Assembly: GCA_964586515.1 (NCBI GenBank)
Contig: CAZPGJ010000004.1
Coordinates: 85,701-149,700, forward strand
Origin: an uncultured Dehalococcoidales bacterium
GTDB taxonomy: Bacteria > Chloroflexota > Dehalococcoidia > GIF9 > AB-539-J10
Reading direction: 5' to 3'
DNA: 64,000 nt
Positions 1 to 64,000 of the stretch are shown here, piece after piece. The position numbers and the translations under genes are program-made. How positions within the stretch are numbered: position 1 is the stretch's first letter; the number at the start of each line of letters is the position of its first letter. The notes beneath the pieces were generated by a model. That model was not told where the DNA came from and did no database searches. It saw only the letters and a program-made list of their open reading frames with translations.

Positions 1-502
1 TGGTGAGATAGGTCTGGACTATGACAAGAGGGTGTTGAAGGTAGCATCCAAGGAATTGCAGCAAGAGGTCCTTGGTCGGCTTCTGAATATAGCTAGGAAA
101 TATGCTAAGCCCGCGGTAATTCACAGTAGATATGCCTGGAAGGATGCACTACATCTAATTCAGGATGTCGGCATAGATAAGGCCGTTTTTCACTGGTTCA
201 CTGGCTTTTCCAGTGTTCTCAGGGACATAATTGATGGTGGCTATTTTGTTTCTGCCACGCCAGCTGCCGAGTACCATGAAGAACATAGAAGGGCCGTCAA
301 AGAAGCACCTTTGCAGAGATTACTTCTGGAGACGGATTGCCCTGTCACTTATGGCAGGACAGCATGGTATGAGTCCCAACCTGCCGATGTTTTAAGAGAC
401 TTGCGGGCTGTATCGCAACTTAAAGGAGTTGCTGAAGCTACAATTGCTGAACAGACAACGAGGAATGCCATTGATTTCTTTTCTTTAGGCATGACATTCT
501 AG
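1..502 (+). CDS. TatD-family metal-dependent hydrolase (3' part, gene starts upstream of window)
   Basis: Frame open to window start; GEIGLDY motif at positions 2-22; TatD-like C-terminus with the 'LLLETDCP' motif region. Confidence 0.75.
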   Translation, partial: GEIGLDYDKRVLKVASKELQQEVLGRLLNIARKYAKPAVIHSRYAWKDALHLIQDVGIDKAVFHWFTGFSSVLRDIIDGGYFVSATPAAEYHEEHRRAVKEAPLQRLLLETDCPVTYGRTAWYESQPADVLRDLRAVSQLKGVAEATIAEQTTRNAIDFFSLGMTF

Positions 503-624
503 GTCAGCTTGGGAAACACTTGCCATTTTCCTGGAAATCGAGTTAATATTTAGGGCAGATCTAGAGAGGGCCCCAGAAAGGCGTAAGGCTTTTTGAGGTT
601 AATTTAAGTAAGGAGGTCAAAGGC

Positions 625-951
625 ATGATACAGCCGATAACAGACGAGAGTAATTTTCAAAGCGTTGTTTTGCAATCGAAGTCGCCAGTCTTTGTGGATT
701 TCTGGGCGCAATGGTGCGGTCCTTGCTTGGCTACCGCTCCTATTATAGAGGAATTGGCGACGGAATATACTGGTAAGGTAGACTTCGCTAAAGTGGATGT
801 GGATGCGAATGGTCCTTTGGCTGCCAAGTACGGAATAGCCTCTATCCCCACCATGATTGTCTTCAAAGGTGGTCAGCCCGTTCAACAAATTATTGGTTAC
901 AGGGCTAAGAAGGAACTCAAAAAGGTATTAGACGACGTTCTTGAAGAGTAA
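625..951 (+). CDS. trxA: thioredoxin
   Basis: 108 aa, WCGPC active-site motif, GGAGG RBS upstream. Confidence 0.9.
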   Translation: MIQPITDESNFQSVVLQSKSPVFVDFWAQWCGPCLATAPIIEELATEYTGKVDFAKVDVDANGPLAAKYGIASIPTMIVFKGGQPVQQIIGYRAKKELKKVLDDVLEE

Positions 952-952
952 G

Positions 953-1453
953 TTATACGCTACCCGTAATAAAGAAATTGCGGATAAAATCAAATTCCTT
1001 GGGCAGAAGTGCTAGTAACAAAGGAAATTGACTCATCAAGAATTTGGCTATTACCGACTGACTAATAGTTGCGACTGCGCCCGGATAATACTTACCTATA
1101 ATAGCCAGCACAGCAGCACATAACAGGCCTCCTATAAAAACGCCGAGAATGAAGCCCACAAGCCTGTCCAGCCAACCAAGGGCGGCGAAGCTAAGCAGCT
1201 TGGCTACGAGGTGGCCAATCACACCCGCTACAATTAAAGTGGCTATCAAGATGATGGCATAAGCGGCTATGCTAGCCCAGACGGCACCAGCCGGAGAAAG
1301 CACTCCTGCAAGCCCGCTGTAATAACGCCCGGCTAAAACTATGCCACCTATTAACCCGGCGATGCCAAATACTGTCCTGATGATTCCTTGCCGCAAGCCC
1401 GCGATACCCAATAAAACTGTCACAACTATTATGACTATATCTAACCAATTCAT
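953..1453 (-). CDS. CvpA-family membrane protein
   Basis: 166 aa, multiple TM helices, N-terminal MNWLDIVIIVV typical of colicin V production protein family. Confidence 0.65.
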   Translation of the reverse strand: MNWLDIVIIVVTVLLGIAGLRQGIIRTVFGIAGLIGGIVLAGRYYSGLAGVLSPAGAVWASIAAYAIILIATLIVAGVIGHLVAKLLSFAALGWLDRLVGFILGVFIGGLLCAAVLAIIGKYYPGAVATISQSVIAKFLMSQFPLLLALLPKEFDFIRNFFITGSV

Positions 1454-1649
1454 TGCTCACCCCTCAATCTTCTATTTTAGCATAAGAAGACCACCTGTTT
1501 GCTCAATATCCTTTCATTCTAATTCTGCTTATACCTCCAAAAGCGTTTTCAGATAAGTAAGACAGGTCTCCGATAGCTGCTGACCGAAGGCTGATATTTA
1601 AACCAGTCGTTCGGTTATTGCGTGCCCCCTTATATTATGGTCGTTAGCT

Positions 1650-4310
1650 CTAATAAGCCTGGCTGTAAATTTGTAGAACTTCGTTTGGGTCGCTGACAGG
1701 GCGCCCGTTGAAGAGGGCAGCCGTATCGGCAATTGCGTGAAATGCGCATACTGCTAGGTTCTCTTCCGGAATGCCCACGTCGCGCAACCTCATGGGATGG
1801 CCCACTTTTTGCATCAAATCCTCCACTGCATCCGCTGCTGCCAAGGCGGCATCGTGCTCTGTCATGCTGGCAGTGTCGACTCCCAGAGCCTGTGCTACCT
1901 GAACCAGCTTGTCAACTGCATAATCCACGTTATACCGCATTACCTTGGGAAGCAATATGCCGCAGGCTACTCCATGTGAGACATGGTACATTGCCCCTAT
2001 TGTATGCGCCATGGCGTGTGCCAGAGCGACCTGAGCGATTGTGAATGCCCAACCTGCCATCGTAGCGGCTAGCTGCATGTTTAGCCGTGCTTTTTCGTTC
2101 TTACCGTCGGCTACCACCAGCGGCAGATTTTCGTTGATCAGGCGTATAGCCTGCAATGCCATACCGTCACATATCTTGTTTGCCATAGTACTGGTCATAG
2201 CCTCAACGGCATGTGTCATGGCATCCATGGCGGTACTGACTGTTAAATCCTTGGGCATAGACATGGTGAAACGTGGGTCTAGAATAGCAACATTCGGCAT
2301 AATTCGTGTGTCTACTATGTAGAGTTTGCGTGCGGCGCTCTTGCTGGTGAGTACAGCTATATTTGTCACCTCGCTACCTGTTCCTGATGTTGTCGGAATG
2401 GCAATATGTGGAGTTTGCGGTTCGGTAAGTATCAAAAAGTTCAGATGGTCATTTGCCTTGCCACCGCTCTTTAAGATTACAGAGACCCCTTTTGCAGTAT
2501 CGATAACGCTACCGCCGCCAACACTGACTAAGCAATCTGCCTTCTGCTCGCGGGCGACGGCAGTGGCAGCATCTACCGTTTCCAGGTCGGGCTCCGACGT
2601 AATATTGTCATAGATGCCCACACAGAAATCGGCAAGAGCATCCTTCACCAACTGGGCAAGCCCCGCTTCATTGACTCCTGGGTCGGTGATAATCAGGGCC
2701 CGGCAGCAGCCAAGGTCGACAATAGCCTTGCTGATTGAAGCCAGTGCCCCGTGGCCGGCTATCACGTTAGTGGGGCAATTGTATCCAAAACTATCCACTT
2801 TCTTGTAGTCCGATAGAAGCTGGAAGTGCATATTGCTCTTTGCATCGGCCATAGAGTTAACATGTATTCGCTTGACCTGGGTATATTCATGCAGGCTTTC
2901 CAGGCCGAATTCTCGGCCCACTCCAGACTGCTTGTAACCGCCAAAAGGGCAGAAATCTGAAAATATATGGTAGTTGTTTATCCACATCGTCCCCGTACGG
3001 ACGCCACGGGCCACACGCTCGGCCCTAGCCGTATTTGAAGAGAATACTCCACCTGCCAGCCCGTAAATGGAGTCATTGGCGATGGCCACCGCTTCTTCAT
3101 CACTGTCAAATCTTATGACGCAAGCAACCGGGCCGAATATCTCCTCCTGTGCGATACGCATTTTGTTGTTAACGTTGGCGAAGATAGTGGGGGCATAGTA
3201 ATATCCTCCTTCGATCCCGGGCACTGTTACACGTTTGCCGCCGGTGATAAGCTCCGCACCCTCTTCTTGCCCTAAGTTTACATAACTTTCAACTTTAGCC
3301 AGCTGCTGCTTGCTGACAAGGGGTCCTATGTGAGAGGTAGGGTTCATCTGGTATCCGATACGGAGAGATTCAATCCGCTTTTTCATCTTGTCGAGGAACT
3401 CATCATGAATCTTTGAGGCGACTAATACGCGTGTGCCCGCCGAGCATACCTCCCCTTGGTTGAAGAAGGTGCCGTAGCAGGCGCCTTCGACGGCCAGGTC
3501 CATATCCGCGTCGTCAAGTATGATATTGGCTGACTTGCCGCCGAGTTCGAGTGTCACCTTTTTTACCGTATCGGATGCCATTCTCATGATTTCACGTCCA
3601 GTTTCCGTGCTGCCGGTAAAGGCTATCTTATCCACGTCCGGGTGCCTGCACAGAACTTCGCCCAGCTCTGGCCCTGGTCCGGGTATGACATTTATCACCC
3701 CATCGGGGAAGCCAGCCGCTTTGGCGGCTTCAGCAAGGATGAGTGCGCTCAACGGGGTTACTGAAGACGGTTTCACAATAATTGTGTTCCCGGTTATCAG
3801 GGCTGGTACGATTTTCCAGAGGGCTATGTACATTGGGAAGTTCCAGGGGACAATTCCCACGCATACCCCCACCGGCTCTCTGCGGACAAGTTCACGGGCC
3901 GGAGCAAACGCATTCCCAGATACCGGCAGGTCCTCCTCCCACGGAAATCTGGTTGCCGCTGCCAAACTCAAATTGCGTATAAAAGTTATGCTGATTAGGG
4001 GCATGAGCTTGGCCAGAGATAAGACCTGGCCGGCGTTCATGGATTCAATTGTAGCCAGGCGCAGCCCCTGGCGCACTATCTGGTCCGCAAAATCCTGCAT
4101 TCTCGCCAGTCGTGCGGTTGGAGTAATATCGCTCCAGATTCCACTGTCGAAAGCCTTACGAGCCGCTGCTATAGCTGCCTCTACATCGGCTTTTCCTGCT
4201 TGCGCTACCGTGGCTATGGGTGCCTCAGTGCCGGGGTCGATTGATTCAAAGGTCTTTCCATCCGCGGCGTCGACGAATTCGCCATTGATAAAGAGTTTGT
4301 AGTGTTCCAC
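1650..4310 (-). CDS. fusion protein: NAD(P)-dependent aldehyde dehydrogenase (non-acylating ALDH family) + iron-containing alcohol dehydrogenase
   Basis: 886 aa; N-terminal ALDH motifs (VTLELGGKS, catalytic Cys in GEVCSAG, IVPWNFP); C-terminal Fe-ADH motifs (GGGSVIDTAK, His-rich metal site AHAMAH). Confidence 0.85.
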   Translation of the reverse strand: MEHYKLFINGEFVDAADGKTFESIDPGTEAPIATVAQAGKADVEAAIAAARKAFDSGIWSDITPTARLARMQDFADQIVRQGLRLATIESMNAGQVLSLAKLMPLISITFIRNLSLAAATRFPWEEDLPVSGNAFAPARELVRREPVGVCVGIVPWNFPMYIALWKIVPALITGNTIIVKPSSVTPLSALILAEAAKAAGFPDGVINVIPGPGPELGEVLCRHPDVDKIAFTGSTETGREIMRMASDTVKKVTLELGGKSANIILDDADMDLAVEGACYGTFFNQGEVCSAGTRVLVASKIHDEFLDKMKKRIESLRIGYQMNPTSHIGPLVSKQQLAKVESYVNLGQEEGAELITGGKRVTVPGIEGGYYYAPTIFANVNNKMRIAQEEIFGPVACVIRFDSDEEAVAIANDSIYGLAGGVFSSNTARAERVARGVRTGTMWINNYHIFSDFCPFGGYKQSGVGREFGLESLHEYTQVKRIHVNSMADAKSNMHFQLLSDYKKVDSFGYNCPTNVIAGHGALASISKAIVDLGCCRALIITDPGVNEAGLAQLVKDALADFCVGIYDNITSEPDLETVDAATAVAREQKADCLVSVGGGSVIDTAKGVSVILKSGGKANDHLNFLILTEPQTPHIAIPTTSGTGSEVTNIAVLTSKSAARKLYIVDTRIMPNVAILDPRFTMSMPKDLTVSTAMDAMTHAVEAMTSTMANKICDGMALQAIRLINENLPLVVADGKNEKARLNMQLAATMAGWAFTIAQVALAHAMAHTIGAMYHVSHGVACGILLPKVMRYNVDYAVDKLVQVAQALGVDTASMTEHDAALAAADAVEDLMQKVGHPMRLRDVGIPEENLAVCAFHAIADTAALFNGRPVSDPNEVLQIYSQAY

Positions 4311-4675
4311 TTGATACCTCCTTTTAATGTGTTTCCTAACGCCAACATGCTATCACATAATACCACTCCAGAACGGACTGTACAGGTTCAGCCATTCTCG
4401 GACAAATCGACGGCGGCAAACATTCTTTCTTTCTATTCGGTTTGTAGATTTACGCAGTTCTCCCATAATTCCCGATAAATGCAGTACTTGCAGCTAAAGG
4501 GGGTGAGCGGACTGTTCCCGAGCATCTATGAGGTTTTGTTCAGCAAGGTTCACGATTTCGATGTTCATCCTGGCATCGTCCTCCAAGAATTCCACATAAC
4601 GGATGAATGTATCTGGAGTCCCGGTTAAGCGAGGAACCCGAGCGAAGTGCTACAGATATGAAACCGTAGGTGCTA

Positions 4676-5581
4676 TTACAATCCATAGACTAACCTTGGT
4701 GCCAGGTATTGCGGGAATCTATCCAATAACGCCAGGCGAACAAGATAGCACATATGACAGGCATCAACATATTCATCCTCGTGTTGGACGTCATATTCTT
4801 TAACCAAACGGGCGGGCCCTCCGTTGACTAGAGGTCTACAGATTGGGTGCGAATCAGCATCGTACTGTTTTACTATCTTTGATAGCGGAACATCCCACAT
4901 ATTACCCATACTCAGCCCCTGACAAAGATGGATGTTGCCATATGCATCGAGATGCACCCTCTCGGGGTTTTTGAGGTCTTCGTAAGGACATTCTGTGAAT
5001 TCTTCCCATGGTCTCCGAGGAAGGCCTGCTATCAACTTCTCGACTGCTCTCCCTCTAAACATAACGCCACCGCCAATAACCGGTTTTCCTTTGGCCTGCT
5101 CCTTGTTAATACCCCCTTCCACCGTAGGCTTATCAATACAAATTGATTCACAGGACATACCTAACTTCCTCGCGGCATTTAAGGCATGTTTGGCAGGAGC
5201 TATTTCCTTGTCTTCATAATGAAATGCGTCATCGCTTATGCTTATGTCTGATACTCCTATATCATGAAGTGGCTTTAGCCAGAGTTCTACGTCCTCCGCT
5301 GATGTTGCCCAGTATGCGTTAGTTACTATTCCGGTTTTAAACCCCATACTACGGGCAATCCTGATGCCTTCATACATTAGAGGGTAAAATAAAAACGGTT
5401 CACCACCTTCAAAATATACCCATTCTATTGTTTCAATTTTGGCTAGTTCATTGAAGACTCTCTTCATCTGATCCAGTGTGAAGGTTCCCTTTGCCTGTGG
5501 GCTGCTATACACAAAACAATGGTCACATTCTAAATCGCATTTATAGCTCAAGAGAAAATGTATTCCAGTTACCATTCTCAC
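4676..5581 (-). CDS. radical SAM domain protein with extra C-terminal Cys cluster
   Basis: CDLECDHC (CxxxCxxC) near N-terminus, FEGGEP glycine-rich SAM motif, additional C-terminal cysteines (SPASM/twitch-like). Confidence 0.8.
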   Translation of the reverse strand: MRMVTGIHFLLSYKCDLECDHCFVYSSPQAKGTFTLDQMKRVFNELAKIETIEWVYFEGGEPFLFYPLMYEGIRIARSMGFKTGIVTNAYWATSAEDVELWLKPLHDIGVSDISISDDAFHYEDKEIAPAKHALNAARKLGMSCESICIDKPTVEGGINKEQAKGKPVIGGGVMFRGRAVEKLIAGLPRRPWEEFTECPYEDLKNPERVHLDAYGNIHLCQGLSMGNMWDVPLSKIVKQYDADSHPICRPLVNGGPARLVKEYDVQHEDEYVDACHMCYLVRLALLDRFPQYLAPRLVYGL

Positions 5582-5676
5582 TACTCCGATGAACTCAAAT
5601 ATATACTAAATTCACTTTTGCCTCTTGCCACCCGAGCCATTCGGTAGACCAGATTCCTCTTAGATTCACACCTATG

Positions 5677-6996
5677 TCACGTTTCGCCACATTCGAGCCT
5701 GTAGTCGCAGTAAGAGCACATCCACGAGGGGCATTTGGGAAGCAGCAGTGGCGATGTCGCCTTTTCCAAAAGCTCAAGCCGGCGTAATGCTTCAGCTTTA
5801 ACAGCATTCAAATTCCTGAAGTTTACATCGTAGACCATCAGCTTGGCATCTTCTTTGGGAACTCTAACATAGTAGAGCAACAGCCTGCCTTTTGTGTTCT
5901 CTGTCAAGGCACAGTCGAATCCCAGGCGGAGGAAGTAATGAGAGAATGTACTGGGCAAGCGTTCCCTTTCCACTAGTGAAGAAAATTTTGGGCCGCGCAG
6001 GATGGTGGGCAGGTTCTGCCAGATTTGGACCAGGTCGGCCAGTGGTGTATGCTTCACGGGAATCCTCTGCGCTTCGCCCGGGGCACCGTAGCGTAATGAA
6101 TCACGGAGTGCATCAATAAAGCCACGCTCATCCATGGAACGAAGATACTCTTCCTTCTCTTCCCGGACTCCTTCACTCAACTTAAGGCGCTCAAAATATG
6201 CTTTGCGGGGGAAGACAATATCGTTGATGCCAAACACTTGGGATGGTTGAGCCCCAGCCATTTTGCTGAGGAGTTGCTCGCAAGTTGTGCTATCGACATA
6301 AATTTCCCCGGCTAAATCAGCTATCTCATGCGATGCCGGCACTGACGTGGTTGCGCAGTCGCATACCTGCGAGTAATCACACTGCCTGTTGAACCAGGGG
6401 CAAACGGGAAGATTGCTGGGGTCGTTGGAAATTAGCGCTTGCACCAGGAGGTCTCGTCTCCGCCGCATTTCCTCTCGAATTGCTTCCAGGTCCGGGAAGG
6501 TAACGTGGTAGACAACCAGGGGAGACGGTGATTCCTCCGCGGGGCGCTGATAGATGATGATTTCTCCCTCGTGGACATTGACCATAGCACAGTACATACC
6601 CAATTGCTCGATATAAGTTGGCCTGTATTGCAATAAGTCCTTCGTGTCTATAGGTGTAGAGGTGGTCTTGACCTCTACGGGAATCTTTTCGTAGATATCA
6701 ATCTTGCCCACAATGCCCTCGGCTTCTACAAATTGCTCCAGGTATTCTTCGCTGGATACGGCTGAGCCGAAGGTCTTGTGAAAGCCGGTGCCGGCCCACA
6801 TAAGCTGCTGTTTCTCCAGAGGCGGAACGATTTCAGGATACTTTCTCCTGAAGTAAGCCTGTTTGAGGTTAAGCAAGTCGGTTACCGAGATGCGATAGGG
6901 AGGTCGGCGTGTCTTTAAGCTTTGCATTAAGGCATCCTTGACGGAGCGGTTCGCCTCAATGTGGGAAACATAAGATGCGATGTCAAAGTCACCCAT
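5677..6996 (-). CDS. tandem Cas4/RecB-like PD-(D/E)xK nuclease-domain protein with two C-terminal Cys4 clusters
   Basis: 439 aa; first half has GKIDIYEK...PVEVKTT (D..ExK) and ends LPVCPWFNRQCDYSQVCDC; second half ends LPKCPSWMCSYCDYRLEC, i.e. an internal duplication of a Cas4-like Fe-S nuclease module. Confidence 0.5.
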   Translation of the reverse strand: MGDFDIASYVSHIEANRSVKDALMQSLKTRRPPYRISVTDLLNLKQAYFRRKYPEIVPPLEKQQLMWAGTGFHKTFGSAVSSEEYLEQFVEAEGIVGKIDIYEKIPVEVKTTSTPIDTKDLLQYRPTYIEQLGMYCAMVNVHEGEIIIYQRPAEESPSPLVVYHVTFPDLEAIREEMRRRRDLLVQALISNDPSNLPVCPWFNRQCDYSQVCDCATTSVPASHEIADLAGEIYVDSTTCEQLLSKMAGAQPSQVFGINDIVFPRKAYFERLKLSEGVREEKEEYLRSMDERGFIDALRDSLRYGAPGEAQRIPVKHTPLADLVQIWQNLPTILRGPKFSSLVERERLPSTFSHYFLRLGFDCALTENTKGRLLLYYVRVPKEDAKLMVYDVNFRNLNAVKAEALRRLELLEKATSPLLLPKCPSWMCSYCDYRLECGET

Positions 6997-7119
6997 TGTT
7001 GTACCTTATTATTGTATCTTGTCGCAAAAATAACTTCATTATGTCACTGCGAGCTAAAGTCCCTTTCCTTGATTGGTAGAGGGGAAAAAGCTCGCCAACT
7101 CCTGTCCCTGAACCCCCCT

Positions 7120-7215
7120 GTCATTGCGAGGCCCGATTTATCGGGCCGAAGCAATCTCCTCTCCCTTGACGGGAGAGGATTAAGGTGAGGGTGATAGGCG
7201 AAGCAATCTCAATTC
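7120..7215. repeat. palindromic intergenic repeat of the GTCATTGCGAG/GAAGCAATCTC family with two hairpins
   Basis: gtcattgcgagg, cccgatttatcggg hairpin, cgaagcaatctc twice, cctctccc/gggagagg hairpin. Confidence 0.7.
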
Positions 7216-8299
7216 ACCTCCACGCCCTCAGTCGCCTGAAGGCTTCGAGTTTCTCCTTATCTCCGATTTTGGCTTTCTCCACCGCCTGGGCCAGAAACTG
7301 GATGCTGCTATCGTAGGTCTTCCTGTCCACAGGATAAGGATAGCCGTCTTTGCCGCCATGGGCAAAACTGTAGCTGGCCGGGTCGCGCAGGCTAACAGGA
7401 GTATCGTAGACCAGCTCTGAAATAAGACTCAGGGCGCGGAGCGTTTTAGGTCCTATACCCTCCAGGGCTAGCAGTGATTCAAAGTTCTGCGGCTTATGTT
7501 CATAAGCTGTGAGGAAAATCTTGCCCAGCCGGTCGGGGTGAATATCTTCCAGGCTGATATAAGATCGCTGGGGCAAGTTCAAGGTCTTCAGCCTCTTTAG
7601 CTGACCGACAATTTTATTTGGCTTGTCTTCGGCAGCAACCTGGGCAATGACCTCCCTCACCTTTGCGCTCTCTAAAGCCACCAGATTTAATGCTTCGCCC
7701 CTGGCCTGGGAGCAGATAGCCGCCTCGGGCTCGCAAACAAAATCGCTGACTTTCTCCCCCAGCCAGTGATAGCGCCGCGCATAGCGGTTAACCTCGTTCA
7801 TACCTTGCTGAATGACTGCCCAGGAGCCGTCTCTGGTGAAGAAGAAACTGTGGTGGTAGAGCTGGTAGCCGTCCTGAAGTGCGGAATTATCCACCTTGGC
7901 CGACATCCGGCTGGCATAGACCAGAGACGACGGATTGACCTTCAGCAGGTGCCCGCTGTTTTCTATCTCGGCAGGAGTTTTCCGTGAAGTCCTGCCCTTG
8001 CCACCGGCCACGAACAAGCCCAGCTCTCTTTCCAGTCCTCTCATTCCTTCTTTTATGGCGCCGCACACGGTAGTGGTAACGCCGCTGGAATGCCAGTCAT
8101 AGCCCAGGACACAGCCGAAAGCCTGGAACCAGAAAGGGTCGGAGAGGCGGTGCAGCATCTCCCCGGTGCCAAACTCCGTTACCGTAACAACGGTAATCTC
8201 CCGGGCAAGCTGGGACATCCGCCCGAACAACCACGGCGGCACCTTACCGTAATGCAAGGGTAAATTGGCGATCCCTGTCCTCTGTCCCGAGCTAGGCAT
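7214..8299 (-). CDS. DUF763-like protein with helix-hairpin-helix motif
   Basis: 361 aa; GIGPKTLRAL HhH-like motif; recollection of the DUF763 family, not verifiable without a search. Confidence 0.4.
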   Translation of the reverse strand: MPSSGQRTGIANLPLHYGKVPPWLFGRMSQLAREITVVTVTEFGTGEMLHRLSDPFWFQAFGCVLGYDWHSSGVTTTVCGAIKEGMRGLERELGLFVAGGKGRTSRKTPAEIENSGHLLKVNPSSLVYASRMSAKVDNSALQDGYQLYHHSFFFTRDGSWAVIQQGMNEVNRYARRYHWLGEKVSDFVCEPEAAICSQARGEALNLVALESAKVREVIAQVAAEDKPNKIVGQLKRLKTLNLPQRSYISLEDIHPDRLGKIFLTAYEHKPQNFESLLALEGIGPKTLRALSLISELVYDTPVSLRDPASYSFAHGGKDGYPYPVDRKTYDSSIQFLAQAVEKAKIGDKEKLEAFRRLRAWR

Positions 8300-8466
8300 C
8301 TCCTGCTCTAGGTATATTATACAACAGCGTTTGTCCCAATAGCAGCGGTCTTTTGATATTGAAGGCTGTGCGCATTAGTCGTCGTATGGACTGCTGACCC
8401 AAAAACGAATTTCGTATATACTAAGTTATATGAAATGGCGGTTTTTCAAAAACGGGGTAATTCATA

Positions 8467-11067
8467 ATGACCTTGCATAGCATACTAAAATCGAAAGTTG
8501 CGGAATGGAGAGACTCAAATTATAAAACAGAGTATCCGGTCATTTCCGAAATTCTCAACTTTAACTACGATTCCGAGACTCAAACCTTACGTTTCTTACG
8601 AAAAGCTCAATTTGAAGCCCTTGAAACTTACTGGTACTTAAGACTTATTGAAAAAACTCCGCATATTTTTGATTTATATAAAAGCCTCTTTCTACCAGAA
8701 GCCCTTTTAGATACTTTGGGTATTAAACTAACTGATGAAGATTGGAAAAAAGTCGCTATTTCTGGAGGTGGGATAGACTCAATATTTGAAAAGATAAGAA
8801 ATGACGATAACTTTGTAAGGAAATATAGACTGGAAGCTCTTAGGGAGACACTTATCTTAAGCTACCCAAGTTATATCCTGGCCTTGGCAATGGGAGCTGG
8901 CAAAACTATTTTGATTGGCACAATTATCGCTACTGAATTTGCAATGGCTCTTGAATATCCCGAGGATAACTTTCTTAAAAATGCCCTGGTATTCGCACCA
9001 GGTAAGACCATCTTAGGAGCATTAAAAGAGTTATCGGATGTCCCCTATGAAAATATATTACCTAAAAGATTTCATAAACAATTCATAACCACTGTAAAAT
9101 TTACCTATACTCGTGATGGCGAAAAAGACATTCCGATAATCAAAGGCTCAAGTTTTAATATCGTAGTAACCAATACCGAAAAGATTAGGATACAAAAACA
9201 ATCTATAACCAAATCTTTAATTAGAGATTTATTTGTTGACCCATCCAGAGAAGATGAGGTGAAGGAGGCGATAGCCAATCAGAGACTGCAAACAATTGCC
9301 TCACTTCCAAATCTTGCTATCTTTTCTGATGAAGCACACCATACCTATGGACTGGCACTCGGTGAAGAACTGAAGAGAGTGAGACAGACAGTTAATTATT
9401 TGTCAGAAAAAACAAATGTTTTAGTTGTGGTAAACACTACTGGGACCCCATATTATAAAAGGCAAATCCTTAAAGATGTTATTTATTGGTATGGTCTATC
9501 ACAAGGAATAAAAGATGGAATATTGAAAGAAGTCCGAGGCAATATTGTATCCTATCCCGAAGTAACCGATAGAGATTTCCTAAAAGATATTATTGCCGAT
9601 TTCTTCAAGAATTATAAAGATATAAAAATCTATGATGGCAGTCCTTCTAAACTGGCGATATATTTTCCCCAAATAGAGGATTTAAAGAATGCCAAACCAG
9701 TTGTTGAGAAAAACTTAATAGAACTCGGCTTAGACCCTTCTGTTATTTTAGAGGTGCATAATGAGTCAAAAGAAGCGGTTAAGGATTTGTTTGATAACCG
9801 AATAAATGACCCCCACCTACCTTATCGTATGTTTCTTCTTGTTAACAAAGGGACTGAGGGATGGAACTGCTTATCCCTTTTTTCTACCGCCTTAGCAAGA
9901 AAACTGACAGCAAGTAATAACTTTTGCCTTCAAGCCGCTTCCCGCTGCCTCAGGCAAACCCCTGGCAATATACACAAGGCAAAAATATACCTTTCCAAAG
10001 AAAATGTCGGAATTCTGGATGCCCAACTTAAAGAAACCTACGGCGAATCTCTCGAAGATTTAAATAGAACTCCACAGGATATGAGAAAGGATAGATTAAT
10101 TTTAAGAAAAGTAGAAATACCACCTGTCTCACTCAAAAAGAAGATTCAAAAAGTCCTGCCCAAAGAATTGCTGTTAGATATTAATGAAATAGCGTTTAAG
10201 AAGATTGAGGGAGAAAAAGAGAAGTTTAGAAAGACCATTCATAGCCTTGATGAAATTCCTCAGAGGAAGGGAGTCTTAATTTTTGTAAGAGAAGAGGAGA
10301 TAGAAATTATTGAAGATTTTGTGGATAGTTATACCTTTGCTGTGGAACTATCAAGTCTTTACCGCCTACCCCTTATGTTGATATATGACAAATTAAAAGA
10401 GTTGTATCCTCAAGGCGAAATCCCTGAAAGTGAGGCGATTGAACTTAAAGGGCAAATAGAAGAGAAGGTAAGAAACTACGAGGTAAAAGAGGAAGAGGTA
10501 GAAGTTGCTCTGGCTCTTATAAGACCTGAAGGTTTCAATAAGGAAGAAAAAGACGGCAAGAGCATATATGTAACCGAGATAGTCTATCATAAAGACAAGC
10601 AGAAATACCTATTAAAGTGGGAGGAGTTTAAGACTAAATTCAAGAGAGACTTCGGCTTCCACTATAATCCCTATAAATTTGATTCTTCTCCTGAGAAGGA
10701 TTTTTTTACTGGGCTACTTGGGATTTTGAACGAAGACCCGGCAGATATTGAAGACATCTATTATACCGGTGGCATGGATGACCCAAGCAAGACGGAATTT
10801 CTCTTTGAGTATAGAGGCAAGGATGGCAGGTATCATAACTATTCCCCTGATTTTCTGATAAGAAGGAAAAATGGAAAAGTGATAATCGTGGAGGTAAAAG
10901 CGGAACGCTTCAAAGAGGAAGAGAAGGAAAAGGAGATGAGAAGGATTGAAGGACTAAATCCTGATAGATTGAAGTATGAAATTCTAGAGACCAAAGGGGA
11001 ACAACTAACTTTTGAGAATTGGGGTAAAGTTAGAGAAGCGATATATGCGTACGGAAAGAAAAAATGA
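8467..11067 (+). CDS. res: Type III restriction enzyme Res-like subunit (SF2 helicase + C-terminal PD-(D/E)xK endonuclease)
   Basis: 866 aa; Walker A LAMGAGKT, DEAH box (FSDEAHH), TGTP, QAASRCLRQ motif VI; C-terminal YSPDFLI...VIIVEVKAERF nuclease motif; AT-rich codon usage. Confidence 0.75.
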   Translation: MTLHSILKSKVAEWRDSNYKTEYPVISEILNFNYDSETQTLRFLRKAQFEALETYWYLRLIEKTPHIFDLYKSLFLPEALLDTLGIKLTDEDWKKVAISGGGIDSIFEKIRNDDNFVRKYRLEALRETLILSYPSYILALAMGAGKTILIGTIIATEFAMALEYPEDNFLKNALVFAPGKTILGALKELSDVPYENILPKRFHKQFITTVKFTYTRDGEKDIPIIKGSSFNIVVTNTEKIRIQKQSITKSLIRDLFVDPSREDEVKEAIANQRLQTIASLPNLAIFSDEAHHTYGLALGEELKRVRQTVNYLSEKTNVLVVVNTTGTPYYKRQILKDVIYWYGLSQGIKDGILKEVRGNIVSYPEVTDRDFLKDIIADFFKNYKDIKIYDGSPSKLAIYFPQIEDLKNAKPVVEKNLIELGLDPSVILEVHNESKEAVKDLFDNRINDPHLPYRMFLLVNKGTEGWNCLSLFSTALARKLTASNNFCLQAASRCLRQTPGNIHKAKIYLSKENVGILDAQLKETYGESLEDLNRTPQDMRKDRLILRKVEIPPVSLKKKIQKVLPKELLLDINEIAFKKIEGEKEKFRKTIHSLDEIPQRKGVLIFVREEEIEIIEDFVDSYTFAVELSSLYRLPLMLIYDKLKELYPQGEIPESEAIELKGQIEEKVRNYEVKEEEVEVALALIRPEGFNKEEKDGKSIYVTEIVYHKDKQKYLLKWEEFKTKFKRDFGFHYNPYKFDSSPEKDFFTGLLGILNEDPADIEDIYYTGGMDDPSKTEFLFEYRGKDGRYHNYSPDFLIRRKNGKVIIVEVKAERFKEEEKEKEMRRIEGLNPDRLKYEILETKGEQLTFENWGKVREAIYAYGKKK

Positions 11068-11074
11068 AGATTAA

Positions 11075-12733
11075 ATGAAGATTAAAGGAATCACTCTGCA
11101 TAACTTTAGATCAATTAAGGAGCAAATATTTAACCTTAATGACTATTCCTTATTAATAGGAGCAAACAATTCAGGAAAAACAAATATAATTGACGCTTTG
11201 AGGATTTTCTACGAGAAAGAAAAATCCGATAAAGAAGACTTCCCTAAACTTGAGACTGGTGACCAGGAAAGCTGGATTGAAATCGAGTTCCATCTAACTG
11301 ATGATGAATTAGCAAATTTGAGAGATGACTATAAACAACCTAATAATACGCTGCAAGCAAGAAAGTATTTGAAGTCTTCACAACCAAACAGAGTAAAGTC
11401 TAATCAAAGTAACATTTATGGGTATGAAGGAGGTAATCTTTCAAACAATCTTTTCTATGGTGCTAAAAACATTTCAGAGGCAAAGTTAGGGGATGTGGTT
11501 TATATTCCGGAAGTCGCTAAGGTAGATGAATATACCAAATTGAGCGGTCCCTCTGCTTTTAGAGATTCCCTAAATTTTGTGGTAAAGAAAGTTGTAAAGA
11601 ACAGCCCATCTTTTGAATCTTTGAGTGAATCATTCACAGATTTCAATGAGAAATTTAGAACCGAGGTTTCTAAAGACGGTACTTCAATACAAAATTTCAT
11701 TGATGATGTTAATAAAGAAATTAAAGACTGGGATGTATCTTTTGGTGTAGAAATTAATCAGATTAAACCAGAGGAAATAATAAAGAATTTAGTAAGTCAT
11801 TATTTGGAAGATAAAAATTTAGAGGATCAAAAATTAGATGCAAGTTCTTTTGGACAGGGACTTCAAAGGCATCTAATCTATACTCTGATAAAGTTATCTG
11901 CTAAGTACAAGGATATTCCAATAAAGAAAGAAAGAAAAGAGTTCGCCCCTGATTTCACCCTAATTCTTTTTGAAGAACCTGAGGCATTTCTACATCCTGC
12001 CCAACAAGAGATTTTAAATTTGAGCCTAAGAGAACTTTCATCGGGAAATACTCAACAAGTTTTAATTTCTACGCACTCTCCGCTTTTTGTGAGTAAAAAT
12101 GTAGAAGATATCCCATCTATTTTGAAACTTACGAAAGATAAGGCTGAAACAATAATTCACCAAATAGACAAGGATAGTTTACAAGAAATTTTAAAAGAGA
12201 ATAAGAAGTTAAAAGAGATTTTGGGGGACGAAATAACCGATAAAGATATGGAGGAAGAATCTATTCGCTACTCATTATGGCTAGATTCTGAAAGATGTTC
12301 AGCTTTTTTTGCTGATACTGTCCTTATATGTGAAGGAGCTACTGAAAAAACTTTGATAGACTATCTAGTAAAGAACAATAGAATAAACCTTCAGAATAAG
12401 CAAGCCTACATCCTAGATGCAATGGGAAAGTATAACATCCATAGATATATGAATTTATTTAGTAATCTTGGTATTAAACATTCAATTTTGTTTGATGGCG
12501 GTAACGACAAAGACAGGAATAAAAAGATAAATGAGTTTATAGAAAGCAATAAAAATAAATATACTTTAAAGTTACACTCATTTGAGGGTGAATTAGAGGA
12601 CTTTTTAGAAATTGATAAGGTAAATGATAGATACAAAAAACCTTTAAATGTAATGTGGCATTACAAGAAAAACAAAATAAAACAAGAAAAAATTGATGGA
12701 TTGATGAAGATAATCGAAGACTTAATGGAGTAG
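11075..12733 (+). CDS. OLD-family ATP-dependent endonuclease (ABC-type ATPase + TOPRIM), PARIS/Old-like
   Basis: 552 aa; Walker A GANNSGKTN, Walker B LILFEEPEAFLHP, H-loop LISTHSP; C-terminal TOPRIM VLICEGATEKTLIDYL ... LFDGGNDKD; 7 bp after res stop and 14 bp before mod start. Confidence 0.8.
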   Translation: MKIKGITLHNFRSIKEQIFNLNDYSLLIGANNSGKTNIIDALRIFYEKEKSDKEDFPKLETGDQESWIEIEFHLTDDELANLRDDYKQPNNTLQARKYLKSSQPNRVKSNQSNIYGYEGGNLSNNLFYGAKNISEAKLGDVVYIPEVAKVDEYTKLSGPSAFRDSLNFVVKKVVKNSPSFESLSESFTDFNEKFRTEVSKDGTSIQNFIDDVNKEIKDWDVSFGVEINQIKPEEIIKNLVSHYLEDKNLEDQKLDASSFGQGLQRHLIYTLIKLSAKYKDIPIKKERKEFAPDFTLILFEEPEAFLHPAQQEILNLSLRELSSGNTQQVLISTHSPLFVSKNVEDIPSILKLTKDKAETIIHQIDKDSLQEILKENKKLKEILGDEITDKDMEEESIRYSLWLDSERCSAFFADTVLICEGATEKTLIDYLVKNNRINLQNKQAYILDAMGKYNIHRYMNLFSNLGIKHSILFDGGNDKDRNKKINEFIESNKNKYTLKLHSFEGELEDFLEIDKVNDRYKKPLNVMWHYKKNKIKQEKIDGLMKIIEDLME

Positions 12734-12747
12734 GAAAAGGTTGAATT

Positions 12748-14568
12748 ATGAAAGAAGAGAATAAAATTAAGATAACGCCAGCTAAAGGACGCCCAATGCT
12801 TCACTGGGTAGGTAAAAAGCCTTTGGATTATATCAAAGGCTTTCCTGCTCAGTTGGTAGAAGTCTTTGACCCGTTGAATAGTGGGCAAAGAATTGAAACG
12901 CCAACTTATGATGAATTAAAGGATAACTGGCAAAATCTACTCTTTCACGGAGACAATAAAGATGTTTTAGCCACGCTTCTGGAATTAGGATTTAGAGGGA
13001 AGATTGATTTGATTTATATCGACCCGCCATTTATGAGTGGGGCGGACTATGTAAGAAAGGTTCAGTTGAGAGGAATGAAGAAGCCGGAGACCCTAGAAGT
13101 TGATGAGGTATCGCTACTTCAACAAGTTATGTACGAGGACATATGGAACAACGATAGTTACCTACAGTTCATGTATGAGAGACTAATGCTAATGAAAGAA
13201 CTTCTATCTGAAGCAGGAAGTATCTACATTCATTTAGATTGGCATGTTGGACATTACGTGAAATTAGTTATGGACGAGATTTTTGGACGGGAGAATTTCA
13301 GGAATGAAATTGTGTGGAATAAGGGCTTTAGAGGCACAGAATCAAAAAACATTTACCAGCATGCTCATGATGTCATTTTTTGGTATTCCAAAGGCGAAGG
13401 CTACATTTGGAATCAGGTAGGACAACCATACAGAGATGAAGATTTAAAGCGTTACAACAAGGTGGATGAATATGGGAAAAGATACGCATTGATAAAAAGA
13501 AGGAAAACCGATGGCACAATTTATTATGGGAAGACTTATCCCAAAGAAGAGGGCAAAAGAATTGACGATGTTATAAGTCATGTAGCGATCATGGCATCTA
13601 CCGCTACAGAGCGTACAGGCTTCGAGACCCAGAAACCTACCGATTTATTGGAGATTTTCATCGCTACCTCTTGTCGCTCTAATAGCCTTGTCCTTGATTG
13701 CTTCATCGGCTCAGGAACTTCTGCTAGTGTTGCCCAAAAACTTGGCAGGCGATGGATTGGTTGCGATATAAATAAAGGCGCAATCCAGATGACAAGCAAA
13801 ATAGTGCAAAAGATAATCCTTGAACAGGTCAAGAAAGGAGAGACAAAATATCCTACATTTGCTATTTACAAGGTCAATGATTATGATTTGCAACTTTTAA
13901 AAACCGAGGCAATTGAACTTGCCGTCCAGCATATTGGTATTCAAAGGATAAGAACTGATACATTTTTTGATGGATACCTAGGGAAAAACTTAGTAAAAAT
14001 TATTGACTTCAATCATCCATTAACACTTTTAGATTTACAACTCCTTCAGGACGAATTAAAGAAAAGACCAGATGAAGATAGAGATATAACCATCGTCTGT
14101 CTTGGTAAGGAATTAGCCATTGACCCTTGGATTGATGAGTGGAATAAGAAACATCCGGTAAATAAGATTAAGGTAATTGAGTTAAAGACAGATAAAAAAT
14201 ACGGCAGTTTCTTAATCCACAAACCAGCGGAGGCAAAGATAGAGATTCTTCGCTCTGCTCAGAATGACAGAGTGGCAGTAGTAACTATACAGGATTTCAT
14301 CTCTCCAACGATAATTGAGCGTCTTAACATTGATAATAAACTCTTCAAAGTAAAAATCCCTGATTTTAGATGTATGATTGATACAGTTTTGATTGACAAT
14401 AATTACGATGGCAAAACCTTCCATATTGTCTATTCAGATGTCCCAGAAAGAAAAGATGACTTAGTCAAAGGAAAATATGAAATCAAAATTCCAAAGTCAA
14501 AAACAAAAGTCGCAGCAAAAATCATTGACATGCTTGGAGAAGAGGTTATAAATGTCTTTGAGGCATAA
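12748..14568 (+). CDS. mod: beta-class N6-adenine/N4-cytosine DNA methyltransferase (Type III Mod-like)
   Basis: 606 aa; motif IV LIYIDPPF precedes motif I FIGSGTSA (beta-class order); about 220 aa putative TRD between them; long C-terminal extension. Confidence 0.8.
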   Translation: MKEENKIKITPAKGRPMLHWVGKKPLDYIKGFPAQLVEVFDPLNSGQRIETPTYDELKDNWQNLLFHGDNKDVLATLLELGFRGKIDLIYIDPPFMSGADYVRKVQLRGMKKPETLEVDEVSLLQQVMYEDIWNNDSYLQFMYERLMLMKELLSEAGSIYIHLDWHVGHYVKLVMDEIFGRENFRNEIVWNKGFRGTESKNIYQHAHDVIFWYSKGEGYIWNQVGQPYRDEDLKRYNKVDEYGKRYALIKRRKTDGTIYYGKTYPKEEGKRIDDVISHVAIMASTATERTGFETQKPTDLLEIFIATSCRSNSLVLDCFIGSGTSASVAQKLGRRWIGCDINKGAIQMTSKIVQKIILEQVKKGETKYPTFAIYKVNDYDLQLLKTEAIELAVQHIGIQRIRTDTFFDGYLGKNLVKIIDFNHPLTLLDLQLLQDELKKRPDEDRDITIVCLGKELAIDPWIDEWNKKHPVNKIKVIELKTDKKYGSFLIHKPAEAKIEILRSAQNDRVAVVTIQDFISPTIIERLNIDNKLFKVKIPDFRCMIDTVLIDNNYDGKTFHIVYSDVPERKDDLVKGKYEIKIPKSKTKVAAKIIDMLGEEVINVFEA

Positions 14569-14649
14569 AAGTGAAAAAACGACCCACTTCATGTAACATA
14601 GCATAAAGGCTCGCTCTCGCTCATCCAAATTTTTGCTTCGCAAAAACTT

Positions 14650-14835
14650 CCTTTAACTGTTGCGACACGTGAGATTGATGGGCTGGTTTAATGGGACCTG
14701 TCTTGAAGAATTTGTGGAAGCAATGAAATGAGGATGGGCGCTCGTGATGCTTATAGACGGTGGGGCGAAGTCGGGGAGCGGGACAATAGTTCGCTATTCT
14801 ATCGCGCTGGCCAGCCTGCTGGGCAAGGGAATAAA
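14650..14835 (+). pseudogene. degenerate duplicate of hicB 3' end + hicA 3' end + rtcA 5' end (33 codons then stop)
   Basis: Near-identical DNA to 15182-15225 and 15415-15545; the rtcA-like fragment encodes VMLIDGGAKSGSGTIVRYSIALASLLGKGINS*. Confidence 0.7.
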
Positions 14836-15016
14836 CTCGTAGTTGGCATTCGAATTTCAGCAATGATAGAATTCATAAGCTGGGGAGCTAAAGGGGAGGA
14901 ATATAAGGAGTTTCTAGAAGGTATACACGGCCTGGCAATTATTGCTGAACGTCGAGATCAGCCTACTATAGCCTTTGAGGAACTCAAAAAGAAGAGAAGG
15001 CAGGAGGGAATGAGCT

Positions 15017-15223
15017 ATGAAGTTCATCATAACAATTGAACAGGATGAAGATGGCGTATTCGTTGTCGAATGTCCAAGTATTCCAGGGTGCGTAAGTCAA
15101 GGTAAAACGGAGCAAGAAGCCTTAGAAAATATTGAAGATGCTATTAAGCAGTGTTTGGAGGTACGAGCAGAGAAAGGAATGCCTTTAACTGTTATGACAC
15201 GTGAGATTGAGATTCTGGTTTAA
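15017..15223 (+). CDS. hicB: HicB-family antitoxin
   Basis: 68 aa UPF0150/HicB-like (FVVECPSIPGCVSQGKTEQEALENIEDAI); immediately upstream of hicA with overlapping stop/start. Confidence 0.7.
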   Translation: MKFIITIEQDEDGVFVVECPSIPGCVSQGKTEQEALENIEDAIKQCLEVRAEKGMPLTVMTREIEILV

Positions 15224-15444
15224 TGAAACTCCCTCTTCTCAGTGGACGTGAGGTAACGAAGATTTTTGGAAGGCTGGGCTGGGAGATAGCGCGCCAGAAA
15301 GGGAGTCACATTATTTTGGTAAAAGAGGGTCACATTGCAACATTGTCTATTCCTGATCACAAAGAGGTTGCGAGAGGAACGTTAAGGAAACTAATCACCC
15401 GTGCTGGTATAACCGTCGAAGAGTTTGTGGAAGCAATGAAATGA
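15223..15444 (+). CDS. hicA: HicA-family mRNA interferase toxin
   Basis: 73 aa; SGREVTKIFGRLGWEIARQKGSHIIL matches the HicA/YcfA signature. Confidence 0.8.
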   Translation: MKLPLLSGREVTKIFGRLGWEIARQKGSHIILVKEGHIATLSIPDHKEVARGTLRKLITRAGITVEEFVEAMK

Positions 15445-15456
15445 GGGTGGGCGCTC

Positions 15457-16491
15457 GTGATGCTTATAGATGGTGGGGCGAAGTCGGGGAGCGGGACAAT
15501 AGTCCGTTATTCAATGGCGCTGGCCAGCCTGCTGGGTAGGGAAATAAGGATAGAGAACATCAGGGCTGGGAGGGATAAGCCAGGGCTGAGGGCACAGCAT
15601 CTCAAAGTAGTGCAAGCGTGCCAGGAGATGTGCCACGCGGTGGTGCAAAACGCTGCGGTGGGCTCTAATGAGATTACCTACACACCCGGAGAAAGGTTCA
15701 ACGGAGGAGAGTATAGCTGGGACATAGGGACGGCGGGCTCAACCACCATGATGGCCCAGACGCTTTTGCCTCTCGCGTGCTTTGCCCGAAAGCCCTCCAA
15801 ATTCAGGCTGGAAGGTGGGCTGTTTCAGGATTTTGCCCCCTCTGCTTATCACACGAAGTTTGTTCTGCTTCCGCTTCTAAAGCAGATGGGTGTCCGGGCT
15901 GAACTTGACATAATTCGCCCCGGCTATGTGCCCAGAGGCGGTGGAATTATAGAAGTTAGAGTCGAGCCGGCCGGGAAACTGAAGCCACTAAATCTTACTG
16001 AGCAGGGGGAGATTTTCAATATCAAGGGCATAGCGCTTTCCTCGCGTTTGAAAGAAAAGAGAGTAAGTCAGAGGATGGCTGAGGAATGCCAGAGGGTATT
16101 AAGCTCTTATGGGTATAAAGCGGAAATTGAGGAAATCGAAGACGAAAGCTCCCTCCAAGAAGGAGCAGCCCTGGCGATATATGGCGAGACGAGCCTGGGT
16201 AACCGGATAGGTTCCGACAGGGCCGGGAGGCCAGGCAGAAGCTCGGAATCCATAGGAAGATATGTGGCGGAGAGGTTTATAGAGGATGTTAAAATTGGCG
16301 CCGCAGTTGATAGATATATCGCAGACCAGCTCATAATCTATGCTGGCTTAGCCGAGGGGGTCACCAGGTATTCAGTCCCGCGCATTACTGAACATGTGGA
16401 GACAAACCTATGGCTTATCGAGGAATTTCTGGGTGCCAGAACAAAAATTAGTGGCAATCTCCTGGAGATAGAGGGGATTGGCTTTGCCTGA
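15457..16491 (+). CDS. rtcA: RNA 3'-terminal phosphate cyclase
   Basis: 344 aa; N-terminal IDGGAKSGSGTIVRYSMALASLLG and overall RtcA architecture. Confidence 0.85.
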   Translation: MMLIDGGAKSGSGTIVRYSMALASLLGREIRIENIRAGRDKPGLRAQHLKVVQACQEMCHAVVQNAAVGSNEITYTPGERFNGGEYSWDIGTAGSTTMMAQTLLPLACFARKPSKFRLEGGLFQDFAPSAYHTKFVLLPLLKQMGVRAELDIIRPGYVPRGGGIIEVRVEPAGKLKPLNLTEQGEIFNIKGIALSSRLKEKRVSQRMAEECQRVLSSYGYKAEIEEIEDESSLQEGAALAIYGETSLGNRIGSDRAGRPGRSSESIGRYVAERFIEDVKIGAAVDRYIADQLIIYAGLAEGVTRYSVPRITEHVETNLWLIEEFLGARTKISGNLLEIEGIGFA

Positions 16492-16559
16492 AGGCTATCC
16501 GTGATGGATTTGGCAAAAAAGCTGAATTTTGTCACAATAACAGTGATTTCGGGTAAATA

Positions 16560-17387
16560 ATGGAGGACTTAATCAAGCGAGCGGCCAAGGATTTGGCGGA
16601 AAGCAAACATGCCATTGCCTTAACCGGGGCCGGCATATCCACTGAATCGGGCATAGCTGATTTCAGGGGGCCAAAGGGCATCTGGACCACGAATAAAGAG
16701 GCTGAGGCTAAGGCTTATGAAAGATATGAGCTTTTCCTGAATGCCCCCAGGACATACTGGGAGGAAATGGTGGGGTTGCGGGGGACATACGGTACGTTTC
16801 ACGGACAAATCAGGGAGGCTCAGCCAAATCCCGGTCACTATGCTCTGGCTGAGCTCGAAGCTCTGGGGATACTGAAGTGCGTGATTACGCAAAACATTGA
16901 TGGCCTACATAAAAAGGCGGGGAATAAGCGGGTGTTGGAATATCACGGCAGTGTCAATGCGCTGAGGTGTATTTCTTGCGGCTCAAGGTTTGCCTGGGAG
17001 GAAGTCTCCCTGGACGAGCTTCCGCCTCGCTGCAAGTGCGGCGCTGTCCTGAAGGACGATGTGGTCCACTTCAAGGAGCCAATACCTTCAGACGTCATGG
17101 AGGAGTCGGAAAAAGAAGCTTTGAGTTGTGACTTGATGCTTATCTGCGGAACATCAGCAGTGGTCTATCCTTTTGCCAATCTGCCCAGGATGGCGAGATT
17201 TCATTCGGGTGTCACGGGCTTGGATGTAATGAAGCATAAAGCTAATGTGAAGATAATAGAGGTGAATGCGGACCCTACGCCGCTCACCCAGGAAGGCATA
17301 TCAGACTATTTAATTCAGGGAAGGACAGGCGAGATATTGCCCCGGCTAGTGGAAGAGGTAAGGAAAGCACAAAAGCATCAGAGCTAG
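16560..17387 (+). CDS. cobB: NAD-dependent protein deacylase, Sir2 family
   Basis: GAGISTESGIADFRG, ITQNIDGLH, Zn Cys pairs CISCG / CKCG. Confidence 0.85.
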   Translation: MEDLIKRAAKDLAESKHAIALTGAGISTESGIADFRGPKGIWTTNKEAEAKAYERYELFLNAPRTYWEEMVGLRGTYGTFHGQIREAQPNPGHYALAELEALGILKCVITQNIDGLHKKAGNKRVLEYHGSVNALRCISCGSRFAWEEVSLDELPPRCKCGAVLKDDVVHFKEPIPSDVMEESEKEALSCDLMLICGTSAVVYPFANLPRMARFHSGVTGLDVMKHKANVKIIEVNADPTPLTQEGISDYLIQGRTGEILPRLVEEVRKAQKHQS

Positions 17388-17431
17388 TGTGCTTATTGCT
17401 AATCGAGTGAATAAGAGCTCTTCTGGAGTTC

Positions 17432-18958
17432 TTACATCACCCTCTTTAGCCTGGGGTTGGGGGTGATGCCGGGCATTCTGCCTCTTTTGGCGATGGGTTT
17501 GCCTTCAACTTCGTGAAGGTCGGCGGTGAAGTCAATGGGCTTAGCATCGCTGATGTAACTGCCGACGGCGAAAATATCCACAGGCGCCCCTTCAGCGATA
17601 AAATATCTGATTCGTTCAGGGCCAAGTCCGCCGCTGACAACTATCTTTACGTCCTTAAATCCCTCGAGGTCCAGCCAGGCTCTAACTTCCTTGACCAGGT
17701 CGGCAGTAACCCGACCTCTTTCTGAAGGCGTATCTAGTCTTACCCCTTCCAACTTTCCTCGCATCGCTTTGGCCACAGTCACACTTTCTCTCACCTCGTC
17801 CTCAAAAGTATCCACTAGGGCAATGCGCGGCACTTCGGAAGGCATATGCTTGTCAAATGCAAGAGTGGCCTTAGTAGTGCTGCCCAGGATGATGATGAGG
17901 GCATGGGGAATAGTGCCGGTGGGTTGGATGTCGGCAAGTTTTGCTCCAGCGGTACTGGCGCAGCCAGTGCAGCCTCCGACTATAGCGGAGTATTCCATGA
18001 TGCCGACCACCGAGGGGTGGATGTGGCGGGCCCCGAAGCTGATGACAGGAATGCCCTGGGCAGCATCAACGCATTCTCGGGCAGCGGTGGCCCAACTGCT
18101 GCAATGTGAGAGTATGCCTAAATACGCAGTTTCATAAGTCCCGTAGCTCTGATAGGGGGCTTTTATGCGCAGGACTACTTCTTTTCTGTCGAAAGGCTCG
18201 CCTTGAGATAACGCCCAGACCTCACAATTATCCTTGGGAAGAATTTCAGCAAGCAAAGCTTTAACTTCCTCTATGCCGCACAGGATACCAGCTCGGCGAG
18301 GAAATACCTCCATAGTGGCTACGGGATTAATTCCTTCTTTCTTAAGTATTTCCACGGTGCGGGGAAAGTAGATATCGGCGGTTTCCCCGTTCAACCATGA
18401 GTCGGGGATTTCAAAACGAGGCGGGGCAACCTTAACTAAGGGTTTAACAAGCTTGGCTCCCAGCACCTTCTCCATATAGTCCAGGGCGAAGGAGTGGGCT
18501 TTTTTGTCGAAAGAAGCAACACAATCAACGGGGACTTCAACCTCATAGCGTCTGTCTCTGGCATCAATTACTGTGTGCAGAACGCAAATATGAGTGGTTA
18601 CGCCACAGACGACTATGGTTTCGGGCTTGATTGCCTTCAGTCTCTTATCTAAAGGAGTGTTGTAGAAGCTGCTAAAAGTTCTTTTGGGTATTATTTCACC
18701 GGGATATTGCAAAAGCTCGGGTATGAGTTCAGCTTCCACAGTACCTTCAATGCAATGGGGCGGGAACATCTTAAATTCCGGGTCGTTGGGTATATGGTGG
18801 TCACATACGTAGAATATTTTCGAGCCCTGCTCTAGCTCTCGGTCCAGTAATTTCTGGACGTTAGGTATGATGCCACGGGCCTCGATGCCGCAATAGAGTG
18901 GATAGCCTTCCTCGAGGAAGCCGCGCAGCATATCTGTTACGATTACTGCTCTGGCCAT
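17432..18958 (-). CDS. fusion: nicotinamidase/isochorismatase-family (PncA-like) + nicotinate phosphoribosyltransferase (PncB-like)
   Basis: N-terminal isochorismatase fold (IVVCGVTTHICVLHTVIDA with catalytic Cys); C-terminal about 330 aa NAPRTase-like; the ORF extends to 19009 but the start is taken at MARAVIV. Confidence 0.7.
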   Translation of the reverse strand: MARAVIVTDMLRGFLEEGYPLYCGIEARGIIPNVQKLLDRELEQGSKIFYVCDHHIPNDPEFKMFPPHCIEGTVEAELIPELLQYPGEIIPKRTFSSFYNTPLDKRLKAIKPETIVVCGVTTHICVLHTVIDARDRRYEVEVPVDCVASFDKKAHSFALDYMEKVLGAKLVKPLVKVAPPRFEIPDSWLNGETADIYFPRTVEILKKEGINPVATMEVFPRRAGILCGIEEVKALLAEILPKDNCEVWALSQGEPFDRKEVVLRIKAPYQSYGTYETAYLGILSHCSSWATAARECVDAAQGIPVISFGARHIHPSVVGIMEYSAIVGGCTGCASTAGAKLADIQPTGTIPHALIIILGSTTKATLAFDKHMPSEVPRIALVDTFEDEVRESVTVAKAMRGKLEGVRLDTPSERGRVTADLVKEVRAWLDLEGFKDVKIVVSGGLGPERIRYFIAEGAPVDIFAVGSYISDAKPIDFTADLHEVEGKPIAKRGRMPGITPNPRLKRVM

Positions 18959-18962
18959 GACA

Positions 18963-19283
18963 TCACCAATGCTCGGGTTCAGGCGTATAGTTTTTACGCA
19001 GGAAGGCAATGTAATCTTCTAGCAAAGAAGCTGCCTTCCTGCCGTCCCCCTCCTTTAGAACCTCTAAAGTATTCTGGAGCATCTGTAATTCACTTTCTAT
19101 CTGTGGCGTCAGATTGCCAATGTTGCCACAACAAGAACCCCAGTCTGCCCTGGCCAGGTGCGATTCCTTCATTTTTATCATCTTTTCCACCTCGGCAATA
19201 CACTCCGCCTTTTTTTTCGGGTCAGCTATCTTCTCCCTAAGGGACATAACGCTGTTCATAGTTTCTTTGCTAATCATGAACAT
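18963..19283 (-). CDS. hypothetical small protein (106 aa) directly upstream of the pncA-pncB fusion
   Basis: ORF only; its stop lies 4 bp before the downstream gene start, which suggests an operon. Confidence 0.35.
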   Translation of the reverse strand: MFMISKETMNSVMSLREKIADPKKKAECIAEVEKMIKMKESHLARADWGSCCGNIGNLTPQIESELQMLQNTLEVLKEGDGRKAASLLEDYIAFLRKNYTPEPEHW

Positions 19284-19299
19284 TTCTCACCTCCTTCAT

Positions 19300-19445
19300 A
19301 GAAACCCTAAATCCTAATATCTACATTATAAACAAATTCCAAATCCTAATTCCAAAGTTTAAAAGCCTCGCATTTTGGGCTTGAAGTTTTGAGCTTTGAT
19401 ACAAAATCCAAATTCTTAAAGTTTAGGATTTAGAGCTTAGTGCTT
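19300..19445. repeat. AT-rich intergenic repeat cluster (CTAAATCCTAA / AAATCCAAAT / CTAAGCTCTAAA words in direct and inverted orientation)
   Basis: Same words recur at 28815-28880. Confidence 0.6.
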
Positions 19446-19458
19446 CGTATTTCTCGTT

Positions 19459-20988
19459 TCAGTGTCTAAAGTGGCGGACACCGGTAAATACCATGGCTAT
19501 ATTATACTTGTTGGCCAGCTCAATTACCTCTTTATCTCTTACCGAACCACCGGGCTGGATAATGGCGGTAACTCCGTGCTTGATGGCCAATTCCGGACCG
19601 TCGGTAAAAGGGAAAAAAGCGTCTGAGGCAAGGACGCTGTCCTTAGCCCGGTCACCGGCTCTTTTCAAAGCTAGCTCAACGGCTACCACGCGGCTGGGCT
19701 GTCCGGCTCCCATGCCTAACAGTGTTTTGTCCTTGGCGATAACTATGGCGTTAGATTTTATGCCTTTGACTGCCTTCCAGGCAAAGAGCAGGTCTGATAG
19801 CTCGGCCTTGCTGGGTTGGCGCTTGGTTACCACGCGAGGCTTAAGTTCGGGTTCGGCTAAAATGTCCGGCACTTGGGCCAGAAAGCCGCCCCTGACACGG
19901 CGAAAGTCGAGGTGTGGTTCGGAGGACGAAGGACGATAAGGGGCAACTTTAGCAAGGCACAGGCTTTCTTTTCGTCTTAGTAATTCCAGAGCCTTTTCTT
20001 CATATTCTGGGGCGACAATGGCGTCGTAATGAGACTTAGCTATTTCTTGGGCAGTAGCCAGATCGATAATACGGTTGCTGGCAACTATGCCGCCAAAGGC
20101 AGCTACAGGATCGCCAGTTAAAGCCCGTCGATAAGCCTCGGCTGAATCATTATGGGAAGCGAGTCCGCAGGAATTATTGTGCTTCATTATGGCAATGGTG
20201 GGAGCAGTAAAATCGCTCAACACGTTTAAAGCAGCATCTAAATCGAGAAGGTTGTTGAAGGAAATTTCGGGTCCGCCAAGCTGTTCCAGAGATGCCAGAC
20301 CGTCTTGTCTTTGTCTGACATTTTGTTCAATGTAGAAAGCAGCTTGCTGATGGGGATTCTCGCCATAGCGAAGGTTACGAGCCTTTTTTAAGGCTATGGT
20401 CATCTCCTCGGGAAAGGCTTCTTCGTTAAGGTATTGAGCAATGGCTGTATCATAAAGAGCCACATGCTGGAAAGCTTTGTGGGCTAACCGCTTCCTATAT
20501 TCTGAATCTATGTTGCCCTGGCGCAGCTTTTGCAAGATTGCATCGTAATCGCCGGGGTCGACTACTACCAGGACGGATGGGAAATTTTTGGCTGCGGAGC
20601 GAATCATGCTTGGTCCGCCAATATCGATATTCTCCAGCGCCTCGTCTAAGGAAACTTCAGCCCTGGTCACTGTTTCCACAAAGGGGTAGAGGTTGACCAC
20701 CACCATGTCAATGAGTTCAATGCGGTTCTGAGCTAGTTGGGATAGATGCTGGGGAAGGTCACGTCGGGCTAAGATGCCTCCGTGCACTGCGGGATGCAAA
20801 GTCTTCACCCGGCCATCGAGGATTTCAGGAAAGCCAGTAAGCTCTGAGACACTACGTATTTTTACTCCAGCAGCCTCTAAAGACTTCTTGGTCCCACCGG
20901 TGCTAAATATCTCAATGCCCAGCTCTTTTAGACCTCGGGCAAAATCAACCACGCCTGATTTATCCGAAACACTAATTATGGCGCGCAT
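19459..20988 (-). CDS. purH: bifunctional AICAR transformylase / IMP cyclohydrolase
   Basis: 509 aa, MGS-like N-terminus plus AICARFT domain. Confidence 0.9.
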   Translation of the reverse strand: MRAIISVSDKSGVVDFARGLKELGIEIFSTGGTKKSLEAAGVKIRSVSELTGFPEILDGRVKTLHPAVHGGILARRDLPQHLSQLAQNRIELIDMVVVNLYPFVETVTRAEVSLDEALENIDIGGPSMIRSAAKNFPSVLVVVDPGDYDAILQKLRQGNIDSEYRKRLAHKAFQHVALYDTAIAQYLNEEAFPEEMTIALKKARNLRYGENPHQQAAFYIEQNVRQRQDGLASLEQLGGPEISFNNLLDLDAALNVLSDFTAPTIAIMKHNNSCGLASHNDSAEAYRRALTGDPVAAFGGIVASNRIIDLATAQEIAKSHYDAIVAPEYEEKALELLRRKESLCLAKVAPYRPSSSEPHLDFRRVRGGFLAQVPDILAEPELKPRVVTKRQPSKAELSDLLFAWKAVKGIKSNAIVIAKDKTLLGMGAGQPSRVVAVELALKRAGDRAKDSVLASDAFFPFTDGPELAIKHGVTAIIQPGGSVRDKEVIELANKYNIAMVFTGVRHFRH

Positions 20989-20998
20989 AGAGCCTCCT

Positions 20999-22021
20999 TT
21001 AGTTTATTACTACTTTTTCCTCGGTTTCTCTCTTAATTATCTCGCCGATAACTTTAGCCTGGGGCAAGATACCGACAATCTTGGCTACCTGCTGGGGGGA
21101 ACAAACGATGGTCATGCCTATCCCCATGTTGAACACCTGATACATTTCTGCTTCTTTTATATCGCCTTCTTTTTGAATTAGCTTGAAAATTGGCAGAATG
21201 TCCCAGGAATGCTTTTTTATGTGGGCAGCAACCCCTTCAGGCAGTATGCGAGGTATATTGCCCACAAAGCCGCCGCCAGTGATATGAGCTATAGCTTTGG
21301 TTGAGGGCAAGGCTGGCTTGAGTTGCGGGTAATAGCAGCGATGGACCTGGAGCAATTCTTCACCAAGGCTCTTGCCTAGCTCAGGATAAAATTTGTTTAG
21401 GCACGAAGGGTTAGCATCTATGCCAAAGACTCTGCGCACTAATGAATAACCATTGGTATGTAAACCAGATGAAGGCAGGCCAAGGATTACATCGTCGGGA
21501 ACAATGGAGCTGCCATCGATGATATTCTTTTTCTCCGCCACTCCGACAACGAAACCTACCAGGTCATAATTTCCTTGGGAGTATATACCGGGCATCTCGG
21601 CGGTTTCACCGCCGATTAATGAGCAGCCAACTTCTCGGCAGGCCTGGACTATACCCGAAATGATGGCTTCTATCTGCTCAGGTCTAAGTTTTTCCATGGC
21701 AATATAGTCGAGGAAGAAAAGGGGCTCGGCGCCGCAACAAAGGATATCATTCACGCAGTGGTTGACGATGTCCATGCCTACGGTATCGTTTTTCCCCAGA
21801 AGCGAGGCTATTTTGAGCTTGGTGCCTACTCCGTCAGTGCTGGAGACTAAAACTGGCTCATGATATCCTTGGAGCTGAAACATGCTGCCGAAAAATTCTG
21901 AGCCAATGACTTCGGAGCGAAAGGTAGTTCGAGCTTGTTGGGCAATAATTTTCTTTACTTTGTCAGCAAGGTGAATGTCTACACCAGCGAGGGCATAAGC
22001 CTGTTCAGTGGTCGGCTCCAA
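20999..22021 (-). CDS. purM: phosphoribosylformylglycinamidine cyclo-ligase (AIR synthase)
   Basis: 340 aa PurM-like, GDGVGTKLK-type motif (DGVGTKLKIA). Confidence 0.9.
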   Translation of the reverse strand: MEPTTEQAYALAGVDIHLADKVKKIIAQQARTTFRSEVIGSEFFGSMFQLQGYHEPVLVSSTDGVGTKLKIASLLGKNDTVGMDIVNHCVNDILCCGAEPLFFLDYIAMEKLRPEQIEAIISGIVQACREVGCSLIGGETAEMPGIYSQGNYDLVGFVVGVAEKKNIIDGSSIVPDDVILGLPSSGLHTNGYSLVRRVFGIDANPSCLNKFYPELGKSLGEELLQVHRCYYPQLKPALPSTKAIAHITGGGFVGNIPRILPEGVAAHIKKHSWDILPIFKLIQKEGDIKEAEMYQVFNMGIGMTIVCSPQQVAKIVGILPQAKVIGEIIKRETEEKVVIN

Positions 22022-23417
22022 TGAGGTCCTCCTGGGGCAGGGCTTCCAAAGCTAGTTTGTCCATTTCTATTTGAACTGGAATGGGGTATGCTCCGGTAAA
22101 ACAAGCAAGGCAGAAAATATCTTTGGGCAGGTCCACAGCCCGAATTAGGCCATCGAGGCTAAGGTATCCCAGTGAATCGGCACCGAGGTGCTCCTTGATT
22201 TCCGGGACGGTTTTCCTGGCGGCAATAAGTTCCCATTTAGTGGCCATATCTACTCCAAAGAAGCAAGGGTAGCGAATGGGTGGGGCGCAGATGCGGATAT
22301 GAACCTCGGCGGCACCAGCTTTTCTGAGCAGGTTAACCACACGGGGAGTGGTGGTGCCACGAACGATGCTGTCGTCGACGACTACTAGCCTTTTCCCAGC
22401 AATTATACGGGAAAGGGGGTTGAATTTTAATTGGACGCCAAGCTCCCGTATCCTTTGGTCAGGCTCGATAAAAGTACGTCCTACATAGCGGTTTTTTAAC
22501 AAGCCTTCGCAATATGGGATACCCGAGGCATGAGAATAGCCAATGCCAGCGGCAGTGGCTGAATCAGGAACACCCATGACAAAATCAGCATCGACAGGAT
22601 ATTCTTTAGCTAATATTCTACCCATAGCTTCCCTGGCCGGGTAGAGTAGTTTGCCTTGGATGATGCTGTCGGGACGGGCGAAATAAATGTATTCAAAGAT
22701 GCACAAGGCCTTTCTATCACTTTCCTTCTTAAAACTCTTCACTCCCTGGCTATCAATGACCAAAATTTCTCCAGGATTGATTTCCCTTATGAATTGGGCA
22801 CCTATATGGTCTAAGGCGCAACTTTCCGAGGCGATGCTCCAGCCACCATCAATAGTTCCGAGACAAAGAGGGCGAACACCGAAGGGGTCACGAACTCCGA
22901 TCAGTTTATTTTCAGCTAAGATTACCAAGGAATAAGCTCCTTGGAGGCGGTGCATGGCGTATTCTATTTTTTCCTGCCAGTTCTGGCCGGGGGAGGCCAA
23001 AATCAGGTTGGCAATGACTTCGGAATCATTGCTAGTGTGAAAATGATAGCCACGCTCCTGGAGTTCATCGCGGAGCACTTTGGAGTTGATGATATTGCCA
23101 TTATGCGCTAGGGCAATGGTCAACCCATCAGATTTTGCTATGATGGGCTGGGCATTCATAGGTCTGCTTGAGCCTGTAGTAGAGTAGCGATTATGCCCGA
23201 TGCTAATATATCCTTGGAGCAAAGCGAGGTCAGTTTCTGTGAATGCCTGGGAAACTAATCCCATACGGGTATGTATTTTTATTTCGTTGCCATCGGTGAC
23301 AGCGATGCCAGCACTTTCTTGACCGCGATGTTGTAGAGCAAAGAGGGCAAAGAAAGTCGCCTGAGCTACATTTATACTCCGGGCATAAACCCCGAAAACG
23401 CCGCAACTTTCATGCAT
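22005..23417 (-). CDS. purF: amidophosphoribosyltransferase
   Basis: N-terminal MHESCGVFGV (Ntn Cys) and a PRTase domain. Confidence 0.9.
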   Translation of the reverse strand: MHESCGVFGVYARSINVAQATFFALFALQHRGQESAGIAVTDGNEIKIHTRMGLVSQAFTETDLALLQGYISIGHNRYSTTGSSRPMNAQPIIAKSDGLTIALAHNGNIINSKVLRDELQERGYHFHTSNDSEVIANLILASPGQNWQEKIEYAMHRLQGAYSLVILAENKLIGVRDPFGVRPLCLGTIDGGWSIASESCALDHIGAQFIREINPGEILVIDSQGVKSFKKESDRKALCIFEYIYFARPDSIIQGKLLYPAREAMGRILAKEYPVDADFVMGVPDSATAAGIGYSHASGIPYCEGLLKNRYVGRTFIEPDQRIRELGVQLKFNPLSRIIAGKRLVVVDDSIVRGTTTPRVVNLLRKAGAAEVHIRICAPPIRYPCFFGVDMATKWELIAARKTVPEIKEHLGADSLGYLSLDGLIRAVDLPKDIFCLACFTGAYPIPVQIEMDKLALEALPQEDLIGADH

Positions 23418-23534
23418 AAAAAGTTGCCTTTACTAGCCAATTATAAATCATCTCGCTCTTCTGGTCAATTTCTATACAAGATTTTGTTATCGTGATATGA
23501 TATACGGCATTACTAAATTAGGGAGTCTATAACA

Positions 23535-23798
23535 GTGGACAAGGAAAAAAAGGGGGAAATCATTACCCAATTTAGACTTAAGGAAAATGATAGCGGGTCT
23601 GTCGAGGTCCAGGTAGCTTTGCTTACCGAGAGGATAAATCGGTTGACCGAGCATCTCAAGTTATATCCTCGGGACCGGCACTCCCGACATGCACTCCATG
23701 GGGTGATAGGGAAGCGGAGGCGTTTTTTGAACTACCTGAACAGGACGGCGCCCGAGCGATATTATTCTCTTATTAGTAGATTGAGTTTGAGGGAATAA
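23535..23798 (+). CDS. rpsO: 30S ribosomal protein S15
   Basis: 87 aa; LTERINRLTEHLK...HSRHAL signature. Confidence 0.85.
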   Translation: MDKEKKGEIITQFRLKENDSGSVEVQVALLTERINRLTEHLKLYPRDRHSRHALHGVIGKRRRFLNYLNRTAPERYYSLISRLSLRE

Positions 23799-23799
23799 T

Positions 23800-25986
23800 A
23801 TGTCTGATGTTTTTGAGCGTTCGATAGCTGGCAGGACACTTGGCATTCAGGTAGGGAAATTCGCTCAGCAAGCCAATGGTGCTGTCGCTGTTCAATATGG
23901 TAACACGGTTGTCTTGGTTACTGCCTGTGCCAGCTCTGAACCCCGAGAGGGGATAGATTTTGCCCCTCTAACAGTGGATTATGAAGAAAGGCTCTATGCC
24001 GCTGGCAAAATACCGGGCAGCTTCATCAGGCGGGAAGGACGCCCTACTGAGGAAGCAGTTATAACTAGCCGGCTCATCGATCGCTCCCTGCGCCCGCTTC
24101 TTTCCAAGGAGTTTAATTACGATGTTCAAGTTGTGGCGACAGTGCTATCTGTGGACCAAGAAAATGACCCTGATATTTGTGCTCTTATTGGCGCTTCAGC
24201 AGCCTTGACATTATCGGATATCCCATTCTTTGGTCCTATATCGGCGGTACACGTTGGCTATATAAACGATGCTCTAGTCGTGAATCCCCCCTTAGCTCAA
24301 ATGGAAAATAGCTTGCTCGATATAGTCGTTGCTAGCACTAGTAAAGACATTGTGATGGTGGAAGCAGGTGCCAAAGAAATTTCCGAAGAAATATTGCTTG
24401 AGGCAATTAAGTTGGGACACGAGGCGAATCAGGAGGTCATTAAGCTTCAAGAAGAACTACAGCGAATTTATGGCAAAGCCAAGGTAGAAATCAAATCTAA
24501 GGAACTTGCTCCTGAGCTTCCATCTCAAATCGCTTCCATACTTGATGAGAAATTAGGCCGTGTTCTCGAGGAACCAGGGAAACTGCAAAGAGATAAGGCT
24601 TTAACGTCTCTCAAGGAAGAAATAAGGAATAAGTTAGTTGATTCTTTTTCTGAAGATGAAATCAATTTTACTTTTGAAACCCAGCTTAGAACTGCGGTGA
24701 GGGGAAGAATATTGCAGACGAGGCGGCACTTGGACGGTCGCCAAACTAAAGGCATTCGTCCTATTAGCTGTGAAGTTGGTATCCTGCCTCGCACCCATGG
24801 CTCAGGATTATTTGCCCGTGGGGAAACACAGGTGTTGACTATTACCACTTTGGGGTCTACAAGTCGGGAGCAGTTATTGGATGGCTTAGGTCTGGAGGAA
24901 ACTAAACGCTTTATGCATCATTATAATTTTCCTCCCTTTTCTACTGGTGAGGTGAAACGAATAGGAACAACAGGGAGGCGCGAGATTGGGCATGGCGCTT
25001 TAGTGGAACGGGCTATTGCATCAGTACTGCCATCGGAGGATGATTTTCCTTACACTATACGTCTGGTTTCCGAGGTACTTAGTTCTCACGGAAGCACATC
25101 AATGGCTAGCGCTTGTGCTTCGACTCTCTCCTTGATGGATGCCGGTGTGCCTATAAAGGCGCCTGTGGCCGGGATAGCCATGGGTTTGGTTACCGGAAAG
25201 GATGAGGGCTATGTTGTTCTAACTGATATTGTGGGTATGGAAGATGCCTATGGGGACATGGATTTCAAAGTTGCTGGCACAGCTCGTGGGCTCACGGCTT
25301 TGCAGCTTGATATCAAGCTGCAGGGGATAAGTTATGGCATCCTGGCTGAAGCCTTAAGTCAGGCCCGTGAGGCAAGGTTGGAAATACTGGGGAAAATGAG
25401 TTTAGCTATCAGTGCTAGTCGCTCTGAACTCAGTCCCTATGCTCCCAGGATGTATGAAATGACGATTGATCCGAGTAAGATTGGGACCGTCATCGGTCCT
25501 GGGGGTAAGGTTATAAGGTCTATTATAGATGAAACCAAAACAACTATAGATATAAAAAACGATGGTAAGGTTCTCGTTGGCTCTCCAAACGAAGAGGCAG
25601 CCCAGAAAGCAATCAAAATAATTCAGGACTTGACTCGGGAAGTGGAGCAAGGAGAGATTTACACTGGGAAGGTAACCAGGCTGTTCAATTTTGGTGCCAT
25701 GGTAGAAATTCTGCCGGGGAAGGAAGGCCTCGTCCATATCAGCGAGCTTGCTAACTACCATGTACCTCAAGTCGAAGACGTGGTTAAAGTGGGCGATGAG
25801 GTAATGGTGAAAGTCATCGGGATTGACAATTCTGGTAGGATAAATTTATCGCGCAAAGCAATATTGGAAGGGCTTTCCAATCTCCCTGGTGCTAAAATTA
25901 GGAATTCCTCGGTTCCCAAGGACCGTCAGAGGAAATTTGTTCATCCACGTGGCAGGAGAGAGCAACATGGCAACCGTAGTAAATAA
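23800..25986 (+). CDS. pnp: polynucleotide phosphorylase
   Basis: 728 aa, two RNase PH domains, KH and S1 domains; classic rpsO-pnp linkage. Confidence 0.9.
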   Translation: MSDVFERSIAGRTLGIQVGKFAQQANGAVAVQYGNTVVLVTACASSEPREGIDFAPLTVDYEERLYAAGKIPGSFIRREGRPTEEAVITSRLIDRSLRPLLSKEFNYDVQVVATVLSVDQENDPDICALIGASAALTLSDIPFFGPISAVHVGYINDALVVNPPLAQMENSLLDIVVASTSKDIVMVEAGAKEISEEILLEAIKLGHEANQEVIKLQEELQRIYGKAKVEIKSKELAPELPSQIASILDEKLGRVLEEPGKLQRDKALTSLKEEIRNKLVDSFSEDEINFTFETQLRTAVRGRILQTRRHLDGRQTKGIRPISCEVGILPRTHGSGLFARGETQVLTITTLGSTSREQLLDGLGLEETKRFMHHYNFPPFSTGEVKRIGTTGRREIGHGALVERAIASVLPSEDDFPYTIRLVSEVLSSHGSTSMASACASTLSLMDAGVPIKAPVAGIAMGLVTGKDEGYVVLTDIVGMEDAYGDMDFKVAGTARGLTALQLDIKLQGISYGILAEALSQAREARLEILGKMSLAISASRSELSPYAPRMYEMTIDPSKIGTVIGPGGKVIRSIIDETKTTIDIKNDGKVLVGSPNEEAAQKAIKIIQDLTREVEQGEIYTGKVTRLFNFGAMVEILPGKEGLVHISELANYHVPQVEDVVKVGDEVMVKVIGIDNSGRINLSRKAILEGLSNLPGAKIRNSSVPKDRQRKFVHPRGRREQHGNRSK

Positions 25987-26018
25987 ATTGCTTTACTGGT
26001 GAGGAGAGAGAAAGGAAC

Positions 26019-26828
26019 ATGACTTCTTCTTTAGAACCCATAAGAGTAGTTATTAATGGCGCTTTAGGCAGGATGGGGCAAGAGATAACTAAAGCTGTGG
26101 TTTGCGAGCCCGGATTAAGGGCAGTGGGTGCTGTAGAAAAGGAAGTAACTCAGCAATATCTCCCCTTAGCTGATGCTCCTGAACTGATACTCCTTTCTTC
26201 CGATTTAGAATCGCTTTTAAGGAGCTGCGATGCAGATGTGGTGGTAGATTTCACTAATGCCGAGGTTTCTATGGCAGCCGCCCGCATTGCTATTAAACAA
26301 AAAGTTAACATGGTTATAGGCACCTCAGGCCTTACTGAGGAGAATTTGGCAGAAATTGAAAAATTATGCCAGGCCAATAAGGTAGGGGCGGTAGTGGCAC
26401 CCAATTTTTCCCTAGGGGCGGCACTTTTGATACATCTATCAAAATTTGCCGCCAAGTTTTTCAACCACGCCGAAATTATCGAAATGCATCATGATAAAAA
26501 GGCTGATGCTCCTTCAGGGACTGCTATGGCTACAGCCAGAGCGATGTCGCAAATGCATGGTAAACCATTCATTTATCCTGAAGTTACACGTGAAGTACTC
26601 AGCAATACCAGAGGAGGACAGATGGATGGCATAGCTATCCATAGCTTGAGGTTGCCGGGATTTGTGGCTGGGCAAGAGGTTGTATTTAGCGGAGCAGGTG
26701 AAACCCTAAGCTTACGTCACAATATTATAAGTCGGGAGTGTTTCTTGCCTGGCGTTATTCTGGCAATTAAGGAAGTGATAAAACGCAAGGGGCTAACTTA
26801 CGGGTTGGATGCCTTGCTAAAGCTGTAG
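26019..26828 (+). CDS. dapB: 4-hydroxy-tetrahydrodipicolinate reductase
   Basis: IRVVINGALGRMG N-terminus, HHDKKADAPSGTA motif. Confidence 0.85.
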   Translation: MTSSLEPIRVVINGALGRMGQEITKAVVCEPGLRAVGAVEKEVTQQYLPLADAPELILLSSDLESLLRSCDADVVVDFTNAEVSMAAARIAIKQKVNMVIGTSGLTEENLAEIEKLCQANKVGAVVAPNFSLGAALLIHLSKFAAKFFNHAEIIEMHHDKKADAPSGTAMATARAMSQMHGKPFIYPEVTREVLSNTRGGQMDGIAIHSLRLPGFVAGQEVVFSGAGETLSLRHNIISRECFLPGVILAIKEVIKRKGLTYGLDALLKL

Positions 26829-26836
26829 GAAAGGCC

Positions 26837-27883
26837 ATGGAAGGATTCAACGTAGCTGTTATTGGCGCTACCGATATTGTAGGGCAAGAAATTGTTAAGA
26901 TATTTGAGCAGCGTAAGTTCCCCGTAGCTTCCATCCAATTACTAACCCCTGAATATTCTTCTGGGGTGAAACTCCTCTTTAATCATCAAAGAATTGAGGT
27001 TAGGGAAGCGAAGGCAGAGGCGTTTCGTGATGTTGATATTGCCTTTTTCTCTGCTGATTCTGATATTAGTCGGAGGTTAGCGCCTTTGGCTGCCGAAGCT
27101 GGAGCGGTGGTCATTGATAATAGTGCTGCTTTCAGGATGAACCCTACAGTGCCTCTGGTAGTCCCAGAAGTCAATCCTGGGGATATAGAATGGCATAAAG
27201 GGATAATCGCCAGTCCGAATTGCTCCGCAATCCAAATGGTGGTAGCGCTTCATCCCTTGCACAAGATCAATCCCATAAAGAGAATTATAGTGAGCACTTA
27301 CGAGTCAGTATCAAGTAGTGGCGGTGTTGCTCTGAAAGAAGTGACAAATCAAGCACGGTTAGTTTTGGAAGGGCGTCGTATTTGCCCTCATGTCTATTCT
27401 CATCAAATAGCCTTTAATGTACTGCCAGAAATCGGTGTCTTTTTGGATAATGGATATACTAAAGAAGAACAGAGAATGGTGGAAGAAACGCGGAAGATAC
27501 TGCATGATGAAGACGTAGCTATTTCGGCTACTTGCGTCCGAGTTCCTGTTTACTTTGGGCATAGTGAAGCAGTCAACGTGGAATTCAGTTCGCCCATCAC
27601 CCCTGAAGAAGCAAAGAAGATTTTGGCGCAAGCTCCTGGAGTCAGGGTACTTGATGACCCCACCGTCAGTTTTTACCCTCAACCCTGGGCTGCTAGCGGG
27701 TCAGATCATGTATTTGTAGGCCGGATTAGAAAAGATATCTCGCATCCCAGCGGACTTGTTATGTGGATAGTGGCTGATAATCTGCGTAAAGGGGCAGCGC
27801 TAAATGCTGTGCAAATTGCTGAGGAGGGGATAGAGAAGGGTTGGATAGGCCTTAAGGAGAGTTTAGCCAGTTTAAATGAATAG
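26837..27883 (+). CDS. asd: aspartate-semialdehyde dehydrogenase
   Basis: VAVIGATDIVGQ N-terminus and active-site SPNCSAI. Confidence 0.9.
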   Translation: MEGFNVAVIGATDIVGQEIVKIFEQRKFPVASIQLLTPEYSSGVKLLFNHQRIEVREAKAEAFRDVDIAFFSADSDISRRLAPLAAEAGAVVIDNSAAFRMNPTVPLVVPEVNPGDIEWHKGIIASPNCSAIQMVVALHPLHKINPIKRIIVSTYESVSSSGGVALKEVTNQARLVLEGRRICPHVYSHQIAFNVLPEIGVFLDNGYTKEEQRMVEETRKILHDEDVAISATCVRVPVYFGHSEAVNVEFSSPITPEEAKKILAQAPGVRVLDDPTVSFYPQPWAASGSDHVFVGRIRKDISHPSGLVMWIVADNLRKGAALNAVQIAEEGIEKGWIGLKESLASLNE

Positions 27884-28832
27884 GCCGGGGGTTTCCAGAA
27901 GCTCTTCCAAGTTTCAGGGTAAGAACAGGCTGGGTCGCTTATTAACAGCCATGGTGACACCTTTTGATGCCCAGGGCGAGGTTGACTATCAACAAGCTAG
28001 GAGGCTGGCACTAGCCTTACTGGATTCAGGTAGTGATGGGGTGGTGGTCTCGGGCACCACTGGCGAGTCTCCTACTCTGAGCCGGGAAGAAAAACTACGG
28101 CTTTTCACTGAAATAAAATCAGCGGTAGGCAACCGCGGAGCAGTAGTTGCTGGCACAGGTAACTATGACACCAGAGAAAGCCAGGAGTTAACTAAGGAGG
28201 CGGAAGAAACTGGTGTCGACGCTTGTCTCTTGGTAGTTCCCTATTATAATCGGCCGACCCAGCAAGGCTTGTGGGAGCATTTTAAAGCCATTGCCCAGAG
28301 TACTACCTTGCCTTGCATCATCTATAATGTGCCATCGCGTACGGTTACCAACCTTGCTGCCGATACGGTAATCAAACTGAGCCAGATTGATAATATTGTG
28401 GGCGTGAAGGAAGCCAGTGGCAATTTCGGGCAAATAGCTGAGATTATTCAGGGAACCAGGGAAGATTTCTTAGTTTACAGTGGCAATGATAGTGATACCT
28501 TCTCCATACTCGCTTTGGGTGGTTACGGCGTGATTAGCATCGCCTCTCATCTAATAGGAACCCAGATAAGGGACATGATAGAGAAGTTCCTTAACGGTAA
28601 ACTTCAAGAGGCAGCCAGGATCCACCGATACTTATTACCTCTGGTAAATGCCTTGTTCATCGTTTCCAATCCTATACCTGTCAAGTGGGCTCTGAATTAC
28701 GTAGGTTTTCCAGTGGGTAAACCTCGCTTGCCTCTGGTTGAGCCTGATGAAAAATCAGCCGATCTTATAAAGGCGGCACTAAAAAACTATAAGATAGATT
28801 TGCCTATCCCCCGGTTAAATTCTAAATCCTAA
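27876..28832 (+). CDS. dapA: 4-hydroxy-tetrahydrodipicolinate synthase (true start may be the internal Met near 27951)
   Basis: MVTPFDAQGEVDY, GTTGESPTLS, and the catalytic Lys region. Confidence 0.85.
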   Translation: MNRPGVSRSSSKFQGKNRLGRLLTAMVTPFDAQGEVDYQQARRLALALLDSGSDGVVVSGTTGESPTLSREEKLRLFTEIKSAVGNRGAVVAGTGNYDTRESQELTKEAEETGVDACLLVVPYYNRPTQQGLWEHFKAIAQSTTLPCIIYNVPSRTVTNLAADTVIKLSQIDNIVGVKEASGNFGQIAEIIQGTREDFLVYSGNDSDTFSILALGGYGVISIASHLIGTQIRDMIEKFLNGKLQEAARIHRYLLPLVNALFIVSNPIPVKWALNYVGFPVGKPRLPLVEPDEKSADLIKAALKNYKIDLPIPRLNSKS

Positions 28833-28880
28833 TTTCTAAGCTCTAAACAAATCCAAATATCTAAATTCGAATATCAAAAG
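28815..28880. repeat. AT-rich repeat (CTAAATCCTAAT / CTAAGCTCTAAAC / AAATCCAAAT) overlapping the last codons of dapA and a convergent terminator region
   Basis: Shares words with the 19300-19445 cluster. Confidence 0.6.
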
Positions 28881-28912
28881 TGTTTTGGTCATTTGTATTT
28901 TGATGAAAGGAA

Positions 28913-30232
28913 TTAAATTTTTCCTTTCTCTTGTTTGGGATTTCGTGCTTCAGATTTTGGATTTCTTTCAATAATTTGCCTCCTATCTGGTCCTACGGCA
29001 ACGAGACTGATGGGGCAGGAAAGGAGGTCTTCAAGGCGGGACATATAATTGCGAGCTCCCACCGGCAGCTTTTTGAAATTTCGAATTCCACTTATTGATT
29101 CTTGCCAACCATCCAATTCTTCGTAGATAGGTTGACATTTTTCCAATATGGCGACATCGCTGGGGAAAGAAGTTAGGACCTCGCCTTTAAATTTGTAGGC
29201 GGTGCATATTTTAATTGAGGGGAAACCATCGTAGATATCGAGGTGAGTTAGAGCTATATCACTAAGGCCATTTATTTGAACGCTGAAGCGACCTGCCACA
29301 GCATCAAGCCAGCCGCATCTTCGTGGCCTCCCTGTGGTAGCACCATACTCACGAGCCTTTTCTCGTATTAGGTCACCAATTTCGTCTTTGAGTTCTGTGG
29401 GCATAGGTCCGGCACCGACTCTAGTATTATATGCTTTAAATATGCCCACCACACGATCGATTCCTCTTGGGCCCAGGCCTGCTCCAATACAGCTTGCTCC
29501 GGCCAGCGGTGAAGAAGAGGTTACATAGGGATAGGTGCCAAAGTCAGGGTCAAGTAAAGCTCCCTGGGCACCTTCTAACAAAACAAGCTCTCCTTTTGTC
29601 GCCGCTTCGCGAATTATAGAGCTAGTTTCTCGGATGAAAGGGATAAGCCGCTCTCCATAATGACAATATTGTTGGTAGATCTCCTCCAGTGATAGAGGCG
29701 AAGCTTGGTACACTTTGGTCAGGATAATATTTTTGAGCTCCAGAGCCGACTTCAAGCGGCTCAGAAATACATCCTTATCTAGCAAATCTCCAACCCGAAT
29801 TCCCAAGCGAGCTACTTTGTCAGCAAAGACAGGGCCGATTCCTCTGAGTGTGGTACCCAATGCTCCTTTACTGCGCCTTTCTTCTTCCAGTTTGTCGAGG
29901 AGAATGTGATAGGGCATGATCAGGTGAGCACGAGCGCTAATAAAAAGGCGACTTATACCTATGCCGTGGTTTTGCAAGTCATCTATTTCTTTAAGAAGTA
30001 CTGCTGGGTTAATAGCTACACCATTGCCGATAATGCAAGTTACCTGTGGGTAAAAAATGCCCGAAGGGACGAGATGCAGCCGGAACTCGCCATAAGGGTT
30101 GGTTACAGTGTGGCCAGCATTATCTCCCCCGGAGAAACGAACTACTATCTTCGCTTTCTCAGCTAAGAAATCGATTATCTTTCCTTTACCTTCATCACCC
30201 CACTGCCCTCCCACAATAGCTATAACAGCCAC
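28913..30232 (-). CDS. purA: adenylosuccinate synthetase
   Basis: GGQWGDEGKGKIID P-loop, 439 aa. Confidence 0.9.
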   Translation of the reverse strand: MAVIAIVGGQWGDEGKGKIIDFLAEKAKIVVRFSGGDNAGHTVTNPYGEFRLHLVPSGIFYPQVTCIIGNGVAINPAVLLKEIDDLQNHGIGISRLFISARAHLIMPYHILLDKLEEERRSKGALGTTLRGIGPVFADKVARLGIRVGDLLDKDVFLSRLKSALELKNIILTKVYQASPLSLEEIYQQYCHYGERLIPFIRETSSIIREAATKGELVLLEGAQGALLDPDFGTYPYVTSSSPLAGASCIGAGLGPRGIDRVVGIFKAYNTRVGAGPMPTELKDEIGDLIREKAREYGATTGRPRRCGWLDAVAGRFSVQINGLSDIALTHLDIYDGFPSIKICTAYKFKGEVLTSFPSDVAILEKCQPIYEELDGWQESISGIRNFKKLPVGARNYMSRLEDLLSCPISLVAVGPDRRQIIERNPKSEARNPKQEKGKI

Positions 30233-30823
30233 TTAATCACCTTTAATTTTTCCTTGCTTCCATAGGTAAACTAACCTTTGAACTACAGTGATAAAGACAA
30301 AGACCACCAAAACACATAAAGCAATAAAAATCTGATTTATCAACAAACCTATTGCTAATACTATAACCCGTTCTGCTCTTGTAAACAAGCCAACCTGACA
30401 TTGCCAACCGAGCCCCTCTGCTCTAGCTCTTATATAGCTGATCAAAAAAGAGCCAATTAAGACGGCAAAAATAAGCATAATTTCTAATCTGCCTCCGCGA
30501 CCTGAATACCAAATCAAGAGACCAAAGAGAGTCGCTGCTTCAGAAATGCGGTCAACTGTTGAATCCAGAATAGCGCCAAACTTTGTAGTTTGCTTGGTGA
30601 AGCGAGCTAAGGCTCCGTCAAGGAGGTCAAATAAGCCTGAAACTAGGACTAAAACCCCGCCAACAAGAAAGTGCCCAGTAGCGATAACATAGGCCGCGAC
30701 TATATTCAGAGCGAGGTTGATAAGGGTAAGAGCATTGGGCGTTATCCCGCTTTTACTCAAAATCCTAACTATAGGATTGGTAATACGATAGGCTAAATTC
30801 CGTCGAATGTCTATTAAATTCAT
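30233..30823 (-). CDS. CDP-alcohol phosphatidyltransferase family protein (putative phosphatidylinositol-phosphate synthase)
   Basis: D(x)2DG(x)2AR(x)n motif (GLFDLLDGALAR), multi-TM; adjacent to MIPS. Confidence 0.75.
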   Translation of the reverse strand: MNLIDIRRNLAYRITNPIVRILSKSGITPNALTLINLALNIVAAYVIATGHFLVGGVLVLVSGLFDLLDGALARFTKQTTKFGAILDSTVDRISEAATLFGLLIWYSGRGGRLEIMLIFAVLIGSFLISYIRARAEGLGWQCQVGLFTRAERVIVLAIGLLINQIFIALCVLVVFVFITVVQRLVYLWKQGKIKGD

Positions 30824-30836
30824 TCAGCTCTTCCAG

Positions 30837-31745
30837 CTAGTTTATTATCCCTTTCTTTTGAAGAAATTTGACTACTCCTTGCATTTGCTCTTCGCCGTTC
30901 CACTCGCCGATTTCGCAAACTTTTACTATTCCCGGAGGTAAATATTTGGCCACCATTTCCCAATTCATATTTCCCTTTCCTGGGGCATGGTGATCGGAAA
31001 TGCCAAGAATGTCGTGTAGGTGGATGCCGACTATCCTGTCTTTGAATCGGGAAAGCCATTCTTCATGCAAGCTAAATCCAAGCTGCTGTTGCACTTCAGC
31101 ATGCCCTACATCATGCCAGTAGCCCACCAGGCTTTGTGATACTTCATTAAGTAACTCTGCCATTTCGTCCATATTTGGTATCTCGTTAGGATGAAATCTG
31201 GTCTCAAGTCCCAGTATTATACCCTTTTGCTGGCTATATTCTCTAAGCTCTTGAAGACTTTTTTTCGCTGCATTAAGGTAAAGAGGAGCTTGGGAAATGC
31301 GCTGGTAAACTAGCTCTTCTTTAGCCTGGCTATAGTCTTTGGTTTGAGCGTAGCCTCCATTGTGAAGCTTATACAGCCTATCTTGTAAACTCAGGTCAAT
31401 TGGCACTTCACCCATATGAAGGACAACAGCCTTGGCGCTCACATTTGCCGCAAGGTCTATTGTTTTCTGGGTGAAGCTAACAGCCTCCATTCGCTCGTTC
31501 TCGTCCAGAGAACTTAAGGAAAGGCTGCTTATGGGGATTCCTCTGGATGACAATACCGCTGGGCAGGGAGAATGAATGCTTGAAATAGGGACTGTGGTCT
31601 TGAGAAGTTCACTGAACATTCGTGGGGAAATCGAAGTATTTGCTTCTATGTGGGTAAAGCCCAATTCTCTAGCTTTGGCGGCGAATCCCGCCATGTGGCT
31701 AAATCTACCTTTAGCCCACATGGTGGAAAGGGAAACTTCGGACAA
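30837..31745 (-). CDS. xylose isomerase-like TIM-barrel protein (sugar phosphate isomerase/epimerase family)
   Basis: 302 aa TIM-barrel pattern with conserved His/Glu/Asp positions; function unresolved. Confidence 0.5.
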   Translation of the reverse strand: MSEVSLSTMWAKGRFSHMAGFAAKARELGFTHIEANTSISPRMFSELLKTTVPISSIHSPCPAVLSSRGIPISSLSLSSLDENERMEAVSFTQKTIDLAANVSAKAVVLHMGEVPIDLSLQDRLYKLHNGGYAQTKDYSQAKEELVYQRISQAPLYLNAAKKSLQELREYSQQKGIILGLETRFHPNEIPNMDEMAELLNEVSQSLVGYWHDVGHAEVQQQLGFSLHEEWLSRFKDRIVGIHLHDILGISDHHAPGKGNMNWEMVAKYLPPGIVKVCEIGEWNGEEQMQGVVKFLQKKGIIN

Positions 31746-31837
31746 CTTGTTACCTCTAGCTCGTGGCGAACTTAAAGTTTCGCTTTTGGCTCTTAACCTA
31801 AGTTGTTTGAAGCTAGTATTTTTGCCACAAGAATGAC

Positions 31838-32962
31838 TTATGCCTCGACCTTGACTGAGTCTAGCTCAGGCAAGGAAATGGGACCTTGTTGCTCTTGTCC
31901 TGCGATAAATGTTTCAGTTCTTATACGGGCTTCCTCATCAGAATACTGAATTGGCGGAGATTTCATAAAATAAGCTGAAGGACCCACTATGGTCCCGCTT
32001 AAGCCACGGTCCCGGGCTAGTTTACAGCATCTTATGGCGTCAATAACTACCCCGGCTGAATTTGGGCTATCCCATACCTCTAGCTTTAGTTCTAGATTCA
32101 GAGGTACATCGCCGAAGGTACGGCCTTCCATCTTCAGGTAACAAAATTTGCGGTCAGCTAGCCAGGGCACATAGTCGCTGGGGCCGATATGAATGTTGTC
32201 GGCACCAATATCGTAGTCTAGCTGCGAGGTTACAGCGTATGTCTTGGAAATCTTCTTAGATTCCAGTCTCTCGCGCTCCAGCATATTGTAGAAATCGGTA
32301 TTGCCGCCAAAATTTAGCTGGTAAGTTCGTTCTAGTTTAACACCGCGGTCACGAAAAAGTTTGGTTAATACTCTGTGAGTAATTGTAGCGCCTACCTGGG
32401 ACTTAATATCATCACCAATGACAGGCAATCCCCGCTCGGCAAACCTGCCTTGCCAATATCTTTCACGGGCAATAAAAACAGGCATGCAATTGATGAAGCC
32501 GCAGCCGGCAGTTAGCACTTGTTCCACATACCATTTAGTTGCCTCTTCGCTTCCTACAGGCAGATAATTAACCACTACGTCAGTTTCGGTCTTCTTGAGT
32601 ATATCCACAATATTGGCGGTTGGGCCTGGCGCCTTAGTGATAATTTGAGACAGGTACTTGCCCAGTCCATCGTGGGTCATACCTCGCTCAACTCGGATAC
32701 CTGTCTTAGGCACATCACAAAATTTAATAGTGTTATTTGGCTTAGTGTAAATGGCCTGAGCCAAATCCTTGCCCACTTTGTTTTTATCAATATCAAATGC
32801 AGCTACAAAGTTGATGTCAGCTATATGATAGCCCCCCAGATTAGCATGCATCAGGCCAGGGATAAATTCATCTTCTCTGGCATCCTTGTAGTAATGAACT
32901 CCTTGCACTAAAGATGACGCACAATTACCGACACCTATTATGGCTACGTTTATTGGTCCCAT
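31838..32962 (-). CDS. ino1: myo-inositol-1-phosphate synthase (archaeal/bacterial short type)
   Basis: [16 protein letters not shown] Rossmann motif, NFGGNTDF; start taken at MGPINV. Confidence 0.85.
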
Positions 32963-33359
32963 TATTACCTCCTTTGTTGATGCGAAAACTATTGCGGGGG
33001 TCAATTTTAGCATCCTCATCAGTGCTTAGCTCCCCGATCAATTTAAGTAATCTCGCCCCGCGCTCAATAGAGTCATCGTAATGAAAGCTGAGCTGCGGTA
33101 TCTGTTTTAATCTTAAGTGAGCTGCGAGTTCTTTGCGCAAAAATCCTGAAGCATTATTGAAGCCTGCCAGTAAATCTTTCTTATTCATTTCGGTACCCAG
33201 GGTACTAACATATACCTTGGCATGCTTAAGATCAGGAGAAAGGGTAACTTCTGTCACCGAGACAAACTTGCTCAGTCTGGGGTCATTAACCTCACGCTCA
33301 AGCAATCCGCTGATTTCTCGCTGGATCAGTTTACATGTTCGCTCACTTCGCCTGCTCAT
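32925..33359 (-). CDS. rbfA: ribosome-binding factor A
   Basis: 144 aa, N-terminal [15 protein letters not shown] RbfA signature. Confidence 0.8.
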
Positions 33360-33385
33360 TTGAATCTCCTATCTGGGGAGTATGA

Positions 33386-35149
33386 TTAGCCTACTCTTTC
33401 CTTTCGGTAAAATTCAATGATATCGCCAATTTGAAAATCGACAATACCCTCTATACCCAGGCCACATTCGAGGCCGGCGGAGACTTCGGCGACATCCTCT
33501 TTAAAACGCTTTAAGCTGGAGACCCGAGAGTCACCAATGACTTTATTTTGGCGCGATATTTTAACTTGGGCATCTCTTGATGCTTTTCCTTCCATAACGT
33601 AAACTCCGGCTATTTTTCCCACTTTACCGCGAGCGAAAACAGCCCTCACTTCGGCACGCCCGCTGAGCACTTCAGCATAAGTTGGCTCAAGCATTCCCTT
33701 CAATGTCTTGTCCACGTCTTCTATCAGCTTGTAGATTATGTCGTAGTGCTGAATACCTACCGCTTCCACATCAGCTAGTTGTGTTGCTCCAGGTGAAGTA
33801 GGAGTATTAAAACCGATGATAATGCCTTTTGAGGCTGAGGCCAAAAGCACATCACTCTCGGTGATGCTCCCGCTAGCAGCATGGATGACTCTAGCTTTCG
33901 TCTTCTCTGTGCCCAGCCTTTCTACAGAAGTTTTTATGGGTTCAATGCTGCCATCGACATCCGTCTTCAAAACTATGTTGAGTTCTTTTATTTGCCCATC
34001 GCTTATCTGGCTGGAAAGAGCACTTAAACTGAGAGCGGGACCAGGTCTGGTATATTTTTGTTTTTCAACAACACTTCGTGCTTCACGCTCACCGGAAAGC
34101 ACAGTAAAAAGGTCCCCTGCTTTTGCCACCTCGTTTAAGCCAAGGACTTCCACTGGAGTAGACGGTTCAGCTTTATGAACTTGCTTTCCTTTATCGTCAA
34201 ACATGGCTTTTATTTTCCCCCAGGCATTGCCAGCTACCACAACATCGCCCCGTTTAAGTGTGCCCTTCTGCACAAGAAGGGTAGCTAAAGGGCCTTTAGT
34301 TTTATCCAGTTTAGCCTCAATGATTACCCCTTCTGCGACGCTATCAGGATCAGCTTTCAGTTCTAATATGTCAGCAACTAAGAATATGTTTTCCAATAAA
34401 TCTGATATTCCTTGTCCTTGCTTGGCTGATATGAGCACACAAACAGTATCGCCGCCCCACTCCTCAATAACCAGACCCAAATCGGCAAGCTGCTGCTTTA
34501 CACGCTCGGGATTAGCATCAGGTTTATCAATCTTATTGATTGCGACTACTATTGGCACCTTGGCAGCCTTGGCGTGGTTTATAGCTTCTACAGTCTGGGG
34601 CATAACACCGTCATCAGCGGCAACTACCAGGATGACAATATCAGTTGCTTGTGCTCCTCGGGCTCTCATGACAGTGAAGGCCTCATGTCCCGGTGTATCC
34701 AAAAAGGTGATTTTGCGTCCATCCAGTAAGGCCTGGTAGGCACCGATATGTTGGGTAATTGCTCCTGCCTCGCGAGCAGTTACATTAGTCTTTCTAATGA
34801 CATCAAGGAGGGTGGTTTTGCCATGGTCAACATGTCCCATGACAGTAACTACTGGAGGGCGAACTGGCAGTTTTCCCTTTCCTTTCCCTTTTCCCCTTTC
34901 CTTTCGGGAAGGTGAAGTTCCACGCTCTTTCGCTGCTTTAGCATTATAGCCAAAGTCTGCAGCTGTTATGCTTGCAGTATCAAAGTCGATGGTCTGGTTA
35001 ACGTTGGCCATGATACCTTTGCGCATGAGTTGTTTAATTACTTTTATAGGCTCTACTTTTAATACGTCGGCCAGCTGCCTCACAGTTATGGAAGGTGGAA
35101 GCTCAACTTGTGGTGGGCCTTTTTTCAATCTTGGTTTGTTATCATCCAA
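33386..35149 (-). CDS. infB: translation initiation factor IF-2 (short form)
   Basis: GTPase motifs GHVDHGKTTLLD, DTPGH, NKID. Confidence 0.9.
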   Translation of the reverse strand: MDDNKPRLKKGPPQVELPPSITVRQLADVLKVEPIKVIKQLMRKGIMANVNQTIDFDTASITAADFGYNAKAAKERGTSPSRKERGKGKGKGKLPVRPPVVTVMGHVDHGKTTLLDVIRKTNVTAREAGAITQHIGAYQALLDGRKITFLDTPGHEAFTVMRARGAQATDIVILVVAADDGVMPQTVEAINHAKAAKVPIVVAINKIDKPDANPERVKQQLADLGLVIEEWGGDTVCVLISAKQGQGISDLLENIFLVADILELKADPDSVAEGVIIEAKLDKTKGPLATLLVQKGTLKRGDVVVAGNAWGKIKAMFDDKGKQVHKAEPSTPVEVLGLNEVAKAGDLFTVLSGEREARSVVEKQKYTRPGPALSLSALSSQISDGQIKELNIVLKTDVDGSIEPIKTSVERLGTEKTKARVIHAASGSITESDVLLASASKGIIIGFNTPTSPGATQLADVEAVGIQHYDIIYKLIEDVDKTLKGMLEPTYAEVLSGRAEVRAVFARGKVGKIAGVYVMEGKASRDAQVKISRQNKVIGDSRVSSLKRFKEDVAEVSAGLECGLGIEGIVDFQIGDIIEFYRKERVG

Positions 35150-35151
35150 GT

Positions 35152-35436
35152 TTAGCTTTCCTCCAAGTTATGACTGTACTCACGTAAGGTTTGTCGATTG
35201 TCATCATGAAGTTTTGTTCGTAGAGCATAATCCAGCCGGTTTTTCCTCAGTGCTACCTCCCAACAGGTTTTTTTGGGGCATAAGTAAGCACCCCTGCCTG
35301 GCTTCTTCCCAAATACATCTATCTCAGCAATGCCATTCTCCGTACTCACTAGGCGTATCAGGTCTTTCTTTTCCTTAACCTGTCGACAAGCTATGCAAGT
35401 ACGCTGAGGTAGATGCTTACTCTTCGCTCTCATCAT
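35152..35436 (-). CDS. ylxR: YlxR/RnpM family (DUF448) RNA-binding protein
   Basis: RTCIACRQ...GRGAYLC; located between nusA and infB. Confidence 0.75.
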
Positions 35437-36772
35437 CTATAAAATGTTCATCTTTCTTCTTATACTTTATCACCTTTCCCTTTCTTTTATCTTTAGTTCC
35501 GTTTTTCATCCTGTCTGGTATTTTTACTTTTAACGCCTCCACTAAGATATCTTCAGCAAAGCGAATTTGTTTTTCTTCGGGCTTCTCAGATGGAGCTTCT
35601 GAAATGCTTGGAATTTCAACCGACTCTTCCTCTCCAATCTCCTCAGCTGGCTCTGCTTCAGGTGGCTCCCTTTTCGTAACTTTAGGGGAAATGACTTTTG
35701 CTGCTGTTTCAGGCTCTGGTATAACAGTCCTTTCCGCCTCAATAGCAGAGACGCTCTTGATATCGATCCGCCAGCCTGTGAGTTTCGCTGCTAGTCTGGC
35801 ATTCTGTCCTTCTTTGCCTATAGCTAGAGAGAGTTGCTTATCAGGAACAACCACAGTAGCTATGTTTCTTTCTTCATCGGTTTTAATGCTTGCTACTTGA
35901 GCTGGGCTAAGAGCGTTAGCGATAAACACCGCAGGGTCGGGATGCCACTGGATTACATCTATTTTTTCGCCATTTAGTTCGTTAATGATACTTTGGAGTC
36001 TTATGCCTCGAGGGCCAAGACAGCAACCTACAGGGTCAACGTTTTCTTGAATAGTTGCCACTGCCACTTTGGTTCGATGTCCAGCCTCGCGAGCCAGGGC
36101 TTTTAACTCCACAATCCCGTTGTGAACTTCAGGGATTTCTAGCTCGAAGAGTCCGCGTATAAGATTGGGATGAGAACGAGAAACTATTATTTGGGGCTCT
36201 TTGTCCCTCTGTACCATCTCAAGAAGATAAAATTTAAGTCGCTGCCCTCTATAATAATGTTCATTAGGAACCTGTTCACTCACAGGAAGTATCGCCTCCA
36301 TTCTATTCAGTCTGACATAAATTCGTTTAGGTTCAGTGAATTGAATTGTTCCAGTAACAACCTTTCCTTCCCTATCGGTGAACTCTTCATAAACAATACG
36401 GTGTTCTGCCTCCCGCAATCGCTGTAGAACAACTTGTTTTGCTGCTTGAACAGCGATACGGCCAATATTCTTGGGTGTGCATTCTATGTTTATTACATCA
36501 CCAAGTTGTGCTGTAGCTCGCAGTTTTCGAGCTTCTTTGAGGGAGATTTCACGATTTGGATTGGCAACTGACTCAACTATAGCCTTTTGAATATAGAAAT
36601 TGATTTCGCCGCTTTCAGGGTCAACTTTTACTAGCACATCTTGTTCCAGAGCAGACATGCTTTTTTTATATGCCGAGGCCAGCGCTGATTCTAAGGCAGC
36701 CAGCACTACTTCTTTAGGCAAGTTTCTCTCAGCCGAAAGCTGAGTAATCGCAGCCTTAAGCTCTGTTTTCAT
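35417..36772 (-). CDS. nusA: transcription termination/antitermination factor NusA
   Basis: S1 plus two KH domains and a lysine-rich tail; start set at the second Met, preceded by GGGGAG. Confidence 0.85.
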
Positions 36773-36929
36773 CTCCCCATTTCCCTTTAGTTTCTTACAT
36801 TTAGTAAAAAGGTGGGTAACCCCCACCTTAAGTTAAATCTATTTATTGTAATTTAACATATTCAGGTTAAAAATGCAAAAGATTGCCTAAATAGCTTATA
36901 ATTGGCAATTAATCAATTTAGGAGGAGAC

Positions 36930-38141
36930 ATGTTAGCTTTGGAAGGTGTGAAAATCCTGGATTTATCGAGGTTGATTCCAGGCACATTTTGCACCATGCT
37001 CCTGGGAGATTGGGGAGCTGAAGTGCTTAAAATTGAGGCGCCAGGGGTAACTGAATTTAGGGGTTCATTGAGAGCGCTTCAAGGGGAAGAAAACCGAAAG
37101 GAAGCAGCTTATTACGCCCCTGATCGCAATAAGAAGAGCATCGTGGTTAACCTAAAGTCGGAAGCAGGACGAGAAATATTTTACCGCCTTTCCCGGCACG
37201 CAGACGTTATTGTCGAGGGTTTTAGACCTGGAGTAGCTAAACGCTTGGGTATAGATTACGAAACTATAAGTAAGCTAAATCCTAAGATCATTTACTGCTC
37301 GCTTAGTGGCTATGGTCAAGATGGGCCTTATAATGCCTTTCCCGGGCATGATATCAACTATATATCTATGGCGGGTATCTTGGGCTTAATTGGATCCAGT
37401 GAAGGACCTCCAGTTATCCCCTTAAATCTGGTTGCTGACTTTGCGGGGGCTGCGTTATATGGAGCCTTGGGTATTTCGATAGCTTTGGTGGCTAGAAACA
37501 AGACGGGCGAAGGGCAATATGTGGATATGGCTTATATGGACGGAGCAGTATCACTCATGACCTGGTTCACCTGTGGTTACTTTTTTGACGGGTCAATGTT
37601 GAAGAGGGGTGAATCATGGCTTCATGGTGCCTATCCCTATTACGGAGTGTACGAAACCAAGGATGGTAAGCATATTACCATTGGCTGTCTCGAGCCACAT
37701 TTTTGGGAGAATCTATGCCGATTTTTAGGAAAGGAAGAATATATCCCCTATCACTTCGCTCTGGAACACACCTTTCATAAGCCAGAAGATGAGAAATGGG
37801 ATGAAATCCGCGCTTCTTTGAAGCAAATTTTCCTAACTAAGACAAGAGATGAATGGTTTGAATTGTTGATTCATAACGATGTCCCTGCCGGCAAAGTTTA
37901 TACACCGGACGAGGTTTTTAGTGACCCACAGGTGCTTCATCGCCAAATGGTAATAGAGGTGGAACACCCTACCCTGGGCAAGATAAAACAAGTTGGCATA
38001 GCTCCCAAGTTCTCAAGCACACCAGGCAAGGTGAGAAGTTTACCTCCACTTCCTGGGGAACACACTGATGAAATATTACAGGAATTAGGCTATAAACGGG
38101 AGGAGATTGAGGATTTACGACAGGAAGGTGTAGTATGTTAA
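36930..38141 (+). CDS. CoA-transferase family III (CaiB/BaiF) protein
   Basis: N-terminal LEGVKILDLSRLIPG and Asp-containing active-site region. Confidence 0.8.
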   Translation: MLALEGVKILDLSRLIPGTFCTMLLGDWGAEVLKIEAPGVTEFRGSLRALQGEENRKEAAYYAPDRNKKSIVVNLKSEAGREIFYRLSRHADVIVEGFRPGVAKRLGIDYETISKLNPKIIYCSLSGYGQDGPYNAFPGHDINYISMAGILGLIGSSEGPPVIPLNLVADFAGAALYGALGISIALVARNKTGEGQYVDMAYMDGAVSLMTWFTCGYFFDGSMLKRGESWLHGAYPYYGVYETKDGKHITIGCLEPHFWENLCRFLGKEEYIPYHFALEHTFHKPEDEKWDEIRASLKQIFLTKTRDEWFELLIHNDVPAGKVYTPDEVFSDPQVLHRQMVIEVEHPTLGKIKQVGIAPKFSSTPGKVRSLPPLPGEHTDEILQELGYKREEIEDLRQEGVVC

Positions 38142-38153
38142 AGGAGTTAGATT

Positions 38154-38501
38154 ATGGCTGAAGAATGTATTTTTTGTAGAATCATCGCTGGTGAGGTGCC
38201 TAGCGACATAGTCTATCAAGATGAAGATTTTCTAGCATTCAGGGATATCTTGCCTAAAGCACCTACACACGTGCTCATTATACCTAAAACCCATATTACA
38301 TCTGTGGCTGAACTTACTGAGGGACAACAAAAGCTTGCCGGGCGCCTTATAATCATAGCTAAAAATCTGGCTGAGAAAGAAGGGATAGCCAAGAAAGGTT
38401 ATCGCTTGGTTATAAATTGTGGCCCCGAAGGGGGGCAACTAGTGCCTCACCTTCATCTTCACCTTATTGGCGGCAGGAAGCTGGACGCCAGGCTTGGCTG
38501 A
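38154..38501 (+). CDS. HIT-family (histidine triad) protein
   Basis: HLHLHLIGG histidine triad. Confidence 0.8.
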   Translation: MAEECIFCRIIAGEVPSDIVYQDEDFLAFRDILPKAPTHVLIIPKTHITSVAELTEGQQKLAGRLIIIAKNLAEKEGIAKKGYRLVINCGPEGGQLVPHLHLHLIGGRKLDARLG

Positions 38502-38504
38502 AGA

Positions 38505-39356
38505 TTATAAAGCCCTTAGCTTGTCTATTAATCCTTCTACAGCTTCGTCTGGGGTGGATGCTCCGGCAGTAATACCAATGTGGTGCTTGCCCACGAGCCA
38601 GGAAGTGTCGACTTCATCTGCTGTTTCTACCAAATGAGTTTCCACCAAAGGAGAGCATATTTCAACAAGGTGTTTGGCATTGGCACTATTACCTCCGCCT
38701 ATCACTATCATGAGTTGACTCTGGCGAGCTAATTTTAGGGCAGCTTCTTGTTGACCCTGTGTTACTTTACATAAAGTATTAACCAGGCGCACTTCCTCAA
38801 TATCAGGCCCAACCATTCCCATAAGCTGTCTGACAAAGTTGACAAAGGCAGATTGGGTTTGGGTTGTCTGGGAGATAATGCCCAGGTGTGATAGTGATTT
38901 TCCTGAGCTGTATATTTGCTTCACGTCGAGGGCAGCTATGCCTTTGTCTCCTATCCAACCTAGTAGTCCTTTGACCTCAGAATGCTCTGCGTCTCCAAAT
39001 ATGAGAACGTCAAAACTAGCGTCGGCTAATTCTCTGGCTGCGTTTTGAGCTTTGCGGACTATGGGACAAGTAGTGTCAATGATGTGAATGTGATGGGCTT
39101 TGATCTTAGATAATACCGCTGGGCTTGCACCATGAGTTGTGATAGCCAGGATTCTGCCTTGGGCTTGGTCGAGATGATTTATGGGCTTTACTCCTAGATT
39201 GACTAATGCTTCCACTAGCAGGCGATTGTGTGCTACAGGTCCCAGCGTTTCTATTTCTCCATATTTGTTAGCTGCCTCCTTCAATAACTTGATGGCCCGT
39301 CTGACACCGAAGCACAGGCCCAGTTTCTCAGCCTTCTCAATCTTCATGTTTTTCAT
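38505..39356 (-). CDS. ispH: 4-hydroxy-3-methylbut-2-enyl diphosphate reductase
   Basis: 283 aa LytB; three-Cys Fe-S ligands; GFCFGVRRA-like N-terminus. Confidence 0.9.
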   Translation of the reverse strand: MKNMKIEKAEKLGLCFGVRRAIKLLKEAANKYGEIETLGPVAHNRLLVEALVNLGVKPINHLDQAQGRILAITTHGASPAVLSKIKAHHIHIIDTTCPIVRKAQNAARELADASFDVLIFGDAEHSEVKGLLGWIGDKGIAALDVKQIYSSGKSLSHLGIISQTTQTQSAFVNFVRQLMGMVGPDIEEVRLVNTLCKVTQGQQEAALKLARQSQLMIVIGGGNSANAKHLVEICSPLVETHLVETADEVDTSWLVGKHHIGITAGASTPDEAVEGLIDKLRAL

Positions 39357-39987
39357 AGTCGCCTTGATATTCGGGTGGCAAAAGAGCAGCGATTTCTCTC
39401 ATCAGCTGTGTTGTCAATAATTGCATTTGTGACTTGCTCATCCTGCCAGAGGTTGAAGGTAGCTTAAATGGCTTGCCAATGTTGACAACTATGCGAGGAC
39501 GTTTCCATAGCCAGCTTATGCCCCTAATCTTGTCTGTTCCGACGATGCCGACAGGAAGGAGTGGCGTATTTGTTTTTGAGGCTATAACTGCAGAGCCTGG
39601 TTTGCCTTTTCTGAGTTTGCCGTCGTGACTTCTGCCGCCCTCCGGGAACATTCCCAGGATTAGTCCCATTTCCAATGCATCTCTGGCACTCTTAAGTATC
39701 TTCTGTTTCTCTCTAACCTTCCCTTCACGGTGTATGGAAACGGAGCCAGCCCAGCGAAGCCAAAATCTCAAGAAGGGAGAGCGGAAGAGTTCCTCTTTTG
39801 CCATGAAATTAATCCATCGCGGAAGGCTAAATGCGAGAAAAATTGGGTCGAGGACATGAACATGGTTGGCTATCAAAATCAATGGGCCGGTTAATGGTAC
39901 ATTTTCTCTTTCTTCGGCTTTCCATGAAAAAAGAATATTAAGCAGAGGTCTGCATAAAGCTAGGAGAAACTTTTGAGAGGGGGTCAT
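39337..39987 (-). CDS. plsC: 1-acyl-sn-glycerol-3-phosphate acyltransferase
   Basis: NHVHVLD (HX4D) and FPEGGRS motifs. Confidence 0.8.
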   Translation of the reverse strand: MTPSQKFLLALCRPLLNILFSWKAEERENVPLTGPLILIANHVHVLDPIFLAFSLPRWINFMAKEELFRSPFLRFWLRWAGSVSIHREGKVREKQKILKSARDALEMGLILGMFPEGGRSHDGKLRKGKPGSAVIASKTNTPLLPVGIVGTDKIRGISWLWKRPRIVVNIGKPFKLPSTSGRMSKSQMQLLTTQLMREIAALLPPEYQGDYEKHED

Positions 39988-40739
39988 AGATTTACCGCCA
40001 GAGTATATATTTTATCTACAACTTGTTCCAGCGTAAAGTTTTCTGTATTGATAATTATGGCATCTTCAGCGGGTTTAAGCGGCGAGATGGTTCTATGGAT
40101 ATCCATCTCATCTCGCTTTTTTAAATCGGCGAGGACGATTTCCAAGCTCGAATTCTCTCCTCGTTCTAATAGTTCCTTGTAGCGGCGCCTGGCTCTCTCC
40201 TCGGTGGAGGCGGTGAGGAAAATCTTTAATTCCGTCCAAGGTAAGACTACCGTGCCAATGTCTCTACCTGCCATCACTACTTTTCCTCGCTGGGCTAACC
40301 TGCGCTGTTCCAGTATCAGTGTTTGGCGTACCCCCACTATCTTCGATACTAGGGAAACGTGTGCCTCTACCTCAGGGCAAAGCAGATGGGAGGAGACATC
40401 TTCATCATCAATGATGGGCGAGAGATGCCATCCCTGTAAGGGAACAAAATCAAATTTAGTGGTATTGGCCAACTGACAAATCTTTTGTTCGTCCTTTATG
40501 GAGATACCTGATTTGAGAACCTTCCAGGTAAACGCTCGATACACCATCCCTGTATCGAAGAAAACATAGCCCAATCTTCTTGCTAGCAGTGAGCCGACAC
40601 TACTCTTACCGACTGCCACAGGGCCGTCGATAGCAATTAGCTGTGGTTTCAAATTCCCCTCCATAATATCATTCTGAGCCAGGCTGTCACAAGCTTTTAC
40701 CTCAAGGAACTTGGAAAGAGCCAGTAGCGGCTCAAACAT
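39984..40739 (-). CDS. cmk: cytidylate kinase (possible internal start at about 40664)
   Basis: IAIDGPVAVGKSS P-loop. Confidence 0.85.
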   Translation of the reverse strand: MFEPLLALSKFLEVKACDSLAQNDIMEGNLKPQLIAIDGPVAVGKSSVGSLLARRLGYVFFDTGMVYRAFTWKVLKSGISIKDEQKICQLANTTKFDFVPLQGWHLSPIIDDEDVSSHLLCPEVEAHVSLVSKIVGVRQTLILEQRRLAQRGKVVMAGRDIGTVVLPWTELKIFLTASTEERARRRYKELLERGENSSLEIVLADLKKRDEMDIHRTISPLKPAEDAIIINTENFTLEQVVDKIYTLAVNL

Positions 40740-40896
40740 ATTGGGTGAGATTATACTAGAAAATTCCTGGAATGGAGATGCAATGGACTGGCGAATCTTA
40801 GCGGTAACTTCGCGAGTTCAAGGATTTGCCTTAGTTGTGAATTCAGTTTAAAATAACTTTCTTTGCAAAGAGTTTGATTTGTGAGGAGGAATTCAT

Positions 40897-42450
40897 ATGG
40901 GCAGAGTTGCCGATCGGTTGAAGGAACTGAAGGACAAAGAAGGAAAGCTAAAAGCCTTGGGAGGTCTGGAGCGGGTAGAAAAGCAACACAAATCGGGAAA
41001 GTTAACTGCTCGTGAAAGGCTCGACCTGCTTTTTGACCCTGGCAGCTTTCACGAGCTTGATTTGTTTGTTCAGCATCGAGCCACGCTCTTTGGCATGGAT
41101 AAGGTTGTCGTCCCCGCAGAAGGAGTTGTTACCGGATATGGGACGGTAAATGGTCGCCCTGTATGTGCTTTTTCCCAGGACTTTACCTCCATGGGAGGAA
41201 CATTAGGCGAGATGCATGCTAAAAAGATATGCAAGGTAATGGATTTAGCCATGAAGTGTGGTGTTCCCATAGTAGGCTTTAACGACTCTGGAGGGGCTCG
41301 AATTCAGGAAGGTGTTGATGCCCTTTCAGGCTATGGGCAGATATTTTTCCGGAATTCTGCAGCCTCAGGGGTTATACCGCAACTGTCGGCAATTATGGGG
41401 CCTACTGCCGGAGGGGCAGTCTATTCACCGGCCATGACAGATTGGGTGTTTATGACAAAGGGGACAAGTTACATGCACATTACCGGCCCAGCAGTTATCA
41501 AACAGGTTACCGGGGAAGAGATCACCTCTGAGAAGCTAGGCGGTGCCATGACTCATGCCGCTAAAAGCGGTGTATGCCATTTTGTATGTGATAGCGATGC
41601 CCAGGCTATCGAATTCATTAAAAAACTTCTGAGTTACCTTCCCTCAAGTAATAATGGAGACCTCCCTTTAGTTAAGACTACCGATGACACAAACCGGGTT
41701 GACCCTGCCCTTGACACCATAATCCCAGATGAGCCCAACAAGGTCTATAATATGAGGGATGTTATCCAATCCATTGTGGATAACGGCGAAATACTTGAGC
41801 CCCATTATCATTATGCTCAGAACGCCATTATTTGCTTTGCCCGGCTCAATGGTAGACCAGTGGGCGTTATCGCTAATCAACCGATGCATCTTGCCGGGTG
41901 TCTTGACGTCAATGCCTCGGATAAAATCACCCGATTTATCAGGTTCTGTGATGCCTTCAACATTCCACTGCTTACTATTGCCGATGTCCCAGGTTACTTA
42001 CCAGGGAAAGACCAGGAATGGCTGGGAATAATAAGACATGGAGCTAAGCTTTTGTGGGCTTACTCTGAGGCTACGGTTCCTAAAATCACTCTGGTCACTC
42101 GCAAAGACTATGGAGGTTCATATCTTGCCATGTGTAGTAGAGATCTAGGCGCTGATTTTGTTTTCGCCTGGCCCACAGCGGAGATTGCAGTGATGGGGGC
42201 TGAAGGGGCTACACCGATTATCTTTCGCAAGGAAATAGAGGCTGCGCCGGATCCTGAAGCCAAGGAGAAAGAAAAGATTCGGGAATATCGTGACCTGCTA
42301 TATAATCCTTACATTGCCGCCTCGCGGGGATATGTTGATGAAGTTATTCCACCCCATGAGAGCCGCCCTAAGATAATCAAAGCCTTGGAAGTTCTCTCTA
42401 CTAAACGAGAGATGAGACCTCCCAAGAAGCATGGCAATATTCCCATGTAA
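40897..42450 (+). CDS. acyl-CoA carboxylase carboxyltransferase subunit (propionyl-CoA carboxylase beta / transcarboxylase 12S-like)
   Basis: 517 aa with two crotonase-fold carboxyltransferase halves; N-terminal LERVEKQHKSGKLTARERL. Confidence 0.85.
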   Translation: MGRVADRLKELKDKEGKLKALGGLERVEKQHKSGKLTARERLDLLFDPGSFHELDLFVQHRATLFGMDKVVVPAEGVVTGYGTVNGRPVCAFSQDFTSMGGTLGEMHAKKICKVMDLAMKCGVPIVGFNDSGGARIQEGVDALSGYGQIFFRNSAASGVIPQLSAIMGPTAGGAVYSPAMTDWVFMTKGTSYMHITGPAVIKQVTGEEITSEKLGGAMTHAAKSGVCHFVCDSDAQAIEFIKKLLSYLPSSNNGDLPLVKTTDDTNRVDPALDTIIPDEPNKVYNMRDVIQSIVDNGEILEPHYHYAQNAIICFARLNGRPVGVIANQPMHLAGCLDVNASDKITRFIRFCDAFNIPLLTIADVPGYLPGKDQEWLGIIRHGAKLLWAYSEATVPKITLVTRKDYGGSYLAMCSRDLGADFVFAWPTAEIAVMGAEGATPIIFRKEIEAAPDPEAKEKEKIREYRDLLYNPYIAASRGYVDEVIPPHESRPKIIKALEVLSTKREMRPPKKHGNIPM

Positions 42451-42594
42451 GGAAGTTTAGCAAAGGAGCAATTGGAAAATAAAAAAGGAGCACTGGCTGC
42501 TATTACCGCTAACTGCTATCCCAGGCCGAAGCTATAAACGAGGCGAAGAGTCTAGTAAAGGGCCTGAATTTCTCGCGGAGTTTACCCTGAGCGG

Positions 42595-42660
42595 ATTAGA
42601 TTCTTCGCTTCGCTCAGAATGACAAAGAGCGAAGGACTCGGAATGTCGGGCAGCGTAAGG
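42595..42660. repeat. hairpin repeat GATTCTTCGCTTCGCTCAGAATGACAAAGAGCGAAG (AATGACA family)
   Basis: Near-identical 30-mer occurs inside mod at 14264-14295. Confidence 0.6.
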
Positions 42661-42687
42661 CTTGTAATAGTGAAAAGGAGATAATTC

Positions 42688-44232
42688 GTGAATGAACTAA
42701 GAAAGGGTTTCATCTTAGCTAAAGACTTGACCACTGGTAAGGTGAAGGCGAGGCCGAGAACTGAAAATCCGGTCAAAATTTGTGATACTACCTTTCGTGA
42801 TGGGCACCAATCCACATTGGCTACAAGGATGCGAACTGATGATATGGAATGGATGGCTCCTGAAATGAATAAATGTGGCTTCTACTCCATGGAGGTCTGG
42901 GGTGGGGCAACATTTGACGTAGCCCATCGCTTTTTGGGTGAGGATCCCTGGGACAGACCTCGCAAATTAAAGAAACTCATGCCTGATACTCCGCTACAGA
43001 TGCTTCTGAGGGGTCAGAATTTAGTCGCTTATCGAAATTACCCTGATGACTTGGTTGATGCCTTTGTGGAACAGGCTGCTGAGGTGGGCATTGATATTTT
43101 CCGTGTTTTCGATGCTGTGAATGACGAGCGCAATCATGAACGTGCCGCCCAGGCAATTAAGAAATGTGGCAAACATTATCAGGGAGCCATATGTTACTCG
43201 CTCACCCAGCCCAGGATGGGTGGGCTAATCTATAATCTGGAATACTATGTTAAAAAAGCTCTCGCCCTCCAAGACATGGGTGCTGACTCTATATGTATTA
43301 AAGACCAGGCTGGACTTATCTCCCCTTATGATGCCTATGAATTAGTCAAAGCCCTTAAGGAAAACTTAAAAGTACCTGTTGACCTCCATACCCACTACAC
43401 CACCGGGCAGGCATCCATGTCTGTGCTGAAGGCCATTGAGGCCGGGGTCGACATTGTTGACACCGCTTTGTCTCCCTTTGCTCTACGCTCCTCACAGCCG
43501 GCTATCGAGCCTCTGGTAGTTGCTCTATATGGCACAGACAGAGATACAGGGCTTGACATCGAACAACTATTCAATTGTGCTCAAATGTTGGAACAGATCG
43601 CGCCTAAGTACAGAGATTTTCTGGATACATCGGCCATGTCGGTCATCGATACTGGAGCTCTGCTGCATCAAATTCCTGGTGGCATGACCACGAACTTGGT
43701 AACGCAGCTCAAGCAAATGAATGCTCTGGATAAGCTAGCTGAGGTGCGAGAGGAAACTGCTAGAGTCAGGGCGGAATTTGGTTATCCACCTTTAGTTACA
43801 CCTACGAGCCAGATTGTTGGTGTCCAGGCAGTACAGAATGTCCTGATAGGGCACTATAAGCTCGTTTCTAAGGAGGCAAAAGAGTATGTATATGGGGGTT
43901 ATGGCAAGCCACCGGCTCAAATTGCCCCAGACATTCAGAAGACTATTCTTAAAGATAAGGTGCCTATCACCTGTCGGCCGGCAGACCTGCTCGAGCCAGA
44001 ACTGGAAAAAGATAGGGAAGAATCAAAAGAATTTGCTAAGAATATTCAAGATGTCCTTATTTATGCTCTTTACCCTACTACTGGTGCACGCTTCTTAAAT
44101 TATAAATATGGTATAGATAAGACCATCCCAGACGATTGGAAGCCACCCCATGCCCCCAAGACTCTTGAGGAGGTGAAAAGGGAGGATGAATTTATTACTC
44201 AAGTTAAAACTGGCAAGCTGAACGGAGGTTAG
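42688..44232 (+). CDS. pyruvate/oxaloacetate carboxyltransferase (transcarboxylase 5S-like), no biotinyl domain
   Basis: ICDTTFRDGHQS TIM-barrel carboxyltransferase; 514 aa with no C-terminal AMKM biotinylation motif. Confidence 0.8.
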   Translation: MNELRKGFILAKDLTTGKVKARPRTENPVKICDTTFRDGHQSTLATRMRTDDMEWMAPEMNKCGFYSMEVWGGATFDVAHRFLGEDPWDRPRKLKKLMPDTPLQMLLRGQNLVAYRNYPDDLVDAFVEQAAEVGIDIFRVFDAVNDERNHERAAQAIKKCGKHYQGAICYSLTQPRMGGLIYNLEYYVKKALALQDMGADSICIKDQAGLISPYDAYELVKALKENLKVPVDLHTHYTTGQASMSVLKAIEAGVDIVDTALSPFALRSSQPAIEPLVVALYGTDRDTGLDIEQLFNCAQMLEQIAPKYRDFLDTSAMSVIDTGALLHQIPGGMTTNLVTQLKQMNALDKLAEVREETARVRAEFGYPPLVTPTSQIVGVQAVQNVLIGHYKLVSKEAKEYVYGGYGKPPAQIAPDIQKTILKDKVPITCRPADLLEPELEKDREESKEFAKNIQDVLIYALYPTTGARFLNYKYGIDKTIPDDWKPPHAPKTLEEVKREDEFITQVKTGKLNGG

Positions 44233-44597
44233 GGAAAAAGCAATCTCCGAAAAAGAGCAGGCGTGAGAACCTTCAAATTTTTCATCGGAGATGATAAAAT
44301 GAGTATGAAAGCCGTGGAAAGTTCTCCAATTATCATTGTTTCTCCGCAAAGAATCGAGCAAGACTACAAATTGGATTATCATAAAGCTGCTAAAGTGACT
44401 GAGATTGTCACGTGGGCAGAAATCCGGGAGTAACCGGGCTTGCGAGCAAGATATGGAGCAAGCATTTATCGGACCTTTCCACGAGGTTCAAGAGGCGCTA
44501 GTTAAAGCAATTGAAAAGAAGAGAGAAAAGGCAAAGACCCTGTTCCCGACGGATGCTAGCCGCATTGTGCCAAAGGTAACAGGGCTAGAAAGGAATT

Positions 44598-44720
44598 GTC
44601 ATTGCGAGCAGCGAGATTCCTCGCTGCGCTTCGGAACAGGCTGCGCAATCCCGGAGATTGCCACGCTCCCGCCTGCCGAAGTCGTACGGCGAGCAGGCGG
44701 GCAGGTCGCTCGCAATGACA
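44598..44720. repeat. MITE-like element with terminal inverted repeats TTGTCATTGCGAGC ... GCTCGCAATGACAG
   Basis: 14-bp inverted termini about 110 bp apart; the 108-aa ORF across it is likely an artefact. Confidence 0.65.
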
Positions 44721-44736
44721 GGAAGCAGTAAAAAAG

Positions 44737-45582
44737 ATGAGGGAAATCGAAGCCAGTGATGTAACGAACACCGTAGCCCGTTTATTTGAACATTCCTGTC
44801 ATTATTTGCCTCCGGATGTGATAATTGCTCTGAAGCAAGCAAGGGAAAAAGAAAAATCTCCTGTTTGTCGTGATGTACTGGATAGAATCCTGGAGAATGC
44901 AAATATTGCCGGCAAGGAACAAATTCCTCTTTGTCAGGACACCGGTGCTGCCGTAGTCATGTTGGAGCTAGGTCAGGAAGTGCACATAAGCGGAGGTGAC
45001 CTTTACACAGCAGTCAACGAAGGAGTGCGCCAGGGGTATGATAAGGGTTATTTGCGTAAATCCATAGTGAGCCAGCCCTGTTTTGCCAGAGTAAACACTA
45101 AAGATAACACACCAGCCATGATTCATACCGATATAGTTTCTGGAGACAGGCTGAAAATCAGCATCTTGCCTAAGGGAGGTGGCTCAGAAAATTGTTCTCG
45201 TCTGACTGTGCTAACTCCAGCTAAGGGACGTCGGGGAGTGATAGATTTTGTCGTCAACCTTGTTGAAGAGGTTGGCAGCAATCCCTGTCCACCGGTTATC
45301 ATTGGGGTGGGCATAGGTGGGACGACGGACAAGGCCATGTTTATAGCCAAGAAGGCGCTGTTACGCAAACTTGGTGAGCCGAGTCCTGACCCTGAGGTTG
45401 CCGATTTAGAGAGGGAAATTCTGGAAAGAGTTAATAATCTGGGCATCGGTGCTATGGGCTATGGTGGCACAATTACTGCCTTAGCAGTTCATGTGGAAAC
45501 TTTCCCTTGCCACATTGCCAGCATGCCTGTAGCAGTCAACATGCAGTGCTGGTGTTCTCGCCATGAAGAGGCAATTCTGTGA
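44737..45582 (+). CDS. class I fumarate hydratase / L(+)-tartrate dehydratase alpha subunit
   Basis: 281 aa Fe-S hydro-lyase alpha; LCQDTGAAVV Cys ligands. Confidence 0.8.
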   Translation: MREIEASDVTNTVARLFEHSCHYLPPDVIIALKQAREKEKSPVCRDVLDRILENANIAGKEQIPLCQDTGAAVVMLELGQEVHISGGDLYTAVNEGVRQGYDKGYLRKSIVSQPCFARVNTKDNTPAMIHTDIVSGDRLKISILPKGGGSENCSRLTVLTPAKGRRGVIDFVVNLVEEVGSNPCPPVIIGVGIGGTTDKAMFIAKKALLRKLGEPSPDPEVADLEREILERVNNLGIGAMGYGGTITALAVHVETFPCHIASMPVAVNMQCWCSRHEEAIL

Positions 45583-45606
45583 AGCAATTGAAAGAATGAT
45601 AAGAGA

Positions 45607-46014
45607 ATGTCTGTAACCATTTCGCCCAAAAGGCTGCGCCGTGAGTTTGTAAGGAAAGTCAAGGAGCTCAGTGGACAAAACCTTCAGGTATGTTATCAAT
45701 GTGGTATGTGTTCCGGAAATTGTCCCGCGGCTTCCGATATGGACATTTCCCCTCGCCAGATTATTGAGCTGGCACGATTAGGGTTGGAAGAGGAAATTGC
45801 CAATTCTAAAACTGTTTGGATTTGTGCCTCTTGTCTTGCCTGTACTGTCAATTGCCCCAGAGGATTTGACCTCTCTAAGGTGATGGAGGCAATAAGGCTT
45901 CTCACCCTGAGGAAAAATATTGACCATATACGCCCCGAGGATATTTCACCACGAGAACGCTGCGAACTTCCTCAAATAGCCATGGTCAGTGGCTTGAGGA
46001 AGTTTACCGGCTAA
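45607..46014 (+). CDS. HdrC-like 4Fe-4S dicluster protein
   Basis: CYQCGMCSGNCP and CASCLACTVNCP. Confidence 0.7.
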   Translation: MSVTISPKRLRREFVRKVKELSGQNLQVCYQCGMCSGNCPAASDMDISPRQIIELARLGLEEEIANSKTVWICASCLACTVNCPRGFDLSKVMEAIRLLTLRKNIDHIRPEDISPRERCELPQIAMVSGLRKFTG

Positions 46015-46025
46015 AGAAATAAAAA

Positions 46026-46904
46026 ATGAGCTTAGCTTATTACCCTGGATGTACCTTGAAAACCAAGGCCAGGAATCTGGAGGAGCCGGCTGTGGCTTCG
46101 ATGGAAGTTTTGGGATTTAAGTTAGAGGAGATTCCCAGGTGGAACTGCTGTGGTGCAGTTTATTCTTTGGCTGAAGATGATTTAATCCATCAGGTAGCAC
46201 CTGTTCGCAACCTCATCCGAGTAAAGGAACAAGGGAAAGATAAGCTAGCTACGTTATGTGCTTTCTGCTTTAATACTTTAAAGAGAGCCAATCTTTTAAT
46301 GAAAGAAAATACAGAAAAAAGGAATACTCTTAATAGCTTTATGGATGAGGAGATAGATTATAGTGGCGAGGTAAAGGTAGTGCATCTTTTAGAGGTATTG
46401 AGAGATGAAATAGGATGGGAAGCTCTTGCTCAGAAGGTAAAACTCCCTATCCGGGAATTAAAAGTAGCCCCTTATTATGGGTGTACCCTGCTTCGCCCCC
46501 GGGAGGTAGCTATAGATAGTGTAGAGAACCCTACCATCTTACGAGAGTTTCTTAAAGCTCTCGGAGCTAGTCCCGTTGATTTTCCTGAATCCACGAGGTG
46601 TTGTGGGTCTTATCAAATAATAAGTAATCCAGATGGTATTTCTGAGTATGCGCGGGCTATCTTAAACTCGGCATTGAGTCATGGAGCAGAAGCCTTGGTT
46701 CTCACCTGCCCGTTATGTGATTATAATTTGGGCCAGGGGCAGAAAGAATTGATGACGAAACATGGCGGATTTAAAGGGGTGCCGCTATTCTATTTTACAC
46801 AACTTCTGGCTCTTGCTTTGGGACTCAATCCTCAGATATGTCATTTTGAGCTAAACTATGGTAGACCGGAATCACTTCTGAGGGAAAAGGGCTGGCTTTC
46901 TTAA
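46026..46904 (+). CDS. HdrB-like protein with two CCG domains
   Basis: Cysteine-rich CCG-domain motifs NCCGAVY and TRCCGSYQ. Confidence 0.75.
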   Translation: MSLAYYPGCTLKTKARNLEEPAVASMEVLGFKLEEIPRWNCCGAVYSLAEDDLIHQVAPVRNLIRVKEQGKDKLATLCAFCFNTLKRANLLMKENTEKRNTLNSFMDEEIDYSGEVKVVHLLEVLRDEIGWEALAQKVKLPIRELKVAPYYGCTLLRPREVAIDSVENPTILREFLKALGASPVDFPESTRCCGSYQIISNPDGISEYARAILNSALSHGAEALVLTCPLCDYNLGQGQKELMTKHGGFKGVPLFYFTQLLALALGLNPQICHFELNYGRPESLLREKGWLS

Positions 46905-46951
46905 GGTGAAAGCTTTTACCCCCTGATTGAATCAGGGGTTGGGGGTTAAGA

Positions 46952-47734
46952 ATGAGCGCCAAAAAGAAAAGTAAAGATCCGGCAAAAACAGCGGTTAAGG
47001 AAAAAAGACAAGTAGCGGCCAAGCTGATTCCGATATATATCATGGGCAAGCGCTACGAAGTTCCTGAAGGGCTTACTATTATGAAAGCCATGGAATATGC
47101 TGGCTATAAATTCATTCGAGGTTGTGGATGTCGAGGGGGGACCTGCGGTGCCTGCGGTACGGTTTATCGTAAGCCTGGCGATTATAAATTGCAGGTAGCG
47201 CTTGCTTGTCAGAAGACAATCGAGCCAGAGATGTATATGGCCCAGATACCATTTTTCCCTGCTAACCGAGCCCAATATGAATTTGCCGAGTTGACACCTG
47301 TCCCAGAAGAGGTTTTTAAACTATATCCTGAGCTATTCCGCTGTGTGGCCTGCAATGCCTGCACCAAGGCTTGCCCGCAGGGAATAGAGGTCATGGATGC
47401 CATCTCAGCTTTGAAACAGGGGAATATCGCCGAGGCTGCGCGACTTAGTTTTGATTGTATCCAATGTGGGTTATGCACCAGTCGCTGCTTTGGGGAGTTA
47501 GCTCAGTATCATATGTTCCAACTCGCGCGCAGAATTTACGGAGCCAGAATTATCCTCAGGGCAGAACATTTAGCCGAAATGGTAAGAAAAATTAACGAAG
47601 GAAGGTATGACCAAATTCTAGATGAGTTGAAGCAGGTGAAGGAGGATGAGCTGAAAAAGTTGTATCAGGAACGGGAGGCGGAGCCAATGGCAGCTGGCGA
47701 GGATTGGAAACCAAAAGATACAAGATACCTATAG
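46952..47734 (+). CDS. succinate dehydrogenase/fumarate reductase iron-sulfur subunit
   Basis: 2Fe-2S motif CGCRGGTCGACG and ferredoxin motifs CVACNACTKACP / CIQCGLCTSRC. Confidence 0.8.
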   Translation: MSAKKKSKDPAKTAVKEKRQVAAKLIPIYIMGKRYEVPEGLTIMKAMEYAGYKFIRGCGCRGGTCGACGTVYRKPGDYKLQVALACQKTIEPEMYMAQIPFFPANRAQYEFAELTPVPEEVFKLYPELFRCVACNACTKACPQGIEVMDAISALKQGNIAEAARLSFDCIQCGLCTSRCFGELAQYHMFQLARRIYGARIILRAEHLAEMVRKINEGRYDQILDELKQVKEDELKKLYQEREAEPMAAGEDWKPKDTRYL

Positions 47735-47742
47735 GAGGCGAG

Positions 47743-49416
47743 ATGAGTTACTTAGGATATCCAGACTTCTTCGAGCCCTATATCAAGAAGGTAGAACAGA
47801 CCAGACCTGCCCATGTAGAGAAAAGGAGGAAGGGGGAGGAATTTCCCTTTATGTCCCTGGAAGCAAGGCAGGAGATGTTGAAATATCACCCTGATTATAA
47901 GGAGGAAGGGAGAAGAGAGATAAAGATTGGCCCAAGTAAGGGTTATAGAATAGCTCACGAGTTTGTGGACCTGTTGGAAGCTAAAAGCAGAGTTGACCCT
48001 GACGAAGTAGATCTATCGAAAGTTGATTACGAGACCGACGTTCTGGTTATTGGTGGTGGGGGTGCTGCCACTATAGCTGCCCTTATCGCTGAGGAAAATG
48101 GTGCCCAGGTTCTTATAGCCACAAAGCTTCGGCATGGTGATGCTAATACTATGATGGCTGAAGGTGGGATTCAGGCTGCCACAAAAGGAGAAAAAGATTC
48201 TCCTTATTATCATTACCTTGATGTGCTGGGAGGAGGACATTTCAAAAATGACCCTGACATTGTGGCTGCTTTTGTGAAGCAAGCTCCTGATGCCCTCCAG
48301 TGGCTGGAAAGCCTGGGAGTTATGTTCTCCAAGTTTCCCGATGGCAGGCTGGAGGCTATGCATGGTGGGGGAACTTGCCGAAAAAGGATGCACTACTGCG
48401 CCGACCTCAGCGGACTGGAAATCATGCGTACTGTGCGCGATGAAGCTCGTAACCGGGCTAATATCAAAGTTCTGGAATTTTCCCCGGCGGTGGAGCTTAT
48501 CCTCAATGAGCATGGGCAGTGTGCTGGAGCTTTACTCTATAATATAGAGACTGAGGAGTATCTTGTTGCCAAAGCCAAGTCGGTAATTTTAGCTACAGGT
48601 GGTGCCGGAAGGCTCCACGTTCAGGGTTTTATGACTACTAATCATTACGGTGCCACCGCTGATGGTATTGTTTTAGGCTATAGGGCAGGTGTGCCATTGG
48701 CTTTTATGCATACCGTTCAATACCACCCCACAGGCGTTGTTTTCCCGGAGCAAATAGAGGGATGGCTCATTACCGAGAGGTTCCGGTCAGAGGGAGCGGA
48801 CATTTTGAATGTCTACGGGGAGAAATTTGTCAATGAGCGTGAGCCCAGGGATGTAGAGTCATCCCGGTTTATCAAGGAATGCCTGGATGGTAAAGGTGTT
48901 CCCACTCCTACTGGGAAAGTAGGAGTTTGGCTCGATTCTCCCATGCTTGATATCCTCCATGGTGAAGGGAGGGTGCGAACTGCCTTTGTGGGAAAATGGA
49001 AGGTATACGACCGTTTAGGAATTGATATATCTAAAGCACCCATGCTGGTCTATCCCACACTTCATTATCAAAATGGGGGGCTTAAGGATAATGCCGAATG
49101 CGAAACTGTTGTGCCCGGGCTTTATGTTGCTGGGGAAGTAACTGGGGGGTTGCATGGAGAAAACAGGCTGATGGGCAACTCGCTCATGGATATTGTAGTA
49201 TTCGGCAGGATTGCCGGTAGAAATGCTGCTATATTCGCCAGGGAGAAGGCCAAAGAAGGGAAACTGACCCTGAAGCACGTAAAGGCATATCTCAAAGAGC
49301 TCAAAGGGGCCGGAATTGTGACTGATAGGGTAGCCCCGATGCTCCTTCCCGACTATACCACGCCCGAGGTAAAGGAAAAGCAGCTTACCGTAAGCTACCT
49401 GGGCACCTTGAGGTAG
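47743..49416 (+). CDS. succinate dehydrogenase/fumarate reductase flavoprotein subunit
   Basis: FAD-binding motif VLVIGGGGAA, His and Arg active-site region; start set at MSYLGYP after AGGAGG. Confidence 0.85.
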   Translation: MSYLGYPDFFEPYIKKVEQTRPAHVEKRRKGEEFPFMSLEARQEMLKYHPDYKEEGRREIKIGPSKGYRIAHEFVDLLEAKSRVDPDEVDLSKVDYETDVLVIGGGGAATIAALIAEENGAQVLIATKLRHGDANTMMAEGGIQAATKGEKDSPYYHYLDVLGGGHFKNDPDIVAAFVKQAPDALQWLESLGVMFSKFPDGRLEAMHGGGTCRKRMHYCADLSGLEIMRTVRDEARNRANIKVLEFSPAVELILNEHGQCAGALLYNIETEEYLVAKAKSVILATGGAGRLHVQGFMTTNHYGATADGIVLGYRAGVPLAFMHTVQYHPTGVVFPEQIEGWLITERFRSEGADILNVYGEKFVNEREPRDVESSRFIKECLDGKGVPTPTGKVGVWLDSPMLDILHGEGRVRTAFVGKWKVYDRLGIDISKAPMLVYPTLHYQNGGLKDNAECETVVPGLYVAGEVTGGLHGENRLMGNSLMDIVVFGRIAGRNAAIFAREKAKEGKLTLKHVKAYLKELKGAGIVTDRVAPMLLPDYTTPEVKEKQLTVSYLGTLR

Positions 49417-49439
49417 AAATCGGATTCAGAGCGTATACA

Positions 49440-49680
49440 GAGTTTCCCTCTTAAGGCATGTCCTGAGCGAAGTCGAAGGATCAGAGGGGTCAGGCCTGCC
49501 CGCTTGCCTTCGCTGAAGCTTCGGCGTAAGCAGGCCGAACAAGTTCTTTGGCAGGCGGGGGAGTTACGAACGAACAGAATGTCACCCCTTCGTGGCAGAT
49601 AGTCCCCCTCTTAAGCTAAGAGGGGCCAGGGAGTTATGAACGCGCAGAATGTCACCCCTGCGAAAGCAGGGGTCTAGCAA
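49440..49680. repeat. intergenic repeat block: two 31-bp direct repeats (GGGAGTTAYGAACGMRCAGAATGTCACCCCT) plus repeated TCCCTCTTAAG hairpins
   Basis: Copies at 49557-49589 and 49628-49659, about 90% identical, each followed by a GC hairpin. Confidence 0.7.
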
Positions 49681-49694
49681 GAGAGGTGAAAGCT

Positions 49695-50252
49695 ATGTCT
49701 AAAAAAGTTATGCTTCCTTTAACTGATGAGGTCTTGAAAGATCTCAAAGCCGGCGACAATCTTTTGCTCACCGGTGTCATCTATGTTGCCCGCGATGCCG
49801 CCCACAAGAGGATGGTCGAGGCTCTCGACCGGGGCAAGCCTCTGCCCTTCGACATCAAGGGAGCAACCGTTTACTACATGGGGCCCAGCCCGGCCCGCCC
49901 GGGCAGGGTAATCGGCTCGGCCGGTCCCACCACTAGTGGGAGGATGGATGCTTATGCGCCGCACTTAATGGCCGAGGGACTGAAGGGGATGATTGGCAAA
50001 GGCTTGCGGTCGAGTGCTGTTAAGGATGCCATGGTCAAGCACAAGGCAGTTTACCTGGGGGCAATAGGGGGCGCCGGCGCCATAATTTCCAGGAGCATCA
50101 AGAAGTCAGAGGTGGTAGCGTACGAGGAGCTTGGCGCCGAAGCCCTTCGCCGCCTGGAGGTGGCAGACTTCCCCGTCACGGTCGTAAACGACATCTACGG
50201 CGGCGACCTCTACGAAGAAGGCAAAGCTAAATACCAAGTCAAACCCACCTGA
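49695..50252 (+). CDS. class I fumarate hydratase / tartrate dehydratase beta subunit
   Basis: Fe-S hydro-lyase beta; GAGGTG RBS; VIYVARDAAHKRM, GPTTSGRMD. Confidence 0.8.
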   Translation: MSKKVMLPLTDEVLKDLKAGDNLLLTGVIYVARDAAHKRMVEALDRGKPLPFDIKGATVYYMGPSPARPGRVIGSAGPTTSGRMDAYAPHLMAEGLKGMIGKGLRSSAVKDAMVKHKAVYLGAIGGAGAIISRSIKKSEVVAYEELGAEALRRLEVADFPVTVVNDIYGGDLYEEGKAKYQVKPT

Positions 50253-50490
50253 ATCTGGCTTAAAATATTATACACTACTCTCTCACTAGGCGTAGGGTGG
50301 GGAGCGATATTACACTTCTCTCGATTTTATTTAACTCGCCACCTCCAACAAAACGTCAGAAAGTGTCTGACACGATCCCAGATGGGCTGCTCCATTATGC
50401 CACCGATAAAATCATTTGACCCATCTGCTTAACCCCATCCATTTGACTAGAACCTTGTTGTTTTTGGGTTGGTGTGAGAACAAAGACAAC

Positions 50491-50679
50491 TCAGGCCTCA
50501 CGGTCTTCCTTATCTTCCGCTTCAAGACTGTCCAAGAAATTGGTTAAGGCGATTTCCAGCGCTGATTGCATTGCTTTTGCATACGTTTCCTTAGAACTTC
50601 TGAATTTCGTGCAAACCAGATGGTAGAATCTTTCATACAGGTGTTGTGGTATGTCAATAGTAAGCGTCTTTGTCGTCAT
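50491..50679 (-). CDS. small ribbon-helix-helix-like protein (62 aa)
   Basis: Beta-strand/helix pattern KTLTIDIPQHLYERF; lies in a lower-GC islet. Confidence 0.3.
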   Translation of the reverse strand: MTTKTLTIDIPQHLYERFYHLVCTKFRSSKETYAKAMQSALEIALTNFLDSLEAEDKEDREA

Positions 50680-50739
50680 TATGTCACTTCCTGCATCGCT
50701 CTCTTCCCTATCTTTTCTAAATTTTCGTTTCGGTTGACA

Positions 50740-51402
50740 TCACATTCGTAACAAAAATTGCCCGAATGGAGTAGGCCTATGCCCAGCTGACATAGTGAGC
50801 CGAACATCGTCAAGCATCTGCACAACATAGCCCCGATATGTGCAGCTCTCCGTCGACAAGTGCAGACAAATATTGTTGCCGAGTGTACCAAGATTGCCAT
50901 TACTATATTCGGAGTTCAAATGCTCAATCGGTACTGCGAGACACCAGAAATCTAATAAGCTGTCTGGCTCTTTCTGGCACAGCAGCCATACAGAAGCACA
51001 TTGGTCGTTAGGTTTCAACACCCAATCCAAAGGTATTTGCAGCCACCAGACTGGAATACCGGGGTAAGATTCCCCTGCTCGAAAGTACTTCGAGGTACGC
51101 ACACATTTCTTATAGAAACTGAAGCCACGTTCGCGTACCTTATGCGTAGTAAGGAAATTCGATACACTTGAACTAGGGTTTGACAGTTCCCGACTGAACC
51201 ACTTCAATGCTGCTGGTCTAATGTTTCTCATTGTAGAATCTCCGTCCTTTGTCTTTGCACCGGGTTTGTTCTGCGCCTCAGATGATGGTGCATTGCTCAG
51301 CCCCAAAAGTCTCCGAAGTACGTCGTTTGGGCTATCAACGAAGGGACGAGCTCGTTGCCCAAGTAGATTCCACACCTCATCATCGATGCGTATTACCGGC
51401 AT
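50740..51402 (-). CDS. hypothetical protein with N-terminal RHH-like motif and Cys/His-rich C-terminal domain
   Basis: MPVIRIDDEVWNLLG...VLRRLLGL; no recognisable catalytic family. Confidence 0.4.
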   Translation of the reverse strand: MPVIRIDDEVWNLLGQRARPFVDSPNDVLRRLLGLSNAPSSEAQNKPGAKTKDGDSTMRNIRPAALKWFSRELSNPSSSVSNFLTTHKVRERGFSFYKKCVRTSKYFRAGESYPGIPVWWLQIPLDWVLKPNDQCASVWLLCQKEPDSLLDFWCLAVPIEHLNSEYSNGNLGTLGNNICLHLSTESCTYRGYVVQMLDDVRLTMSAGHRPTPFGQFLLRM

Positions 51403-51738
51403 AGGCTCCTCAGATTGAATTACTACTGTTCTACTGTAACTCCATCATACTACTGCACAATGGTTTTGTCAATACCCATATCTGAGCCTCAGACATTAGT
51501 TTGTACACTCCCAGCTACCACCTCATTTAGAGTCCGGATCTTCCTCGGTGCGCTGGCTTTCATCTAGGCATTTTCCACTGCACAATCAGATGAAATGTGT
51601 AGCGTCTCACATGAAGATAGGACGTGGCGAAAAGCTCAATCATTCTATATTGACTTGCTGGAGTAAGTAGTGAATAATGATAATAGGATTCATGAACATG
51701 GATTACTGGTTTAGTGAGAAAGGAGGCTAGAGAAGCAC

Positions 51739-51954
51739 ATGAAATTAGGTATTTCTATGCTAGTAATCGGTTTGCTCTTTGCTGGTTTTGGCATTTTCTT
51801 GTGGAATTTTGCTGGTTCAGCAGGGCCATTTACCCATAGCTGGTTCTCTACCTATGAGGCGGCGTCTATGGCGAAAGCAATAGGCATGGGAGTGACTATA
51901 TTTGGCGGTGGCTTGGCTATTGGTGGAATAGTCAGAATGATAGTGAAGAGGTAA
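51739..51954 (+). CDS. small two-TM membrane protein (71 aa)
   Basis: Two hydrophobic helices; GGAGG RBS. Confidence 0.4.
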   Translation: MKLGISMLVIGLLFAGFGIFLWNFAGSAGPFTHSWFSTYEAASMAKAIGMGVTIFGGGLAIGGIVRMIVKR

Positions 51955-52447
51955 GTTGACTAGCTCCTGAAGTGAACTAATACTTTAAGCCATTTTATAT
52001 ATGGTGTAAAACTCAGACTCAAAACCTGAGTTCTTTCAAACAAGTTGTGACTGTAGCTATCTCTTTCATAATCCATAATCTTAATGTCTTCATATTTTTG
52101 TTAACTATAGTAACCCTTTATTACGTATGGTGCTACCATCATGACTGCAATGCGTGTTTTGCTTGATTGGTGGATTGGTAGTTCACTTTAAACGAGTAGC
52201 ATTTTGGCTACCTATTTTGCCCCAAAGGTAATATAACGGCTTTTTGTTCAACACCGGACACACCAGCTCAGAGCGAGATAAATACCATTGCACCTTCTGG
52301 CGTTTTGTTCAAATGGTGAAGGTTTTCGTATTCCTGTGGCAACGTATTATCTACACGTGCTTGGATACTTTCTTTATTCACTCAATTCTTGCTCAATTGC
52401 CGAGTGTTGACCTCGGCAAATTTTGCTTGGCGTCTCAATAATTCTAG

Positions 52448-52545
52448 CTAGGGGAGAGCCTGATAGGTCTGCTGGAGGAGGAGAGCATCTTGCTCCAAAT
52501 AAGGCACACTCTCGCAAATGACTACTCCTCTTACCTTCAGTCTGC
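52448..52545 (-). pseudogene. duplicated 3'-terminal fragment of the Nfo-like gene at 53294-54142
   Basis: About 90 bp, about 85% identical to 53294-53385, encoding ...VVICESVPYLEQDALLLQQTYQALP. Confidence 0.65.
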
Positions 52546-52659
52546 TCAGCTTCGTCAAGGCTCCTGCCGGTGTCCTCGACCTCGACACAGATGACAGCGA
52601 CTTTTCAATAGCGTGTGTATAGTTCAAGATGGACCTCAGCCTGTGATTCATTACCAGTG

Positions 52660-52932
52660 CTACCGGCGATAGGTTGTCTCACTCCTGCGCGCAACTTGCA
52701 AAATCAATACCAGGTTATCGCTGTCATAAACATCATAAACCACCCGGTAATTGCCCACCCTGATGCGATAAGCCTTCTCTGCGCCTCTTATCTTCCTGAC
52801 TCCCTGGGGGCGAGGTTCCTCGGCTAAGCCCCTGACGGCATTCCGCAACCGCTCAAAGTCCTGCATTCGAATTCGGCTTTTGAGCCTTTCTAAGTCGCGG
52901 TCGGCAGCCGGTGAAATCTCAACTCTATACAC
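52660..52932 (-). CDS. RelE/ParE-family type II toxin
   Basis: 90 aa; YRIRVGNYRVVYDV...LILQVARR signature; 8-nt overlap with the upstream antitoxin. Confidence 0.8.
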   Translation of the reverse strand: MYRVEISPAADRDLERLKSRIRMQDFERLRNAVRGLAEEPRPQGVRKIRGAEKAYRIRVGNYRVVYDVYDSDNLVLILQVARRSETTYRR

Positions 52933-53200
52933 GCTTTGCCTTGGCGGTCCCCTCTCGACGGCTAATTGACTCCTCTAATTCATGTTCTGCTTCCGACCAC
53001 GGACGCCCGCCCTTCTCTTTCCATTCGGTACGGGCTGAATCAATTACGGGTAACAATTCGGCATCTTCACGGCTCTCCAGCCATTCCCGCACAGCATCAG
53101 CTACGATGTCACTTGCGGTTGTACGCCTTCTGACCGCCTCTATTTTCAGTTGTGTGTAGAGGTCTTCATCGTGAAATACTAAGGTTACTTTTCTTTTCAT
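52925..53200 (-). CDS. ribbon-helix-helix type II antitoxin
   Basis: 91 aa; KVTLVFHDEDLYTQLKIEAVRR; acidic C-terminus. Confidence 0.6.
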   Translation of the reverse strand: MKRKVTLVFHDEDLYTQLKIEAVRRRTTASDIVADAVREWLESREDAELLPVIDSARTEWKEKGGRPWSEAEHELEESISRREGTAKAKRV

Positions 53201-53293
53201 GTCACATACTCCTACTAATTGTACATACTTCCATCCATACGTATGGACATACTAACAATAACCCCGGGTAATGTCAAGACAAAGGTTGGCGTT

Positions 53294-54142
53294 CTAAGGG
53301 AGTTCCCGGTAGGTTTGCTGGAGGAGGAGAGCATCTTGTTCCAAATTAGGGACACTCTCGCTAATGACTACTCCCTTTGCCTTCCGTTTCTTCAGGGCTT
53401 TAAGTAGCTCCATATATTGAAAGTCTGAATCAGGGAGCATTAAGTGCTTGATTTCACCCTTCTTACCGTAAGCAATCCCGGAGAGATGGATGTGCATATT
53501 ATCTAAGGCTCGCCTGCCCAGTTTTCCTTCAATCTGGTCTAAGATATCGAGAAATTCTTGATAAGAGTTAGCTTTTCCTGTCCGGGCATGCCAATGAGAA
53601 AAATCAAGGCAAAAGGCAACTCCTTCTATCTCGCTGCTAAGCTGAAGCATTTCCTCTAAAGTACCAAATTGAGAGGGTTTTCCGGTAACTTCTGGGGAAA
53701 TCGTCACTTTATTTCCCTCTTTCCGCAAAATGTTCACCACCTCTTGCAGATGTTGTTTAACCACGGCGTAGGTCTCTGCGGGGGTGCTTTTGAGATAAAA
53801 GGCTGCGTGGAATGTGATACTTTTGGCGCCGAAAAGAGCAGCAATACGAGCAGTTTGCAGTATCCTTTCTTTGCTCATGTGTACTTTTTCCGGCTCAGCG
53901 GCATTTAGGTTTATAAAGTAGGGCCCGTGAGCAGTGAGCGTTACCTTCTTTCTTGCTGCTAATTCTCCCACAGAGGCAGCAACCTGAGGGCTCATCTTTA
54001 CCCCCTGGACGAATTCTACCTCCATGCAGCCGAGGCCGAGCTCAGCAATACGCTCAATACCAGCCTCTGTGGAACGGGATTTAGCACTAACAGGAACACC
54101 GCCTGTTCCGAAAAGTAGCTCGCCTGTTTCGTTTGACTTCAT
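53294..54142 (-). CDS. xylose isomerase-like TIM-barrel protein, AP endonuclease family 2 (Nfo)-like
   Basis: 282 aa; LTAHGPYFINL and metal-ligand His/Glu/Asp pattern. Confidence 0.5.
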   Translation of the reverse strand: MKSNETGELLFGTGGVPVSAKSRSTEAGIERIAELGLGCMEVEFVQGVKMSPQVAASVGELAARKKVTLTAHGPYFINLNAAEPEKVHMSKERILQTARIAALFGAKSITFHAAFYLKSTPAETYAVVKQHLQEVVNILRKEGNKVTISPEVTGKPSQFGTLEEMLQLSSEIEGVAFCLDFSHWHARTGKANSYQEFLDILDQIEGKLGRRALDNMHIHLSGIAYGKKGEIKHLMLPDSDFQYMELLKALKKRKAKGVVISESVPNLEQDALLLQQTYRELP

Positions 54143-54250
54143 AGTTTTCCTTTTAGTAGCTTATTATAACTAATCTAACTACAAACTTCAGAGGGCTTCG
54201 CAAAGTTTGGAGAATATGTGTAAAATAAACCATGTGAGGAGGCAAAGAAC

Positions 54251-54469
54251 ATGTTGGGTAATTATACTGCTAAGTATACGAAAATTAGCTCCGGTTACAT
54301 GGGACAGCTTGTGGAATGGCCAGAGGTGATAACCGAGGGAAGAACTCTAGAAGAGTGTCGGGAAATGCTCAAGGACGCCTTACACGAAATGATACTAGCC
54401 TATCGCCAGCAAAATAAAGAGGTTCCTGTCGGACAAGCTCTTCTAGAACAAATACCTGTCGAAATGTAA
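54251..54469 (+). CDS. hicB: HicB-like antitoxin
   Basis: 72 aa UPF0150-like; followed 2 bp later by hicA. Confidence 0.55.
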   Translation: MLGNYTAKYTKISSGYMGQLVEWPEVITEGRTLEECREMLKDALHEMILAYRQQNKEVPVGQALLEQIPVEM

Positions 54470-54470
54470 G

Positions 54471-54659
54471 GTGTCAGTAAAACGCCGGGACTTAATCAAG
54501 TATTTTGAGCAGAATGGTTTCTATTTGCTGCGCGAAGGTGCAAAACATCCTATATACACTAACAATCAAAAGATAATACCCATTAAAAGGCATCGGATGA
54601 TCGATAGAATAACAGCAAACGAATTATGCAAACAGGCCGGGCTAAAGCCCAAATTTTGA
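54471..54659 (+). CDS. hicA: HicA-family toxin
   Basis: 62 aa; RRDLIKYFEQNGFYLLREGAKHPIY resembles the HicA signature. Confidence 0.7.
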   Translation: MSVKRRDLIKYFEQNGFYLLREGAKHPIYTNNQKIIPIKRHRMIDRITANELCKQAGLKPKF

Positions 54660-54669
54660 CGAAAGAAGC

Positions 54670-55548
54670 TTAGCGTAGCGTCTCGTCTACGAGTTTTCTA
54701 TAGGCGGCTATCAATTTTCTGGTTAGCTCGCCTGGCTTGCCTGTGCCGATAGGCTTACCCTCAAACCAGGTTAAGGGCATAAGCTCCAGTATGGAATTGG
54801 TAACAAAGGCCTCTTCAGCTTCAATTAGCTCTTTTAACTCCACCTGTCTTTCCAGGGTTTTGATATTTGAAGCCCGAGCTATTTCCAGAACCACCTCTCT
54901 GGTAATTCCAGGCAGTACGCCACTTTCTAAAGAGGGCGTGATGAGCTCTCCATTACTCGCCAGGAAGATATTAGTCGTGCTGCCTTCAGCTAGATAACCT
55001 TGTTCGTTGAGCAAGATAGCTTCATCGCATCCAGCAACTCTGGCTGCCATTCGGGCGAGGATAATTTCCATATAGCAGGTAGACTTTAGTCGGGATAGTG
55101 GCGACTGGCTATTGCGGCGCAGGGAGGATAGCGCTGCTTTAAAACCTGATTCATATTTTTCGGGTGGTAAGGGAACAAGGTTTTGGGCAGTAATTAGGAC
55201 GGTATGGCTGTAGCATGTGCTTGGGTCAGGCGTCATGTCGCCTTCTCCGGCCGAAACGGTGAGCCTTAAGCGAGCGTCCTTGAGCTTATTAGCTTCTAGA
55301 GTTTCCATGCAGGCGGTTTCCAGAGATTGTTTCCCCTTCATTACGTTCAGGATGCTATGTGTCAGACCGAGGCTCTGGGCAGAATGGCGAAGGCGGGCGA
55401 GGTGACGGTCGAGGCGAAATATATGCCCGTTGTAGGCTCGCATGGTCTCGAATAGCCCGTATCCGTAGAGGAAGCCATGGTCGAAGGGAGATAGTTTAGC
55501 CTTGGAGCGGGGTATAAATTGGCCGTTGATATAAATGATTTCAGCCAT
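54670..55548 (-). CDS. pabC: class IV aminotransferase (aminodeoxychorismate lyase-like)
   Basis: FDHGFLYGYGLFET; downstream of pabA; start set at MAEIIYINGQF. Confidence 0.7.
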   Translation of the reverse strand: MAEIIYINGQFIPRSKAKLSPFDHGFLYGYGLFETMRAYNGHIFRLDRHLARLRHSAQSLGLTHSILNVMKGKQSLETACMETLEANKLKDARLRLTVSAGEGDMTPDPSTCYSHTVLITAQNLVPLPPEKYESGFKAALSSLRRNSQSPLSRLKSTCYMEIILARMAARVAGCDEAILLNEQGYLAEGSTTNIFLASNGELITPSLESGVLPGITREVVLEIARASNIKTLERQVELKELIEAEEAFVTNSILELMPLTWFEGKPIGTGKPGELTRKLIAAYRKLVDETLR

Positions 55549-55584
55549 GATTTCAACTCTGTTCGCTATTGAGAGGCATCTAGT

Positions 55585-55650
55585 GCCGAAGCAATCCCCA
55601 AGAATGCCCTGCCACCGAGATTGCTTCACTTCGTTCGCAATGACAGACGG
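55585..55650. repeat. inverted pair of GAAGCAATC / GAGATTGCTTCACTTCGTTCGCAATGAC repeat
   Basis: Same family as 7120, 44598 and 58640. Confidence 0.65.
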
Positions 55651-55698
55651 CGTCGGTAATAGTAGATGAGGGCTTACAATGGCGTCGCTTCATGTTAG

Positions 55699-56289
55699 TT
55701 AAATACTGCTTTCGTCCCAAACTGGCTGGGTAAAACCAAGGAAGTTAGCTAAAAGGTTGTGTCCTACTTCAGTGAGGATGGATTCGGGGTGAAATTGAAC
55801 CCCCTCCACGACATAATCTCGGTGTCTCACCCCCATTATTATCCCTTCGGGAGTTTTGGCAGTGACTTCGAGACAAGATGGAAACCCCTCAGCTTCGATA
55901 ATTAAGGAATGGTAACGTGTTGCTGGGAAGGGATTGGGTAAGCCCTGATAGATAGTTTTGCCATCATGATGGATAAGAGAAGTCTTGCCGTGGACTGGCA
56001 ATGTCCGACCGATTTTGCCCCCGTAGATGTAGCCAATGCATTGATGCCCCAAGCACACCCCCAGTATGGGGATTTTCCCACCAAAGTGCTGCACTGCCTC
56101 GTTAGAGATGCCTGCTTCTAAGGGTGTACAAGGCCCTGGCGAGATAATGATGTGGCTAGGGGCCAACTCTTCGATTTGAGCCAAAGTAATCTGGTCATTG
56201 CGATAGACCACTGGTTGCCAGCCCAGTTCCCCCAGGTATTGGGCAAGGTTGTAAACGAAGGAATCATAGTTGTCTATTATCAGTACCAT
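55699..56289 (-). CDS. pabA: glutamine amidotransferase component II of anthranilate/aminodeoxychorismate synthase
   Basis: GVCLGHQ catalytic Cys, 196 aa. Confidence 0.85.
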   Translation of the reverse strand: MVLIIDNYDSFVYNLAQYLGELGWQPVVYRNDQITLAQIEELAPSHIIISPGPCTPLEAGISNEAVQHFGGKIPILGVCLGHQCIGYIYGGKIGRTLPVHGKTSLIHHDGKTIYQGLPNPFPATRYHSLIIEAEGFPSCLEVTAKTPEGIIMGVRHRDYVVEGVQFHPESILTEVGHNLLANFLGFTQPVWDESSI

Positions 56290-56431
56290 TTTTAGCTTGC
56301 TGTCAGGATAGAATAGCCCTGCTTCTCCCAGTGTTGTTAATTTCCTAGTGCTAAATTATATCTCTACCTAGCTGTCATTGACAAATTTGTCTTTGGCGTT
56401 TATCCTATTCATCGTTGTATCCTTACAAGCA

Positions 56432-56466
56432 CCTGTCTGCTGTGTGGGCACAGACAGGCTTTTGAT
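56432..56466 (+). terminator. stem-loop (CCTGTCTG...CAGACAGG) followed by CTTTTGA within the long leuA leader; candidate attenuator/terminator
   Basis: 8-bp perfect stem with 11-nt loop, then a U-rich tract. Confidence 0.35.
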
Positions 56467-56635
56467 GCCGATATTATTTGCTGTAGCATAACTGAAAAGG
56501 GACACATTGGCTAGGACTTCAAAGACTATGTGATTCTTTATGCGTGGATTAGGAAAGGAGAAGCAGAATCAGAAATCAGGATAAAATCTGCCGAAGAAGC
56601 GACAGAGATTGCCCATTCTATTGAAGGAGAGAATC

Positions 56636-58153
56636 ATGGAAAAGGTCATCATTTTCGACACTACCTTACGAGATGGTGAGCAAGCTGCGGGAGCGAGTTT
56701 GAACCTCCAGGAGAAGCTGGAAATAGCCAGACAGTTGGATAAACTTGGCGTTGATGTCATTGAAGCTGGCTTTCCTGCTAGCTCGGTTGGTGATTTTGAA
56801 GCTGTCCGTCTTATTGCTCAGGAGCTTAAGCGTCCCACAATTTGTGCTCTGAGCCTTGCTAATATTGAAGCCGTAGACAGGGCCTGGGAGGCGGTTAAAG
56901 AAGCCGAGCATCCCCGAATTCACGTTTTCCTTTCCGCTTCCGATATTCACCTTGCTCACCAGCTTAAGAAAAGTCGGGATGAAATTCTAAAGATGTCTCG
57001 GGAAACAGTGGCTCGAGCCAAGAGTTATTTAGACGACGTTGAATTCTCACCGATGGATGCCAGTCGTGCTGACCCTGCTTACATCTACCAGATTCTGGAG
57101 GCAGTGATCAGCGCTGGAGCAACCACGGTTAATATCCCCGATACTGTGGGCTATGCTACTCCCCAGGAATTTGGCGGCTTAATCCAGGGCATAGTGGACA
57201 ACGTGCCTAACATCGACAAAGCTGTGGTCAGTGTGCATTGTCATGATGATCTGGGGTTGGCTGTGGCTAATAGTCTCGAGGCAATAAGGGTAGGTGCGCG
57301 GCAGGTTGAATGCACTATTAATGGCATTGGTGAGAGAGCCGGCAACGCTTCTCTAGAGGAGATTGTCATGGCTCTAAAAACTCGCCAGGATTTCTTCAAC
57401 CTCACCACCGATATTGATACGACTCAAATTTACCGGACAAGTCGTCTGGTTAGTGAGCTGACTGGTTTTCCCGTCCAGCCTAACAAAGCTATCATTGGGG
57501 CAAATGCCTTCCGCCATCAGTCAGGTATCCATCAGGATGGCGTGCTCAAAAAGTCTATCACTTATGAAATTATGGACCCCAAATCGGTGGGCATCCCCTC
57601 AAGTACCTTGGTGCTGAGTAAGGTGAGTGGTAGGCATGCCTTCAAGGAAAGACTATCCGAGCTTGGCTACACTTTAAGCGAAGAAGATTTAAACCGTGCT
57701 TTTCAGGGCTTCAAGGCGTTAGCGGATAAGAAAAAGGAAATAACAGACAGGGATATTGAATCTCTAATAGCCGAGGAACTGCGCACTATTACCGAAGTGT
57801 ACCATCTTGACCATGTTGAAGTTTCCTGCGGTGACCATAGTATCCCGACGGCAACGGTTAGGCTTATCGGTCCGGGAGGGCAGAGTTTGGCTGATGCTGC
57901 TTTGGGTACAGGTCCTGTGGATGCTGTATATAAAGCTATCAACCGCATAGTTGGGATACCTAATAAACTCACGGAGTTCACTGTTAAATCGGTTACCGAG
58001 GGGATTGATGCCATTGGAGAAGTTTTGATACGAATAGAGAGTGAGGGTGTAACCTATACCGGGCGTGGTGCTGCCACTGATGTCATTGTTGCCAGTGCCA
58101 AGGCCTACATGAATGCCCTAAATCGTTTGTTGGCGTCAAAAAAGCGGGGATAG
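56636..58153 (+). CDS. leuA: 2-isopropylmalate synthase (or citramalate synthase)
   Basis: [19 protein letters not shown]-terminal LeuA-dimer domain; AGGAGA RBS. Confidence 0.85.
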
Positions 58154-58218
58154 TAGTGTCGGAGGCAAAAACTTTTGAATTTAGAAATTAAGCCCTCTGA
58201 GATATTCTGAATGCGGAG

Positions 58219-58635
58219 GTGATAAATTTGAGTCCTTGGCTAGAAATGATATCAAGGTTTTTATTGGCTGTTGCCTTGGGGGCGGGCATTGGTTATCAGA
58301 GGGAGCGGGCAGGCAAGGCAGCGGGATTACGCACGCATACATTAGTTAGCTCCGGAGCAGCTCTCTTTACCTTGGTGTCTATATATGGGTTTGCTAGTTC
58401 TGCAGTGGACATCTCCCGAGTTGCTGCTGGAGTGGTAGTCGGGGTTGGTTTCATAGGCGCCGGCGTTATCTTCCGTGGCCTGCGTGGTGAAGGAGTAGCC
58501 GGGCTAACCACTGCCACTACCATCTGGATAACCGCCGCCATAGGTCTAGCTGCGGGGACAGGAATGTATTTGATCTCCATTATAGCAGCTGCGGTCACCG
58601 TGGGTGTTTTGTTTCTTCCCAAGGTTCGTGGCTAA
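58219..58635 (+). CDS. MgtC/SapB-family membrane protein
   Basis: 138 aa; LAVALGAGIGYQRE signature. Confidence 0.8.
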   Translation: MINLSPWLEMISRFLLAVALGAGIGYQRERAGKAAGLRTHTLVSSGAALFTLVSIYGFASSAVDISRVAAGVVVGVGFIGAGVIFRGLRGEGVAGLTTATTIWITAAIGLAAGTGMYLISIIAAAVTVGVLFLPKVRG

Positions 58636-58639
58636 GAAG

Positions 58640-58675
58640 GTCATTGCGAGCAGAGTGAAGTAATCTCAATGAGAA
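58640..58675. repeat. GTCATTGCGAGCAGAGTGAAGTAATCTC repeat unit
   Basis: Same family as 7120, 44598 and 55617. Confidence 0.6.
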
Positions 58676-58723
58676 CCTTAGTTTAAGAATTTTAACAACC
58701 CTCCTGGCAAAGGGGCATTTGTC

Positions 58724-59839
58724 ATGCTCAAAATTTTGCATACCGCTGATATTCACCTCGGGGCGAAGTTCTCGGGTCTGGGAAATAAGGGTGCCTCTCA
58801 ACGTGAGCAGCTGAGAGCTACATTCAAGAATGTTGTTGCTACTGCTATAAATGAAAGGGTAAACATCGTTTTAATTGCCGGGGACCTGTTCGATGCCAAT
58901 CAGCAGCCGCAAGGAAATATAGATTTGGTAATAGAGCAATTTAATTTGCTTGGGTCAAATAATATTCCAGTCTGCCTTATCCCTGGCACGCATGATTCTT
59001 TTGATTCCTCGTCAATTTACAAAAAAGTCGACTTTGAAGGAAAATGCCCCAATCTAAAAAATTTTACTGATGAAAGTATATCCTGCAAAGAGTATCCCGG
59101 TCTTGATTTAACGGTATATGGGAAACCAAATCTAAGTAACAGGTCTTCCATAAGCCCACTGAAAGGGCTCAAACCTTCGACATCAAGTAAGTTTCATATT
59201 GCTATGGCTCATGGGTCATTCTATATTCCAGAAAAGATAGCGGAGGACGACCATGTCTTCAGGCTTGAGGAAGTTAAAGCCAGTGGCATGGATTATCTGG
59301 CGCTGGGGCACTGGCACCGAGTCTATAGTTGCTCAGAGAAGCCTCCAGCCTGGTATTCCGGCCCGCCGGAGTGGATACCTGACCAAACAGAGAGGGGTGG
59401 AGTGCTTTTGATTAGCCTTTCGGATTCAGGTGAGGTTAAGGTTGAACCCAAAAAACTTGGACTTCGTGACTATGATGAAGTAGAGATAGACATGAGTGAA
59501 ATACAAGACATGGCGAAGCTAAAAATGAGAATCTCTGACGGGGCAGACCGGAATCTGGTAAGAAAAGCGACTCTCAGGGGGCTTCGCGATGCCGAACTTA
59601 TAGTAAATCCTGAGGAATTGGAAAATGAATTGGGGGAGAAATTTTTCCATCTTAGTGTTACGGATAGATCCCATCCGAAGTCAGGAGAGGTCACAGAGGA
59701 TGAAGAGCGGTTGATTAGGAATAGGTTTATTAAGCTAATGGAAAGGCAAATTGAAGGCTCGGAAGGGGAAGAGAAAGACATTGCTGAAAATGCTCTTCAG
59801 TATGGCATAGCTCTTCTGGATGGGAAGGAAGTCTTATAA
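58724..59839 (+). CDS. SbcD/Mre11-family DNA repair exonuclease (YhaO-like)
   Basis: Calcineurin-like motifs ILHTADIHLG, GDLFD, GTHD, MAHG. Confidence 0.8.
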   Translation: MLKILHTADIHLGAKFSGLGNKGASQREQLRATFKNVVATAINERVNIVLIAGDLFDANQQPQGNIDLVIEQFNLLGSNNIPVCLIPGTHDSFDSSSIYKKVDFEGKCPNLKNFTDESISCKEYPGLDLTVYGKPNLSNRSSISPLKGLKPSTSSKFHIAMAHGSFYIPEKIAEDDHVFRLEEVKASGMDYLALGHWHRVYSCSEKPPAWYSGPPEWIPDQTERGGVLLISLSDSGEVKVEPKKLGLRDYDEVEIDMSEIQDMAKLKMRISDGADRNLVRKATLRGLRDAELIVNPEELENELGEKFFHLSVTDRSHPKSGEVTEDEERLIRNRFIKLMERQIEGSEGEEKDIAENALQYGIALLDGKEVL

Positions 59840-61983
59840 TGTGGTTGAAAAGGATTGAGCTCAAAAACTTCAAGAGACTTGTTGATTTTCGGACTCAGTT
59901 CAGCCCTGGGATAAATGTGGTCAAAGGTCCCCTAAATGAAATGGGGAAGTCCACTTTGCTTGATGGTATCGTTGTTGCCCTTTTCCATAATCCTAGAAGC
60001 ACTGCGAAGGAGCTTAAAGATTATGTTTCCTGGGGCTCAACCAGGCAGTTTCGAACCAGTCTTGAGTTTGAGGATAAAGGGAACAGATATTTGCTGGAGA
60101 AGGATTTTGACAAAGGAACCGTCAGGCTTATTGATGATAATACGCGAGAAGAGCTTGATACTTTCAAAGAAATTTCAGAGAAAATGGCTGAGCTACTAGG
60201 AACCAATTCTGACAGGCTCTTCTTATGTTCCTCTTGTATTCGTCAAGCCCAGGTAAGTGAAATTTCATCAGGCAAGAAGGAAATTAACGAGAGCTTGGAG
60301 GAGATTGTGAGTGGGGGTAAAGAAAGCACCCTTGCCTCGCAAGTGATACAGAAGCTAGATGATAAAATCTCTGAGATGAGAAAGGGATTGGACAGGCCAG
60401 CGAAAATAAAAGGCAGCTTGGCATCGCTGAGAGATCAACGAGGTGAGTATTTGCGAAAATGCGACGAGGTTAGGAGCGAGGTTTCAAGAGTTGAGACTCA
60501 AAAAATCGAGCTAGTGGAGGTGAACAAGCAGCTGGCTCAGGTAGAAGAGCAATATGAAAATGCCAAGGCTTTATTGGAGAAAAATAGACAGCGTAAAGAA
60601 ATCGAGGCATCTATAGAAAGGTTGACCAGAGATTATAATAGCGTGGAAGAACTACTTAGTAGGATAAAGAACCAGGAGGAAGACTTTAGGAAAGCGGATG
60701 AAGCACTTATGGGTATCGAAGACTTGAAGGATAAGCAACGGGTTTCGGAATTTAGAAAGGGGTTGGATGCAGTCCAGAATAGGCGTGGGGACATCGAGAA
60801 AGACCTAGCTCAACGAGAGAAGGAACTGGCTGGAGCGAAGGAAAAATTGGATAGAAGGAAATCTGTTAGATTTCTCGGTTCAGGGAAAGGCATAGCTACT
60901 TCGATAATAATATTGACGGGAGGGATAATTGGAGCCCTGGTTGGCCCCTTTTACCTCTTGGGGTTGATAATCCTGGGTGTGGTTCTTCTTGCTGTAACTA
61001 TGTGGGCGAGAACTGCCCTCATTCGAGACAAGACTAATATTTCGGGCATTGCAGAGCGTATTCAAAAGATGAAAGTGTCTCTCGGTGAGCTTGGTCAGGA
61101 AGAGCAAGAATTGCTGGCTAAGTCTAAATGTAACACAGTTGCCGAGTTTAATGAGAAAGAAAGAGATTTTTATTATTGGCGCGAGATGAAAGAAAAGGCA
61201 GGAAACCGCTTAGAGGGGATGTTAGGTGGTAAGACAATTCAGGATGCTGAGAGGCAGAAGACTGACGTAGCTAGGAAGTTGGCGGTTGAGGGGGCGAAGC
61301 TTACTGACGATTTAAGAGAAACACGCCTGAGCCCGGAAGAATACATCGAACTAGAAAGGAAGGTTCGGAGCTTAGAGGCCAAGCAAGCTGAGCTTGAGAA
61401 GCAAAAAAGGCGCTGCGAAGTAATCATCGAGCAGGCAAGATTTAATATAGAAGACCAAGTTAGACTCGAAGAGGAACTGGAAGGACTTCAGGAAGCTTTG
61501 AAACATGAAGAGAAAAAGGTGAAGATTTATGGATTAGCTAGGGAGTTTATCTCTAAGGCAAGAACTGAGGTTCTTTCGTCAACTGAGGAAACTTTGGAAA
61601 AAGAAATTCAGAGATATCTGGCTGTCTTTACCAATGGTAAATATAAGCAAGTAAAAGTTAACAAGGAAGCCTTGGAGTTCCGGGTGTATTCGACTGAGAA
61701 AGGGGATTGGGCTAAGCCCGAGGAATTAAGCGGGGGGGTAATTGATGAGTTCTATCTAGCATTTCGGCTCGCCTTCGCAAGGTTGATATTTGGCGATAAG
61801 AAGCCGCCTTTGATACTGGATGACCCTTTTGTTAATTTTGACTCCGTCCGTCTGGCTAACACCCAAAACTTTTTCAAAACACTGGCCTCGGATTATCAAA
61901 TCATCATATTCACGCTGAGTGATTTATACGATAAGGTAGCCGATAATATCATTTTGTTAAGTGAGGAAGAGAGGCTTTTGTGA
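59839..61983 (+). CDS. SbcC/Rad50-like AAA ATPase with central transmembrane segment (YhaN-like)
   Basis: N-terminal Walker A GPLNEMGKSTLL, long coiled coil, internal hydrophobic stretch IIILTGGIIGALVGPFYLLGLIILGVVLLAV, C-terminal signature/D-loop LILDDPF. Confidence 0.8.
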   Translation: MWLKRIELKNFKRLVDFRTQFSPGINVVKGPLNEMGKSTLLDGIVVALFHNPRSTAKELKDYVSWGSTRQFRTSLEFEDKGNRYLLEKDFDKGTVRLIDDNTREELDTFKEISEKMAELLGTNSDRLFLCSSCIRQAQVSEISSGKKEINESLEEIVSGGKESTLASQVIQKLDDKISEMRKGLDRPAKIKGSLASLRDQRGEYLRKCDEVRSEVSRVETQKIELVEVNKQLAQVEEQYENAKALLEKNRQRKEIEASIERLTRDYNSVEELLSRIKNQEEDFRKADEALMGIEDLKDKQRVSEFRKGLDAVQNRRGDIEKDLAQREKELAGAKEKLDRRKSVRFLGSGKGIATSIIILTGGIIGALVGPFYLLGLIILGVVLLAVTMWARTALIRDKTNISGIAERIQKMKVSLGELGQEEQELLAKSKCNTVAEFNEKERDFYYWREMKEKAGNRLEGMLGGKTIQDAERQKTDVARKLAVEGAKLTDDLRETRLSPEEYIELERKVRSLEAKQAELEKQKRRCEVIIEQARFNIEDQVRLEEELEGLQEALKHEEKKVKIYGLAREFISKARTEVLSSTEETLEKEIQRYLAVFTNGKYKQVKVNKEALEFRVYSTEKGDWAKPEELSGGVIDEFYLAFRLAFARLIFGDKKPPLILDDPFVNFDSVRLANTQNFFKTLASDYQIIIFTLSDLYDKVADNIILLSEEERLL

Positions 61984-62111
61984 TGAACATGGCTGAAAAG
62001 ATTCTGGCAGCTCCTAGTTAGCAAGAAAAAGGATGAGGCAAAATGGGAAGGGTAAGCGAAAATTTAGTTTGCATAAACAACCAGTTAAGCGAAAGGCTGT
62101 CTTAAGCAGAT

Positions 62112-62720
62112 GTGGGCATTGTGAGTCTACGTGAAAGATTAATTGGAGTCTTCTATAGAGCGGCAACAGGCAGCCATAGGGCGCGAAATCTTCTTACCCC
62201 TGCGGGGATAGTCTTCTTTTTTGGCTTCATAGCGTTATTCATTTTTGCTGCTCTTCAAGTGGATAAATTCTTGAACTTCCCTAAACTCCTTCCTGCATCT
62301 TTGAATATTATTGTATCCGCGCCTATCCTTGCCATAGGGCTGTTCCTAATGATATGGTCAGTTCTGCACTTTGTCAGAGTAAAGGGAACGCCCGTGCCTT
62401 TCAACCCGCCACCTAAACTGGTTACCACTGGCTCTTATGCTCGTGTCAGAAACCCCATGGTTACAGGTGTGTTTGTCCTGTTGTTTGGACTCGGTGTTCT
62501 ACTTAGATCAATCTCCCTTGTTTCTATATTCACCCCGCTATTTATTCTGCTTAACGTGTGGGAATTAAAAGTAATTGAGGAGCGGGAACTAGAAAAGCGC
62601 CTTGGTAGAGACTATGTTGAATATAGGAAAAGGGTACCCATGTTTATTCCACGGTTGAAGGTGGGAACTAAGAAGTCAATAAATGAAAAGAGAGGCAAGC
62701 CGTCGCCCACCAGCAGATAA
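62112..62720 (+). CDS. isoprenylcysteine carboxyl methyltransferase (ICMT/PEMT) family membrane methyltransferase
   Basis: TTGSYARVRNPMV motif, multi-TM; GTG start. Confidence 0.7.
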   Translation: MGIVSLRERLIGVFYRAATGSHRARNLLTPAGIVFFFGFIALFIFAALQVDKFLNFPKLLPASLNIIVSAPILAIGLFLMIWSVLHFVRVKGTPVPFNPPPKLVTTGSYARVRNPMVTGVFVLLFGLGVLLRSISLVSIFTPLFILLNVWELKVIEERELEKRLGRDYVEYRKRVPMFIPRLKVGTKKSINEKRGKPSPTSR

Positions 62721-62736
62721 GGCGAGGTGATTAAAA

Positions 62737-63357
62737 ATGGGTTATATTTCACCGAAGTTAGCTGTAAGAAATATGAAGCAGACGATTCAATTCTACAGAG
62801 ATTACTTGGGATTTAAGATGGGGATGGCTTTTCCTGATGCTGACAATCTGGAGTATGCCGACCTATCTAAGGATGGGATGGTTCTTATGTTCATACCGGC
62901 CGAAAATGTGGGTATTGGCAGTAAACAAAAACTGGGCATCGGTGTGAATTTATATATGCAGATCAACGGGGATATTGAGGAATATTACAACCAATTGAAA
63001 AACAAAGGCGTTAGGATTGTAGTTGATATAAAAGACGAGCTGTTTGGCATCAGGAATTTTACGGTCGAGGATATTAACGGATATAAACTGACGTTTAACC
63101 AGGTCTCTAAGGCTGTTAAGAGCTGTATGAGCTGCGGCATGCCCATGACTAAGCCTGAAGATTTTGGCGGGGGGAACCCTGAGAACTTATACTGCGTATA
63201 TTGTTCGAACCCGGATGGCAACCTCAAGAGCTATAAAGAGGTGTTTGAGGGTATGGTCAACTTTATGATGATGTCTCAGAAGATGGACAGAAAAACTGCT
63301 GAGAGCGCAGCAAAAGAGCGTATGTTAAGGATGCTGGCTTGGAGCGGTAGGGCTTAG
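62737..63357 (+). CDS. VOC/glyoxalase-fold domain fused to a C-terminal putative zinc-ribbon domain
   Basis: N-terminal glyoxalase-like beta-alpha-beta; C-terminal CMSCGMP...CVYCSNPDGN. Confidence 0.6.
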   Translation: MGYISPKLAVRNMKQTIQFYRDYLGFKMGMAFPDADNLEYADLSKDGMVLMFIPAENVGIGSKQKLGIGVNLYMQINGDIEEYYNQLKNKGVRIVVDIKDELFGIRNFTVEDINGYKLTFNQVSKAVKSCMSCGMPMTKPEDFGGGNPENLYCVYCSNPDGNLKSYKEVFEGMVNFMMMSQKMDRKTAESAAKERMLRMLAWSGRA

Positions 63358-63592
63358 TTTATGCGTATTTGCCAGTGTATTTTGTTTCGGAGCTAGGAAC
63401 ACAACTTCCAAGTCACAACTCTCTTTTCTCTCCAATGGAAAAGTAAATAAGCTTGCCTGAGGGAAGCGAAGTTGACATAATCACTTAAGAAGCACATAAA
63501 TGCCCTCTTCTAGTCAAAGAAGGCAAAGCGAATATATAATTAAGAAACTTTAGAAGAAGAATATACTAAGGCTGAATTGTAGAGGAAATAGT

Positions 63593-64000
63593 ATGGAATT
63601 TGATGTAGCGGTTTTAGCCGGTGATGGAGTTGGTCCTGAGGTAATAACCCAGGCGCTGAAGGTTTTGCAAACTGTGGGTGAGAAATTCGGGCATAACTTC
63701 CACCTTCATGATGGTCTCATAGGTGGCGTTGCTATAGACACTCTGGGCACAGCTCTCAGCGATGAGACATTGAAGATGTGTAAACAGTGTGATGCGGTGC
63801 TGCTCGGCGCAGTGGGCGGCTCTAAATGGGATGACCCTCAAGCCAAAATCCACCCTGAGGATGGGCTTCTGGCTTTGCGCAAAGGGCTGGGACTGTTTGC
63901 TAATTTGCGCCCCGTGAAAGTTTTCCCTATGCTGGTGGATTCTGCTAATCTCAAGCCGGAGGTAGTTAAGGGAGTTGATTTAGTTGTGGTTAGAGAACTT
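63593..64000 (+). CDS. leuB: 3-isopropylmalate dehydrogenase (5' part, continues past window end)
   Basis: VAVLAGDGVGPEV, LLGAVGG, NLRP motifs. Confidence 0.85.
   Translation, partial: MEFDVAVLAGDGVGPEVITQALKVLQTVGEKFGHNFHLHDGLIGGVAIDTLGTALSDETLKMCKQCDAVLLGAVGGSKWDDPQAKIHPEDGLLALRKGLGLFANLRPVKVFPMLVDSANLKPEVVKGVDLVVVREL

Follow-up and report, generated by a model that had tools for sequence, protein, structure and literature searches.

The paradigm of a restriction system with a latent suicide back-up is PrrC of EcoprrI, and Ocr, an anti-restriction protein, can act as the trigger of two further defence systems, PARIS and Gabija. Defence genes embedded in other defence systems have been surveyed in Hma, BREX, DISARM, and Type I restriction-modification (RM) loci by Payne, Hughes, Fineran & Jackson (2024); 96.7% of the embedded genes are co-oriented, and 62.7% of Hma systems carry such genes (bioRxiv 10.1101/2024.01.29.577857). 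Among OLD family nucleases, Class 1 is described in reviews as single genes not located near other defence genes (PMC10568477). The old locus of phage P2 is itself one of the anti-phage hotspots of P2 and P4 (Rousset et al. 2022; PMC9122126).

We analysed a 64,000-nucleotide stretch of DNA (the window) from an uncultured Dehalococcoidales bacterium. It carries, all on the plus strand, a res-like gene (gene 1, positions 8467 to 11067, 866 aa), an OLD family nuclease gene of Class-1 type (gene 2, 11075 to 12733, 552 aa), and a mod gene encoding a beta-class N6_N4 methyltransferase (gene 3, 12748 to 14568, 606 aa). The first and third belong to the host system and lie 5' and 3' of a slot, in which the second is embedded as cargo. 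The initial annotation had described these genes as a three-gene operon, and the three co-directional ORFs are indeed separated by only 7 bp (res-OLD) and 14 bp (OLD-mod). No plus-strand terminator was predicted between the three genes and the promoter-like sites did not exceed the shuffle expectation (25 versus 18.8 ± 4.1). From the spacing, the three genes are probably co-transcribed as one operon. At the res/OLD junction (11064 to 11085, plus strand) an 11-nt sequence, ATGAAGATTAA, is present twice in tandem, the TGA stop of res overlaps a 4-codon mini-ORF (MKIK and a stop), and the stop of the mini-ORF overlaps the OLD ATG at 11075; in the other such trios the OLD ATG is directly overlapped by the res stop (ATGA).

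The whole operon lies in a horizontally acquired RM island (8412 to 14655), whose limits were set by composition and by homology to the orthologous locus L085. The GC content of the island is 0.32 to 0.40, versus about 0.47 to 0.53 in its flanks. Its right edge bears a scar (14650 to 14842, plus strand) made up of a 3' remnant of hicB (14650 to 14693) and a duplicated 5' region of rtcA (14705 to 14842), and intact hicB, hicA, and rtcA follow 3' of it at 15017 to 16491.

The flanking genes have the make-up of an RM pair. In Res, a helical domain at the N terminus is followed by an SF2 DEAH translocase core and then by a PD-(D/E)xK nuclease at the C terminus; the AF2 model of the protein has a pair of RecA lobes and ends in an alpha/beta domain. 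All the motifs of the proposed DEAH helicase with a PD..EVK nuclease were found (GAGKT143, DEAH288, TGTP325, QAASRCLR489, PD794...EVK809-811), and GAGKT, DEAH, TGTP, QxxxRxxR, PD794, E809, and K811 are invariant or nearly so in the family. The Pfam ResIII match of gene 1 is weak though past the gathering cut-off (1.4e-6); family members matched ResIII in 35 of 42 cases and a TnsA-like PD-ExK domain in 22 of 42. The assignment of gene 3 as a Mod-like methyltransferase was likewise corroborated: DPPF92 precedes FIGSG319, the beta-class order, the protein matched N6_N4_Mtase (1.8e-44) and PADLOC MTase_III (2.5e-68), and its best PDB match was EcoP15I Mod (4zcf_A, 1.3e-22). Between motif IV (DPPF) and motif I (FxGxG) lies a hypervariable segment (13288 to 13647, plus strand; aa ~181 to 300), a putative target-recognition domain, in which column conservation among 52 Mod homologues is 0.23 to 0.52, versus 0.8 to 0.9 elsewhere in the protein. 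DNA homology of mod to three other loci (L083, L087, and L163) breaks within this segment. Such a hypervariable segment would be typical of a real RM system.

The product of gene 2 has the ABC ATPase plus TOPRIM architecture proposed for it, with GANNSGKT (Walker A, G29 to T36), EEPE300 (Walker B), STHS332 (H-loop), CEG419 (E420 and G421), and DGGND474-478 (D474). It matched AAA_15 (1e-31), OLD-like_TOPRIM (7e-17), and PADLOC Old (1.4e-59, residues 1 to 499), as well as GajA and Ts OLD in the PDB, and was 25% identical to phage P2 Old over 86% coverage (E 3e-15). The suggestion of a PARIS-like module did not hold, as Old was the best model and a separate AriB/DUF4435 protein is absent. The AriA and GajA models scored only 1e-31 to 1e-33, far below Old at 1e-59. 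Identity with PARIS was rejected because the AriA models cover just the ATPase half (1.2e-31 versus 1.4e-59) and DUF4435 gave no match, and identity with Gabija because no UvrD-like gene is adjacent and the GajA models score below Old. A search for a dedicated partner (UvrD-like GajB, retron reverse transcriptase or ncRNA, separate AriB) yielded none, res and mod being the only neighbours, and no conserved OLD partner was found across 80 genome loci.

The DGGND residues are present as had been described, but the second Asp of the TOPRIM DxD is lost, the window protein reading D474-G-G476. Only P0002, the closest relative, also has Gly at this position; P0003 has Glu, and the other relatives have Asp. 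In BpOLD, the single mutation D457A had no discernible effect and activity was retained (PMC6755086). The loss of the second Asp together with the 11-nt duplication at the OLD start could alter the activity of the window copy. The gene is under purifying selection, with a dN/dS of 0.08 to 0.12 against the homologues at L089 and L163. Its dS relative to L163 is 0.86 and that of res and mod is saturated, which suggests that sharing of the cargo postdates that of the genes on either side of it.

We then compared the arrangement across loci, taking the 80 top-scoring matches rather than sampling at random and calling genes by a simple ORF rule; 71 loci were evaluable for the res-mod arrangement. 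Homologues of genes 1 and 3 were paired in all 71 of these metagenome loci, and the res-first order, which had been noted as unusual for Type III systems, turned out to be the rule, being shared by the window and all 71 homologous loci. The two genes were directly adjacent in 32 loci, with a gap of -17 to 146 bp, and in the remaining 39 (55%) they were separated by inserts of 0.7 to 2.6 kb comprising one to three genes, all co-oriented. Clustering of this cargo gave at least 20 unrelated groups, among them ThsB-TIR plus SLATT, DUF6978 plus DUF1828/1829 (PADLOC PDC-M24), a YhcG/DUF1016 nuclease, AAA_13 (PDC-S06), PDC-S32, a radical SAM protein (PDC-M30A), Fic, NYN, DUF3800, a nucleotidyltransferase, and several unknowns. 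OLD-type cargo came from three separate lineages, represented by the window clade, L085, and L107. The slot is also present in Res clades just 40 to 52% identical to the window Res.

The content of the slot changes rapidly. Among locus pairs with 85 to 95% Res identity only 38% had the same slot state, and the four closest evaluable Res relatives (86 to 92%) carry four different non-homologous cassettes (K7 plus K8, a distant OLD, K3 plus K4 plus K2, and K9); the partial locus L086 (Res 91%) has the same OLD as the window. L085 is the orthologous chromosomal locus, with DUF763 and rtcA flanks that match those of the window, and its res and mod are 91 and 87% identical to the window genes at the nucleotide level. 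Its cassette is an OLD gene non-homologous in DNA to that of the window, the homology being lost some 20 nt short of the res stop codon and regained about 10 nt into mod.

These data bear on whether the OLD ATPase could be an integral subunit that loads or activates Mod or Res, as the MANTIS/Gao_RL or HmaC ATPases do, so that the trio would be a true three-component system. There is a published ATPase requirement for methylation or restriction in MANTIS and Hma, and the question of whether OLD homologues recur between res and mod was answered in the affirmative, the trio being kept in at least four further loci down to 74% OLD identity. However, 32 of the 71 pairs have no intervening gene and the others have unrelated cargo, and at L085 OLD has been replaced with res and mod still about 90% identical. 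No conserved third gene was found around the pair either, 178 flank proteins forming 149 clusters of which the largest had three members, and PADLOC returned no Hma or Gao_RL matches. On these grounds a Hma or MANTIS-type system was rejected, and a role of OLD as an integral subunit is strongly disfavoured and, in our estimation, highly improbable.

An equally slim chance attaches to the opposite proposal, namely, that a mobile OLD gene landed between res and mod by accident or as a selfish insertion of no benefit. The clade is highly mobile across phyla, and the window copy shows minor drift (DGG for DGD and the junction duplication), both of which speak for this proposal. Against this, the junctions are tight in every locus, with integration exactly at the stop and start codons, and no transposase, integrase, or repeats were found at the slot insertions. 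OLD also recurs in other RM operons and defence-type genes occupy the slot in 55% of loci. Chance juxtaposition as originally formulated is refuted by the recurrence of the trio and by the strong purifying selection on OLD.

Outside the slot, the OLD clade is spread across phyla of bacteria and archaea at 60 to 89% identity. It stands alone between housekeeping genes at L003 (81%) and L007 (68%), and occurs inside RadC/Type IIG-like operons (78% identity), Type I operons (L020), and canonical Type III operons. In the RM types in which it is embedded (III, I, and IIG-like) it is always co-oriented, with gaps of 0 to 15 bp. An RM gene lies within 3.5 kb of OLD in 7/10 loci at ≥60% identity, 13/36 at 50 to 60%, and 4/26 at 40 to 50%, versus 1/54 in a control zone 5 to 10 kb away. 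This enrichment and the presence of three OLD lineages in one slot hint at more than neutral hitch-hiking.

Such an association would be expected if the clade were functionally tied to restriction systems in general, remaining inactive as long as the RM complex works. By analogy with known systems, it might be triggered when restriction is blocked by an anti-restriction DNA mimic (Ocr, ArdA) or when RecBCD-type degradation of restricted DNA is inhibited, and abortive infection might then provide a second line of defence, like that of PrrC in EcoprrI or of PARIS. The local RM enrichment (70% of loci at ≥60% identity), the embedding of OLD in three mechanistically different RM types, and the recruitment of three OLD lineages to the same slot agree with this proposal, as do the precedents: Stp for PrrC, Ocr for PARIS and Gabija, and RecBCD inhibition for P2 Old. 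However, the clade has no conserved partner: at about 78% identity the same OLD is found with unrelated RM proteins, so that a lock based on specific contacts between proteins is unlikely. Moreover, close relatives live alone between housekeeping genes, the clade is not almost exclusively RM-embedded as PrrC is, and the slot does not favour OLD, since at least 20 other kinds of cargo occur in it. We consider a function of this kind possible but unlikely. No more favoured is its variant in which the clade is a partner-agnostic guardian that senses blocked restriction generically, the slot being a general hotspot with new anti-phage cassettes. The cue would be, for example, an anti-restriction protein that mimics DNA, or restriction breaks left unprocessed under RecBCD inhibition, and such a guardian would explain the repeated capture of OLD in Type I, Type IIG-like, canonical Type III, and Type III-like operons. 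If this were true, the unannotated cassettes (for example, the K1 plus K0 pair of 426 plus 349 aa, K8, K9, and K13) would be new anti-phage systems.

We regard it as probable that res and mod are an autonomous Type III-like module with an exchange slot, in which OLD is a swappable cassette providing an independent second layer of defence. The coupled restriction and abortive-infection system proposed in the initial annotation thus stands in part, in that the operon is real; its OLD gene is one of at least 20 interchangeable cassettes and has been replaced at L085. Genes 1 and 3 would form a mobile two-gene RM module of Type III-like architecture, with the target-recognition domain borne by Mod and with Res acting as an SF2 translocase that is driven by ATP and carries a PD-(D/E)xK nuclease at its C terminus. 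In the short interval from the res stop to the mod start, defence cassettes of one to three genes would be exchanged, most likely via homologous recombination in the conserved 3' end of res and 5' end of mod, and would be expressed within the operon through overlapping or close stop and start codons. The window OLD most likely acts independently, as an ATP-regulated DNA nickase or exonuclease, and by analogy with P2 Old and Vc OLD, for which such action has been shown, it may attack replicating phage DNA or cause abortive infection; it would be co-inherited and co-expressed with restriction. Embedding could offer co-transfer, co-regulation, and protection from deletion, the last because loss of mod beside an intact res would presumably be lethal.

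In its nested, co-oriented, and variable arrangement, and in the occurrence of the guests outside the host as well, the locus fits embedded defence cargo, and it extends this phenomenon to a Type III-like family whose host RM system is widespread and uncharacterised. As in the embedded-gene survey, same-orientation guests lie between host genes, their content varies among homologous hosts (55% of loci here), and many of them are known defence genes also found elsewhere; the cargo even includes the families defined there (PDC-S32, PDC-M24A/B, PDC-M30A, and PDC-S06). The hosts covered by that survey did not include two-gene Type III-like res-mod modules such as this one; here, moreover, the insertions use a single slot, precisely bounded by the stop codon of res and the start codon of mod, and the guest is a Class-1-type OLD. 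The rapid replacement of defence cassettes within a conserved pair of flanking genes recalls the P2/P4 hotspots, but here the flanking genes are themselves a defence system, located on a small island in the chromosome, rather than genes of a phage or satellite. The host module shares with Type III systems (EcoP1I/EcoP15I) a two-gene composition, an EcoP15I-like beta-class Mod with an internal variable target-recognition domain, a Res in which the SF2 motor is followed by a C-terminal PD-(D/E)xK nuclease, and the lack of an S subunit; it differs in gene order, which is mod then res in Type III. The guest resembles Class 1 OLD proteins (P2 Old, Thermus scotoductus OLD 6P74, and Vibrio cholerae Vc OLD) in being alignable to P2 Old, in having Old as its best PADLOC model, and in lacking a UvrD-like, reverse transcriptase, or separate TOPRIM partner. 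It departs from Class 1 as reviewed in that its clade often resides inside RM operons and the window copy has DGG for DxD. With PARIS (AriA/AriB) and Gabija (GajA/GajB) it probably shares the chemistry of an ABC ATPase with a TOPRIM domain, judging by its motifs. A similar layout is known for PrrC, which is embedded in EcoprrI, a Type IC RM locus, and for RloC and the rlo genes of Type I loci, where an ABC-ATPase effector likewise lies between RM genes. The effectors appear to differ, PrrC being an anticodon nuclease and the window OLD a predicted TOPRIM DNase, and PrrC is physically masked by EcoprrI, whereas the window clade is also found alone and with unrelated partners. The genomic embedding of the PrrC type is found for OLD, and the near-exclusive RM association of PrrC is not.

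The three genes lay at 8467-11067 (res; 866 amino acids [aa]), 11075-12733 (OLD; 552 aa), and 12748-14568 (mod; 606 aa), all on the + strand, and their description in the initial annotation as codirectional open reading frames (ORFs) with gaps of 7 and 14 bp proved exact, as did every motif quoted from them. The GC content of this stretch was 0.32 to 0.40, versus about 0.47 to 0.53 on both sides. A scan for promoters and terminators yielded sites no more often than expected from shuffling and is therefore uninformative; no + strand terminator was found between the genes. The proposed membership of gene 2 in the OLD family turned out to be unambiguous, since its product matched the AAA_15 (1e-31), OLD-like_TOPRIM (7e-17), and PADLOC Old (1.4e-59) models and was 25% identical to phage P2 Old over 86% of the length (E, 3e-15). 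The GajA and AriA models of PADLOC scored far below Old, no DUF4435 domain and no adjacent UvrD-like gene was found, and PARIS and Gabija were rejected for this locus. Two other known systems were also rejected: Hma, for want of a conserved ATPase, and MADS, because the MAD3 match in NCBIfam scored 54 bits where 420 were required.

We then considered whether the host system is of Type III. Gene 3 encodes a beta-class N6_N4 methyltransferase whose best solved relative is the EcoP15I Mod (4zcf_A, 1.3e-22), and this homology, together with the beta-class motif order, upholds its designation as Mod-like. Among 52 homologues, column conservation was 0.23 to 0.52 at aa 181 to 300 versus 0.8 to 0.9 elsewhere, and this hypervariable segment is, as judged from the alignment, placed where Type III target-recognition domains lie. 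The designation of gene 1 as Type III Res-like stood as to its parts, an SF2 motor with a nuclease behind it at the C terminus. The match of gene 1 to Pfam ResIII was weak (1.4e-6, above the cut-off), and its C terminus gave a subthreshold match to a TnsA-like PD-(D/E)xK nuclease. The family of about 870 aa to which it belongs comprised 2949 matches, 69 to 92% identical among the best 120, and 305 clusters at 50% identity (E < 1e-30). The nuclease is of the PD-(D/E)xK type, and the catalytic residues are nearly or fully invariant across the family. Searches of PDB sequences with gene 1 or with family profiles, one of them built from 42 sequences, gave no match. Shallow hhalign profiles gave probabilities of 0.4% and 7%, and a diverse profile was used instead; its alignment to a genuine EcoP15I-type Res had a probability of 92.6% and was confined to RecA2. 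An AlphaFold2 model of gene 1 from a 19-sequence alignment (pLDDT, 42) was discarded. Going by these profiles, the Res is only a remote relative of the EcoP15I Res. With no PDB match and similarity in RecA2 only, the host system is therefore best described as Type III-like in architecture, membership in the EcoP1I/EcoP15I group not being demonstrated.

The neighborhoods of Res homologues were taken from the 80 best-matching metagenome loci, 71 of which were long enough to judge; here, as in the search with OLD, the loci are the 80 best matches and not a random sample, and genes were called by a longest-ORF rule. In all 71, a gene 3 homologue followed the gene 1 homologue on the same strand, and res then mod is thus the rule of the family. 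The res-first order noted at the outset as unusual does depart from the canonical mod-res order of Type III, but within its own family it is the norm. The two genes were adjacent (gap of -17 to 146 bp) in 32 loci and stood 0.7 to 2.6 kb apart in 39, with one to three co-oriented genes inserted. The same layout was found in Res clades merely 40 to 52% identical to that of the window, and the junctions were tight throughout, with stop/start overlaps or a few nucleotides containing a ribosome binding site. No conserved third gene was found outside the res-mod pair: 178 flank proteins fell into 149 clusters, the largest with three members.

The inserts in this slot formed at least 20 unrelated clusters. 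By Pfam and PADLOC, they included ThsB-TIR with SLATT, a YhcG/DUF1016 PD-ExK nuclease, DUF3800, nucleotidyltransferase, Fic/DOC, and NYN RNase proteins, DUF6978 with DUF1828/1829 (PDC-M24A/B), a 792-aa AAA_13 ATPase (PDC-S06), PDC-S32, and a radical-SAM protein (PDC-M30A-like). The OLD of the window was also lodged in the slot of L086 and L089, and a second OLD lineage (572 aa, 28% identical to it) in that of L085; a third OLD-like match (27%) lay downstream of res in L107, whose contig ends before mod. The commonest cassette, the gene pair K1+K0 (about 426 and 349 aa), was present in eight loci (L098:3034-5368, L091, L101, L104, L105, L120, L122, and L145). Neither it nor the single-gene cassettes K8 (L083:5004-6056), K9 (L088:2887-3600), and K13 (L128:8611-9618) had a match in Pfam, PADLOC, NCBIfam, or PDB sequences, and by its embedding K1+K0 is a candidate new defense system.

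Some distant loci deserve mention in their own right. In L171:6813-13512 (52% clade), res and mod are adjacent and preceded by a gene for a 63-aa HTH_3 protein that overlaps res and looks like a controller protein; the pair sits on an element that also encodes a RepB-like primase and a large serine recombinase, a hint at how the module moves. Five small genes fill the slot in each of L170 and L173. In L170:9799-15599 (40% clade), they include a ParE-like toxin, and mod is split by an insertion sequence element, so that the system seems to be in decay.

Slot turnover is fast. Pairs of loci with 85 to 95% Res identity had the same slot state in only 38% of cases, pairs with both slots occupied had cargo in common in only 11 of 33, and the four closest evaluable Res relatives (86 to 92%) carried four different, nonhomologous cassettes; the partial locus L086 (91% Res) carried the same OLD as the window. 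The clearest exchange was in L085:6646-16488 (JREQ01000882.1), whose flanks, the DUF763 side and the rtcA side, match those of the window at about 80% nucleotide identity, which makes it the ortholog of this chromosomal locus from a related genome. Its res is 91% identical in nucleotides up to about 20 nt before the stop codon, its mod has 87% identity beginning some 10 nt past the start codon, with the target-recognition segment as in the window, and the cassette between them is nonhomologous to that of the window. Homology broke at both of these points in L083 and L087 as well and ran unbroken through res-OLD-mod in L086, L089, and L163. No recombinase, repeats, or att-like sites were found at the slot, and a transposon- or integron-like mechanism was rejected on that ground; the simplest mechanism would be recombination within the 3' end of res and the 5' end of mod, both of which are conserved, a step that we infer.

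The empty slots and the replaced cassette of L085 bear directly on the dedicated, coupled three-part system that had been suggested at first, which is left unsupported. They also contradict the idea of OLD as an integral subunit of the MANTIS or Hma kind, a model that we regard as highly improbable. The finding itself is real and nonrandom, and the locus is best read as a restriction-modification (RM) module in which OLD is an exchangeable passenger. We consider it probable that res and mod constitute an autonomous module whose slot carries exchangeable defense cassettes, the one in the window being a Class 1-type OLD nuclease that would act as an independent second layer, coexpressed with res-mod. 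By analogy with P2 Old, Ts OLD, and Vc OLD, this protein may be an ATP-regulated nickase/exonuclease that either stops phage DNA from replicating or brings about abortive infection.

The OLD clade is large and mobile, with 1853 matches at E < 1e-20; at 60 to 89% identity, it reaches phyla so far apart as the Nanoarchaeota, Actinomycetota, and Ignavibacteriota. For 80 loci from species-representative genomes, genes were called and operon neighbors clustered. None of these 80 best-matching loci had a gene 1 homologue adjoining OLD; in many, OLD lay within other restriction operons, with gaps of 0 to 15 bp. These were canonical Type III operons in the order Mod-OLD-Res (L008, L009, L017, L019, L023, and L024; Res matching ResIII at 2e-23), Type III Res-OLD-Mod (L016 and L079; Res with ResIII and RE_endonuc, matching EcoP15I Res 4zcf_C at 2e-77) and OLD-Mod-Res (L050), Type I HsdS-OLD-HsdR (L020), and Type IIG-like RadC-OLD-(HSDR_N_2 + N6_Mtase + Eco57I) (L004 and L005). 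Further partners were nSTAND3/Mrr, AIPR, and DUF2130. Exact look-up of the closest OLD relatives placed P0006 (80%) and P0037 (74%) in Res-OLD-Mod trios like that of the window, and P0012 and P0016 (both 78%) in RadC-OLD-Type IIG-like operons. Two OLD genes stood alone between housekeeping genes: that of L003 (81%) between those for nitroreductase and biotin carboxylase, and that of L007 (68%) between those for pseudouridine synthase and GluRS. An RM gene lay within 3.5 kb of OLD in 7 of 10 loci at ≥60% identity, 13 of 36 at 50 to 60%, and 4 of 26 at 40 to 50%, counts that are lower bounds in view of the small set of RM queries, versus 1 of 54 in the control zone 5 to 10 kb away. The association is local and strongest near the window OLD.

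This marked enrichment, and the fact that the slot has taken up OLD lineages more than once, leave some room for a guardian role in which OLD would be tied functionally to restriction systems. Such a guardian would have to be partner-agnostic, because one and the same OLD is found with unrelated RM proteins as well as by itself, and we think it unlikely, though well ahead of chance juxtaposition. The latter, under which OLD would not be found beside res and mod elsewhere, is refuted by the recurrence of the trio and by the strong purifying selection on OLD (dN/dS, 0.08 to 0.12), and we give it scarcely any weight. Relative to L163, OLD had a dS of 0.86, whereas res and mod were saturated at synonymous sites, which suggests more recent sharing of the cargo than of its flanks.

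Two associations recurred around OLD. The operon of RadC(JAB), OLD, and a Type IIG-like protein was seen in L004, L005, L165:3406-8325, and L166:4914-9566 (OLDs 76 to 78% identical to that of the window), and RadC also lay upstream of Mod-OLD-Res in L009, L017, and L024. A DUF2130 protein of about 430 aa was encoded directly downstream of OLD homologues in L013:11449-12729, L026, and L040:11774-13060 and downstream of one Res-OLD-Mod trio (L168:7469-8776); it may be an OLD-associated partner.

The OLD copy in the window has two peculiarities. Its TOPRIM DxD motif reads D474-G-G476 (aa 474-476; 12494-12502), and DGG is common only to it and P0002 (89% identical); P0003 has DGE, and the second Asp is kept in all other relatives, including those in other trios. 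The nuclease activity could be attenuated, to go by this residue. In BpOLD, contact between the second Asp and metal A is mediated by water, and the single mutant D457A is still active (PMC6755086), so that G476 calls for caution but does not establish inactivation. At the res/OLD junction (11064-11085), an 11-nt tandem duplication (ATGAAGATTAA, twice) creates a four-codon mini-ORF (MKIK*), which overlaps the res stop codon and whose own stop overlaps the true OLD start; the other trios (L086, L089, L163, and L168) have a plain ATGA overlap.

A search for tRNA genes and inverted repeats as island boundaries found none. To the right of mod, within a region at 14650-14842, lie what is left of a hicB 3' end (14650-14693) and, at 14705-14834, 130 nt that duplicate the rtcA 5' region with 92% identity to 15418-15547, followed by intact hicB (15017-15223), hicA (15223-15444), and rtcA (15457-16491). 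The arrangement resembles a scar left by recombination where the island ends on the right, and a 103-aa ORF at 14728-15039 is probably its artifact. Within 15457-17387, the RtcA RNA 3'-phosphate cyclase gene is followed after 68 bp by a Sir2-family gene, and neither RtcB nor RtcR was noted nearby. Directly upstream of the island, three - strand genes of host-like GC content (4676-8299) encode a radical-SAM protein (4676-5581), a PD-(D/E)xK/Cas4-like nuclease (5677-6996), and a DUF763 protein with an HhH motif (7214-8299); they may form a separate DNA-processing or defense module. An exact look-up gave two short Logan contigs for OLD and no match for the DUF763 protein; to go by cluster names and by a close Res homologue labeled Dehalococcoidia, the host is probably a member of the Chloroflexota. 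Searches of phage, plasmid, and viral-contig sequences returned only distant OLD relatives (22 to 43%) and placed the Res family on three viral contigs, and thus gave no evidence of a phage-borne module.

If confirmed, these findings would extend the principle of embedded defense genes to two-gene Type III-like RM modules and would define a large uncharacterized Res family with an HsdR-like motor, a C-terminal nuclease, a res-first order, and an EcoP15I-like Mod. The sharply bounded slot, occupied in more than half of the loci and holding several recurrent cassettes that match nothing in Pfam, PADLOC, NCBIfam, or PDB, would offer a simple computational handle on new defense genes. The trigger of Class 1 OLD would become directly testable against anti-restriction and RecBCD-inhibitor proteins. 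For the locus itself, the result points to an RM system whose passenger can be exchanged rather than to a new three-part machine. In the open-access literature, we found no description of genes embedded in Type III or Type III-like res-mod pairs, in itself weak evidence, and nothing relevant on BPTD_3080 or on intervening genes in Type III loci.

Reviews describe Class 1 OLDs as isolated single genes (PMC10568477). The clade studied here departs from this description in being frequently lodged in RM operons, and a preference of the whole clade for such operons, if confirmed, would contradict the textbook picture. The locus follows a known embedding principle, and its value lies mainly in the slot as a discovery handle and in the RM affinity of the OLD clade. 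The classical case of embedding is PrrC in EcoprrI, and the P2/P4 hotspots are analogous in holding a variable cassette between two conserved genes. In a survey of embedding, 62.7% of Hma systems were occupied, and 96.7% of embedded genes were co-oriented (Payne, Hughes, Fineran & Jackson 2024, bioRxiv 10.1101/2024.01.29.577857); occupancy in the family described here is similar to that of the Hma systems, and the two have PDC families in common.

What the first reader, a model, noticed from the sequence alone, without database searches (positions are those of the whole stretch)
11075..12733. Possible single-chain (fused) PARIS-like or class-1 OLD protein
Both the ATPase and the TOPRIM domains sit in one 552-aa polypeptide. 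This is shorter than typical fused AriAB but similar to class 1 OLDs. Its position next to an RM system matches the known tendency of PARIS to sit in defence islands and sense anti-restriction factors.
Basis: inference. Interest (0 to 1): 0.6.

Follow-up and report, generated by a model that had tools for sequence, protein, structure and literature searches.

The report
OLD nuclease embedded in restriction-modification operon
The gene encodes a genuine OLD-family ATPase-nuclease, but it is not PARIS-like and not a stand-alone Class 1 gene: it sits between the restriction and methylase genes of a horizontally acquired Type III-like system, belongs to a subfamily that is often embedded this way, and has lost one metal-binding aspartate in this lineage.

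Summary
ORF 11075-12733 (+, 552 aa) carries an ABC ATPase (AAA_15, E=1e-31) and an OLD-like TOPRIM domain (PF20469, E=7e-17). Its predicted fold matches the Class 1 OLD of Thermus scotoductus best, and it aligns to P2 Old.

The PARIS reading is not supported. The TOPRIM domain is OLD-type with no AriB/DUF4435 signal, and AriA models match the ATPase part only, more weakly than the Old model.

The gene is inside an R-M system, not just next to one. It lies between res (8467-11067) and mod (12748-14568) of a low-GC (0.36 vs about 0.47-0.50) Type III-like island in a variable chromosomal hotspot.

In 66 informative loci with family members, 35 have an R-M or Hma gene as immediate neighbour and 23 are sandwiched. 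Contexts include Type III in both gene orders, an Eco57I-type methylase system with RadC, Hma and Type I. Relatives of the same res/mod system hold HEPN+MNT, unknown ORFs or nothing in that slot, so OLD looks like swappable cargo.

The window's copy and its sister carry D476G in the TOPRIM DxD metal-A site (78 of 80 members keep D), yet remain under purifying selection (omega about 0.12).

Verdict: a new variant of a known kind, of moderate interest.

The parts
8467..11067 (+). res: Type III-like restriction subunit (866 aa). SF2 helicase motifs GAGKT (143), DEAH (288) and QAASRCLR (489), plus a C-terminal PD-ExK nuclease motif (PD794...EVK).
   Evidence: Pfam ResIII E=1.4e-6 and a TnsA-like nuclease hit. 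PADLOC REase_III. Motifs read from the sequence. Homologues named 'type III restriction enzyme' by JGI.
11064..11085 (+). 11-nt tandem duplication (ATGAAGATTAA x2) at the res/old junction. It creates a 4-codon mini-ORF (MKIK*, 11064-11078) whose ATG overlaps the res stop and whose stop overlaps the old ATG.
   Evidence: Sequence read directly. The sister locus L097 has the undisturbed ATGA overlap of res and old.
11075..12733 (+). old: OLD-family ABC ATPase + TOPRIM protein, 552 aa, GC 0.32.
11075..12091 (+). ABC ATPase domain (residues 1-339) with a helical insertion (about 160-240). K35, E300/E301, H307 and H334 are intact.
   Evidence: Pfam AAA_15/AAA_21. These residues are conserved in 79-80 of the 80 family members (E300 is D in one). 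Secondary structure from the AF2 model.
12305..12499 (+). OLD-like TOPRIM core (residues 411-475). Carries E420, E424 and D474.
   Evidence: Pfam PF20469 E=7e-17, or 1.5e-17 for the domain alone. Mapped onto P2 Old E398/E402/D453.
12500..12502 (+). Codon GGT = G476, at the position of the second Asp of the DxD metal-A motif (P2 D455, Ts D433, Bp D457). It is D in 78 of 80 family members.
   Evidence: The role of the residue comes from PMC7049728.
12748..14568 (+). mod: beta-class N6A/N4C DNA methyltransferase (606 aa), with DPPF (motif IV, residue 92) before FIGSG (motif I, residue 319).
   Evidence: Pfam N6_N4_Mtase E=1.8e-44. PADLOC MTase_III E=2.5e-68. Motifs read from the sequence.
14650..14834 (+). 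Degraded duplicate of the hicA 3' end plus the rtcA 5' end (the intact copy is at 15182-15547). Probable scar at the right edge of the island.
   Evidence: Direct repeats D1 (130 nt, 92%) and D2 (44 nt, 86%). Alignment. The Logan contigs of this island end inside it.

Best explanation
The gene encodes an OLD-family protein: an ABC-ATPase sensor/regulator fused to a TOPRIM nuclease domain, built like a Class 1 OLD. It is carried as embedded cargo in the slot between res and mod of a horizontally acquired Type III-like restriction-modification island, and it is co-transcribed with those genes.

I infer that it acts as an autonomous second layer of defence. The R-M enzyme cuts unmodified DNA. The OLD protein, controlled by its ATPase, responds to some infection cue and nicks or degrades nucleic acid, or is otherwise toxic, as described for P2 Old, Vc OLD, HEC-04 and YbjD. 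Embedding provides co-regulation and co-transfer rather than an obligatory physical partnership.

In the window's lineage the metal-A site of the TOPRIM domain has lost one ligand (D476G). Canonical two-metal cleavage is therefore probably weakened or altered, while the domain remains functionally constrained.

Shown here: identity, domains, motifs, fold, operon position, recurrence of embedding, swappability of the slot, the substitution, and purifying selection. Inferred: defence function, trigger, substrate and autonomy.
For: Identity: Pfam, PADLOC and PDB hits. AF2 model with pLDDT 82.9, best matched by TsOLD 6P74 (E=5e-19) and then GajA. P2 Old aligns at 24.9% identity, E=3e-15.

Operon: gaps of 7 and 14 nt, same strand, ATGA-type coupling.

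Island: GC 0.358 against 0.47-0.50 in the flanks. Close relatives have other cargo between Sir2 and DUF763.

Recurrent embedding: 35 of 66 informative loci have an R-M or Hma neighbour, 29 are tightly coupled and 23 are sandwiched, across Type III (both gene orders), Eco57I-type, Hma and Type I contexts.

Cargo-like behaviour: relatives of the same Res family hold HEPN+MNT, unknown ORFs or nothing in the res-mod slot. OLD divergence is uncorrelated with Res divergence in the Mod-OLD-Res745 group (rho about -0.1), and RadC-OLD sits in front of two different methylase types. One close homologue (81% identity) is solitary, and distant relatives on plasmids and viral contigs are solitary.

Still functional: dN/dS is 0.13 overall and 0.117 in the TOPRIM part at dS about 0.4.

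Precedent: defence genes embedded in modification-based systems, including the ATPase-TOPRIM fusion HEC-04 (bioRxiv 10.1101/2024.01.29.577857).
Against: There is no experimental evidence for defence by this family. In the window-type group, OLD and Res identities track each other (89/90, 77/76, 76/75) and their dS values are equal (0.40 vs 0.37). That fits a tighter functional unit as well as simple linkage.

D476G removes a residue whose single mutation abolished P2 Old activity in vivo (PMC7049728), so the nuclease part of the mechanism may not apply to this copy.

The census uses metagenome contigs, my own crude ORF calling, and the 80 best loci out of 406. The fractions are therefore approximate.
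Confidence: 0.6

Rival explanations
1. Guard model, like PrrC or PARIS. OLD is held inactive by the Res/Mod complex, or monitors it, and fires when a phage anti-restriction factor disables the R-M enzyme. This is the functional core of the first reader's idea, without PARIS membership.
For: The gene sits inside the R-M operon and the family recurs inside several modification-based systems. OLD and Res are co-inherited in the window-type group. The precedent is PrrC in EcoprrI, and other ABC-ATPase systems are triggered by anti-defence proteins. The res-mod slot also holds other abortive-type cargo, HEPN+MNT.
Against: Homologues 74-81% identical sit in unrelated host systems (Type III, Eco57I-type, Hma) or alone. 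A conserved protein-protein interface with one particular R-M enzyme is therefore unlikely. There is no co-divergence in the Mod-OLD-Res745 group. [quoted passage not shown]
Confidence: 0.2
2. The TOPRIM catalysis is dispensable or lost in this copy. The protein acts through its ATPase domain, with TOPRIM kept for structure, binding or regulation, as reported for E. coli YbjD.
For: D476G sits at a metal-A ligand that is D in 78 of 80 relatives. The P2 D455A mutant is inactive. YbjD keeps its anti-phage phenotype without Toprim (PMC13261556). All ATPase motifs are intact. The TOPRIM region is still constrained, omega 0.117.
Against: E420, E424 and D474 are all kept. TsOLD metal-A triple mutants still nick DNA, so residual or altered nuclease activity is plausible. 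Purifying selection on the domain fits retained catalysis equally well.
Confidence: 0.3
3. OLD is an integral third subunit of a three-component R-M enzyme, for example supplying a second strand cut or ATP-dependent processing after Res cleavage.
For: Tight translational coupling. OLD lies between the M and R genes in both gene orders in about 20 loci. Res and OLD have equal dS.
Against: Relatives of the same Res family, at 69-91% identity, have other genes or nothing in the slot. The same OLD clade occurs with other R-M types and alone. Res and Mod carry complete catalytic motifs of their own.
Confidence: 0.07
4. It is a fused single-chain PARIS (AriA-AriB) system.
For: PADLOC AriA models match residues 1-339 (E=1.2e-31). 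Fused PARIS variants are known to exist (PMC12392090).
Against: Old scores 200 bits over the full length, against 109 bits for AriA on the ATPase part only. The C-terminal domain alone hits Old and GajA in PADLOC with no AriB model among the 25 hits listed, and only PF20469 in Pfam. The top structural matches are TsOLD, GajA and the retron Eco8 OLD.
Confidence: 0.03

Closest known systems
Class 1 OLD nucleases (P2 Old, Thermus scotoductus OLD 6P74, Vibrio cholerae OLD, E. coli YbjD/OldB)
   Same: Single chain of about 530-590 aa with an ABC ATPase carrying a helical insertion, followed by an OLD-type TOPRIM. There is no helicase or retron partner. The best PADLOC model is Old, the best structural match is TsOLD, and it aligns directly to P2 Old. 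P2 K37/H306/H332/E398/E402/D453 map to K35/H307/H334/E420/E424/D474.
   Different: Class 1 is defined by an isolated genomic context (PMC10568477, PMC13261556). This gene, and about half of its subfamily, is operonically embedded in R-M or Hma systems. Sequence identity to P2 Old is only about 25-27%. The residue equivalent to P2 D455 is Gly in this copy.
HEC-04 and other embedded ABC-ATPase defences (Payne et al. 2024, 'guilt-by-embedding')
   Same: An ATPase-TOPRIM fusion nested, in the same orientation, inside a DNA-modification-based defence operon. Some family members here are themselves next to HmaB or HmaC.
   Different: No HEC-04 model appears among the 25 best PADLOC hits listed (all at E<=3.5e-20); only HEC-01A matches part of the ATPase. 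The positions of the residues mutated in HEC-04 (K62, E319, D375/D377) differ from K35/E420/D474 here, so its layout is different. Payne et al. surveyed Hma, BREX, DISARM and Type I R-M as hosts, not Type III.
PrrC/RloC and rlo genes embedded in Type I hsd loci
   Same: An ABC-ATPase-type accessory effector gene located between R-M subunit genes. This is the model for 'backup' defence.
   Different: PrrC is an anticodon nuclease with a different effector domain, and its physical dependence on EcoprrI has been demonstrated. Here the host is Type III-like, the effector is TOPRIM, and no dependence has been shown.
Gabija GajA (Class 2 OLD)
   Same: Same two-domain fold (Foldseek E=6e-19). The DxD and EGxxE motifs align.
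   Different: No GajB/UvrD helicase lies downstream in the window, and the protein is of Class 1 size. One family member (L029/L043) does have a UvrD+PD-(D/E)xK protein upstream.
PARIS (AriA/AriB, Class 4 OLD)
   Same: ABC ATPase plus TOPRIM logic, and a conceptual link to anti-restriction.
   Different: The TOPRIM is OLD-type, not AriB/DUF4435-type. AriA similarity is limited to the generic ATPase core.

Membership tests
OLD family nuclease (general) | N-terminal ABC ATPase with Walker A, Walker B, signature and H-loop | tested here: met
   AAA_15 E=1e-31. GANNSGKT, GQGLQR, LILFEEPE and STHS are present and conserved in 79-80 of the 80 relatives.
OLD family nuclease (general) | C-terminal OLD-type TOPRIM domain | tested here: met
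   PF20469 E=7e-17, or 1.5e-17 for the domain alone. Foldseek top hits are TsOLD, GajA and Eco8 OLD.
OLD family nuclease (general) | Complete metal-A triad (Glu plus DxD; P2 E398/D453/D455) | tested here: not met
   E420 and D474 are present, but position 476 is Gly in the window and its sister. 78 of 80 family members have Asp.
OLD family nuclease (general) | Metal-B ligands and the catalytic Lys/Arg in the C-terminal region | tested here: inconclusive
   E424 (= P2 E402) is conserved. P2 D541/E543/K550 do not align reliably by sequence.
Class 1 OLD | [quoted passage not shown] | tested here: not met
   The gene lies between res and mod with 7- and 14-nt gaps. 35 of 66 informative family loci have an R-M or Hma neighbour.
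Class 1 OLD | Class 1 size and architecture (no Class 2 extra helical domain); closest to P2 Old and TsOLD | tested here: met
   552 aa. PADLOC Old scores 200 bits against 114 for GajA. TsOLD is the top structural hit, although GajA is nearly equal.
Class 2 OLD (Gabija) | [quoted passage not shown] | tested here: not met
   The downstream gene is an N6_N4 methyltransferase.
Class 3 OLD (retron) | Adjacent reverse transcriptase and ncRNA | tested here: not met
   The neighbours are Res and Mod, with no RT domain in the flanking ORFs. An ncRNA was not searched for.
Class 4 OLD (PARIS) | AriA-type ATPase with an AriB (DUF4435-type) TOPRIM, either separate or fused | tested here: not met
   AriA models match the ATPase only, at 109 bits, below Old. 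The C-terminal domain alone gives Old then GajA in PADLOC, with no AriB model among the 25 hits listed, and only PF20469 in Pfam.
HEC-04 (Hma-embedded ATPase-TOPRIM) | Sequence membership of the HEC-04 family | tested here: inconclusive
   No HEC-04 model appears among the 25 best PADLOC hits (all at E<=3.5e-20). 64 weaker hits were not listed.
PrrC-like guard of an R-M enzyme | Physical association with, and silencing by, the host R-M complex | not testable with these tools
   This needs pull-downs, genetics or a multimer structure prediction.
Type III R-M (host system) | Mod: beta-class methyltransferase with motif IV (DPPF) before motif I (FxGxG) | tested here: met
   DPPF at residue 92 and FIGSG at residue 319. 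PADLOC MTase_III E=2.5e-68.
Type III R-M (host system) | Res: SF2 helicase motifs plus a C-terminal PD-(D/E)xK nuclease | tested here: met
   GAGKT, DEAH, QxxSRxxR and PD...EVK are present. Pfam ResIII. The PADLOC REase_III hit is weak, E=1.2e-5.

The most novel reading that the evidence does not exclude
The junction between the restriction and methylase genes of Type III-like (and other) R-M systems may be a dedicated, exchangeable slot for 'guard' effectors: OLD here, HEPN+MNT or unknown ORFs in relatives. These effectors would fire when the R-M enzyme is neutralised. That would extend the PrrC paradigm to Type III systems and define a fifth, R-M-embedded context class of OLD nucleases. The window's D476G lineage would be a naturally re-tuned effector.
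Probability: 0.2. Interest if true: 0.75.

Novelty: new variant of a known kind. Interest (0 to 1): 0.5.

Why it matters
OLD nucleases are currently classified by genomic context: alone, with GajB, with retrons, or as PARIS. Class 1 is described as isolated genes of uncertain standing as a defence. A well-conserved OLD subfamily (50-89% identity in these loci) found across many bacterial and archaeal phyla and habitually nested inside R-M and Hma operons does not fit that scheme.

It extends 'guilt-by-embedding' to Type III-like R-M systems. It also offers a natural test of whether embedded OLDs back up, or depend on, the surrounding R-M enzyme.

The res-mod slot with alternative cargo, including ORFs with no known domain, is a source of candidate defence genes. 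The natural D476G variant, kept under purifying selection, bears on whether the TOPRIM catalytic site is needed for OLD function, a question recently raised by E. coli YbjD.

Tried and rejected
- **PARIS / fused AriAB:** rejected on domain-level searches.
- **Gabija and retron classes:** rejected, because no helicase or RT neighbour is present.
- **Pseudogene or decaying gene because of D476G:** rejected. dN/dS is 0.13 (0.117 in TOPRIM), the ORF is intact in two lineages that have diverged to dS 0.4, and the identical protein occurs in two independent read-set assemblies.
- **Sequencing error at codon 476:** rejected. The same GGT codon is present in L097 at 89% protein identity.
- **Compensation of G476 by D478:** unlikely, since the sister has N478.
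- **Integral R-M subunit:** disfavoured by the variable slot content and the context switching.
- **Phage-borne element:** no close relative was found in the phage records or IMG/VR. Only homologues of 22-40% identity appear, including P2 Old.
- **tRNA or att-site integration:** there is no tRNA in the window and no flanking inverted repeats of note. Only the hicA/rtcA partial duplication was found.
- **Promoter and terminator scan of the operon:** uninformative, with counts close to those of the shuffles.
- **Metal-B ligands:** they could not be mapped by sequence alignment.
Full report
**1. Observation**

Pfam finds AAA_15 over residues 1-339 (E=1e-31), AAA_21 (E=6e-20) and the OLD-like TOPRIM domain PF20469 over residues 411-475 (E=7e-17). 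The PADLOC 'Old' model matches residues 1-499 at E=1.4e-59.

The ABC-ATPase motifs can be read directly: Walker A GANNSGKT, signature-like GQGLQR, Walker B LILFEEPE, H-loop STHS. So can the TOPRIM glutamate in CEGATEK. About 1,900 database proteins match at E<=1e-10.

**2. What kind of OLD protein it is**

An AlphaFold2 model built from a 44-sequence family alignment is confident (pLDDT 82.9, pTM 0.79). Its best PDB match is the Class 1 OLD of Thermus scotoductus (6P74, E=5e-19). Gabija GajA follows closely, then retron Eco8 OLD, and then Rad50/SMC heads.

Phage P2 Old aligns directly at 24.9% identity over residues 1-474 (E=3e-15). In a joint alignment the experimentally defined P2 residues map as follows (residue roles from PMC7049728):

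| P2 Old | Window protein |
|---|---|
| K37 | K35 |
| D299 | E300 |
| H306 | H307 |
| H332 | H334 |
| E398 | E420 |
| E402 | E424 |
| D453 | D474 |
| D455 | G476 |

The PARIS reading fails. AriA models match only the ATPase part and score about half of the Old model. The C-terminal 181 residues on their own hit Old and then many GajA models in PADLOC, with no AriB model among the 25 hits listed, and only PF20469 in Pfam. There is no UvrD-type helicase or reverse transcriptase next to the gene. By architecture the protein is Class-1-like.

**3. The degenerate DxD**

Position 476 is Asp in 42 of the 44 aligned homologues and in 78 of 80 distinct family members from all fetched loci. The window's protein and its closest relative (P0002/L097, 89% identity) read D-G-G there, and no other sequence does; one homologue, P0041, has E at the first position instead (EGD). 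The codon is GGT in both, and the identical protein was assembled independently from two read sets, so this is not a sequencing error.

This residue is a metal-A ligand (Ts D433, Bp D457). The single P2 D455A mutant lost in-vivo activity, and TsOLD metal-A triple mutants lost 12-15-fold degradation but could still nick (PMC7049728).

The gene is not decaying. Between the two DGG copies dS is 0.40 and dN/dS is 0.13 overall, 0.129 in the ATPase and 0.117 in the TOPRIM/C-terminal part. The domain is still needed, either with altered or weaker catalysis or for a non-catalytic role. The second option would fit E. coli YbjD, whose Toprim domain is dispensable for its anti-phage phenotype (PMC13261556).

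**4. Context in the window**

The gene is the middle one of three co-directional, tightly spaced genes.

- **res (8467-11067):** 866 aa, with SF2 helicase motifs GAGKT, DEAH and QAASRCLR and a C-terminal PD...EVK nuclease motif.
- **old (11075-12733).**
- **mod (12748-14568):** 606 aa, a beta-class N6A/N4C methylase with DPPF before FIGSG. PADLOC MTase_III gives E=2.5e-68.

The block has GC 0.358 (old alone 0.319), against 0.47-0.50 in the flanks.

The flanks are ordinary chromosome of a Chloroflexota/Dehalococcoidia-like bacterium. PNPase, IF-2 and NusA are present, and AdhE and DUF763 have matches of at least 90% identity in such MAGs. Two close relatives share the flanks: purM-purH-QRPTase-Sir2 on one side and DUF763 plus a PD-(D/E)xK protein on the other. 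Between Sir2 and DUF763 they carry different cargo, namely an ABC transporter with HNH and P63C genes, or unknown genes. The island therefore occupies a variable hotspot.

Its right edge carries a degraded duplicate of the hicA 3' end and the rtcA 5' end.

**5. Context across the family**

Homologues are 50-89% identical and scattered over Stahlbacteria, Nanoarchaeota, Actinomycetota, Hydrothermia, Caldisericia, Bathyarchaeota, Planctomycetia and Ignavibacteria. That distribution implies horizontal transfer.

I collected 83 distinct family members with flanking DNA, called ORFs, clustered the neighbours and annotated cluster representatives. The architectures were:

| Group | Arrangement | Loci |
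|---|---|---|
| A | Res866 - OLD - Mod | window, L097-99, L017, L018; L025 has Mod downstream only |
| B | Mod - OLD - Res (about 745 aa or about 850 aa; ResIII, REase_III) | at least 14 loci |
| C | RadC - OLD - HSDR_N_2/N6_Mtase/Eco57I methylase, sometimes with an S subunit | 7 loci |
| D | Hma: YhcG - OLD - HmaB (E=7e-111); OLD - HmaC (E=1e-65) | L028; L040, L041 |
| E | OLD - Type I HsdR | L026, L057 |
| F | UvrD+PD-(D/E)xK helicase-nuclease upstream | one member (L029/L043) |
| G | Solitary, or next to other defence genes (LmuB, AlwI, Type II MTases, PglX, ThsB) or housekeeping genes | the remainder |

Of 66 loci with an informative neighbour, 35 have an R-M or Hma gene immediately adjacent. 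In 29 the neighbour is within 30 bp on the same strand, and 23 are sandwiched on both sides. Among members at least 60% identical to the window's protein, the figure is 21 of 29.

More distant relatives (38-43% identity) on plasmids and viral contigs are solitary. The broader clade therefore behaves like Class 1 and a sub-clade is R-M-embedded.

**6. Cargo or subunit?**

Three relatives of the window's Res, at 91%, 79% and 69% identity, have something else between res and mod: HEPN+MNT, nothing, or two ORFs with no Pfam domain.

- In group B, OLD divergence is uncorrelated with Res or Mod divergence (Spearman -0.12 and -0.03). Examples are OLD 62% with Res 83%, and OLD 88% with Res 67%.
- In group C, RadC and OLD stay linked while the downstream methylase is of two types that are only 46% identical.
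- In group A, OLD and Res identities do track each other (89/90, 77/76, 76/75) and share the same dS. Mod is uncoupled (dS 1.2), as expected if the methylase gene, or its target-recognition part, is exchanged.

Taken together this favours a swappable accessory module that stays linked to its upstream neighbour, rather than an obligatory R-M subunit. It does not exclude a functional guard relationship.

**7. Mechanism**

Best-supported reading, confidence about 0.6: this is an autonomous OLD-type second-line effector that is co-expressed and co-transferred with an R-M system. Its ATPase senses or regulates, and its TOPRIM acts on nucleic acid.

Shown here: identity, fold, motifs, operon position, recurrent embedding, slot variability, the D476G change and purifying selection. 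Inferred: defence function, trigger, substrate and independence from Res/Mod.

Rivals:
- A PrrC-like guard of the R-M enzyme (0.2).
- An integral third subunit (0.07).
- A fused PARIS (0.03).

A cross-cutting question is whether TOPRIM catalysis is dispensable in this lineage (0.3). The review PMC12707154 notes that T7/T3 anti-restriction does not inhibit Type III enzymes, which weakens a simple Ocr-sensing story.

**8. Comparison with what is known, and novelty**

The reviews define Class 1 OLDs as single genes not near other defence genes (PMC10568477; PMC13261556). This subfamily violates that definition.

Embedding of defence genes in modification-based systems is established. Examples are PrrC in EcoprrI, and Payne et al. 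2024 with the ATPase-TOPRIM fusion HEC-04 in Hma. However, Payne et al. surveyed Hma, BREX, DISARM and Type I R-M, not Type III, and no HEC-04 model appears among the best PADLOC hits listed for this protein.

I therefore rate it a new variant of a known kind: a Class-1-like OLD clade that is habitually embedded in R-M systems, here in a Type III-like operon, with a natural metal-site variant. Interest is moderate (0.5). It is unlikely to astonish a specialist. It does challenge the context-based OLD classification and offers a clean experimental system for testing backup versus guard function.

**9. Caveats**

- The neighbourhood fractions come from metagenome contigs, the 80 best of 406 pattern-confirmed loci, and a simple greedy ORF caller.
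- The trees are neighbour-joining.
- dN/dS is pairwise Nei-Gojobori.
- Metal-B ligands could not be placed by sequence.
- No experiment supports a defence function for this clade.

Noticed in passing
window 14650-14834 vs 15182-15547; hicA 15223-15444: A degraded duplicate (130 nt at 92% identity, plus 44 nt at 86%, with about 181 bp missing) of the 3' end of a HicA toxin gene (Pfam E=9.5e-18) and the first ~30 codons of rtcA lies exactly at the right edge of the low-GC island. It is probably an insertion or recombination scar. ORF 14728-15039 is probably spurious. The Logan contigs of the island end inside this repeat.
   Followed up: partly
window 11064-11085: An 11-nt tandem duplication (ATGAAGATTAA x2) at the res/old junction creates a mini-ORF MKIK* that bridges the res stop and the old start by two ATGA overlaps. 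The sister locus L097 has the simple res/old ATGA overlap. This may affect translational coupling.
   Followed up: partly
L014 8567-9288; L016 8601-9907; L015 8585-11482: In relatives of the window's Res/Mod system, the res-mod slot holds HEPN+MNT (L014) or two ORFs of 82 and 348 aa with no Pfam hit (L016). In L015 it is empty, and mod is followed by DUF1016/YhcG, an unknown 241-aa ORF and RadC. The unknown ORFs are candidate defence genes by 'guilt-by-embedding'.
   Followed up: partly
L002, L003, L005, L012, L019, L021 (upstream neighbour of old); L015 11530-12201: A RadC (UPF0758_N + JAB) gene is co-inherited with OLD (85-97% identity, tracking OLD) in front of two different Eco57I-type methylases. 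RadC also appears next to a Res/Mod system that lacks OLD. Its role is unexplained.
   Followed up: partly
L005 11572-13251; L012 11907-12629: A 559-aa ORF with no Pfam or PADLOC hit lies between the Eco57I-type methylase and the S-like subunit in L005, downstream of OLD. In L012 a 240-aa ORF with no Pfam hit follows the S subunit.
   Followed up: no
window 12748-14568 vs L099 1781-3622: Mod is far more diverged between the window and its sister (dS 1.2, 76% aa identity) than Res (dS 0.37) or OLD (dS 0.40). This suggests replacement or recombination of the methylase or its target-recognition part within an otherwise co-inherited island.
   Followed up: partly
window 5677-8299 (- strand); L102/L103 9001-11425: DUF763 (361 aa) and a 439-441-aa PD-(D/E)xK protein with weak Cas4-like similarity form a conserved adjacent pair in the window and in close relatives, right next to the variable hotspot. 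Function is unknown.
   Followed up: no
window about 8300-16500 vs L102 3884-9000 and L103 4153-9000: The interval between Sir2 and DUF763 is a strain-variable hotspot. The window has Res-OLD-Mod plus hicA and rtcA. L102 has an ABC transporter, HNH and P63C. L103 has an ABC transporter and two unknown ORFs.
   Followed up: partly
L029/L043 2139-4865: One family member (65% identity) has a 908-aa UvrD helicase + PD-(D/E)xK (AddB/Cas4-like) protein 58 bp upstream. This is a Gabija-like pairing but in reversed gene order.
   Followed up: no
L084 (OLD ORF called at 1012 aa): In this locus the OLD-homologous ORF is about 1,012 aa by my ORF caller. It is either a fusion with another domain or an artefact, and an SNF2-type helicase lies upstream.
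   Followed up: no
window 59839-61983 (+): A 714-aa SMC_N/AAA_23 protein (SbcC/Rad50-like) directly follows a 371-aa ORF (58724-59839). This is probably a housekeeping SbcCD pair, unrelated to the finding.
   Followed up: no
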